DNA of 59,780 bases, filler included, from Bipalium vagum (taxonomy: Eukaryota), in NCBI GenBank assembly GCA_037834085.1. It is 3 parts of 3 records of this genome, joined end to end, with 100 filler letters (N's around TTAATTAATTAA, not from the genome) between each part and the next. Parts side by side here need not be neighbours in the genome. Positions count along the whole stretch, not along the records: positions 20,883 to 43,967 come from JBBMKC010213366.1; 2 more parts are not named here. One strand, given 5' to 3'. The notes below the pieces were generated by a model. The model had not been told where the DNA came from and made no database searches. It saw nothing but the letters and a program-made list of their open reading frames with translations. Made by a program: the position numbers and the translations under genes. Of the stretch, positions 1-59,780 are shown in pieces; position 1 is the first letter of the stretch, and each line of letters opens with the position of its first letter.

Positions 1-77
1 AAATTAATTAGACTTGAAATATTTTGATTATTAGATTCAATGCAAAAATACGAAAAGACTTTTTACTCAACCCAATA
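1..77 (+). mobile_element. 3' end/TIR of a mariner element
   Basis: cgaaaagactttttactcaacccaata, a mariner-type terminus ending in TA. Confidence 0.5.
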
Positions 78-1953
78 AATGTATTGATTTTATTATTTAA
101 ATCAATTTCTATTTTGATATATTATTTTGCGGACATGTATAAGCCGTAGTATAATAATTTTTGTAATGATATTTTTTTATCTTATATAACCGTGGACTGT
201 TATTATAATCGAAAAAGAGGGTAAAGATTATCGATATATTAAAATTTGAACTATTAAGTTAAATTCACAAATTGATTTGTTTCTTTTTTTATTTGTAAGC
301 TTTTAATATGGACGATCGGGACACACGTATTTGAGACAGTTTTCACTTTTCTATTATTGGAAAGGAGAAAAACACATCAAAATGTTGCAAAAAATTGTAA
401 GAGTAAGGAGAGAGGATACATGAAAAGAATGGAAATGCCGCAATTGGTTTGTGAATTTCAAATTTTCCATTCAAAGCAATTTGAAGCATATGAGGTTGTG
501 AATAAACTCGAGTTATGGGTTGTTTTCCGACTTAAGAAAAGTCACATTACACAACGCTTTGAAATCTGCGACTCGCTTATTAAATGCCATTTGAGTAACC
601 GGTGATGAAAAATGAATTTTCTACAATAATGCTTATCGAAAAGATCATGGTACAAGTCAGAGAAGTGTAGACCTGGGATTATCCAAAGCTGATAATCATC
701 AAAAGTGATGGAATTATCAAATAATCTTATATACTTCAAAATTTTCTGAAGCCCGAAAATCACATTGATTTTTTACATTGATTAGTTGACAAAATTGAAC
801 ATGGAAATCCAATTAAAACTCCAAAATTAGACAAACCGTAAAGACATTGTTGGCTCAATATTGTTATTATTATTATTTTTTTAATTACCCATTATCATTA
901 GCAAGATTTATTATTATTTGTCTTTATTTTAGTAATAATACTATCGATTAACCCATAATAATGGAATCATTCTCCATTGAATTTAGTGAAAGGTATTTTG
1001 TGGACCAAATAAGATTTCGACTGACTTTTGGCATTATTAACTGGTTGAGAACACGACTATTTCCATCTGCGAAATGTCTTTTAACTCTGCTACCAACGAG
1101 TCACAATCGCTAAGTTTTGATACAAAAATTGGGAAAGTGCGATTTTTCTGCAGCTGTGCAACCAAAGTGCGATCGTTGGGTTCCAAAATGTGCAGACCAT
1201 TATTTGTGTGTACATTTCAGCGATATCAATTTTTGGATTTTGTCCGATAACTAAACTCGAGAACGCGGTGGATCCGAGGGGGTGGGAAAGTAGAACGGAA
1301 AATATATTCATTTAAAATTATTAAAAATACTACGGAAACCACCATATAGGAGTCGCATGTGACACCTGAATATAATTGAAGAATGATAGAAATAATAAAA
1401 GAAAAAAAATAAAAAAAATATGATAATAATAAAATTTTTTCAATATTTAGTGTGTCAAACTTTAAGCCTGACTCCAACTCTTAGCTGGTGCCAAATAAGA
1501 ACAATCAATAAAGCAATAATTTGTATTTATATCACAAGGCACACACAAATCACAATGATAACAATAATACAAAATCGTCAAACTCACCAAAATAGCAATG
1601 CCTAGAATGTTTTGTATAATGTCAATTAATAAAATCAATGTTAATTAAAACAATCAATTAATTAAAAAAATTACACTAAAATAATAATAATAAAAATGAA
1701 TAAACGTGAAAGAAAATGAATAATAAAGAAAAACAAAATTACAGGGTGTCTTCGTTTAAACTTCCGAACTATCAGCTGAGCCTTTATAGTTGCTCAGAGA
1801 TGCCTCTCGAAAATCGATTTCTTACTTCACACACAAACACAGTGTATTTAAAGAAATAATCCCATATCTGAAAAAAATAAAAATAATTAACATGTGTATT
1901 GCGTTACGGTTTAAAACTCGTTCCGGTGTAATTTTTCATTACAAAATTATCAG

Positions 1954-4900
1954 GCGAGCAACTTCATCCGCAGCAGTCTGGCCGTGGAACTTTTCCCCAA
2001 TGAGCAGCGCAAATTGCGACACCTTTTCTTGTGTTCCGGGATGGTTATTTGTGCCAGACAAAAGCTCCAATTAGACTCCAATTTCGTCCTGAAACATTCC
2101 AACCCGCCAGCAGCAGGCACAGGTCTGCAGGCACCAGGAGAAAAAAGCTGCCTTCATAAAGCATTAGTGGAACCTAAGCCGATCGAAAGGTTTGAAGTGA
2201 AATGGTTTATTTCTCTGAAGAGCCTGGTTTTCCATTTTTCAAAGAATATTGAAAGTAATTTGTCTTCTTTTTCCAATGCACATTTATCACATTTCCTAGG
2301 TGAAAACTTTATTCGATAATAAATGAAAAATAATAATAAAAAAAATAATATAAAAATAATCAAAAAAAATTAATAATAAAAATAAATAATAATAATAATA
2401 ATAATTTAATTAATTAATATTTAATAAATAATAATTTTTAGAAAAATATTATTCTCTTATTTTATAACATTTTCTAAAAAGTTTTTTCTATTAATATTTT
2501 TTATAATCGATAATAATTAATAATTTGGATAATTATTGAAAATTAATTATATATATAATTATAAATAATAATTAATTAATATTATTTTTTCATTATTTTT
2601 AAAAATATAATAATATTATGGATTTATATAAATTAAATTACTGATTTAATTAATTAATTTTCAGAAAATAAATTAATTTTATAATTTATTAAAATTTATA
2701 TTAAATGAAATTTCATTTTATATACGGTCGCAGTTATAATGGTAATAATTATTATTTATTATTATTATTATCATTATTTTTATTTTTATTATTATTATTT
2801 ATTATTATTATATAATATTCTATATTACTATTATTATTATTTTAATTCTTATTTATTATTGATTATTATTATTAAAATTGTTATTTTTTCATTATGAAAT
2901 TTAAATGATATTAAATTACATCCCACCAGGTTGTGACAGAAGGAAAACCGAGATTGCAATTCTCAAAGATAAGATCAGAGATCTGAAAGTACAGCTGATC
3001 ACAGAAAAAAATAAACTCACCGTTGATGTTAGTTTCAAAATTTATTCTTAATTATTTTTTNNNNNNNNNNNNNNNNNNNNNNNNNNNNNNNNNNNNNNNN
3101 NNNNNNNNNNNNNNNNNNNNNNNNNNNNNNNNNNNNNNNNNNNNNNNNNNNNNNNNNNNNNNNNNNNNNNNNNNNNNNNNNNNNNNNNNTATATCTATTT
3201 TATTATTACATGAATATTATTTTTTGTTCATTTCGATATTATTATTACACAACAGATTTCTCCATCATGTTCCGACTTCATAAGGGTAATTACAAATATT
3301 CTTCATAATGAAATAAAATAAATAATAACTTGATTTTTCCCCTTCTCCATAAAACTGACGATTGGTTTTCATTTTGGAGCGAAGGGTAACCAAGATTTGT
3401 CAAACAGAAGAGACAGTCCTGTCATTGATTAACGGTGATTCCTTGGAGGGGTTCAATCAATATATAATTTTTTAAATAATTGATTATAAGAATATTGATT
3501 TATTCGAGATTAAATTATTTTTAAAGTTTTAATTTTAAGTTCGGGTTGAGTTTTGGTCAGTTATATGAAAAAATTTTTATATCGCAAATTATTACTGTGT
3601 CCCAAAAGCTCATTGTCACTTTTTGAAATTGTAATATTTAAAGGTAAATTGTTTAAATATCTGTGGATCATGTTTTTTTTGGACCGACTCGGTCAAAAAA
3701 AATACTTGATGAGTATGTCTTGTATTCTGTGCTGCCCAAGATTGGTGAAAAAGAGAGAAATAAACTAAGTGAAGATCAAAAAGAAATATGAAAAAAAGAT
3801 TACTTTTAAAAAGGTTACTTTTTTTAATGGACACATTTGTTTAGAGGAACTTTGAATTTAACATCTTTTTTGTGGTTGTTGTCCTGTTTCTGTGATATGT
3901 TTTATTATTTGACGTAAGGCATAGGGTTGTTTTCTCGGAATAAACGAATGGGTGATGTGCATGGTGAGTTTGGAAATACAACCTCTAGAGTCAGATAAGG
4001 TCAAGTGTTTGCTGTTCCGAGTTGGTTTGATGTTTGAATTGGTTTGTTGTTTTGTCTTGGTATGATGTATTCGGAAGGACGACCGGGGGTGAACACCTGC
4101 GCAGCCGATGAAGAGCCGAACCAAGTAAAATTTTCCTTCATATTTACTGTAAGCACACCCCTAGCCAGCCGATGATTGGCGATAAACAAGCTCAACACCA
4201 AACAGGGACACAAATGGCAGAAAAAGAAAATCGTGCAAAAATTAAAAAAACAATGGAGAGATTAATAAAATAAAGAGTTTAATAAAATAAATATTGATTT
4301 TTTTAAAAAATGGTATAAAAGTGTTACTTTTTTTAATGGACTCATTTATTTAGAGGAACTTTGAATTTCTCAAAAAAGGATTTTCTTCTAATAGAAAAAT
4401 ATCTATTGTAATTTATGCAATTTTTCGTTTAGCAGCGCCATAAAACACAATCAGTAATAATTATAGTAATAACAGACTGTTTTCCCTTTAAAACATAATC
4501 GCATAGGACGGAAACCCATCACCATGCTGCTTATTGATTTAATATTCATTTCTTTAATATCAACATGAAAAAATTCAGATCGATCAAAAAAGAGACTTGA
4601 TAGTCATTTCGGTCAAAAATTAAACATGATTCGCCTAATAATAAATTAAACATATTTACTGTTAGTTTGAAAAGGCACGATATCAGGTAATATTTGCTGC
4701 ATATATTGATCTAATATTTTTTTCTTAGTATTATCGAATAATATGAATGAAGTTGATAAAAACTGTACTGCTCATATCCTTTTACTCTGTTATTGGAAAA
4801 AAGGATTCGGTGCCAGATCTGCTGCAGTTGAAATATGTGAGGTTAAGGGAGGCAAATTTTTCAGGAAAAGCGCAGCTGTCAAATGGTCGGGTAATACGAA

Positions 4901-7900
4901 TCTTAATGATGAGTCACGTTCTAGAAGACTCTCAACAGTTTATTCCCAAGCAATTATGTATTATTTGGAAGAAAATCCTTGTCTCAGTGTCAGAAGACTT
5001 TCAGATGAAGCTCAGAGTCCGAAATCTTTAGAACACCGCAAACGTCTGTTTCATGGCAAGAGAAACAAGAGATGCAAAGTAGTACTGTATGACCAGATTC
5101 CCGAAAAAGTGGAAAAACGTTTGCAAATATATAAACAATTCCTTCCTTGAAAATTATGAAGGATTTCTAAAAACCATCGTTACCTGGGATGAGAAATGGA
5201 TGTACTCTCGGAATCCAGACTTGCGAAATCAGTGGTTAAGCCCTAATCAGACTCTCATATTGGTTGCCAAACGACAACAGTTTGAACACAAGGTTTTCTT
5301 GTGCGTTTGGTGAAATTACGAGGTCCCAATACACTTTGAATTGGTTCCAAATGGACGTATAATAACAGCTCAGTCTTATGTTGAGCAGTTGCAATGTATG
5401 TATGAAATCTTTCGTTCCATGGCTCATTAGCTGCAAGGGAAAAGTTTTCAGAATGTGGAAGAAGTGAGAACCGGTATCATTGAATTTTTTGTATCAAAGT
5501 CCAAATAGTGGTCCGTTATCGCCCAATAATATCATATTTATCTGCAACGTGTAGTTAAAGAAGCCTAGAACTCTATTTGTCACGAGTAGTTTGACATCCC
5601 AAGACTCGTAGGATAAGAACAAAAATCATAAATAGTATTTCTCTAAAAACCTACAACTAGGACACACTCCAATATCCGCTGCTCCGGCATATTGGACGAT
5701 ATACTTGAGGGTAGGAATGTCTATCCATGCTCCTTATCTTCGTGGCATACTAATGCCCAATAGTATGGAGGGTGAAAAGATAATGAAGAGGAATGGTTTT
5801 TTTAAACGTATTTTTATGGTGCTGAGTGATGCATAAACGATTTTTCTGAAAGGATAAATCCTGAGAACCTTATACATATTCAAACACCAACAGATTATTC
5901 CGAGGAATAATGAAGAATGTTCTTTCCTTTTCTTTAGAATCTATGATATAATTTTGAAGTAGGACATAGGGTGTATAGTCGAATGGGTGAGGCGAGTTGG
6001 GAATTCTACTTTCTAGACTCAGATAAGATATTTTTATGCTGTTGTGATTCTTTTTGGATTTTGTCTGTTTGTTTGGTAAGTTGGGTAAGTTTCCTAAGTC
6101 GAAGATGGGCAAAGATTTGTGCAGCTGAAGAATGACGAAAAATACCAACACCAATGAAACAAGACGATGACTGGCAAGCAATCAGATTAAAGCCAATAAA
6201 AATGTTGATGGGAGTAAAGAAGAAAAAAAACGGATTCAAGTCAAAAATTACAAATTAAGGTGACAGAAAAGACTTTCACAAATAAAGTGTTGATTTTTTA
6301 AAAAGAATTAACCGGGAGATGGTTAAAGACAATTAAACACATATTGCAGTGACCACGAACTTTTGGGACATCCTAATACATAAAAATAATAATAAATAAA
6401 TATATAACTAATAATAATCAAATAATAATAAATAAATATCAATAAAGAATAACAACAATAATAATAATAATTATTATTATTATTATTTAATTATTTTAAC
6501 TTTATAAAATACTGTCAAGTATCGATTGACCTTACTTACACTCGAAAATTAAATTTTTCAATCAAAAATAAACCGCTGAAATTATTTTAAAAACGATTTT
6601 GACACATTTTTTTGTTTTAATCAACTGAGATCAAATCTTCGCTCAGAGTTCTCTTTTTTGCGCCTTCGTTTGCATATCAAACATTGAAAAATAAAAAAAC
6701 GAAAATCGATCAATCAACACAGCTTCGTTTTTAACTCAGTAAATCTTTTGCCTATATTTTTATGTTTCGACAGTCTTTATTGCCATGCGCATTTTTTTAT
6801 AAAATATCATTGTTGAATATTTTGTAAAGATCCATTCCCAATCTTCAAAAGGTCTTGTGCGATCCAAGTCAAATGTAAGTGCGAAAACATTGTTTCCTAA
6901 ATGTTAATGCATCGGTTTTCTTTGTTTTGTGTTCTGTGGAGTTTATTTTATATTTTGTTGGATATATTGGTGCATTTTTATTAATCTCCTCAATACACCG
7001 AAGTAGAACTTATATGCGGCGAGCTGCCTATATTGTATTATTATTATTATTATTACTTTTTTGCCTCTCACAAATTTACAAACAAATATAATTATCAAAC
7101 CACGGTTTTCCGTTAGGTGCTCGATGTTGTATTATGAACCAATTAAACCACAGTATGCATCATATTATTAAAACCACAACGTTTTTTCATGTTTTTAAAA
7201 TTTATCTTAACTATGAAAAGTATTTAATCAATATTTTTGTGAACAGTGTTTCTTGTTGATCATAAATTTAGTGTGAGAAAGAATTATAAAAAAATTGTAA
7301 TTAACAATATTACCAATATTTTCAACTAGTAGGACATCGATCACTTAGCATCAATTAACAAACGCTTAAGCATACTGTCAATAGATCTGTGGAGCATCTC
7401 ATAAAAGTTTTCATTGTGGAACCAGATCCTGTCGATGCTACTGATGAGATTCTTCTTCGTTGTGTGAGTCATCTCGTGCAGAATACTCTTCATAATGCCC
7501 CAGATATTTGAAATAGGCTTCAGATCCGATGAATTCCCTGGCCAGACATGACATTGACATTGTTAGAAGACAAAAAATTGGAAACAACTTTGGCTTTATG
7601 TCAGAGTGCGAAATAATGCATGAATGTGCAGTTAGAAGTCGATCCGAACCAATTTTTTATCAGTGACAACAACTGTGGCCTCAGGACTTCTAGATATTGT
7701 AATTTTGTTCATCATGCCATCGATCACATAGAGACATCTGGCGCCTTTAGAACTGATAAAGCGACAAACATGACCTTGACTGGATGCGTAATGGTTTTTG
7801 TTACCGGTGGTGGACTATCCGGTGTTTGCTAGACGTTTTTCTTGTTAGCTGATTGACAATCAAATATACTTTCATCACTGAAGCACACCTTCCTCTAGAT

Positions 7901-10900
7901 ATCAACTGGTCTAACAACGAACTGATGAGCAAACTTAAGAGGCTAGGCTTTCATAATTGGAGTCAACTTGGGCTTCTTCATAGGATTCATAGATTTGCAT
8001 CCTAATATATTGAGATGACGCTGTGTTGTACGTACAGAAACATTAACTCACCTCTCTACTAATTGTCCTTTGACCTGATTAGCTTTCAGAATCTTGTCTT
8101 GTCATACGGGCAGTAGCACGATCATCTTGACTTAATGTCATCCGCTTTGGGCCACATTTGTCGAATCTAGATTTCATTACACTCGAATGATGAATATTCC
8201 ATAAGGTGGCTTATAGAGAAATGATCTGTACGTAAAATATCTGAACCAGGCCAACATTGGTGGAGCTTAAATCTTTACTTTTACTCATGCTTAATAATGA
8301 GGGAATCGATAAAAGTGATAATTTTATTAATAATCAGTCAATCATTCAAAAAAATTAAGATACCTTGAAAATATATGACAAAAACCAATGGTTGTAATAA
8401 TATGACTCATACTGTACGTTGGCCACGTGTGATCTGACTGTCATAACAAAATTTGAATTCGTTTATATATTAGGTCATCCCAAAAGTTTTTTTGTAATCT
8501 TGCAAGACTACTAAAAGTACAAGGAATATATTGATGTAGATTTTGTTTTAACAAAATTGATTTTTTATCGATTTCTTAGATATAAATATAAAACAATGTT
8601 AGACTTAAAAAATTTATATTTGTTATTCTGTCTTTTCAGAAATGAAAGTGCAATTCGACCACATTCGACATATTTTGTTGTAAGAATTGAATAAACACAA
8701 GAATTCGACCACAGCAACAAAAACATATGGAAAATATACAGAAAACCAATTATTAGTGTTAGTCGATCGAAATCATGGTTAAACAAATTTCGATCCGGAA
8801 ACTAAAGTTTTTAGAATGCGAATCGCTATGAAGAGCCAATGGAATGCGATGAAGATTTATTCAAGATCACAGTTGAGCAGAATTCAGTTGTAACCGATGA
8901 AAAATTTTCTGAGATACTTGATTCAACGAAATCTACCATGTATCATGAGTCTTTTTTTCCGTTGAAGTAAAAGTGGTGCATAAAGAGTTACCGATTTGTT
9001 ATCAAAGAAGGAAAAGAAAGTATTTCACCGCAATGTTAAAAGACAAAGACCGTGAATTTGACCTATGGCAACCCAGATATCTCAGTCAAAACAAGGTGTT
9101 CATGCATGAAACATTTTATTAAGTATGTTTTGGGATGCAGATGTAGATGGAATTATTTATATAAGGAGTGATTCGAACAATTATTTTGTTTGTTATATTC
9201 TTTTTAATAACCAATCCCAACCAAATCAAAATAAAGAAATATAGTAATCATCTTGATAGCTTGAATCAGGCACTGAAAGGAAAGCGACCAGCTTTAATTA
9301 GCAGGAGAAAGGTTCTGTTTCATGAAAATAGCGCATGCATGCATGTTGAAAAGGCTACGTTAGGAAAACTGAGAACCTTAGAATTGGAAATAATGACTAT
9401 TCCACCGTTTTCGCCGGAAATGGCCCCTTCAAATTATCAAATGTTCCAGAATCTATAACAATTTCCCATGGATAACATGGAGGAGGTACAAGCGGTACTG
9501 AGTGGGTTCAAATTGAGTCGAAAGCAAAGGAATTTAAAGAAAAGTTATCGGATGTTTATCGAGAGATGAGAAAAAGTTTTCAGAAAGAAAGGAAAATATT
9601 TTTAAGAAAAATTAAAATTAAAAAAGAAAAACAAGAAAAAATCGCATAACTTATGGGATGACCTAATCCGTACCTTAACAAGTTCGATCAGTCCTCTGAT
9701 TACTTGAAAAATCACTTTTTCGATATCAAGGTTTCTAAAACTTTTTCGAGTATGAAAATGAAATAATCCGGGGATAATTTCCCGCCATTTTTAAATATGA
9801 TTTCTCGCGAGGCCTACCCCAACAACGCTGAGTCGATCAGGCTAGATCAACTTTGGCGGTGAAGGTCGCACAAAATCGCTTTTAAGGAATTTGACACTTT
9901 TCCCTCTCGGAGTACATTCGACCAACAGCACATTTTTAAAAATATATCGATTAATTTTAATTCTAAAATGTAATTTAGTTTTATTTAATAATTTATTATT
10001 TTTCAAATTAAACAACAAGTAAATTATATTATGTTAATATATTGATGATAATAATATTTAATAATAATTTTTATTAAAATTATTTTTTTAACAATTATAA
10101 AATTATTCAATTTTTAATNNNNNNNNNNNNNNNNNNNNNNNNNNNNNNNNNNNNNNNNNNNNNNNNNNNNNNNNNNNNNNNNNNNNNNNNNNNNNNNNNN
10201 NNNNNNNNNNNNNNNNNNNNNNNNNNNNNNNNNNNNNNNNNNNNNNNNNNNNNNNNNNNNNNNNNNNNNNNTTTTGTTAATTTTATATTTTTTTTTATCA
10301 ACGATCATTTTTTATTATTTATTATAATGATAATAATAATAATTATTATTATTCAATATAAAATTTAATAATAAAATTATTATTATTATTATTATTATTT
10401 AATATAAAATCTAATAATAAAACGATGTTTAATTAATTTCAATTTATTTGTTGTTCATACTATGTGTGTTACTTATTGATTTTTTATATTTTGTGTAGTG
10501 CTATGAATTGATGTTTTATGCTGAGATGGAGATGAAAAAATAATAATCAATAATAAATAAATAATAATATTTTTTGTTAATTATTAGTTAACTACTCAAA
10601 ATTTCATTTAATAATAAATTATTATTATTTTCATAAAGAAAAGACTATTTTTATTTGAGATATTAAAAAAGTTATTTTGATTAAAATATGATTTCAATGT
10701 CGTCTACTCAAATGTTTTCGTGTCATTCATTCCTCAATGCTTTATTAAACATCTGGAAAACTTTTTCTCAAAGACATTTCTAAACTTTCCTGTTTTCTGG
10801 GATAGGTTTACAATTTTCCATCAAATCCTTTGATACAGAGAAAGCCAACCATGAAACTAACTTCTCCCAACTTAACGCCCCGGGTCGTTTATCTTTATAA

Positions 10901-13772
10901 TATTAGATCCATATAACCCAATTTCTCATTTTTTCGAAATCTCTTTCATAGTTAAATATCTTTCGTGAAAGACTTTCTGTAATTATCAGAGTCCATCACA
11001 ATTTCCATGGTAATGTACGTGCCTAGATGATTGGTCTATAAAGTTACAAGAGGTTTATCTCTGCGCTCACCAACTCCATCGAAGGAAGTGTAAATAATAA
11101 AAGAACCACGCATAAACAAAGCGATTAACAAAAATAAGGAATATTTGTTATCATAATTGTACGGTTAGATCTTCGATACACAATCAATATTCACAAAAAC
11201 AAATTAATAGTCATTTAATTAATTAAATATCTTCTTGACTTTCTGTTTCCGAAGAAGTCCAATTAACATAAATGCGTATTCTGTCGCCTAGACCAAAGCA
11301 GAATCGAATGCGCGAGAGAACAAAAAAAAGAATAAAAGAAAATATTAAGAAGTAGTTGACGAGAGAATTTCCTTCTATCACTAAATAAACGTTAATTAAT
11401 TGATTATTTAATTTAATTCTATTGGTTAAACACTTTTGAAATTAATACAAATTCCTTACCTTTATTATTATTACCGGTGTCTTAACAGCTTATTTCAATA
11501 GATATCAAATCGTATTCTAATTTTTAAGGGCCTTTTGAATATGAAAACCAAGTGTTTATATACTGCTGTTTTCCATATTCCTGATAATTTGATTGGCTCT
11601 ATTTTAAATTTCTAATAATAGAGTTATTAGTGCTATCTTAGGTAAGTTCTTATATTATAGAACTTCCTAATAATAAAGTTATATGTGTGTGGTTACTATT
11701 TTAATTAAGTTCCTAGTCACTTTTCAAATGTTACCCCAACCTTCTCGATTTTCAAGGTTATCTTTGTCTTGTTTTCTATTTTCACTTATTGGGAATTTGT
11801 TCGTTGAGAGTCTGATAATGTGTATCTCTACAGATCTTTCGGCGGAATTCATTCCATTTTTGTTTTACATTGTACAGTTAAAACTAAACTTTGTGTCCTG
11901 TAAAATCTTGGTTCAACTTTCCATCTTTAAGTTAAGTTATTTTTCATCAAATTGATTTTGTTCTCTTTCCTCTTTCTTAGTGTTATTTAATTAATGTAAT
12001 TAGAATAGCATAATAATAGGCTGCTAAGTAATAAATGTGCGTTACAAGATTAATTTTATGTTGAATACATTTGCCATATCGATTTTTTTTGCCAATGGAA
12101 TTTAAAAGATTTGTTATGGTCACGTGGCTGCATTTGGATCTCTCAGCAAATTCTCGATTAGTTTGTTGAAGATCTGTCTCCATGATGTCTGTACAGTCAT
12201 CATAACCTATCGTTTCAGAAGGTCGTCAATGCTGATCATCTTTCGTAGCAACATTTCCATGTTTAACTTGTTGAAACCATCTTCTATATTGACTGTTACT
12301 AATAATAATATCACCAAGACACATTGAACATTTTTCGGTATGATTCTGCGGCAGTCTTTCCTTGTTTGAAATCATACTTCATAAAAATGCGCATTTCCTA
12401 TTTTTGGTCACCCATATCTCTAAGCTTACTTTCCCGCTGAAAATGAATGAAATGAAAGGTAACATTGACAATGAAATAATATAAATGAGACAAATAGACA
12501 TAACAAAATTTAAAATGCGCGGTTGTTTGGTTGTTTATCCAATAATAAATGTTATTCATTAAAACGCGCATTTCTAACTTGTAACAACCTCGTACAATTT
12601 TGTTTTATGTCATCTATTAAAATTTTTTTATTTTTAAAAATATTATTAAAAGATTTATTAATGAAAAAAAAATTTCTCCTTATTATTTATTTTATTTTTT
12701 CATCTCTTTAAATGTGTCAAAATATGTAGCGTATTTTTCAATTTTTTTACATCGAAACCAATTTTCCGTGCACATTCTTTAAATTAATACAAAAACGGCA
12801 CAAATATAAAAAGGATATTTTAAAAAAAAAAGATTTAACAAATAGCCACGGTCTTCATTTCTTCAATTTGTATTTATTTAATTATTATTTATTATTAATT
12901 AATTAAAAAAAATAAAATTTATTTCTCTATTTTTTAAAAATAAATAAATATTATGATATTAATAATAATAAATATAACTAATAATAATAGTAATCATTAG
13001 TAGCAATAATTAAAAGTAAATAATATTATGATTAAAAAAGACGAAAAAAAAATTAATAATTTTTTATTGTTATTTAATTTTTATAATTATTGATTTATTA
13101 ATTGGTGTATAATTTATTGAACGAATTGTATTAAAAATTTTCAATAAACCTCACATAAAAAATCGTTATATTTTTCACATTATCGATTTCGAAAGGTCGA
13201 TTTCCCTTCTGAATCGAATCGGACATTTTCGATTCACATTTTTTGTTTTAATTATTTCATTCTCCGGGAAATGTATTTTCCTTTTGTCCGGTTCCATGAT
13301 TGTTTCTGGCGCTCAATGGGGACAGCACTCATCTTATCTTTTGTAGAACTTTTCTTTTCGAAAAATGAGGATCAAGAGGGACCTGGACAGGATCAGCAAC
13401 CAAATCCTGAAAATAGTAATCATTTTAACATTAAAACAAATGACCTTCTTCGATGTTGCAGCAAAAGGACTTATTTTTGATATCTCCCTCAATCACATTC
13501 ATTGTCAGCAATGGGCCGGACAAGCCCCGCACTTTGCTGGTACCGTCTGTGAAAGATCTGGAAATGTGGAAATCGGAAATTCTCAAAGCTCAGAAGGACA
13601 AAAAGCTTTTCGACTGCTCCGGACTGTCTTTGGCTTTTGTCAATAACATCGTCGACGGCTATCGAAAGGTAACTCATTTCTTGGTGGAACGACATTTGAT
13701 TGAATTTAAATACCTCCGTTATTCAGCACCCTTCCATCATCGCTGTGGCCAACAATCCTTTATTGCGTTAGT

Positions 13773-13814
<42 letters not shown>

Positions 13815-16800
13815 TTATTATTGTTATTATTATTATTATTATTATTATTTATTAATATTATTTTTATTTCAATTTTATTTAGTACTATTATTATTATTCT
13901 AAATATTATAATATTTTTAATATAACAACATTAATATTATTATTATTCTTCGTTAATTATCGATTGATATTCAGACGAAGACGGCCTGTCCGGAACTCTC
14001 ATCACCAATATCCACAAGCTTGAAGGTCTCAATCCGGAATTCAGTACGTAAAAACTTCAGGGTTTTTCCCATTCTTGCTTCCTCCCTTATTTTCCTCTTT
14101 CCAGGATATTCTTTGTCCTTTGAAGTCGATTCGTTCAAAGTCAATGAACTGAAAGCTCGAACCAAGTTCCGTACGGGTGGAAGCAATGTGTCTTGGGACG
14201 AGGTTATTTATCAATTATTTTTTATTTTTATTATTTTTATGCTTTCCTCGCTTTTCAAAGACTTCAGAATTTATGAATTATTTTTATCATCATTATATTT
14301 TTAATTTATTATTATGTATTTCAACCAAACATTCTATTGATAAAAAAGAATGAATATACTTTTATATAGATTTATTGACAGACCATAGGAATTTTTAATT
14401 TTTAAATCATTAACAATATAAAATTTTAAAAATAAAAATATTTAAAATTCAGAAAAAATAATAATTTTATATTTTTAAGTGAAGAATAGTTAAGTTTCTG
14501 CTGTGCTAATTTATTTTTCTATTTTTTAAAAATAAATAAATATTAAAAATATTATGATAATAATAAAATTAATCATTAATAGTAATAATTAAAAATAATA
14601 ATTAAAAATAATATTATTATTAATAAAAAAACGTATAATCGGCTAATGGCTATTATTAATCGCTAATGATATTTTGTCGATTCATAACATTTTCTAATGA
14701 TTTTCCATAAAATTTATTTATTTAAAATATTTAATAATTTGAAAAAGAAATTCTCTAAGTTATCTCCACCCATTTTAGCTTCTCTTCTCTTTCCAATATT
14801 AAATTCAATAAATGGTTTTATCCAATAAGATTTTTACTATGTTAATTTCTTATGTACCATTTTTAATATCATCCATGATCTAAATAAAAGTCTAATAAGC
14901 TACCTTCAACTATATCATTATTTTTATCAAATTTTGTAAGTATTCATTTCTTATTAAATATATTTGATGTTTTATTAATTTGAGCAGGGATTTAAGACAA
15001 AAAATAAAAATAATTAATAATAATAATAATAGGATGCTTAAATATTTCGATGATAAAAAATTACCTCTATGTTACTTTTGTTTCCAGTCCTTTGACATTG
15101 ACCTTGACTGCAGCAAAACAATGAGCATTTTAGTGTACGAAATGAAAAATTACGGAGAAAATAAAGAATCACTGATCGGATATTTCGATATCGAAGTAAA
15201 GTTGAAATGCTTTTTATTTTTATATTATCATAATATAATTATTTATTATTTATTTTAATTTTTTAAAAATATTTTGAAAATTTATTCATGTTTTACTTAT
15301 CTAAAATTAATTTTAAAAATAAATTTCTAATTACAATTTATCCATTATTAATTAAAATAATTAATAATAATAATGAATAATAATAATTAAAATGACTAAT
15401 GATCGTAATAAAAAAAAATAATAATAAAAATAATTTTTATACTGATTCAGTTGAATCCGCAAATAATGAAAAGCGAAACCATCGTCAAGACTGCGCCGAT
15501 ATTGAGCAATGAATCTGTCAAGGCAAGGCTATCATGATTGTGTGACGTTGTATTTGAGTATCTCTTTTTTTTCAGCTGACCGTCGAAGTCCTGTTGAAGT
15601 TTGAAGCCAAAAATGAGTCGATGAAGCGCCAACCTTCAATAATGAAGGCCGGGCTCTTTGGAGTACCAATAAAATCCATTGTTGCGTAAGAAGAACAATT
15701 TTATTGCAGAAAGATTTGTATCGTTGGAAATATCAACTCTAATTTAATTGATTATTTATTTTCTTTTTTTTTTAATTATTTTTTTAAAAAGTTTTTCAGG
15801 CCTAAAATTTGATCAGTAATGTTTTTTAAAGACCTTTTTTTGAAAAACTGAAAAAACTTTGAATTTTATTTAAAGTATTTATAAATATTTTAATGAATTA
15901 TTATTATTATTATTTAGATAAAGTTTTATTTTAAATATTACTTTAATTAATCAATAATTAAATTATCACATTTAGAAATTAAAAATTAATTTTATAATAA
16001 ATTAAATTAGTAAATTTTAAGACAGATTTTAAAATCTTATCATTTAATATTTCTTAAAATATATAAAATTTAAAATAATAATAGTAATAATATAACAATA
16101 ATATTTCAACCTCTTCAAGGAAATATTTTCCATTTTGTAAATTTCATGGAAATTTCAATAATTTCTCATTTTGAAATCCGAAAAATAAATTATTTTTAAT
16201 TTTCTGAATTATATAAAATTGATTTATTAAAATATATATAAATATTGATTTAGAAATTGTATTTAATGTTTATGATAAATTTAAAATATTTACAGAAATT
16301 AATTATTATTTTTTCAATTCAATTCATTTTTTGATTTTAATTTAATATTATATTTTTTTAAAATAATAAATAATATTTTAATTAATTAATTAAATTTTTT
16401 TTAAATTTAAAAAACTCTAATTTTAATTTTTAAAATAAGTTTTGTGTAAAAATTTTTAAAAATATTTTCCATTTTTTTAATTTACAATTTTTGAGTACAA
16501 TTGTAAATTTACAATTGAGTAATTAATAAATAACAAAAATATATGAATCATTAAGAAAATACAAAAATTTAAATATTTAATAATTGAAGTGAAATCTGAG
16601 ATAAATTTTTTTTATAATGGAAAAAGAAAATGTTTTTTTAAATTATTATTTTTTTTTATTTCTTAATTTAAAAATTAAAATTTATTTTCTTTCATAAACC
16701 ATTATTATAGGAGAGAAAAATCTCAAGGCATCATAATGGCCGATAATGTCCCAATGGTAATTGCGGGGTGTATAAGGCGCATTGAAAACTCATTAGATGA

Positions 16801-19668
16801 AGAAGGAATTTATCGAATTTCCGGAAGCAAAAATGAAATTAACGTGCTTTACAAGAGATTAAATAAAAGTAGTTTTATTTTCTTTTTGTCTCTCTCCTTT
16901 CTTTTGGAGAAGATATTTCTTTTGATAAATTTTTTCTTTAATCTAATTGGAGAACGAGAATTAATTATAAGTGAACTTTAAACACATAATGTAAAATGCA
17001 TAGACCCAATACCATGCATTTACTAATACAATCATTAGAAAGGACTTCTGCTTTCCCGTAAGTAGTTTGGATATCTGTCAAGAACTCTGGCTTGAGAGAA
17101 TCAATAAATTTCATAAAGGCACTGTTTACAGCTTTGAATTGGAATTTTTCAATATCCCATGCGATTTTGGCTGTGTGGAATCATCTACAGAATTCATATT
17201 CCGTTAAAATGCGAATTTTCAATTTTTCCTTTATCTGTAAACCGTAATTTACAAATTTTATTAAAAAATATCAACTAATTTTTTTTAATTGTGTGGTTCT
17301 GACGAACTATGAATTTTTAATTTATAATAAAAATGCCCAGAAATAACAAAATGGAAGTTACTAACAATTGTAATAATAGTAATAATAATAAAAAATAAAA
17401 ATTTTTCCATCATAAAATTTCCAATATTTAATATTATAATCAATATTTAAAATTGTAATGAAAATGATAAATAATTCATATTGCCATATTGATATTATAT
17501 CAGATATAATAATAGATCCTATGTAAATCAATAAATTTTAAAGAAATAAAGAATTGAAAATATCTAGGGGTTTGATGATTAAATTTATTTTAAAATTCCA
17601 ATTTGAGGTAAAAGTAAATAATGAAAGTAAATGATGAATTCCTTCGTGTCGAATTTTAGAATAGAATCAATATATAAATCCAGGCGTGATTAAAGATGTA
17701 TAAGATATACATGATCTTTTTATCTACCAACTTTGAGTTCTGATATTCCTTTTTTGGCCCCACATAATTACAGAAGGTCTTTAATTGTACAATAATCTTT
17801 GATGTCCTTAATATCCTTTTCTGAAATTATCTTTATTTGTCAGATGTTTGGTCTAACTCTTATGTCCTAATCTCTTCTTTGTCTCGTACGATACTCTTCT
17901 ATTATTTCTTTTATGTTCTCACTTTTATTTAATTCTAGACACTTTGAATGCAATTCAAAATTTATCCGATTTCGATTTGCACTCCATCACGGGTATTGTG
18001 AAAATGTATTTGAGAGAATTGCCCGAACCCCTTTTGTTATCGGAAAACTATGAGCGATTAATGAACATTGCAAGTAAGATGATTTTTATCTTAAATTTGG
18101 ATATTTTATTATTATTTATTTTCACTTTAACCTTTATTAATCAAGGCTTATTTTTATTATTTTTTATTTATTATTATTACATCGGTTGGGCGATTACTTG
18201 AAATACAGAGTACTGTCAAGATCCTCAAAAGATGGTTAAGCTTAATTAATTATACTGAGGTTTTAACGTATGAAACGTAAAAAACAAATCAACGCAAATT
18301 ATTATAAAAAATCTGTTAGTGATAATGCAAATTATATTTTTAAAAATCAAGCGTTTATCAAATGTCGTGCTCATTATTTGAGAAAACTTCCAAAATAATT
18401 TTAGAACGTTTTTAGTTAGCAAAATCAAACACCTGTCGCTCTCAGACTGAGACGTTCTCAGAAGATAGTTAATTCACCATCATACTTCGTATTTGAATAT
18501 GTTATGTGAATTGAGAAAAAACAAAAAATCAGTGGTGAGGAAATTAAAAAAATCGTTAAATTGATTCTAGGATGCTGAGTAATAGCCTTCAGTTCAAATA
18601 AAGTATAAGTAATAGCCAGTGGTGTCCTGATACTTCTGTCCAATAAATAAATTATAAAAATCATTCTAATCGATTGATTCGACTGTTGATCTATTAATGT
18701 CAATATTTATCAATACGGGCAACACTTTGTTTTATAGATAAAAATCCCGGGTAGTTTTTTAAAAAAATAAAATTAATTTGATCGAAAGAGAAAACTTTGT
18801 TTTATAAATAAAACACGATCACTGGATGGTTCATTATTCACGTGAAATACCACGAAAAAATTCTGTAAACTTGCTGGTGAACCATTATTTTATTTATCTT
18901 TTGTATCAACTAAATACGTACAGTGGTGAGCAAAAGTTTAGGGCATCTTGTAGAATTTTAATTATCTTAGAAGTTTTATTTAATTTGACACACATAATCA
19001 ATTTAAAGACCAATGGAAATTTATTTACAAAAAACAAAAATCATATCTCAGTCAAATTAATATTTTGTTGATCCTCTACGGGCAGTAATAACGACTTTCA
19101 GACGGTCTGGCATAGAATTCACATACGTCGCAGAGAGCATTCTGTTTATTTCCGTACAGAAAACGGACTTTAATACATCTTTTGGTTGTTGGCAATTGGC
19201 TGGATTTCTTTGGGCAACTAATTCCTTAAGTTTTTCATACTTTTTCTAAGAGATTTAAGTCTGTGGTATTTCCAGGTCATTGTAAAGTTATGATGTCATG
19301 ATTTATGTCAGAATGTTTTCATTTAACTCATTAGCAAGTATCCTATTCCAGAACTGGAAGATGCCTCAGAACGTTATCATCTCTATGAAGAAGTCGTCCA
19401 CAAACTTCCAGAACCCAATCATTCCACATTTATTTTTCTATTGAAACACTTTGAACAGGTGTGTGCTCATTCCTCCAAAAATCAGATGATTGCCGGCAAT
19501 CTGGGACTGATTCTCGGTCCAACTTTGATTATGCCTCCCTGCACGTCGGACAGGGCAGAGTTCGGTCAAATCAATATCGCTTTGGAAACGATGCACAGCA
19601 TGCTGTTGGCCAGAGTGTTTACCCATATCATGCTCGGAGTCTTGCAAGGCCATATCAACCTCCAGTGA
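1954..19668 (+). CDS. ABR: BCR/ABR-like Rho GTPase regulator (PH - C2 - RhoGAP), 5'-partial; the DH domain is not seen in the window
   Basis: Manually spliced exons with consistent phases: 1954-2254, 2930-3027, 13347-13415, 13462-13668, 13727-13766, 13975-14043, 14105-14202, 15088-15195, 15451-15522, 15576-15685, 16711-16868, 17939-18073, 19352-19668(TGA). Peptides are colinear with recalled BCR/ABR: VELFPNEQRKLRHLFL..FEVKWFISL (PH); LFLISPSITF..EMWKSEI; SFEVDSF..KARTK..WDESFDIDL (C2); KRQPS..GLFGV; EGIYRISG (Arg finger intact); VKMYLRELPEPL; NQMIAGNLGLILGPTL (RhoGAP). BCR and ABR cannot be distinguished here. Confidence 0.9.
3860..4322. repeat. Interspersed repeat copy A, bracketed by a 46-bp direct repeat
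   Basis: Direct repeats 3814-3859 and 4323-4368 (44/46 identical); internal sequence homologous to about 5960-6240. Confidence 0.7.
5960..6240. repeat. Interspersed repeat copy B (diverged homolog of 3917-4200)
   Basis: Shared colinear blocks catagggt, cgaatgggtga, tctaga.tcagataag, tgctgtt, gcagc.ga.ga, cgatga.tggc. Confidence 0.65.
6830..6874 (+). CDS. Candidate 45-nt phase-0 exon of the BCR/ABR-like gene (IHSQSSKGLVRSKSN)
   Basis: ttgtaaag acceptor, gtaagt donor, open frame, phase 0/0 matching the flanking exons (3027 and 13347). Confidence 0.5.
7151..8414 (-). mobile_element. Tc1-like transposon, both TIRs present, transposase decayed
   Basis: TIRs cagtatgcatcatattattaaaacca and tggttgtaataatatgactcatactg; minus-strand remnants CFSDES, HKAKVVSNFL. 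Confidence 0.85.
8470..9666 (+). mobile_element. Mariner transposon, both TIRs present, decayed
   Basis: TIRs ttaggtcatcccaaaagtt and aacttatgggatgacctaa; KRPALISRRKVLFHENSACMH..PPFSPEMAPSNYQMF. Confidence 0.88.
12040..12420 (-). mobile_element. Mariner transposase N-terminal fragment
   Basis: MRIFMKYDFKQGKTAAES..RRWFQQ..METDLQQTNREFAERSKCSHVTITNLLNSIGKK (HTH region). Confidence 0.75.
13773..13850. repeat. (ATT)n microsatellite in a BCR/ABR intron
   Basis: Slightly interrupted ATT array. Confidence 0.9.
18921..19320 (-). mobile_element. Tc1 3' fragment in the last intron of BCR/ABR
   Basis: TA-cagtggtgagcaaaagt terminus; minus-strand PGNTTDLNLLEK and YVNSMP. Confidence 0.7.
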
Positions 19669-20782
19669 AATATGTTTATAATCATTGTTATTTTACCTTT
19701 ATATTATTGATTGTGATGACAATTTCCGATGGAGCTTGCAGAGATATATATTTGATAAATTCCGGAATTATTTAGCTTGGCGTGTAAAAACAACGTTTTC
19801 TTGTTTCGACTTGTTAATTTAATTAATAATAATTTCAAGAAAGGTTATTTAGGAAGAACAAAAATAATGTGGTTGTCCCTCCATAAAAATTCAGTCAATG
19901 CCATTTCTCAATTTTTTATTCTTTATACATCAATATGTTAAGGTTGATGCTCTCTGTACGAGAACGCTAATCCTTATGAACAAATTAACTCCTCACTTAT
20001 ATCATGGTTGCGTCCTAACTACGCGAAATCACAGTGAAACTGTTATTTTTCTTTTACAATAAAACAATAGAATGAGCAGTCAAACCCAACCACAAAATCT
20101 GCTTATATCGATCAGAAAAACAAATACCAACGTCATTAGTTCAAGTCGATAATTGATTTTCATAATGATCGAAAATAAAATGAATTAATTAATCAATGAA
20201 TAATGAATCAATAAATGAAAAAAGTAAAGAAAATGATTTAATGTTTATTTTACAGAAGAATTAAAGTTTGTATAAATTTCACAGTTCAAAACATCGATAA
20301 TGGGGGTAGCCTTAAATATTAAAAAATTCCATGAAATTAAGAAAAGTAATTGAACCAAATTTGCTCTCAGTAGACACAAAAGTTGTTGCGGTATTATTTA
20401 GACTCGTTTTAAGTAAATCAGAAGTGCGACAATTTGCAATTAATGATATTAAAACAAAATCAAAAAGAAGTACATTTTTAAAAGAAAAAAAAATGATTAT
20501 AAGGTAATTATCGATGAGTACAGTGGGTAGAAAGGTATAATTCAATTGATAATTATTGTTACTTTCCATCTGTTTTGTGTTGTATGGGAGCACTACTTAA
20601 TTGTCTTGTAGGAACCAGAAATCAAAGATCGCAATGCACTGAACTTTTAAGACTGTCAACTGACGGTTCAAATCTCGTGAGACTCACCATTCGTTAATTT
20701 TAATACCAACTGAAAAATATTTGTTGGATTCGCCAAAGGTTTGAACTGGAGGCCTAGAGACCACTAAGGATCTATAATAATA

Positions 20783-20882
20783 NNNNNNNNNNNNNNNNNN
20801 NNNNNNNNNNNNNNNNNNNNNNNNNNTTAATTAATTAANNNNNNNNNNNNNNNNNNNNNNNNNNNNNNNNNNNNNNNNNNNN
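20783..20882. other. Artificial scaffold-joining spacer
   Basis: 44 N + TTAATTAATTAA (stops in all six frames) + 44 N. Confidence 0.92.
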
Positions 20883-21100
20883 TTAATACAATATCTTGAA
20901 TTGTATTAAAATAATAACTTTAGATTATTCAAATTATCATAATGGAGTTTAGAGTAGACCCTTGTGTTAAAGTAAATGGTATTAATATAATTTACTTTTA
21001 CCGTTGTGAAACTTCATTATTGAAATTAAAAGGTTGGATAAAATTTCACCAAGGGCTACTGTCTCGTCTGGTATTCTTGGCAGTTTAATTTACAAGGTTT
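20883..21100 (+). repeat. Duplicate of 31061-31275 (sulfotransferase upstream region)
   Basis: 20883-21035 is identical to 31061-31213 (153 bp), followed by about 60 bp of diverged homology. Confidence 0.9.
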
Positions 21101-21104
21101 TCAA

Positions 21105-21754
21105 GCAGCAAAACAAAAGCAACAGATTATATAGATATACTTTCAGTTCAATTAATTGACTATATAGACCCATTTTTTCCATAAATGTCGTGTTTCAACA
21201 TGATAATGCGTCTATTCATGGTGCTAAAGTGACAAAAATGGCTTAAACATAAAAATATTAATATCTTAGAGTCGCACTCACATAGTCCAGACTTGAAATC
21301 AATAGAAAATATATGGGGTATCATCGTTAGGCGTACATACGCCTATGGGAGACAATTTAACGATACTGTTGATTTAGAAAAGGCTATCCGACATTGTTGG
21401 TAGGATATTGACATTAATATAACAACAGACTTGGTATTATTATATTATTATTCTATAAGAAACTTATTTTAATGAAATTAAGACAAACGGAGCTCGAACA
21501 GGATATTAAAGTTCAAAATTAACTAAATTTTATATATTTTGTAAATATAAATAAAATAGAAGTAATTTTATTTCACTGTTAAAATAGAAAAATTATTAAA
21601 TATATTTTTTGGAGATTGGCCTTTTGTCATACCTTTATTATTTTTATAACTTTAATGCACTTACCAAAAGTTCTCTGTACCTTAAAATATTTAGTAAATT
21701 TCTTCAATAGAAAATTTTTAATATGTGTGGAATTAATTCTATTTCGTCCACTAT
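21105..21754 (+). mobile_element. Tc1-like 3' fragment
   Basis: VFQHDNASIHGAKVTK, SPDL..IENIWG; similar by eye to 33105-33672. Confidence 0.75.
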
Positions 21755-21757
21755 ATA

Positions 21758-22570
21758 CAAGGTGAGGGAGTAGAATTGGCGCGGAAAATGAGTTAAAGAA
21801 AAACAACTGTAAAAGTTATAATTTTAAATATTTATTGCAAATTATAAATAAGGACACAAAGTGGTTATTGATAGATATAATTCATTCAATAAATCCATCT
21901 TTTGCATTAATAACCGCCTCGAGACGACTTCTGAAGTGAGAACAGGCATGTTTGACGACCACTGGAAACAAATCTTGAAATGCCTGACAGACTCTTGATC
22001 TCAGTTCGACTTTATTGGCAGAGGCAGTTTTATTTGTTATCCTTTCAACTGCGCCCAATACATAATAGTCGAGAGTATTGCAATCTGGGGAGTTAGGAGG
22101 CCACATTGCAGGAGTAATATGGTCAAAAAAGTTATCTGTCATCCACTTCTGAGTTTTCCGAGCAGTATGAGCTGGTGCAGAATCTTGCTGGAACACGTAT
22201 GGTCTTTCTGCACTTACTTCTTCGATTCATGGCTTAACAGCAGTAGTCAGAACATCCTGATAAACTTTCTGGTTCACTTTGAAGCCTTCCGTAAAGACGT
22301 ATGGTGGCATAAAATGCCCATCAATGCTCACAACACCTAATACCATTATGTGAGCCGGAAACTTTGTTTTCATTACTATGGGAGCATCTTTGGGACTCAA
22401 AGCCAAACATCTGTTGTTCTGTTTATTATGTGCTTGATCTTGACAGAAGTTTTTCTCTTCAGATAAAGACCATAACAACTTTTTCTCTGGAGGATGCTTG
22501 AGCTTACCTAAAGGTTTCTTGCTTTTTACGACACGTTTCTCTTTTGTATTTTCAATAAGCAGTTGGCCAG
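21758..22570 (-). mobile_element. DD37D (maT-type) transposon remnant
   Basis: FQQD followed by exactly 37 residues to the D of SPDCNTLD; upstream SEEKNF and KTKFPAHIMVLG; TA-caaggtg terminus. Confidence 0.88.
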
Positions 22571-23199
22571 ATTTTTGACTTTCATATCGCGAAGAATTCT
22601 AGTCTGGAATTTATTTCTCTAGTTCTGGATTTGATTTTTTAACTTGACTTGTCTTGTTGTTTTGTGTTATTCGCGTCCTTTATGCCTTATGGTGAGTTTC
22701 TTTTATATTATTTATTTCTCATATTTTTTTATTTTTAGTAATAATATATTTCCATATTTTTATATAATTTAACTTTCTTAAAATAAGCTTTATTATTCTT
22801 TTTTATGTAATTTTCTATTTTTAGTAACTGTTTGGTTTCTAATTTTAATTTAATAACAAATTTTATATTTTTTCAGAAACTCTGATAATGTTAATAATAA
22901 TATTAATAATAATAACAATGATAATAAGAATAATAATAATTAATTAATTAAAAGAAGGTTTTTTGGTGATCAGCCACAAAGCTTTACATAACAACATAAA
23001 AATAAAATTAAAATAATTATTAGAATCACGACATTTATGGATCAGTAAAGTTGTTCAATAGTTAATAAAATGACATAAAAATTTTTATTGTGGGATACTC
23101 CACAATAGGTTGAATGTATTCTTCCCCTAAATTATTCATTAAATGAAGAACATTAAAATACTTTTTCAAAGTTGCTTATTTATCACAAATCAATTATAT

Positions 23200-24630
23200 A
23201 AAATCAAAGCAACTGACTCTCTGGGATGCCCATTGAAGCCTACATACGGAAAAAACCCTTGATTCTGCCAAAATCATCTTTATAAGACCTGGTCCTGCAA
23301 TGGCCGTTGCCCGAAATCTTCATGACCAATTCCATAAACTATTTCCCTTTTTCCAATTGGCTGACTGGAAAATTATTTTATGGTCAATTCACTGGAATGA
23401 TCAACATTCGGTTCTTTATATTGCCGATAAAGAGAGACGCCAATCATTTCTTTTAGACCCCTCTTCTCCAGATTGAACTTCTAATAAAACTTCTTTTCAT
23501 AACCTATTAAATAGAATAATCACCTCACTATCTTATCCTGCTGACGAATTCTGTCTCTCCCTTCTTTCATTGAAAATCTCCCACTCCAAAATACGAATAC
23601 AGGTTGTGAACTGTTTATATGCAGGTACGCAATAGATTATTTTATTGGAAATCGATATTTCAGGACCCCAGTTATGCCAAACATGCTAACTAAAATTAAT
23701 AATATTTTAAATACATGTAATATAATTAACTTAAAAATTAATCATAATAAAAATAATTATAATAATGATAAAAACGATAATTCCAAATCTGACTCCAATT
23801 TAATGCATTCGCTCTTAACTGAAACATTAAGTCTAATTAATTATGAAAATCCAAATATTACTGAACTATCAGGTAACGAATTAGTTTTTTCGTTTTTTCA
23901 GTTGTTTACATTTGTTAGCCCCTGGGATTCTCATTTATCTACCGATTTAAATTTTCATTATTTCATTGCCCATTTTGATTTTTATTTGTTCCGGGTTTTA
24001 CAGAATCACTTTATGGGTAAAATTTTTAAGAGTTCCGAAGGTATAAAGAATAAAATACTTTCTTTCTTTCATTCAAAAGATAGAGATTTCTTTAATACTG
24101 GGATCAATAAACTTGTAAATAGATGGGAGGCAGTAATAAAAAAAGATGGGGAATATCCGGATGATTAATTTTTTAATGTTTTATGATTAATAAAATAAAT
24201 TTAACGTCAGTTTTAGTTTAGTTTTTAATTAAAAAACGAAAAAAACGTAAAGCAATTAATAATTAATATCCCGACAGATTTAAGGTCAAAATTAACAAAC
24301 CACAAGCGTACTTAAATAATAAAATGACTCAATATTTAGGCTTAGAAATAACTATGAGCATAACTCCAAAGATACCTACAGATCTCTTCTACCTTGAGCT
24401 CTCCAACATCCTTCCAAACTCTCGATAATATTATTGCTTTCTTCTCCAAACCCGTTCCAAAACCAATTAATAAATCTTATCTCACCAAACTGAATAACTT
24501 CACTTATTCTGAGGACTCTAAGACATCTCTTCCAATCTCCATGAATGAATTAGAGATAGCCTTTAAAAATCCAAACCTTCTGCCCCCGAATCTGATGGAC
24601 TAACTTTCAACGACTGGAAAACTATTTAGT
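23200..24630 (+). mobile_element. Third, heavily decayed Ulp1-RT retrotransposon remnant, interrupted by a mariner fragment
   Basis: Ulp1-like WKIILWSIHWNDQHSVLYIADKR at about 23365-23435; RT-start-like ISMNELEIAF and KSKPSAPESDGLTFNDWK at about 24535-24620. Confidence 0.55.
23955..24250 (+). mobile_element. Mariner 3' fragment
   Basis: DFYLFRVLQNHF..GINKLVNRWEAVIKKDGEY. Confidence 0.8.
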
Positions 24631-25282
24631 GTTTAATAATCGATTTGGTGTTTACTTAAGTTTTATATTTCCATTGTCACTTTAAATGTTTAAATTTTCA
24701 TTTAAACATTATGCCTTACGTCACGCGCATATAAATCCTTTTGAAAAAATTTATATATGTTTAGTTGCCCAAACTTATCTCACATCTTTACATATTATTA
24801 AATCACTTTGAGCAAAACTTAACAATAATAAACATAGTAAATATTAAACGAAGGTAGCGTATTTTTTAGAAGAGCTGTCTGATTTGTTCCATAAATGTGT
24901 AACATACAAGTGCAATTACATTTATTTGATATTCGTAGATGTAGATTAAATATATAAATTCATAATAAATTAATAATATTATTTAATTATGAAAAATCTA
25001 AAATATTAATGTAAAATGGAAGAAAAGTAGCAATTTTTTCTGTGGAATATATTATAGAGAACTGTGATTAAAATACTTTTTACATATATATAAACATTAT
25101 TTCTACTGTTTCCGGAATAATGATCTGCAAAAGAACTGATGACGTCTTATTTGGTCTATGTTCTCAAAAATCGTCATTAACACCACACTTAGAACTCTCT
25201 GTATTACCTGTAATAAAAAAGAAATATGCATAAAAACAATTTTATTATTTGATATAATATAAATCTTATTTTGTACCCCAAT

Positions 25283-25318
25283 TTATAAACGACCAAATAT
25301 TAATTTGGTCGTTTATAA
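25283..25318. repeat. Perfect 16-bp inverted repeat with 4-nt loop
   Basis: ttataaacgaccaaat-atta-atttggtcgtttataa. Confidence 0.95.
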
Positions 25319-25319
25319 G

Positions 25320-27810
25320 GCTTCCACGGGTTTTGACAATACGAAGAATTTTAACATATGCATTCAATTTCAAAACTCTAAAATACAAATGCACCATAAG
25401 ATCCATAATATTGTACAATTTTTCGATGAAAGCAGAAATCTTTCAATATAGAGATTTTGTTTGGTGACAAAGTGAGGTAAGTGCTTTTCAAAATCATCTT
25501 TTGAGTTCAGTTTTTTTACCATTAATGGAGTTCTGCAGTGAATGAAAGAATGAGAGCCTGTTAGTACAACATCAGACATATTTGTAAGTTTGACAAAAAA
25601 TGGCGTAGCGCTGCTTCCCACTGTACTCGTTAAACAGATTCAACTTTTTGTTCTGGTTGGAGTGCTTTGTGGTACTATTTAATTCATATTTAATCCAACC
25701 ATGTACAGTGCGTTATCGTCCTTGGAGCCAGTCTCTACTTGTCACAGTTGGTATGTTCTCACTCGGTCCTCTCCAAAACCCTCTTCAAATTATATTTTTA
25801 CCTAATTTTTAATTTGACTGAACAAGATATTCATAAACTACAGATATAATACCAGCACCAACAAAACACTTTGGCGTATACATGTACTTAATGAAAGAAT
25901 TACTTCCAAGACTAAGTATACTTTTCAAGAGACGACGAATATTTGGTTCAATGGTATTCACTCCTTGAGTTATCTCATTGAACGTTATGTAAATATTTTG
26001 AAAAGCAAAAATCATTCGCGAATGAATAAGAGTGTGATGGACTTTCAACTTTTGCAATGCGTCAAGAATTCTTTGGGAAATAATTCGTAGCTGTTCGATA
26101 ATGTCAGCAAATAACGATCGAGGTGGTGAATGAATATTTTCCCAAAAGTCAACACCCAAATATCGATGTCTCAGTAACAGTGAACGTAGAAATTCACTAA
26201 TCACCAATTTTCAAAGGACTTGTGGAACACGAACAAGAGCGCAGTTTGAAGGCCGAAATCTCAAATGGAGCCAAGATGACACTTGAGCTGCTGGATTCAG
26301 GAGCTCTTGCATGTGTAGATGACTTCTGGCAAAAAGAACAACATCATCTGCATAAGCAAGTGTGCTCAACCGGTGTTCACAAATCAGAACCCCACCGCTC
26401 AACACTTGATCGAGACTGTTTAATATTTGATTCATTCCAACATTAAACAACAGCATAGATAACGGACATCCCTGCCGAACACCCACATTAATTTTAATAG
26501 AATCTGTAGTAAGATTGCCGCACATAAAGTATGACTGACAATTACTATACAGGGCTTTGATCAATCTGCGCGATTGAGAGCCAACTTCCATTTTACGAAG
26601 ACAACCGGTTATGAAAATGATATAAATGCTACCAAAAGCATCCGCAACATCAAGAAAAGTAATATGCAAGGGCATTTGTAGTTCTCGGCGATATCGATGA
26701 ATTAAATCACAAAGCAGATAATTATGCTCAGATAATTATGCTCATTGCAAGGACCCAAACTCTTTTGCATTGGATGTAAAAGATTATTATTATTAAGCCA
26801 ACCAGAAAGTTGTTTAGTCAAAACTGAAGCAAATAATTTATAAGAGCAATCAAGTGAAGCTATTGGACACAAAGAATTAATATCATCATATTTTCCGGTT
26901 TTCATAGGTTTTGGAATAAGTAATGTTGAGAAAGATTTCCATATGGAAGGAATAGAGGCATTCTCAATAATTCTATTCAAAAGAGCACCATAAATATCGA
27001 ACAAAGGATCACAATATGTGATATTACTGATACCAGGAGCCGAATTTTTACATGATTTCAAAACCGATTTCAAAACATCAGAATCTATTCGATGAAAATC
27101 AAACGGTGAACCATGTTTAAAAAGAATATTGTCAGAAAATTTTGACCAATCACAAGCATTAGGAACAACAGATTTTTTACTGTAATACTCGATTTTATCA
27201 TCGGATGATGGAGTGCAATCAACTACAGTTTTATCAACAATGATTTTAAAAGCAGTTGATGGAGAAAACCGGTAAACTTTTCTTAGATATAGATCAGTTG
27301 TTAATCTTTGACCTGAAGATTTACCAAGAAAAAAGTTCTTTTCTTTAATCTGTCTCAATTCGTATATATGGTTGACAAGTTTTGAATCAAAATCATCGTT
27401 AGAAAAATTTTGTTCCACACAAGAAGCAAGACTTGCAGCCATTGATATACGAGAAACGAAAGGACTTTACGGTGACACAGTATATACTTCAGACTTTCAA
27501 CAGGTTCAACAGATTTTGTAGAATTCTCAGAAACAATCTTAGATTCAACCTCAGAAACATCACATATCTTACTCTAAACTATCAAAGGTTTCAGGTAAGA
27601 TGGTCTAGATTTCATAAAAGAAGAAAATGCAAAAATAACAAAATCAATAAAATCCACAATTGGCTTCTCAAGCTCTGCTGGACACTGCAGGCGAGAATTT
27701 TTATAAATCAAAAATCTGTCACAATTATCGTGCACAACATTGAATAGCCGATTGATCTGATTAATCGTCTGTACTGATATCATTTTATGTGGCATATTCA
27801 CATTATTTTT
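25320..27810 (-). mobile_element. Second RLE-type (NeSL-like) non-LTR retrotransposon, decayed, with internal deletions
   Basis: ORFs 26702-27442 (SAPGISNI, LIPKP, YKLFAS), 26211-26675 (FLDVADAFGS, GVRQGCPLS, AYADD), 25809-26207 (RYLGV); degraded C-terminal region to about 25320. Confidence 0.88.
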
Positions 27811-29996
27811 GTTTCATCTAATTTTATATTGCATCCAACGACACCATTTTTATAAAATACATTATTCAAATTTTTAACTTGTAAAATTTCATTTATATTT
27901 TTAATTTTTTTAATTTCAAAATTCAAACGTTTACATTTTTGAAAGCTATCACCTTGCTTTACTCAAAATTAGTAAAATTGGGAAATTATTAAATAATAAT
28001 CTTTTTTCACGTTTGAATAAAATACGTGTTAACATGTGATTACTAAAAGTGGCATTATCATTTGAATTATTTTTATTATTAATATTATTCTCATTATAAT
28101 TATGTTTTGTATTCTCATTATTATTATTAAATTTTTTTCTTATTATTATCATTATTAATAGCATTATTATTGTTATTATTATGTATATCGATATTATTAT
28201 TAGCAAACAGGGTATTAGTTAGATTATTATAATTACAATTTGATGAAATCTTACTAATCTTATCACATAGATTTCAAATCTTTTCAAGAGAAAAGAAAAT
28301 TGATTCTCCTGAAATGGATAGCCATCTTCGCGAAAAGAAGCGGCATTTCTCAGAGCTTAATTGCCATAAAGGCATTCACCATCTTCGCGGAAAGTCGCGG
28401 TCTGTAGTATATTAAAAATTTTCGCATTTCGAACACTTTCAAGACTGCCACTATTGTGCAACAAACAGCAAGACTTATCTTGATTAAGATTCGACTGCAT
28501 TTTGGTGGCGTAATGAACACATTAATAGTGCAACAAAGTCAAAAAATTGAACCTTTGTATGTATTATGCAATTTCAGTGGTGGGCAAGTTTCGCAAGAGA
28601 ATTTTTTAACTTGCCCACACACTCATGAATTAACGCGTCCTTAATGGTTAACCTTTAAGGGATAACATATAGTCTTTGACATCTCCATTTAGCCTTTCCA
28701 CTCGTCACTCATAACCCTTTTCTTATTACAGTTTTACGGTCTTGTTCTCTACTTTTAGATAAATTTGTACTGGATTTGAAGAGTCCAAAACACGGAATAC
28801 CAATATTCCATGATTCGGATCTATTCCTCTATGATATTTTACCTTGACCGAGATGAAAGTTTAATTAAATAATCATCTATTTATACTTCTCCCTAAGAGT
28901 AAAGTAAACAGGATAACCCTAAAGTATACGGAGAAATTAACAGAGTTATGAGATAGTATAACCTGATAACTGATGATCATTAGACAAATTGAATTTATAA
29001 AAACGTCCAAAGAAGGATTTTACACTACAGATGGAAACTAATATCAAACATTTGTTAAATTAAATCAAAAACAGAATAATAATATTATTAAATATAATTA
29101 ATATAAACATAATTATATTTAATACATTATTTCATTACACTTTCAAATTCTGAATAAAATTTTCATTTCTCATTTTTATACTACTGCAATTTAATGAGTA
29201 GTGTACCAATTATTATTTAAAAATGGGCCGTTGTTTAATATGGAAACTTTACATTTTAAAAAGTACGAAGTCGCCTAAATTTTGGGAATAAATTGAAGCC
29301 TCCACTGTTGTAAATTTGTTGGTCAACGTTTAATTCTTAAATAATGAAATAATAATAGAGCAATTAATTGTAAATTAATTAATTATTTTTTAAATTATTA
29401 TTACTATTTTATTTTTGAATTTTTCCACAGAGACCAGAGTTAAAGAAAAAGTTGAGAATGCGTTTAAGGTTTTATTGTTCCTTTACATTCAAAACTTTAA
29501 TTCATTAAATAAAAAATTAATTTAGTTATTCATTATTTATTAATTAATTATATAATAAAGAAAAAAAACAAGATAGTAAAACACACTTTTCTCAAATTAT
29601 TATTACTACAATAATTTGTTTAAATCTTTTCAGCATCCCTGAGATAAGTTAGAAGATTTTACACAACATTTTCATTCGATTAAGGAATCTTTATTAAAGA
29701 CAACTCCAGGATCATTTTTCTTATTTTTGTTTTTAGTTAAACAAACAAAAAAATCTTTTTACATATTTTATTCTTTTCTTTTCTTGATATATAATTTTTG
29801 TCTTTGATCTCTAAAACGAATCANNNNNNNNNNNNNNNNNNNNNNNNNNNNNNNNNNNNNNNNNNNNNNNNNNNNNNNNNNNNNNNNNNNNNNNNNNNNN
29901 NNNNNNNNNNNNNNNNNNNNNNNNNNNNNNNNNNNNNNNNNNNNNNNNNNNNNNNNNNNNNNNNNTAATTAAAACTTCAAAATCTAATGTTGACGA

Positions 29997-30872
29997 TCAC
30001 TCGTAAACGAATTGTAGGTCAGCATCTTTAAATTTTCTTTCAATTCTTTCGTCCAATATCGAATTCTGTTCGTTGGAAAGGGTATTTTTCCAATCTCCGA
30101 TTTCTCCTTTTCTCAAAAATTTAAATCCATTTGTATATGTTACGTTTACATTCGGATTTTTGGACATAGTTTTGAACGACGAGTTATGCACTATTTTCTC
30201 TTTCTCTTCTTCCGATAAAGTCTCTCCCAAGAATGCAGCTATTCTTTCGACATTAGTTGATAAATTTCTTAAAAGGTCTTCGTAAAACAGAATCAATACA
30301 TTCTCTCTATCTCTCAGACTCCACCATTCCAAGTTATAGTCAAAATATTTTCCAATAAAAGATTCGTCCATTAAAAAAAGGTCAAAAAAGTCGTTAAAAT
30401 CGATGTTCCATTTCTTTTTCCAATGTGAAAAAAAATGAAAATTGGAGACCAAACAGTCCTTTGGGTTTCTCATTACTACAATAAATTTTGGACAGGCTTT
30501 TTCCACATTCGCCTTGATGAATGAATAAGGGACGTGTGTAACAGTAAATCTATAAGGCTCGTTTCTTTGAGAACTCAACGTATCTATTGGACTTTGAGTC
30601 AATTCTTTATTATGTCTAATATCAAATTCGAAAAATGGAATTCTTTTTAAATTCCGCTCCACCATTTCTCCCTTTTTCACAGATTTTCGATTTTTAATTT
30701 GCCAAATGATTTCCTGTGTAAACGTTGTCCCACTCCGATAAGTACTTGATAAGATAATATCCGTTGGTAGAAATTCGAAGTCACAGACTTGGTCCAAGAT
30801 TTCTGGTGTCGTATATACGGCGAAATCGTGGCCTTTATAATTGAGTACGTTGTAAATCTTGTGCCTGTTCAT
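29997..30872 (-). CDS. Cytosolic sulfotransferase (Sulfotransfer_1 family), 291 aa, intronless CDS
   Basis: 5'-PSB loop variant STYRSGTT, catalytic His in VTHVP, 3'-PB motif RNPKDCLVS, YEDL, C-terminal FLRKGEIGDWKN. Confidence 0.95.
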   Translation of the reverse strand: MNRHKIYNVLNYKGHDFAVYTTPEILDQVCDFEFLPTDIILSSTYRSGTTFTQEIIWQIKNRKSVKKGEMVERNLKRIPFFEFDIRHNKELTQSPIDTLSSQRNEPYRFTVTHVPYSFIKANVEKACPKFIVVMRNPKDCLVSNFHFFSHWKKKWNIDFNDFFDLFLMDESFIGKYFDYNLEWWSLRDRENVLILFYEDLLRNLSTNVERIAAFLGETLSEEEKEKIVHNSSFKTMSKNPNVNVTYTNGFKFLRKGEIGDWKNTLSNEQNSILDERIERKFKDADLQFVYE

Positions 30873-31904
30873 TCTAAAAATGTTCTCAAAGAATAACTAC
30901 ATCATTATATCTCATCAAATTAGACTACGTATTGTATTGTCTAGAAGCTTACCAGGCCGTTGACCATTGACAATTCAATATTATTGTTAAACATTGAAAT
31001 ATGACATTGTTGAACTGATCAGATTGATATCTATGAATTTCAGAAACCTCGTGGAGACAATTAATACAATATCTTGAATTGTATTAAAATAATAACTTTA
31101 GATTATTCAAATTATCATAATGGAGTTTAGAGTAGACCCTTGTGTTAAAGTAAATGGTATTAATATAATTTACTTTTACCGTTGTGAAACTTCATTATTG
31201 AAATTAAAAGGTTAGATAAATTTTCATCAAGTGCTACTGTCTCTTCTGGTATTATATGCGGTTTATTTTACAAGGCGTATCCGAAGGAAGAAGACCGGTG
31301 TAAATTAAAAACAACACATAAAATATAAATATACTGTGGACTCTATTATTTGAAATCTTGGTTATTTGTAGTTTCCTTAGTAAGACTTTAATTTATTTAT
31401 CTGAATAAAATTGAACTTTTTTGAAATCCCAACGGTTCAAATAACTAAGAGCTCACTACATATATATATAATTAAACCATAAATATATATTTAATCCATC
31501 CTCTTTTATATTAACATAATTCAGTGCTGTTATCAAGACACTATTGGCAGAACTGTTTCTTGAGATTAAAATCGGTTTACGAATATTAATATTAAGATTT
31601 CCTGTCTCACTATAATTATATTAATTATTTATTATTTAGTTATAATTTTCTAATCATTGACCAAAATTCAAGTGAGGCACTGAAAATTGATGAAATGTAT
31701 TTTTAATAGTATAATCAAATAATGAAAATTATATAATATTAAAAAACTGTCACAGTTTCCTAGTAAGCTGTGGATTGATCCTGGGGCAATTTACCAGCGA
31801 ATATTTTTTAGTTATTTTGATCTGTGTATTCCGCTTACTTTTTTTTAATATGGTATGTATTTTAATGAAATTGGATATGAGGCTCTTCTTGGAATGTCAT
31901 AGTA

Positions 31905-32092
31905 ATTAGTGGGGAAACTGCTAATTGAGACCAATACCCAAGCCCCAATGTCGAATACCGAATATTGAATAAACCTAATCTGGTTTTTGATTTTTTCAAT
32001 TTTATGAATATGGAATACCAAATAATGCAATGCACAATATCAAATACCGAATATCAAACATTGAATACAAATACATCCATTTCCCCACTAAT
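31905..32092. mobile_element. Small TIR element (MITE, hAT-like)
   Basis: 13-bp perfect inverted repeat attagtggggaaa / tttccccactaat with repeated internal (cc)gaata motifs; adjacent TTLISHLKSKNH (BED-finger-like) remnant at about 32320. Confidence 0.5.
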
Positions 32093-32449
32093 GTCACATT
32101 TTTTCAAATTTCAATTTTTCATTGATTTTTCATAGTTGATTTGCAATATGTCAATTTTTCATTTTTTTCATTTTTATAAAATTTAAAGTTTATGAATTTC
32201 ATGAATTTTTAAATTTATTAACTCTTTTTTTATGGAATAAACATTTTATTATTATAAAAAAGATTGAAACCATAGAGGATTTGTTTTAAATTGGATGTAA
32301 TAAAAATATGAAAAACTAAAACAACATTAATTTCTCATTTAAAATCTAAAAATCATAATGAAACTTTAAATAAAAATATATCAAATGAACTGCCCGGTAA
32401 CGATTCTACATAAAAATTTTATCTTAACAACTTGATTTGAAAATCGTAA

Positions 32450-33672
32450 AGTTAATGTTTTTAGATTACTTAGCACACTAAGTTGAAAACTGGATTTCTT
32501 TATATAGAACGGCTCACATTAACAGAAAAGTCAAAAATTGATTCCTTAAAAGATAGTCGAATAGGAAGATTACTCTTTATCTGAAAATGTCTCACGTTAG
32601 CGTAAATAATTATTGCAGGATAAATAAAAATTTGGTAAATATTTAAATAGTGGAAAGAAATCCTCTTTATCTTTAGGAGATAAACGACATTTTTTCATCA
32701 AAGCTCTTAATGTTCACGTGTTATCTTCTCGAATATAAAAAGAATTATAATTATTAGTTACAGTATGGATAAGACAACAAATATTAAAAGAAAATAATTT
32801 ATCAGAATGGAAGAAGAGACAGGATAAACCTAAACTAAACAAGTATAAGATAGTATAAGATAAGTACAAGTATAAGTCACTTGGCGTTCATCGAAAAGTA
32901 CACGACATGAGATAGGGAATGTAAAAAAGTTCTTTTCAGTGATGAGAAAAAGTTTAATCTAGATGCTCTTGACGGTTTGAGAGAAGACCGTTTGACCACT
33001 TGAGAAAAGAAGATGAAAAATGCTACAGTCGTACCTTTGGCGGAGGATCATTAATGATATGCGGAGCTTTCTCATTCGTTGAGGGGTTACCTTAATCATT
33101 TATATCCACTAAAATGAAGGCAACAGAGTATAGAAATTAACTTTCGGTTCAATTAACTGACTATGTAAACCAATTATTTCCCGGAAATTTTCGTGTTTCA
33201 ACATGATAATGCACCTATTCATAGTGTCAAAGTGCCAAAAAGATGAAATAAAGAAAAAGTTTTAGAATAACCATCACTTTGTCCAGACTTAAAGCCAATA
33301 GAAAATATATAGGGTATCATTGTTAAGCGTTCATATGCCTAAAGGAGACAATTTAACATTGTTGGAATGACATTCACATAAATAGAACAAGAAACTTGGT
33401 ATTATCCATGATAAACCTATTTTTAATGTCATTAAGGCAAACGGAGCTCAAACAGTTCAAAATAACTGAATTATACATGATGTTTGAAAATATAAATGTA
33501 ATGGAAATAATTTTATTTCCCTGTTAAAATAGAAAAATTATTAAATATACATTTATTATTTGATCTCTATTATTTATTTAACCTTAATCCACTTACTAAA
33601 AAATTCTCTGTATTTAAAAAAATATATAGAATTTTCAAAAATATTGTAAGTAATTCAATTCCCTCTACAGTA
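32450..33672 (+). mobile_element. Tc1-like transposon, decayed
   Basis: FSDEKKFNLDALDG, FGGGSLMICGAFS, FQHDNAPIH, PDLKPIENI; ends ..ctacag-TA. Confidence 0.82.
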
Positions 33673-34164
33673 TATATATATATATACATACAATACAAAT
33701 GAAATTAAATTTGGAGATAAATTTGAAAAATATAATTATAAATCAAAACTTTTAAATTAGGTAAGATTGAATTATTTTAAAATATTCAAGTTAGTAATAA
33801 TAAAAAACATTTTTTAATTTTCAAGATGAATTACTAGACATAATTAAGTATTATCTTAAATATATTAACAATAAGTTCAGTTATCAAATTTTCATTTAAT
33901 ATAAATTTATTCATCAATTAAAAATTTTATTTATAAATAAATGAAATATTAATAAATCAATTTTATTACAACCAGAAAAAAGAAAAAAGAAATACAGTTT
34001 TATCAAATTTATTTAGTTTTTTAAATAAGTATGTAGAACAAAAAAAAACAAAAAGGGTCTAGATGAAAATTAGATTAAAATTAGATTAAAATTTAGATTA
34101 GTTTTATTTAACTAACAAAGTTTAGGTTGTTCCTCATATGTTTAATTACTATTTAATTTGTTAG

Positions 34165-35200
34165 AATATATAAGAAATATTAAAAATAATGAAAATAAAG
34201 GTTTTGCTTATTCTATAATTGCATTTACATCCAGCAATGGATCATAGTGATAGAGTCATTATCTTCCATATATATCAATTAAATTTAAATGATATAAATT
34301 TTCCTGTGAAAGTAGAAGATATAAAAAAATTTAATAAGCAAAATAATATTTCAGTAAATATATTTGAAATTGTTGAAAATATAATATTAATACCAATTCA
34401 TATAGAATCTTGTATAGCTCGTCTAACAATAGTAGAAGGAAGAAAATGTAATTTATTGTTATTATTATAACCAGTATGTATTATGTAAAACTATGAATAT
34501 CTTTTTTAATGAAAAATTACATAGTAATCACATTTATTTTAACTGTTTTAATTCTTATTATTCAAAATATTTATTAAGAGAACATATAAGTATTTGTCAA
34601 GATTTTAAAGAATCAAAAGCAACATTTCATAAAGATGAATATTGCCAATTTAATAATTATTACTTTAAAATAAAATACCATTTGTATTATATGGTGTTTT
34701 TTGTAACTTTGAATTTATATGAGGAAAATTAAATATAAACCAAAAACCATTATCAATAGGAATTTATATTAAATCCAATAAATGTAACATAAATGATAAG
34801 TCAATTAAAAATTTTAATTCCATTTTATTTTGGTAATGAATCTGGATATGATTTTCATTTATTTTTCAAAGAATTAATAAAAAAAAAATATCCAAATGAC
34901 ATAAATTTATAGTTCCACATACAGATTATATAAGTTTTAGTTTTAAGAATATTAGATATTTTAATTGCTTAAGAATGTGTTCAAATATTTCTGTTAAAGT
35001 TATGGGAGAAACTTTAGTAAAATCTAATAAATATGAAATTTTAAAATCTTATGACTTAAAACCTTAGAAATCATTTTATCCTTATGAATATATAAAAGGT
35101 TCTAATTACAATGAAGTCGATAAATTAATATCAAATAAGATAGAATTTAAGATAAATGATTTTTTTCCTAAAATAAATGGTTCTATAACTAAAAATGGAA
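34165..35200 (+). mobile_element. Polinton/Maverick (adintovirus-like) protein-primed DNA polymerase B remnant
   Basis: Broken frames give KNNENK.FAYSII, LHPAMDHSDRV..INFPVKVEDIKKFNKQNNISVNIF, NCFNSYYSKYLLREHISIC, NESGYDFHLFFKEL, FYPYEYI; characteristic of the Polinton pPolB N-terminal/exonuclease region. Confidence 0.8.
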
Positions 35201-36409
35201 GAGATTTTTAATGGAGGGATAATTTTATATATTCATTTTTCAATTTATTTTCTTAGAAAATGGATCAAAATGGTGTTGTGAATTTTATAAAATTAGTATC
35301 ACTAAACATAATAAAAGTCATCATGAAAATACGATAAAACATGAAAAAAATAACGAAAAAACCACAATAAAATCAACGATAAAAAAACTATTAAAAAATT
35401 ATATCAAATGAAATAAGTTTTAATACATAGTAATAAATAATAAGTTTTTAATAAGTAAGTTTTAAATATTCAAGAAATTCAACAAAAAAATCAGTTTTTT
35501 AAAAAGCAGATGATGATTTACAGTCAGCAATTACAAATAGTACATTTTAAAAGAAATTTACAACAGTGAAATATCCAGGAGAATTACATTAATATCTTTA
35601 AACCCCATTATTAATGCTGCATTTCAATTTACGATTCAAGTGGGCTCGAGTGAAATTTTCATAGAAGTCTGTTAGTGTCTTTTAAGAAAAAATGTTCAGC
35701 CAAAATTGGAATTCAGAAAATGTAAAAAATAGGAAAATACAGAACGCATTGGAAATATTAGACAAATTCGTAATCAATATTATTCTCATTCGTTTGTAAG
35801 TGATCAAGAAAGAAATAGAGAAAATATTTATATTGAGGAAAGACAAGAAAACGCTAGAATTACGCTATCACTAGATAATAATTTTTTACATAATGTAATA
35901 TAGATAAACCAATAAGATTTTAGATACAGACTAAAACGAGGTTATTATGTTTATGAATATGAAAAAGAATATAATAAAAAAGAAATCCAATATACTATAA
36001 AAGTCATAGAAAAGAAATTATAGAATATCAAAAGAATTATATTCAAAATAATCCAAATCTTTGATTTAAAAATAATATTCAAAGTAGTATTTTAAAGGTT
36101 TTAAAGGTAAATCACAAAAGGTATTAAAATTTTGAATTTTTTAGAAAATCGTTTGTAGTAAACTTTGATAAAAATATGAATTGGAAAATTTATATAAAAT
36201 ATTGTCACATGGATTATATTTGACCAATATCAGCATTTGATTTATCAATAAAAATTTTTTTAATTAGACAAATTTGAAAAATCTTAGGCTATTGGAAGTA
36301 AAAAAAACTAAAATATAATAAAATTGGCATTAGTTTATTTCTTAAATTGAGTGGATTAAATTAATGAACTCCAAAATAAGCTGATTAATTCACAAATAAT
36401 TTTAAAACT

Positions 36410-37815
36410 GCAACACCTTCAAATCGCTGGAAACTCCTAAAGAGTCTTCTTCTACTACTTCAGCGGAGATATCTTTTGAAGGATCTCAGGTAATGATGAT
36501 TTCGTTATTAAAAACAAAGAATATCGGCGAATCCTCATGTATTTCTTCTGAATATCAAATATCTGCAGATAAGCTCCAATAAGCTCTTCAACAGAAAGCT
36601 GTATTTGTAGATGTTACTACATTTAAGCCCGGACACTTTATTTCCGAGCATGTATTATCTTGGTAAGGATGTACTTATGACTATCATTTCGCCTGGCAAT
36701 CGCTTTAAACCAAATGTAGACCAAACTGGAATTTCTGATACCGCCTTCGTCAATGGAATGGACGAACCAGCGGCTATTGTCAGAATAAAGGAATGTGTTC
36801 AGAAAAAAGTACTTATTGGAAACCAAATGGAATATTTCCTGACAATTTGCGCAATCCCAACGCAACTTATAGATAGGTATATTGACTTTCAATATATACC
36901 ACAGTTGCGGGATTCTCTAAAACTTCCTTCTAACACAGTGTTAAGACTGAATCCCCTTGCAAACAAATTTAAAATTCCCGAAATGGCATCAATTAAATTA
37001 GAACCTCAATGGGCAGAGTGCAATGTGTTCAACATACACATATACTTATAGAAATTTGGTGCCAAATTGAAACCTCTTTGGCCTTCGAGCTAACATTGAT
37101 GTGTGCTGAAACTCTTCTTCACAACAACAATGAGGCCATTATAAATAAACCTCCTCCTTCTCCTCCATTGTCTTATCAGCCATTCGCAAGTAGAAGTGCT
37201 CGTGGTACAAAGATTCTCACTGATATCATTCGGACTCAAAACAGATTTTTGGAAAAAATACCACCACAATTTCGAGTCCCTGAAGTAGCATTACCCAATC
37301 CTCGTATTCCAAGCGCACCGCCTCCTCCACCACCGTCTGTACCCCATTTCGATATACAATCTGTCGTGTCATCTTCTAACATCGATCAATCAGATTACGA
37401 AGACTGCATTCTATCCCTTGATGACGACGATGAAGTCTATTTTGAGGTACCAGAAGCCTCGGCCATCCCATTGCCAATAAAAATAGACCCAACTGTATCT
37501 GCAGTACCTGGCAGTACAGAAAAAAAGGAATCACAAAGAAAACGTCCCCACATAACTACACTCATTCAGAAAGCCAAAAAACTGATTATTCCTCAATTGA
37601 CGCAAACCAATTTTTCCTCAGTAACCTCAGTTCGAACGCAAACCATCAATCGTAAAAAACTTAAGGTCGCTTCCCAAACTTCCAGATTTCATCAATTATT
37701 TCACGCCATACCTCCCTCTTACGCAATTTATATGGACGCCTTTCTCACAACATTCAACAGCCAATCAATTAAAAAAGAAGTACTCATTACGAATGCCTCA
37801 AATCTTCTAAAATAG
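36410..37815 (+). pseudogene. Frameshifted ORF: DEDD 3'-5' exonuclease-like domain (catalytic residues degenerate) plus Pro-rich/acidic tail
   Basis: Joining frames gives KAVFVDVTTF..VLMTIISP..DQTGISDTAFVNGMDEPAAIVRIKECVQKKVLIGNQMEYFL..YIDFQYIP..LRLNPLANKF..WAEC, colinear with the RNase T/REXO4-type pattern; then the 37009-37815 ORF with PPPSPP, APPPPPPS, DDDDE. Confidence 0.55.
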
Positions 37816-38784
37816 AAATCTAGCAAAAAAATATTATACAAATATAAATATGGAAATAATTTAAAACAAAAAACTAAAAAAGGAAATAATTAAAATACAA
37901 AAATAGAATTAACCTTAGAAAATACAATATAAAAGGTTAGCTTAAAAACAAAAATATGGACAAAAAAATTTTGGTACAAAAACAATACAGTCGTGACGAC
38001 AATCACAGTTCCTGTCAACAAGTCTAACATTAAACTATTTAAGCACGAGCGTTCAAAACATTTTCAGAGTAATTCATACATAGAACAATACAGAGACAGA
38101 ACAATTCACAATTAAATTCGAATTCAAACTCGCAGACGAAAACCTGAAATGACAAATTAATACGGAAATTCGATCGACATTCAAAGCCAAACTCCTAATA
38201 CCTTCAGTAGTCAATATTTTATGCCCTTTACATACAGTAAAATTTATTTAATTATTATTAATATTTTTTAATTATTATTATTTCATTCATTAAATATCAT
38301 ATCTGGTAAACTATACTAGTTTGCACAGATTATTTAAACTTATTTTAAAATCCAAACTTCACTATTACATAGGATTATCTTCATTTTTGTTTTCACATCT
38401 TCCATACTTCTCTTTTTGTTTATGATTTACACAACAGTTAGGGTTGATAAATCATCTCAGGACCTTGCCACAGGTTACAGGATAACTGTGTAAGGAATTA
38501 AGGATTCTCGTTTAAACTCCCCTTGTAAAATCACATTTTTACAAATAAGAATATTTGTATTCGATTCCATTTGTTTTCACTTATCCTATTTTATTTACCG
38601 TTCCGAATTACACTCCATAAATCCCTCTGATAATCATATACGTTTATGTTAAGTAAACTAGAAGCCCATAATCGATATTTGTAACTTAAACTCATTCAGG
38701 TTTAGGGAAACTTAACAACAATATGGAGAAAGTTCGGAGAAAGGCGGGTTTTAGTAAACTAATCATTTTTCTATGATAGTTAAC

Positions 38785-39325
38785 ATCTAGTAAATGAACT
38801 TCATAAAGAATTTAGAAAGCCTAAACAACTTTTAAGTCAAAGTTTTAACAAATATAATATTTAAAGTGCATATTTAATATTTGTACCTGGAGAGAGAGAT
38901 TCTAAAATAATATTAACAGTTATTGATTTATATACTCGTTTCGCATTTGCTGTTTCTTCAAAAAATAAACTAGAAAATCTATAACACATGCTTTTGTTGA
39001 AATATTTAGAGATTACCAAAGAAAACCTAAAAATTTTTAGGTTGATAAAGATACTGATACTAAAGATATTTTAAATAATATAGATTGAAAACTTGAAAAC
39101 AAAGATATTAATCCTTTAGAATTAAAACCAAAATTTAATTTAGAAGATAAAGTTCGAATTTTTAAATATATCAATTTGTAAAAAGGATATACAATCAAAT
39201 GGACAAATGAAATTTTTATTATAAATGAAATATAAAATCCAGTCGTTTGTGAAATAATTGATTTAAAAGGAGAAAAAGATCCTTGAAGATATTATGAACA
39301 TGAGCTTCATAAAGCACGTTTTTAA
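38785..39325 (+). mobile_element. Polinton/Maverick retroviral-like integrase remnant
   Basis: NELHKEFRKPK, ILTVIDLYTRFAFAV, KPKFNLEDKVRIFKY, KGYTIKWTNEIFII, YYEHELHK; typical Polinton integrase core and C-terminus with stops and deletions. Confidence 0.82.
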
Positions 39326-40006
39326 GTTATCTTAGATTTTTGTTTATTAAGTGTTTGTATAAAGTTATTATTCTACAAAACATTCCTCTAATTAATTGGT
39401 AAATGGGATAAATAGTTTTAAAGATTAAAGTTAACTAAAATAAATTTTTAAAAGAAAATGGCGGGAAAATATTTATTTAATATCCCTATAAAGTGGATAA
39501 ATTTAATAAATTTCATTAATGTTGATATGGGTTTTTTCCGTCAATCATTTTTTTTCGGCTTTCTTTTATTCTCCTTTTTTATTTGTTGATTGAGAATATA
39601 AGGCTTCATACCTACTCTTTTCTTCATTAAATATTTTTAACATTTGATTTGTTAATTCCGATAATAATAAATAGTGAGATTATCTACTAATTGTGTTTCA
39701 ATTGATAATTGTGTAGTTTATTTGTTAAGTAAAAAATTACTAAAATATTTAGCCAATTAAAATACACAAAAGTTTGTCTATTTAATTATTTTTTACAAGA
39801 GTTTGACAAAATATCGTAAAAACCCAATAATCTGATGGGATGTGACGTGCTTTTAACTAAAATTAAATCACTGTTATCCACTAAATTATTCAATATTTAG
39901 TGTATCAAATTTAAACCTGACTTCAACTCTTAGGAGGTGCGAAATAATAACAATCAGTAAAGCAATAGCTTGTGTTGAAATCACAAAAAACTCACACAAA
40001 ATCACA

Positions 40007-43000
40007 ATGATATCAATTACACAGAAGTCCCACGCTCAACAAAGGAAGGACAATCTCAAACTCCCATGTGAAGCGCACTCAGCCAAAACAATTTATTGTC
40101 CTCTCAATATTAGTAACCAGCATTGGGTTCTATTGATCTATCCGAAAGAGGCCGAACAGTTCCATATGGATCCTTTAGAAATCCCTTTCAAACCGGATAT
40201 AGTTCTCAAATTAATTAGAACTCTAAATCTTAATTTGAACAAAATGTTCAATATGAACTGCCGGATGAGTGTTTCCCCATATCCAGAAATTATACGCCAA
40301 GACAACAATTACGATTGTGGGCCCTTCATCTGCGCCTACAGTATATTTACCATGAGACTGACCACTGACAAGTCATTTTCTTTTAAAGTCGAATTTATAC
40401 AACAAATCAGAGAAAAAGTTATGGAACTGCAAAATCAAAATGTTAAATTAGCAAATTTTGGTGGCTTCGGGAATCAGAAAAATAGCCGCTCTTTACTTAA
40501 TCATAACATTTCTGAAACTCGGAAAATTACTTGCAAATACCATTCTGTCACAGAAAAAATACGACCGGCAGTAAACTCCGATAAAATAATTACGAGAAAT
40601 ATTAACTTTTTGTTAAATAATAAGCACACCAAGATTTTTTTCGAAAGCCTTCAGTTGGGTGAAAAGTATATTTTCTTCGATTGCACTGTATCAGCAGCAA
40701 TTCTTGATGGATGTACAGATTATTTCTCCAATCATCTTGATCTCAATATGATAAACAATATTTCTGTAATATTTCTCATCTTTCAGCCCCCAAACTCTAA
40801 ACAACGTCTTCTAGTTTTAGATTTTGAAAAAAGGTTTTCTTTTGTTATCAATCCGTCATTTTCCCACAGCTCCGAAATTGCATATTCCATAGTGGGTACA
40901 TTAAAAGAGTTCTTTTTTGAAATTCGGGGAAATGTTGATTGCTTTGATTTGAGTGAGTGCCCTCCACACGAAACACGTGGCTCAGGTCTCTACTCAAATT
41001 TAATCTTTTGCGGAATAATTGAGAACTATTCAGGTGGTGTAGACCTGACTGGTTTTAACTTCCAGTCCATTTGGGAAAAAATTTTATCTTCATTTGATCT
41101 AATGTGTCTTGAAACCCCTAAGTTTGCTCTTTCTCCACTTTCAATGAATGAGAAAAGGCTCAGCAAAAAAGATAGACAAAGTAGGGCTAAGGCACTTTTA
41201 ATAGAAATGATCGAAAACGATTATGACGTTGACCGTATCATGGATAAAATTTTGAGTCTCTTTCCTTCTCGACCTTCTGTTTCACGTCATAAACCATATC
41301 TTGGGTCAAACATGTTTAAAGAGAAATTGAATAAATTTGCTGTAAGATCTAATTTTAATAAAAATATGAAATACACAGTAAATAAGATTCTCAATTATGA
41401 TATTATTGATTCCCGACTATCAATGATAGATATTATTGGACACTTTACTTACTTTTTACCTGAAAACAAAACTTGGATTTTTAACGAATTTTGTAAGTCT
41501 TCCTCGACCGAACTATATCTTGATTTGATTTTACCTGCTGAAGTGTGTATCGCACTGAAAAAAGTTGATAACACAACTCCTGGATGCGATGGAATTACAT
41601 AAAGTAACTTTAAATATTTGGATCCTGATGGAGACATATTATGCTTTTTGTTTAATAAAATAATTGAATCCGGAAAATTTTCATCTCTTTGGACTTTGTT
41701 TAAAACATCTTTAATTCCAAAACCTGGCAAAAGTTGATGTCACCTGGTGTCTCCTCTGTACTTCCTACAAGATTTTCGCTGCGATTTTCTGTAGCACATT
41801 AAACATCTGGGTCAAGGAAAACAATCTTCTTTATTTTTATCAAAAAGATGGCAATGAGTATGAAGGATGTGTCGAGCATAATGCGGTTCTAACTGCAGCT
41901 TTAAAACTCTCTAAATATTCAAAAATTTACCAAATTTCCATTGCTTGGCTCGACATCAAAGACACTTTTCCGAGTGTTCCATACCAATATCTGTGGTCAC
42001 TTCTTCGATAAATAGAGGTCGGCAAAAACTTCGTAAAAATATTGGAATTATGTTACAATAACATCAGAACATTTTACAGCTGCGGGCCTTTGACAACGCC
42101 GAATCTGTCAATTCGGAGAGGTGTAAGACAAGGCTGTCCACTTTCCATGTTACTTTTCGGAATTGCAATAAATCCGGTTCTTGAAGCTGTAAACTCTGTT
42201 TCGGTCCCATTTTTTATGATTGGAACTTCTGAAATAAGAGTTTCGGCTTATGCAGATGATATCGTCATTATTGCCAATAATTCTGCTGACTTACAGAAAA
42301 TTATCGATGCAGCCGTTTCAATCACTAAGTGGTCAGGAATGCACTACCATCCTGAGAAATGTGCTTTCCTAAATTTGCCACAAGATGAAATGAGTAGTAT
42401 CATTTCCATCTACAATATTCCACTTCGTCGGCTGACTTCTAAAGATTTCTATCAGTATTTGGGTGTTCCTGTTGGTGTGGAAATTGAAAGCCTACAAAAT
42501 CCTTTTGCATTCTCGTTTGGTTTTTTCATTCAGAACCAGAGAAGTAAAAATTAAAACGATTTGCAGACCATTAAAACCTGGTTCGGGTAATGAGAATAGA
42601 AGTTCAAAAATCAGATCATACTTAAAACAAATCCTGAAACTACCACCACAAGCCGAATCCAACTACCTCTATTCTTCTATAGAAAATGGAGGAACTGGTT
42701 TGACTGATTTGCGTGATGAATATTCTACTCAATGTATTGTACAAGGTTTTCGTCTCTTGACAGTATCATGCGATTCTACTCGTAAAATCATTTCTGACTC
42801 TCCTTTTTTGTCCCGGCTACTCGTCTAACTTCATCTCCTTGTAATATTTCGGATTGTCTTCAATGGATTAATGGTGGTAAGACAAAATATAACTCAACAT
42901 TGAAAAAATCTTGGTGGCTGAGAGTGAAACAATCCATTGATTATTTTAGAAAATCTTTAGCTATTTTTATTTCTTTTGAATTGGAAAGAGATATGGTTAC

Positions 43001-43829
43001 CCTTCGAATTTCTTCTGAAAGAAGAGGTACCTCTATAAGCATCTTTAAAGAACAAAGTGCTTTGTCTCATCTTCTCTATCTTTACATTCAAAGTTCTTTC
43101 GGTTTGAAGTGGCACAACATCAAGCGGAGTAATCTTATTGCTGATACTGTTAAACTGTGCCATACTGCAAATAAAATGATTTTTAACGGTGGTTTGAGTT
43201 ACTTTGGCTTCAAATTTATTCATAAAGCTCGCTCAAACTCGCTTCCTATTAATGCAAGACCATGGAATAAATGCAAAGATTTTCTGGTCTGCAGACTCTT
43301 TCACTTTTCTGAGGAATCAATGACGCATGTGTTGCAAAATTGTTTTCCAAACTTGTCATTGTGAACAGAGCGTCATAATGCTTGCTTAAAGAAAATTGCT
43401 GATGCACTTTGTAGTGCTGACATTATTGTAGTCATGGACAAGAAATGTGAGCTCTTGAAAGATTGCAACGAACGAGTTGATCTTTTGATCACATATGTTG
43501 AGAAAAAAATGACTTTTCTCATTGATATCAAATGTCCGATGGATATCCTGGAAAATTTCAGAAATTCAGATAAAGACAATTTAGCTAAATACGCAGATCT
43601 TCGTAATCGACTTCAAGTGTTGAAGCCTGATTATAAAGTTGTATTACATACATGCATAATTGGGTCTCTAGGAACAGTACCACCAAAAACAGTTGATGTA
43701 TTGGAGAAAATCGGTGACCGGAGTTCAAAAATTGGTTCACTTTTCAAGGAATATGTAGCATCAAATATTGAATACTGGACAAAGATTTGGCAGTACCATG
43801 TTACAGGAATACTGAGATCTATCTATTAG
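40007..43829 (+). mobile_element. RLE-type non-LTR retrotransposon (NeSL/R2-like): Ulp1 protease(s) - RT - CCHC knuckle - PD-(D/E)xK endonuclease; frameshifted and probably 5'-truncated
   Basis: Ulp1 motifs QHWVLL..MDPL..RQDNNYDCGPF; RT motifs TPGCDGIT, LIPK, AWLDIKDTF, GVRQGCPLS, AYADD, YLGV; degenerate knuckle CRLF..ESMTHVLQNC followed by RHN; RVDL..IDIKCP..KY..IIGSLG. Several stops and frameshifts between the supplied ORFs. Confidence 0.92.
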
Positions 43830-43967
43830 GTTGTCTAATAAATTAGTGTCGTTTTTTTTCGATGTCGTTTTGAATGACATTAGATGCATCTATTATTAAT
43901 TTAATATTTAAATAGACAGATCACGTGTTTGTTATTTATTAATAGTTGTTTTAACTCATTAGTTTTT

Positions 43968-44067
43968 NNNNNNNNNNNNNNNNNNNNNNNNNNNNNNNNN
44001 NNNNNNNNNNNTTAATTAATTAANNNNNNNNNNNNNNNNNNNNNNNNNNNNNNNNNNNNNNNNNNNN
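43968..44067. other. Artificial scaffold-joining spacer
   Basis: Identical 44 N + TTAATTAATTAA + 44 N structure. Confidence 0.92.

Positions 44068-44137
<70 letters not shown>
44068..44137. repeat. (ATT)n microsatellite
   Basis: Pure ATT array at a scaffold start. Confidence 0.95.
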
Positions 44138-44138
<1 letters not shown>

Positions 44139-46068
44139 AGATTTATTATATAATTTTTTTTGTAGAATTAAATAAAATTATTCCATTTTAGAAATTTATA
44201 TTTGTCCCTCTTTCAATATGAATAAAATCCTTTTTTGAATAATAACACCAGCTTCACAGTCTTTACAAATTAATTAAAATAATTATTATTACGATATTAA
44301 TAATATATAATTATTTATGTGTGATATATAATTGTTATATTAATAATTCTTACCCTTGAGAATTCTTTGAAGTGACCATGCGAATTTTAGTTAAAATGGT
44401 TAATGTTGTCACAAATCTCAGAAAAAAGCTTTATTAATTCTTATTTCTCAATTAATTAACATTTTTCACGATCTTTGATTTAATCAATCAATCCTTTTTC
44501 GAATAACACAGGAGATTTGAAGGTAAAGAACTTTTAAAATGTCAATAAAATAAATAGTTATATAAATAATTTATCCTTTGTTTATGTTAATAAAAAAAAT
44601 AATTATTATTAATAATTATAATTTAATGATAATAAAATAAGAAATAAATCAATATTAAGAAATTATTGCTAAAATAAAAAATTGATTAAATATAAAAATA
44701 GTGAATCTTGTCCGGATAAATTATTCCACATTTATTTTCGTTTTCCTGACGACTTATAATCTCTAAGTGAAATAGAGAAAGTTTTGTGTTCATCCAGGCT
44801 TTATTTCGAAGTGTAGGTTTCCTCGTCGATTAACGAAGAACATTTTGTGAGATGATTTTTCCTCAGGAATCCACATGGAACCGTAGGAAGTCGTTTTTTA
44901 AAAACATAACCGATCTTGGTTCGAGGACAGAGATATCAGTTTAGCTGGGTTAAAGCAGCTGATTTTCAACAATGATACTACTGCATCTTTTAGAAGTTTC
45001 GAGAGGAACAGGTTATAATGAGCTCCAGTTGGAAATAAATAATTTATTCAGTGAAATAGTCCTAACTTTTAAGTGAGGCTAACAGTAACCGGATGTGTCC
45101 TGAATTTCTTAACTAAATGATTTCTGCTTTCCTACAAATGTCTAGCCTCTTCACAACTCTATCTCGGTTTCAGTCCAATCAGTACACACTTACTAGCTAT
45201 TAAGATCGCTTCATAACGGAATGCCTTTTCTCTTTGGACTTAAAAATTCACCATGACCAGTTTTCCATTAAGAGTCTCTATGAGCACGGGATTATGCAGT
45301 TAAAGAAGAGAAAAAGAAAAGTCGTAGAGCAGAATAGAAATGTCTTTATTTTTATTATTTTCATAAATAAAAGTTTATCGTCTGTAAAAAGTTTGTTTAA
45401 ATCTGTGTGAAAGTGCAACATAAAAATGAGTTTTATGTAACTAAGGGCCGTTATTGCGCTGATCTTTTTAGAATTGTAAAGTTTTCTAATTTTTAGTGAG
45501 AAGTATTGAAAAAGGTGAGAAAATTATTTCTCTATTATTTTATTTTATATTTTCGCATCTTTAATGTATATATATTGCTATGGTAACAGATAATTATTAA
45601 TAAATATAAATTATTATAATTTTGAAAAAAGTAATATAATTATCAAAAAATGCAACTTGTTTAATTCAATGGTAAGATGGACCCCAGTTCTGTTTATCCA
45701 AGTCTCTAAAACATATGGACAGACAACCTTTTGTTGAAGGTACAATTTTTCAACAACATTTCTGTTTTTAAAGATTTCTTTAACGTTTAACCCGAAGTCC
45801 TAATATACAAATAAACAAAATCTCTCCAAGAAATGGAACACGTTTAATGTGCTTTCATAATTTGGTCTTTAATTTTTATTGAAAGAGAAATGGTCACAAA
45901 ATCGATCGACGTCATTTTGCACAACTTTTATATTTTGTTTTAATGAAGCGCTTTTATGGACAATCAACTTCAATCTTGAGACTTCTTATTGAAGTGATTA
46001 CATCAATTAAATACTTAACAGACTTTGCGATTGTCTTGCTAAAATATTAAAATAAAACATAAAATTAT

Positions 46069-47950
46069 TATTGGCTGTGTGAATTAATTCGGTCCGTTTT
46101 TTTGTCAATTAATTATTGATTATTTTTTGACCATATTAAACCTTCTGATTTTTTCATTTATTTTTTTAGTTTTAGAATATTTTCATAATATTTTGCTAAT
46201 AAACTTTTGAAACTGTAACAATAAAACCTTGTTTAACTCAATTAAAAATGTCAACATTAGAGGAAGTGCTCATTTCCTACTTTTATTTAAAAAAACAACT
46301 GAAGCTCATCGAATGCTCATGGAAGCTTGTGGTGAAATTGATCCCCGAGCGATAAGTCATGCAGGGAATGCTTTAGAGGTTTACAGGATGGAACAGCCAC
46401 AAATTTTAAAATGAAATAAAAGGCCAAAACATAACATTTGTTATGAAATTATTATTTATTATTTACTTTTTTTTCAATTTTTCAGTACACGAGCTACAAC
46501 CAAAACTATGTTGGACTATCGAAAGTTTCTGACCCGAAAAAGTGAGCATTGAAATTTTTTTTAATTTTTCAGAATAAAATTTCTTAAAGAAAGAATAATT
46601 TCTCGATTATTTAAAAATATATAAAAAATATAAATTATAAATTATAATCAAATTTTTATATAATTAAGATGATTTTTTATTCGAAAAATTTTATTAGGTG
46701 GAAAGGAAAGTTCGAAATTGTTTCATTAAAATTAACATAAATCTTTTGACGCACACAAATAAATTAAGTAAAAAAATATTTATTATGAAAAGGCTAATCA
46801 GACCTGAGGAATTTTTAATCATTGTGTTTATTTAAGAAGTTAATTATGCTAAATATTTAGTATGTGTTTTGATTAATATTGGGTTGTCTGAAGTGTCCGC
46901 CGATTTTGTGAATAGGCGTTGAAAAACTTCTACAAATATTTATATTGATATTCTATTTGTTTATATATTTCAATTATATAAATTTAAGAATTGCGGCATT
47001 CAAATTGCTTTAAGAAGTTTTGGATTTTAGTAATAAATAAGCATTTATTTATATTTAGAAATGAGCATAAATAAAGAAAACATCGATACATTATGAAATT
47101 TTATTAATGGAACGCAGATTGCGAAAAGCATTTTCGCGGTTTATGGTGCAGATGCTGTATCATATAGAACAGTCCGTGAATGATTCCATCGATATCGCTC
47201 AGGAAATTTTGACATCAAAAACGCATTTCGTCCTGGCTGGTTAACATGTCAGAAATTCGATCAAATCTTTTAAAAGGAGGAAGACAGCCATATTGGCAGT
47301 CGTGAAATCGTAGAGGACATTGGTATTCATCATCAAACAGTTTTAAATCATTTTATGAAAGCTGATTTTAAAAATAAATCGGATGTTTGGATTCCGCATG
47401 ATTTAACAGCGAAAATTTTAATAAACTGAAACCAAACATTGTGTTTCACCATGACAACGCAAGACCACACGTGTTTTGATGACTCAAAGAAATTTGAAGG
47501 AACTTGATTGGAAAGTTTTGTTGCATCCTCCATATAGTCCTGATATTGCATCGTCAGATATCATTTGTTTAGATATCAAAGATGGACGAATAGAAGTAAA
47601 ATCATGCTATGGTGGGACCAACCTGGAATATTGTACCATGAGGTTCTCAAACCTTCTGAAACTGTAACTAGTGATTGATATCAGCAGAATTACTCGATTT
47701 AAGTCGAGCAATAAGTACCAAGAGATCACAATATGACCTAAGACAAGATCAGATCATTTTGTAACATGATATCACCAGACCACATCTTGCAAAACCAATT
47801 AAAAGAACATTGCAAAGACTTGACTGGTTCTACCTCACTCACCAGACATACGCGATCTGACTTCCACTTGTTACGATCCATGCAGCATTCTCTTGTTGGA
47901 CAGGCCTTCAATTCTATGAAGATGTCAAAAAATAGATAGGTTGATTGTGC
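46069..47950 (+). mobile_element. Mos1-like mariner split by a nested second mariner (about 46877-47570)
   Basis: Outer element: TIR tattggctgtgtgaattaattc, KKTTEAHRMLMEACG, later WDQPGILYHEVLKPSETV..HDITRPHLAKPIK. Inner element: TIR tattgggttgtc, MSINKEK, VFHHDNARPH, LHPPYSPDIASSD. Confidence 0.8.
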
Positions 47951-50199
47951 TTTATTACAGACAAATTGATATACTTATCGAATAAATCTTTTTTGCAATA
48001 GAATTGTTTTGGAATTTTCTTCAATTAAAAAAATTTTTTTAAGATTACCATTCTTCTTCAAAAGTAATAATAACAATTTCCTTCTTTTAATAATCTTCTT
48101 TAATCAAAATCCTGGCAAATCTTTTTTTTTCTGGGAAAGTTTCCCAAAAAAACCTTGAATCTCCCTGAAAGGCAGTGCTTTACTGGATATAGCCATTTCT
48201 CAGAAATTCACTACATCAATCAAAAAAAGTTTCTTATTATTATTATAATTATTACTATTCCTTTATAATGATAATAATTATTAATATTATTAAAAATATT
48301 ATTATTATTATTGACCCTCCTTCAAATCCGTCCTTCATCAAATTCTCTTGCAAGGTGCCTTTGGGCCAACCCAACATTTTCCATATATTATTATTAGTAC
48401 CAATATTACCATTATTTCTAACTAGTGAGAAGATAATAAGTGGGACAACCACCAAAGACGGATTAACTCGAATTCCACACAAAAGACAACTGAAAGACCA
48501 CGAATATCAACCGCTGTCATGTTCTCAATATCAAAAAATACATAAATAAATTGAAGATGTTTTATAACTCAAAGGGTTTCGTGAAATTTAAGATAACGTT
48601 CTCTTTCTTCGTTTTATTTTATATTAGTTTTTCATCCTTGTTTCTTTCAATGTAATTCTGTGATCGTTTGATAATGACGCTTTTATTTTGTAATAAAAAA
48701 TTTCCTTGATAAATGCTCGTTGTTAAACCCGTTTATTTTTCATTGCCATTAATGGATTAAAACCATTGAATAACAAGAAGTTCTTTTAGACTTCTTCCTA
48801 GACCAATTGTACTCGTTTAAAATAGGAAAAAAAGGTTCGATCAACAATATTCTCGTTTCCTGGTCTTACTCGGCTCTTTGAATATTTTTAATTTTACAAA
48901 GCAAAAACACTTAAGATTTTAAAAGGAAATTTATTATTCAGCATACCATCCCCTAAGATCAATACATTTGTTTCAGTGATTCTCCAGCTAGAGAATACTA
49001 CTTCCTTTATGGATTCTTTATTCTGATTGAACAGCATTTTTTCTCTTTTTAATTTCACGTCTTCTATTATACGGCTGGTCCAAAAGATTTGGACTGTTTA
49101 TTTTTCCAGCTATTGTTTTACCGATTTAAAGGTAACAAAACAAAAAGTATCAATTAACAAAATCAATTTTGTATCCTAAAAACTGAGACAAATTTTTTTT
49201 ACTTTACCTTTTTTACTGACCTGGCTCCTTTGAGTTGCTTTTCAACTTACCTATCAGTTACAGTTCACTCTCCGCACAGGTCTTTGGATTCGATCGTTAC
49301 AAACCTCCGGATAAAATCAGACTTATTTTTGTAAGACAGTATAAATGTTACTGTAAAAGTTTTATTGATCCAATTTTTGTCTTCAGTTAAAAAATGTGAC
49401 AGCCATATTGCTCCCATGTTTCTCAAAAGTGATTCTTTTTTCAAGACTCACTCATTCAGAATGACATTTCCAAAGTCCGAGAAATTTCACAGAGCCTTTT
49501 GTCATCTGTTATTGTTAATATATCATAGATATGATTGGGATTTTCTTCAATCATAACAGCTTTCGGAAGATGAATGAAAAGGATCAGAAATTGTCTATTT
49601 GTCAATTCTTGGAAGTAGGAGTCTCCACATTTCAGAATCCAACTCAATGGAAAAATTTAAAAGAGCACTAATAAAATTTATCATGAAAAGAAACCTTCTA
49701 AGCAAAGCTATAAATATTATAAAAAATATTCAAGTGAACCTCACAAATGAAACCTTTTATAGTTTGATTATTTTCGCATTGATTTTTAAAGCTTTCAATC
49801 ATTTAAGGACATTGTTCGTCGTTACAATTTGAATTTTCTGTCAAATAATGTACCTTAATTAAAACCTTTATATGACATTAATTGAGACATTGCGTTGTCA
49901 TAAAGATTATTTGCATTTATAAAAATAAATTTGAGTGAAGCACTTAAAAATGTTCTTTTATTTATTGATTTCACAATTTACGAATATACTGATTTATCTA
50001 TCCTGCGATACTTATTTGTCCATCTCCTTAACGTTTTCAATTTTGTTTTCAATCGTCAGTTGGGCACTGCTAGGTTGCCTACAGACGACAGAACTCGCTG
50101 ATACTCATTGATAATCTGACGCATGTGACTCAATTATAAAAACTCACCAAATAATGTTTCAAAATTAAGAATCTTCAGACGTTTACATACCAAATTGCA

Positions 50200-52350
50200 T
50201 CCAGAAATCAAAATTGTATCAAAATCTCAATTACCCTCACTGTAATATTAAATTTGGTTAAACTGGTACCATATTTTACTGATACTTGTCTTTCCGTTTT
50301 GATTGTCTTGCTATCATATTTTCTACGTTAATTCCAAATTTTGTTTTCCTCAGATTCTCTATAAGCCTGGCCTCCACAGTATTTCGATGCTTCACCATAA
50401 ATGATTCATCTCTCGTTAGAGCGTAACAATCTCGCCTATTTTCCATTTCCGATTCGCGTAATGTAGCATCAGTTTTTGTCCGTGATAACGTGGCTAGATC
50501 TCAGTACCAACTAATCCAACTCCTATCGATTCGGATAATCTATACAACCATTTTGACATAGTATTCAACCAATATCTTGCTCTCCAGCAACATATTTAAC
50601 TCATCTTGTTGACAATTCGTCTAACTATTCCTCATTACTTATGTCATCCCGTGGTCGTATGTCCGGCTTGGCCACGAATGTCAGAAATATAATTAAACGG
50701 AGGAAATTAAAATTTCTCATTGTATCTGAAAAGTCACCTCCTGGTGGGATCATTTGTGCCAAAATCGACCACTATTACAATTCATCTGGTGACCTAATTC
50801 TTCAAACAGTTACTATCTACATTGGGTCATCTTCTGAACCATTCGTCTTTTGAATGATGGCTCATTTTGGTTTATTTTTCTGAATTGGTCTCCATTTCTC
50901 TTTTTTCGTGTTCAACACCATTATTATTCGCCGAGTTAATATCCAGAAACATTTCAAATCTGTCTCTTTATTTGTAGAAACCTGAGTTTCTAGAAAGGAT
51001 TCTTCGAAATCTACGTCTTTTCCTATACTTTCTATTACTAATATCTTACAAGTTCTTAAAAACTCAATTTCCTGCTTCAAGTGACCGAGATAGGGGACTT
51101 TCTGTCTCAGACACATCATCTACCTATTATTTTTTTCCTATGTAGTTTGTTATGGTTCATCTATATCTCAGTGAACCACTTCATGACTCTCGAGTTCTGC
51201 CTAAACCAAGATTTAATTAGGTCTATTTCTTTATAAAACATTTTTTGCTGAACGTAAGAAATATAGTTCTATCTCCGGTATTTATAAGGCAATTGGTTTT
51301 CTTGTCATTTCCGGAAAAGAAAGACAGTTTTCTTATCTGGTTGATAGTATATTATATCAATGATTGATATATAGTATTGGGTGAAAATCAATGATCATTA
51401 TATTTATTATTCATTATACTTCCAAAATATCAACTCATGCGACAGGACTACCTTCCCTCGTTGGTTAGCTGATATACCATACCCAAAGAAAATACAACAA
51501 AGAAATGAAAAAAAGATAAATTACTGCAGAAAAGTTAATTAATTAGTCAAATCATATTTCTACACCAACAATAACATCATATATTCTTCCACTCTCCTAA
51601 AACTCGCAAACTGGTTGTATGGATCAATCCTTTTATGGATAACACAGTTCCAAAATCCAGGCTTCTCTGTTGCTTTCTAAGGTTGGATTTTCGTGAACAA
51701 TTTCAAGCTTGACAATTTACGCATTTTCCTCTTTATGACAGCTTTTTGCTCTCTCCACCAATGTTTCTTAATATGGCAGCAAAATTCCACTAAATGTTGA
51801 TGATCAATGCTGCTTCACATGTCCATAAAATCATAATCCAGTTTGTTGCTGCTCAATAACTGCGTTTTCTTATTTCTGTTTTCTCTTCTTGCTTCTTTTC
51901 GTTGGGTTTAAAGTTGCATTATTCTTAATTGAATAGTTGATTGCTTCCTTTGTTGAGTACATTTCTTAATTATTAATTATGACATCAAAAGATATCATTT
52001 GTTGAAGTTTTCTTGATAATTCTTCTGTTATTTGGTTCCGTTTTTGATAAAACCTTCTCTGTTTGTATTCCACTAGTACTGCTTACTTCAAACATTCTAA
52101 TCACTGGGGCTCTTTCCCTTTGCTACTTTTTACAAACGTGTTGATATCCAATAATTTATGGTTCTCCTTGGTAAATTATTTCCTTGTCATAAATTTCTTT
52201 AAGTCGTCCGCACTTCTCCTAACCTATATAACTCTTCGTACTTGTAGTCTTTAACTGTTACCCAAATATCATCGCAATTGTCTCTATAACCTGTTATTGC
52301 CACCATCCATACTTGTTCATAAATTCTGAGGTATAAATTCTTTATATCAA
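50200..52350 (-). mobile_element. Highly degraded LTR (Gypsy-like) retrotransposon pol remnant
   Basis: Short pol-like peptides IDLIKSWFRQ, RQKVPYLGH, KTNGS among many stops; no LTRs identified. Confidence 0.4.
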
Positions 52351-52599
52351 ATTATAACAGATTATCATTAGCTCAATCATTCTATAGATATAGAAGCTAC
52401 GACCACTGGAACCTAGAAAAGGTATTCTATTCTCTTAAGTGTTAATTTCACGGTCTGAAATGCCGAATATCACGTTAGTTCCACTAATACCTTTGATCTA
52501 CCTTGTTTCTATTCTCAATTATCAAAATGCAGTAATTAATGAACAATTGTGAGGTGAAAATGGAACTCAAAATTCAAATCAATATTCTAAAAATGATAA

Positions 52600-53158
52600 A
52601 ATCAAAGCCAGACCGTATTAAAAGTCTTATTGTGAATCAGCAATCGATTGCAAATTTCTAAAAGGTTCAATATTTGGGAATCATTCAATAGATGTGGTAT
52701 CCATTGATACATCTTCTTTTACTTTGTCAATTTATTTCAAGTGGTGCGAAAATTCTCATGGTGCCAAGTTGAAAGGATTGACAAATATTCTGTTCAATTT
52801 TTGTTCGTCCACCATGGTTATTACCCGGGTTTCATGGCCCCATTCAAATTTTGCATGCCATTGCCGAATAGGACGATCATTAGTTGAATGTTGTTCAAAT
52901 ACGTAATTAATATTTTGGGTGGCTTCTGATGCGTAATGTCGCGATTTATACTCATACAAAAATTATTTCCATTTTCACTTTTGTAATGCTACATATTGTA
53001 TACTAATTTTTTAAAAATTGATTTATTTAATCAAATACCACTGTTAAATTTGACCTTCAAAATGAGATATAAAATATTTTGCTATCTTAAATATTGACTG
53101 ATCTACGTTTATAAAAATACCGACAACAGTCAGACATTTCATATTGTATAACCTAATA
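52600..53158 (-). mobile_element. Mariner 5' fragment
   Basis: TIR ..tataacctaata; LYEYKSRHYASEATQNINYVFEQHSTNDRPIRQWHAKF. Confidence 0.75.
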
Positions 53159-54476
53159 TATGATACCATTTTTACAACTTCTCACTCTAAGATCACCCGG
53201 GTCTAATATAATCCCCACGAACAACTTACATTTAAACCCACTGTTAAACCATTTGAGTACCTGTCTCAAATAAAAGAATCGAATAATTAAATAACATAAT
53301 CAAAACCATTTTGCAATTTCAGTTAGTCGACGCAATACTTTAGAACCATTCACCTTTTCACAAATTGGCTTCTCCGAACATTGCAGTATTTTAAGCTTTT
53401 TATCGCAGATATATTCCTTTATCGAAAATGGATATATTTTTTTCTACTTTTAGTATCATTAGCCACCTTTAATCTTGCTCAAAATGTGAGAAGCTTATTA
53501 GAGTATCAAAAATAAATATTTTTTTAAAAGAAAAAATCGAGCTCCATTAGTACATTAATTTGAATTTCTTAGCTCTTTCAGGTAGAAATTGATTTACTAA
53601 AAAAACCCCTTTATGATGATGATTATTATTTTATTTTATCGCAAATACAAGAGAAAATCCAAACATATTTTGAAAATTAATTTTCATAAAATTTCTATGT
53701 GCTACCCTAAAATTGGTTTTCATTACCACTTAAATTTGAACAGATTTTAAGCACATCTTAAAACTCTTATCTAGTCATCTGAAATTACGAGAACCTTTCG
53801 AAAAAATATGTTTTATCACCATTTTTATCGACCGGCTTATCAAATATTGTTAGATTCTAGGATAAGCTATATTAGTAATAGCTCTTTTGTGATAGCTTCT
53901 CGGTTCGATTATATTAAATCACACCCCTTAATAACCAATAATAAGACATAAAATTTTATTGTGTGGACAACAAAATAATTTTAATTGAATTTATGGATTT
54001 GCTAATATATTAAATTCTAGAAACATTTAAACCCCATAAGCCTGTCCCCATGTAACTCTTTAAAATCTATCATTTTTAAACAATATTTTTCTGTTTTATT
54101 ATTTAACTTTATTTATAATTTGAATTTCATTAAAATACTGACAAAATTTATTAATTTTTTGAAAATTTTTAATTAAAGTTTCTCAATTTATTATTAAAAT
54201 TATAAAAAATTAATAACCACTAATTGAGCACTTAAAAAATATAAATTATTATAAAATACTTATAGAAAAATTTCCTAATATCACAAAAAATTTTCAAATG
54301 AGTCTACACAACTTATGATATTTAATCACAATGAAAACTAACTTCAAAGTAAATTTAAATGATTTACACAATCTTTTTATATTGAACTGATAACAATTAT
54401 TTATAAATTGTTTTGTTTGTCTGCATTAAATTAATTAAACTAGTTTTCGATTTCCTATAAATTCCGGTTTTATTAA

Positions 54477-54930
54477 ATGGTAAGCTCTCATGATTTACAA
54501 GGATTTTTACTGATTTATTTTATCAATTCAGGCTTCAGGGGTAAAATGCGATTCGTCTGTTGAAGAATTCTTCAACTCCATTAAGCTCCAACACAAATAC
54601 CAATACGTGATTTTCGGACTGAATAAGGATAAGAACCGCATCATAAAATTAGAGACCGGAGACTTGGGAGTGACTTATGACGATTTTCGAAGACATTTGA
54701 TCGACAATTATGCAAAAGACGGATGCTATGCGCTGTACGACTACAACGGAACGCTGGCCTTCATATCCTGGATCCCAGAGGGCATGAACATCACCAAACG
54801 GATGATCATGGCATCATCCAAGTCGGAAATTATGACGCGCATGGTGGGCGTCAAAGCCAAAATCGAGGCAAACACCGAAGATGAGATTGACGAAACTAAT
54901 ATCAAAGAAAAAACCGCCTCCAAAGTCTAA
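54477..54930 (+). CDS. Actin-depolymerizing factor / cofilin, 133 aa; join(54477-54479, 54532-54930)
   Basis: ATG, then a 52-nt gtaagc..ttcag intron, gives MASGVKCDSSVEEFFNSIKLQHKYQYVIFGL..CYALYDY..AFISWIPE..KRMIMASSK..; AATAAA at about 54962 and 54999. Confidence 0.93.
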
Positions 54931-56028
54931 GAGACCATGGACGCTTTTTGTTATGCTTTCTAATAAAATAATGAATTTTGGTCTTGAAAAACCATATTAA
55001 TAAAATGTCTTATTTTTTAACTATTATTTTGGGCGGAGGGAGTTTTTGGGTATTTTAAGAAAAGCCTGAAGTTGAAAAGTAAAAAACGCTCATTCAAACA
55101 CATTTAAGGGATAGAATCAATTGGATTTTTAAGGCAAAAATTCTTCTAAAGATTTTTAATTTTTTTGAACAGAACTGAAATTTACTCCATTAAAAGAGTT
55201 TTATAGAGATCTTAGTAAATGACAATCGGATGATCATTGGTTCCCAGAAGTAGTAGTCTTTCAATTTTTACCGGACTTCAAAGAAATGTCCGGATTGTCG
55301 ATTCGGAGTACAGTGGTCTTCGTGTTTATAAAATTTGGTCTGATTTTGTCGATCTCAAGATTTAATTCTGTCACAATTTCTTTTGATGTCATCATTAATA
55401 GTTAAGAAATGTACTCAATTAACAATTGTACCGACTTTCACGAGATATTCGTACTTGGCAATATTTGGGAAAATCTTTATTGAATTAATCTTTTTCAAAA
55501 ATATGGAAAAAAACATTTCCCTCCCCCTTCAAAAAGACCATGTTTAACAAAAGAAAAAAGACGTCACGCGTGTTTCATCAAGATTTATTTTTATTAATCA
55601 AACAGTTACACAAGATTGTTTTGCTGTTAAGCATAATACAAAAGCCGTTTTCAAGCCGTCAAACGCGTAAATCGATTTGGAATCACGGAATCGGAACAGA
55701 GTCTGTTGTGACCAATGAACCGGCGCACGCTCAACGGAAAAAGTGTAATAGAAAAATATTTCATCAAGTCATTTTACAAAGCTGTCAAAATAACATCTCG
55801 GTTCCACGCGGGACTTTCTAATAATTGCTAATAAAATAATTTCAAAACTTTTCAAATCAAGGAAACGTTTTCGTAACAATAATTACATAATAATAATAAT
55901 AACAATAATAATAATAATTTGATTGGATATCGCAGAGCATTTTTCACTGTCAAACGATATTTCGACAAAACGAAAAGTACTAATGAAAGATATAGGGATC
56001 GATATATGTACAAACATTGAAATATATG

Positions 56029-56591
56029 CTAAATAGAATTTATAAGCTCTAAATCGTTCTGATATTCATCGAACCATTGATTGGATTCCGTCAAATCGGC
56101 GAGACTGTCGGGGTAGTCCCACAGAAATTGGTCGTTGATCGAAATTCCTGAATCGGGACTCGGACTGGTGAGGAAACAATTCTCGAAAGAATATGACACG
56201 TTCAGGTCGTTTTTAAACTGGTCTTTGTGAATGTGTTTCGGAGAAAGTCGGGTTTTGTCTGTGGTGCAGTTCGATTTCGATTTACCGATTTTGATATTGA
56301 TTTCTTTTGGTTTGTTGAAAATCATTGATCTGCCATCGAAAAGCGTTGGTAAAAGTGGATCTTTTTCGATGTTTCCATTGGTCGTATCCAAGTCTTTTGG
56401 AGCGAGTTTTACAACTTTGGGTTTTACCTAAATTAAAAATCATTGTTTATTGTTCTTCTGAAAAGTTCGTACATTTTATTGATTTATTCATATTTTATAT
56501 ATATTTAGCAGCTTTGTTTGAGTACATCCCCGTTCCTCTCGAACCATTTGTTTATGTTTACCATTGGTCCGTGGTATGTGAATGATGTCAT
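56029..56591 (-). CDS. Two-exon orphan protein, 142 aa; join(complement 56562-56591, 56029-56427)
   Basis: MTSFTYHGPM, gtaaac..tttag intron, then VKPKVVKLAPKD..SPSPDSGIS..WFDEYQNDLELINSI*; phase-0 junction in frame with the supplied ORF; AATAAA on the - strand near 55590; no recognised domain. Confidence 0.6.
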
Positions 56592-57619
56592 TTTCAGATT
56601 GTTTGTCTAATTTTACTTGTAACTGTATACAAACAGAACAAACGCGAAACACGTGCAGCGTTTGTCTATAATTTGACAATATTTTGTTTATGTTAGCCCG
56701 TGGGTATGAAAACAGAATATTTCACATGAAGACAGCGAGCACCATTGGTTCAATGTGTTCAGTGAAGATATTAAGTCATAGAGAGCTTGAAGTCATTGAC
56801 GTTTGTCTTATGAAAACATACACCTGACATCGATGTTTCCATTGAAAACCTTCCTCAACTTTGTACTTACAAATGGGGTTTGGAAATTAATTATTCCATT
56901 ATAGATATAAATAGATGTAAACAAGGAGGACATAAACATTTAAAAATAAATAATAATTCTCCTGAATCAAAGTGACGAGTACCAATTATTTTATTACTTA
57001 GTGAGTTACTCAATAACTCCAAATAGATCAATAATCCCGTGGAGTGCCTTCACAGCTAATAGACTCATCTTATCCCCAATTTTCCGAAGACCTTCGACAT
57101 ATTTTAGAAAAGAGTTACATTTTGTGCTCCATGTTTGACGAAAGATTTCAATGTCGACTCAAATGTAGTGACAATACTTTGACCAAAGAATATGTTCCAC
57201 ATTAAGAAAGGTGTTCTCAAAAAGTAATTTACGACATTAGAAACTTGTTTTACAATAGAAAACCAACCAAAAGTTTAACACAATTTTCTTTAGTTGGTTT
57301 TGGTACCCATCTTTTAGGGAGGGCTTATTAAGCCGTTTTCCAGGAATTTGAATGACTTTAGAAATATGACTTGGTTCCAGTGGTTTTACAGTACTCAAAA
57401 GCTGAGGAAATTTTCCCACCAAGGGATTTTTAAGGGAACCTGAATAAATAAAAACTGGATGACAACGCTGATTAACTTGGCTGTATAATGGTACAAAACA
57501 ATGCCCTTCGGATTTGCCAATGATTGGCGCTTATCATCGATTTCAGCTTTTAATTAATCCAAGTGTAACTAGTGTTTCAAATGAAATGAAAAGTGCTCCT
57601 GTTGAAGGAACAATTCCAG

Positions 57620-58060
57620 TCACACAAGGTCCAGTGTATGATTTCCTTTGAATGGGTTTCCCCTTTTGAAGAGGTTATCGGGAATTAATTTCTCTTTTCT
57701 ATCGACCCTTTTCATTTTTGATTGTTGTGATACAATCCATTTTTTATCATCTGTAATTGGCCGTTTTACAAATAGTTCTTTTTAAGTTTCTTACGAATAA
57801 GGAAATGCATAATGAAACAAATAATTAATTGATTTTCCTTTAGTTGATGCACAATCAAATTGATGAAATCAAATCTTCCCAAATAACCCTTGGTAAACCA
57901 ATCCTGTTATTTTCAGCTTTTCTGCAATAGATCTTGTTGTAGAATGGACATAGTTTTCAACCATTGACTGAATTGTATTATCACCAAAGAAAACAGGCCT
58001 ACCAGAGATCGCTCTTTTTCCTTAAAGTCGACATTTGCTCTTTCGGACCGTGAAACCGAC
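57620..58060 (-). mobile_element. Mariner internal fragment
   Basis: SGRPV..STTRSIAEKL, IVHQLKENQL (WVPHEL-like), ITDDKKWIV. Confidence 0.65.
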
Positions 58061-58559
58061 TTGTTTTAACGCACGTAACTAATAATCATAGATAATTATG
58101 AAACATACGATTGGTTAAATATTCCAATTTTTGTTTGCTTTATTGATTAGATTCATTCAAAATAATGTTCGAAAATGAGGAATTTTGTAATGTGATTCGT
58201 TTTTTATTTGTCAGGGGATCAGGTAAGCAGGGATTTATCAATCAGCTTTCATAAGTATACGTAGAGAAGCCCCATTTCAGACAACCATTTATAACTGGAT
58301 TCGAGAATTTTCATTTGCTCAAATAAAATTGAAAGGTATTGCGACAAATGAACGAAAAAATATTCAAACGTAAGTAACTGATAGGCTAAATATATACCGC
58401 CCAGCTGTTTTTAAAGGAAATATGAATCCGAAAGAAATATAGCAGGCTTGTGTCAAGAATTCTAACAACTAAGATGATGGTTACTCGAAAAATAAGCTGA
58501 GAGAGGAATTTTCGTTTTCTGGATGCAATCGGGCTCAAGTTTTTATCGAATATAATAAC

Positions 58560-59200
58560 TACAAACGAGACGCCATTGACTCTTTACCGTCCTTACTCAA
58601 AAAAATTAAAATTAGTGGGTTTTTGGAAATGAGCAGCCATCCAGGATCTTGCGTCCCGTGATTTCCCATCGCAATGTGTCATGTTGAAAGTCTTTTGGGA
58701 GGAAAAGTGACACCTTAATGCCTGGTTTTGCTGAAGAAATGTTAAATTCGGATTACTACAGAATAACGACTTTGAAACCCGGAGCATTCTAGGCAAACCA
58801 TACCTCCAGGAACTATTTTTAGTCCACGACAACAGCTTTATTCACACATCAAGAAACATTAACAAAAGCTGAGTTTCTGTAGTTGGATCATCCTCCACAC
58901 AGCACAGGTCTTGCACCAAGTGATTTTTGATTTTTTTTCTTTGCTTTTCTTGCTCCATGATTACTTTTCTATGCACACATCCAAGAAAACGGGAGACAAA
59001 TTAACAAAGGTTGGTTTGTGCAGCTCGATCATCCTTCGTACAGTCCAGATAGGAAAAAATTCACCAAGTGACTTTTGGTTGTTCAATCAATTGAAGAAAT
59101 TCTTCAATTTTCCTTGAAAAAAGTTTCAATGGAATGGTCGACCAGTGGATAAAGTGAATCAATGTAAACGATGGTTTTTTCGAGAAAGAGACCAATAAGT
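58560..59200 (+). mobile_element. Mixed Tc1/mariner remnants
   Basis: LVHDNSFIHTSR, LDHPPHSTGLAPSDF, LDHPSYSPD. Confidence 0.6.
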
Positions 59201-59705
59201 GTATCGTTAAGAAATTAGGTTGAATTGACCTTCAATATTTCTGGTTGAGTCTCAGTATTTTTAGCCTTACCACGTACATGTCAAATTTAATATCGTTTTT
59301 ATGTTCAAAGCTAATTGCGTCAGAATTCTAGGAATCCATGTTCCAACGCAATGTATCTAAACATATTAACTACAATGTACGTTGAAAATATTACAAGAAA
59401 GTTGTTCTATCAAACAAATGGTACTTTTTAAAATTCTAATACAGTTCTCAAGATACTTATGTTTCACTAATAACCGTTGCTATTTGTTTTGGTCACTTGT
59501 GAAGTTTTGTCAATTATTCAGCTAATTTAAAAAGTTTTACAAAAAAAGACATTTTTTGTTTAAATTAATAAGAAAGGTTCAAGAATAAAGTATAAAATGA
59601 AACTATTCAATAATTTTTTAAAAAGTACTTCTTAATAAGAAAGAACAATTCCAGAATATAGAGCAAAATGAAGAAATATTGATTATTATTATTGTTATTT
59701 ATTTT

Positions 59706-59716
59706 TATTATTATTA

Positions 59717-59780
<64 letters not shown>
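59706..59780. repeat. (ATT)n microsatellite
   Basis: Near-pure ATT array at the window end. Confidence 0.95.

Follow-up and report, generated by a model that had tools for sequence, protein, structure and literature searches.

An island of coding DNA on the plus strand of a Bipalium vagum contig (GenBank assembly GCA_037834085.1) is the broken, 5′-truncated rear piece of an accessory gene. We regard it as an evenly balanced proposition that this gene came from an envelope-bearing Ty3/Gypsy element and that its intact product would be a non-cutting, RNA-binding shield for the element's transcript. The window, meaning the whole stretch of DNA that was analysed (59,780 nt, filler included), consists of AT-rich animal DNA; it contains pieces of host genes with introns (RhoGAP and cofilin) and many transposon remnants. 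The copy in the window is itself a dead fragment, and its value lies in the family to which it belongs and in the type of element that carries an intact relative at locus L001.

Extent and condition of the island

The initial annotation had delimited the island at 36410–38240. The island is real and has a DEDDh fold, but it is only a fragment, and its first ~120 bp (36410–36530) are probably flank, since they match none of the relatives described below (E 34 against their profile) and show a higher read depth. Its GC content, 0.37 at 36531–37090 and 0.41 at 37091–37815 against 0.18–0.28 in the Polinton-like flanks, is higher as had been observed; such values are ordinary for transposon ORFs here, the element at 39857–43829 having 0.35. 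It is also more intact than its surroundings, with longest stop-free stretches of 146 and 240 aa compared with 98 aa in the pPolB-like and 39 aa in the integrase-like DNA.

Three-frame translation recovered the DEDDh motifs in the order originally proposed, together with the two frameshifts (near 36650 and near 37090), the first of which has cost about six codons of beta-strand 2. It gave two stops, at 36580 and 37049, where a single one had been counted. A linker and the ExoI strand lie in frame 1 at 36531–36649 (+; stop at 36580, ExoI region at 36601–36618), with a left edge that is placed by inference. The ISG20-like DEDDh core follows at 36650–37051 (+), reading in frame 2 from 36650 to 37048 and terminated by the stop at 37049. 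The next segment, 37052–37815 (+), comprises the end of the last helix, the second frameshift, and a 241-aa Pro-rich, low-complexity tail (11.6% Pro) in frame 1 that ends at 37815. The CA-skewed tract noted past the ORF is A-rich, has more C than G, and is non-coding (37816–38240, +); it is probably the element's 3′ UTR. No Pfam match was obtained in the island. The cupin domain that lies upstream in relatives is absent from the window copy, along with everything before it.

Contigs of sequencing run X1, which may be the source of the window itself, were aligned over 33000–38200; this yields a summed depth that is rough and not a copy number. This depth is 476–1346 over the island, compared with 15–35 for window-identical contigs, 103–229 at 35784–36305 to its left, and 81 at 38046–38200; the multi-copy level reaches about 38045 and is low beyond. 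The X1 contigs carry 735 variant rows relative to the window. There are likely tens of diverged copies of the island, with edges that differ from those of the flanks.

Relatives, fold, and catalytic positions

A HMMER search of 1.84 billion protein representatives returned three matches, of which two are real (P0001, 32% identity, and P0002, 33%); the third, P0003, was dropped as a repeat artefact. Profile searches added a further 30, bringing the total to 32 relatives, all from ENA or JGI, which share about 23–32% identity with the window. A profile of 16 relatives of at least 290 aa, built with the window left out, matches 36611–37048 at E 1e-17, while none of the other segments of the window, 2600 in all, does better than E 0.76. 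The window's ExoI segment is in register with the relatives' ExoI strand, albeit at E 23 only, and nothing upstream of about 36580 matches this profile. P0001 and a cluster of 20 rows make up two branches, and the window sequence is a third, long one. Searching with a single window segment in a word-indexed database gave no match, and no relatives were found in viral contigs or in prokaryote genomes.

Two candidate extensions of the similarity were rejected. Reading 36460–36520 as the last cupin strands was unsupported in the comparison with the relatives' profile, and homology of the Pro-rich tail to the relatives' tails was given up after 58 of 500 shuffles scored equally well. The Pro-rich tail, which had been described as a component of the protein, is thus present in the window but lineage-specific.

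That the island encodes a DEDDh fold is virtually certain. The core at 36650–37051 matches RNase_T clusters of the ESM Atlas at 0.90, with agreement in 10 of the best 10 family matches, and a three-sequence profile matches ISG20L2 at E 1.4e-5. Across 34 family members, Pfam gave no DEDD family match, including none to the Maelstrom or Exuperantia families. AlphaFold was run with a 34-row alignment on the natural ORF of locus L002 in place of the window peptide, and reached pLDDT 73; a single-sequence fold of P0001 had a pLDDT of only 29. The closest match to residues 180–344 of the L002 model is human ISG20 (Foldseek E 2.8e-7; Z 16.0, rmsd 3.0, 159 aligned), and the alignment covers 159 of 168 residues. 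ISG20L2 follows at Z 15.0. Exuperantia, at Z 9.5, is more distant than ISG20, so the closest fold is that of ISG20 and not those of Maelstrom or Exuperantia, which the initial annotation had cited.

Residues 35–141 of the same model resemble cupins (Z 9–10, rmsd 2.5–3.3, 85–97 aligned, over a tool background of 7–8), and these matches include dimerisation domains (CENP-C/Mif2, Z 9–10). The ESM Atlas returned no usable match for the relatives' N-terminal domain. The modelled cupin resemblance gives no function. Residues H59, H85, E80, and E136 of the cupin in model ma607333308ea (residues 35–141) are conserved in both full-length lineages, and a metal site in the relatives' cupin is possible. 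The intact protein is therefore predicted to consist of a cupin, an ISG20-like DEDDh domain, and a tail; the window sequence is the rear part of such an ORF, and not the stand-alone DEDD protein with a Pro-rich tail that had been envisaged.

The nearest solved folds, ISG20 and ISG20L2, are host enzymes, which would suit a decayed processed pseudogene of a host REXO4/ISG20-like gene. We consider this origin very remote, as no host exonuclease is found among the matches at E ≤ 0.001 in the 1.84 billion proteins, Pfam shows no RNase_T match, the island has multi-copy depth, and it matches an LTR-borne family at E 1e-17.

The canonical catalytic residues are missing throughout the relatives. In the 34-row alignment A4, in which L002 duplicates P0013, Asp or Glu occupies the ExoI Asp position in 0 of 22 rows, the ExoI Glu position in 0 of 22, the ExoII Asp position in 0 of 26, and the ExoIII Asp position in 0 of 25; His is found at its position in 0 of 25. 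In 21 of 25 rows an Arg fills or adjoins the last Asp position (ExoIII). The ExoII register was taken from the alignment with ISG20L2. For ExoI and ExoIII we assumed registers based on structure ranges and the numbering of ISG20; moving the ExoIII register by one gives Cys in the relatives, again non-acidic.

In the window itself, the ExoI motif is degenerate as first described, keeping the first Asp (36610) with Thr at the Glu position. ExoII lacks its Asp, having Tyr there and a Glu one residue earlier (36830). The ExoIII motif, which had been read as AEC, also has no His, but its register is ambiguous: if the window Cys is aligned with the family Cys, a Glu falls at the ExoIII site (37016) and may occupy the catalytic Asp position. 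Three of the four sites in the window lineage consequently hold or adjoin an acidic residue, more than in its relatives, and the lineage is less clearly dead than they are. To judge by these residues, standard catalysis by the window lineage is unlikely, while a residual metal site in it is possible.

Selection among the relatives bears on how the catalytic set was lost. The initial annotation had suggested dN/dS below 1 as a check, and pairwise values of 0.08–0.19 were obtained for the DEDD domain at six of the relatives' loci, from 7 of 15 pairs, the other 8 having saturated synonymous sites. The corresponding values are 0.11–0.25 for the cupin (3 of 10 pairs measurable) and 0.14–0.33 for the tail (5 of 5 pairs). 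Because the catalytic set is absent in all relatives that cover the sites and yet dN/dS in the domain is 0.08–0.19, its loss is a selected trait of the family and not decay of this copy. We think it quite probable that the family is non-catalytic. None of the three findings that the initial annotation had listed as counting against it (lack of a DEDD match, intact copies with canonical D-E-D-D, or a single-copy spliced host paralog) was encountered.

An active nuclease of the same origin, with a rearranged site that trims the 3′ ends of element RNA or cDNA, would fit the three sites at which the window lineage has an acidic residue in place or adjacent, as well as the invariant D242, E243, and D283 (model numbering) elsewhere in the DEDD domain. 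Transposon DEDDy domains with intact sites have also been proposed to process 3′ ends, in the text of the two sources available (PMC5408684; PMC3706591). However, the relatives have no acidic residue at any canonical position and lack the His, and D283 aligns with a conserved non-catalytic Asp of ISG20L2. We therefore rate the active nuclease as distinctly unlikely.

The carrier element and the proposed function

A metagenome scan yielded eight loci (L001–L008) from 512 candidate stretches; they all come from one data set and do not represent independent hosts. The relatives are carried by a Ty3/Gypsy LTR element, as seen at L001 and from LTR-element markers at three more loci. This agrees with the earlier proposal of a transposon-borne accessory protein without introns in its gene, whose element is independent of the Polinton. 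L001 (380–9934) contains an apparently intact Gypsy polyprotein ORF of 3184 aa with a zf-CCHC, a fusion protein, protease, reverse transcriptase (RT), RNase H, integrase, and a C-terminal transmembrane tail. The fusion protein is of the mononegavirus type (PF24664, Monjiviricetes, E 1e-90, residues 1150–1531) and lies in frame between gag and the protease, which starts at 1666. A ubiquitin-like stretch is weak (UBX, E 0.006), the RT is closest to that of Ty3 among solved structures (E 3e-81), and a PBS-like site precedes gag. The 607-aa ORF that contains P0001 is separate and lies directly behind the polyprotein. L001 thus shows in full an accessory ORF placed after pol (PR-RT-RH-IN) and before the element's 3′ end.

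The same position is supported in L005 by an upstream integrase C-terminus (E 4e-11 by tblastn to L001), and in L002 by a PBS-like site and the gag of a next unit 1.6–1.7 kb downstream (gag E 9e-19). L004 and L005 have the same transmembrane ORF in common. The remaining four of the eight loci (L003 and L006–L008) have no direct LTR-element marker; L003 has non-coding DNA in common with L002, and L006–L008 are only 1.0–1.4 kb long. The transmembrane ORF (L004:1–1527; L005:278–1978) has a transmembrane helix at its C-terminus and an internal pattern that resembles a duplication. It lies between the integrase and the cupin-DEDDh ORF and weakly resembles the tail of the L001 polyprotein (E 0.003–0.006).

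For the window copy, an LTR-element origin is probable. No gag-pol match was found in the window, and neither a PPT nor an LTR could be defined at the copy. A direct repeat of 8 bp, at 36363 and 38793, was discarded as a target-site duplication, being merely one of 30 8-mers common to both ends.

Capture of DEDD domains by transposons is already known, and what distinguishes the present family is a dead-site, cupin-fused, ISG20-like accessory ORF in an envelope-bearing Gypsy element. The DEDDy ORF3 of the bdelloid LTR elements Juno and Vesta and of Athena/Terminon elements is likewise a separate DEDD-fold ORF, downstream of pol in the LTR elements, according to the accessible text of PMC5408684. 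That ORF3 is RNase D-like with its invariant residues intact (DEED; PMC5408684), whereas the family described here belongs to the ISG20-like DEDDh type, has lost the catalytic set, and carries a predicted cupin at its N-terminus. Dada transposons have also captured a DEDD domain, but they are DNA transposons with a DEDDy domain inside the transposase and, in the portion of the paper available, all four catalytic residues conserved (PMC3706591). The transposon-borne DEDD domains in the excerpts of these two papers thus keep their catalytic residues (PMC5408684; PMC3706591), and those of the Gypsy family here do not. This disarmed ISG20-like fold extends over three deep branches, is fused to a cupin in the two with full-length members, and has been under measured purifying selection among the relatives.

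The layout of L001, namely a CCHC gag, ubiquitin-like stretch, in-frame fusion protein, protease, and pol, is common to the giant planarian Gypsy elements Burro and GYPSM1 as described in part of PMC6431247. The Burro polyprotein is given there as about 4900–5100 aa, compared with 3184 aa in L001 (PMC6431247), and L001 gave no Pfam matches to BIR, ankyrin, MATH, or BCL2-like domains. As L001 is smaller and lacks these matches, we term it Burro-like and not Burro. The excerpted description of Burro names no DEDD or cupin ORF (PMC6431247). Gypsy capture of a Jingchuvirales glycoprotein is reported as not found in arthropods in the available portion of bioRxiv 10.1101/2022.06.22.497255, and the accessible parts of PMC5718144, PMC3985635, PMC11296320, and bioRxiv 10.1101/2023.08.22.554363 contain nothing on a dead DEDD ORF in LTR elements. 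A full-text literature search returned no cupin-DEDDh or dead DEDD ORF in LTR elements; Repbase and supplements, outside its scope, may describe Burro accessory ORFs.

Among host proteins, ISG20, ISG20L2, and REXO4 are alike in fold (Z 16.0 for ISG20 and 15.0 for ISG20L2) and motif order, but the family here has lost the catalytic residues, shares 14–16% identity with them, and is transposon-borne. Exuperantia, PML PXL, Maelstrom, and EXD1 likewise have a DEDD fold without the standard catalytic set; they are host genes of other DEDD branches, whereas the family here has a cupin and no SAM-like domain.

We propose that the gene began as a host exonuclease of the ISG20/REXO4 type taken up by an ancestral Gypsy element; its catalysis would have been lost while its nucleic-acid-binding cleft was retained. 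The Arg that fills or adjoins the last Asp position would suit direct contact with a phosphate. The protein could cap or coat element RNA against host 3′–5′ exonucleases and small-RNA-guided decay, or aid in assembling RNPs. A single copy of the window's family would then have inserted into a Polinton-like remnant before losing its 5′ part.

The function itself, an RNA-binding shield, is argued by analogy and reaches even probability at best. Its grounds are the resemblance to Exuperantia and PML PXL, an ISG20 fold that is retained in full, the Arg conserved among the relatives, and the pressure that PIWI exerts on LTR elements in planarians. Exuperantia and PML PXL are described as RNA-binding dead DEDD folds in the available text of PMC5785220 and PMC13659232, respectively, and piRNA targets in planarians include LTR elements and Polintons in that of PMC8532177. 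Against it, the DEDD domain is only mildly basic (23–26 K+R versus 18–21 D+E).

This modest net charge is in keeping with a dead protein of the same origin that binds no RNA and acts as a scaffold or a decoy titrating the partners of host exonucleases, or as a structural protein of the particle. The cupin matches to dimerisation domains (CENP-C/Mif2, Z 9–10) point the same way, as does the range of host-regulatory domains that Burro-type elements gather in the excerpted account of PMC6431247. Such a role would not explain why the whole substrate-side architecture of ISG20 is retained (159 of 168 residues aligned), and the dead DEDD folds cited above (Exuperantia and PML PXL) do bind RNA; we think it unlikely.

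A narrower form of the shield proposal is that the disarmed ISG20-like domain and the cupin make up a counter-defence protein of a Burro-like Gypsy element, which would bind the 3′ ends of element RNA and block host exonucleases or piRNA-guided decay. This is rather speculative and on the unlikely side; if true, it would be a transposon-encoded pseudo-nuclease suppressor of silencing in animals. Few counter-defence proteins of animal retroelements are known. Since planarian LTR elements are PIWI targets in a system tractable to RNAi, the family is a concrete and testable candidate.

The flanks and other features of the window

Both sides of the island had been read as Polinton remnants. The left flank (33830–35740, +) is a shredded high-copy repeat (summed depth 839–9603) that we take to be a Polinton pPolB with a small Polinton gene, and the right flank (38784–39320, +) is a shredded integrase that is presumably of Polinton type; in both cases the reading is based on motifs. 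High depth and a weak rve match in the right flank (E 0.22, under the cut-off) favour this reading, but the left flank gave no Pfam or PDB match and its pPolB is confirmed by no tool match. It is probable that the island sits inside a Polinton remnant. The block at 35741–36400 has low depth (103–229) within this high-depth flank and is bypassed by joints in X1 contigs; it is probably another small insertion.

The position of the island between Polinton-like pieces on the same strand, and the fact that the window copy's own carrier was not recovered, would also suit cargo of the Polinton in this genome, or the front ORF of the element at 39857–43829, drawn from a pool of ORFs that circulates across transposon types. 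ORF sharing between retroelement types is documented in the available text of PMC5408684. Against this, the composition, intactness, and depth of the island are unlike those of the flanks, the truncation point of the gene falls within the flank, and all relatives with informative context are in LTR elements and none in viral contigs. Polinton cargo or a front ORF is accordingly improbable, and origin from a Gypsy element is preferred.

The left edge of the island could be a piece of the flank of a different kind. By resemblance, 36420–36530 (+) is a candidate for the P4-P5abc half of a group I intron of the Polinton-like flank. A 17-base P-element word from this segment recurs in viral loci, at least 123 in number, and in 117 of them a Q-like motif lies downstream; RF00028 was passed by 5 of the 20 viral loci tested. 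The P4 partner at 36525–36530 pairs perfectly, with letters unlike the viral ones and two hairpins in between, but such a partner also arises in 610 of 5000 shuffles. The segment itself matched neither Rfam RF00028, nor a sequence profile, nor a covariance model that excluded the seed. X1 depth peaks at 5393 at 36470, X1 joints connect 35728–35741 to 36401–36448, and an X2 contig matches 36409–36496 only. Group I introns occur in protist Polinton-like viruses, according to the accessible part of PMC12220804. We judge a split group I intron remnant in the Polinton-like flank to be slightly favoured. In that case a Polinton intron was interrupted by the Gypsy fragment, which would be the younger of the two elements. 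Possible pieces of an intron remnant are also seen at 35630–35741 and 38690–38790.

Several other elements were observed in the window. The non-LTR element at 39857–43829 (+), presumably NeSL-like, has an N-terminal Ulp1 protease (PF02902, E 1e-7), an RT, a probable restriction-like endonuclease, and several breaks. A second RT-bearing non-LTR fragment lies at 26211–27466 (−; PF00078, E 1e-18), and an intronless sulfotransferase ORF is found amid transposon remnants at 29997–30896 (−; PF00685, E 4e-61). The segments at 20883–21097 and 31061–31275 form a 215-nt direct repeat with 95% identity, 10 kb apart.
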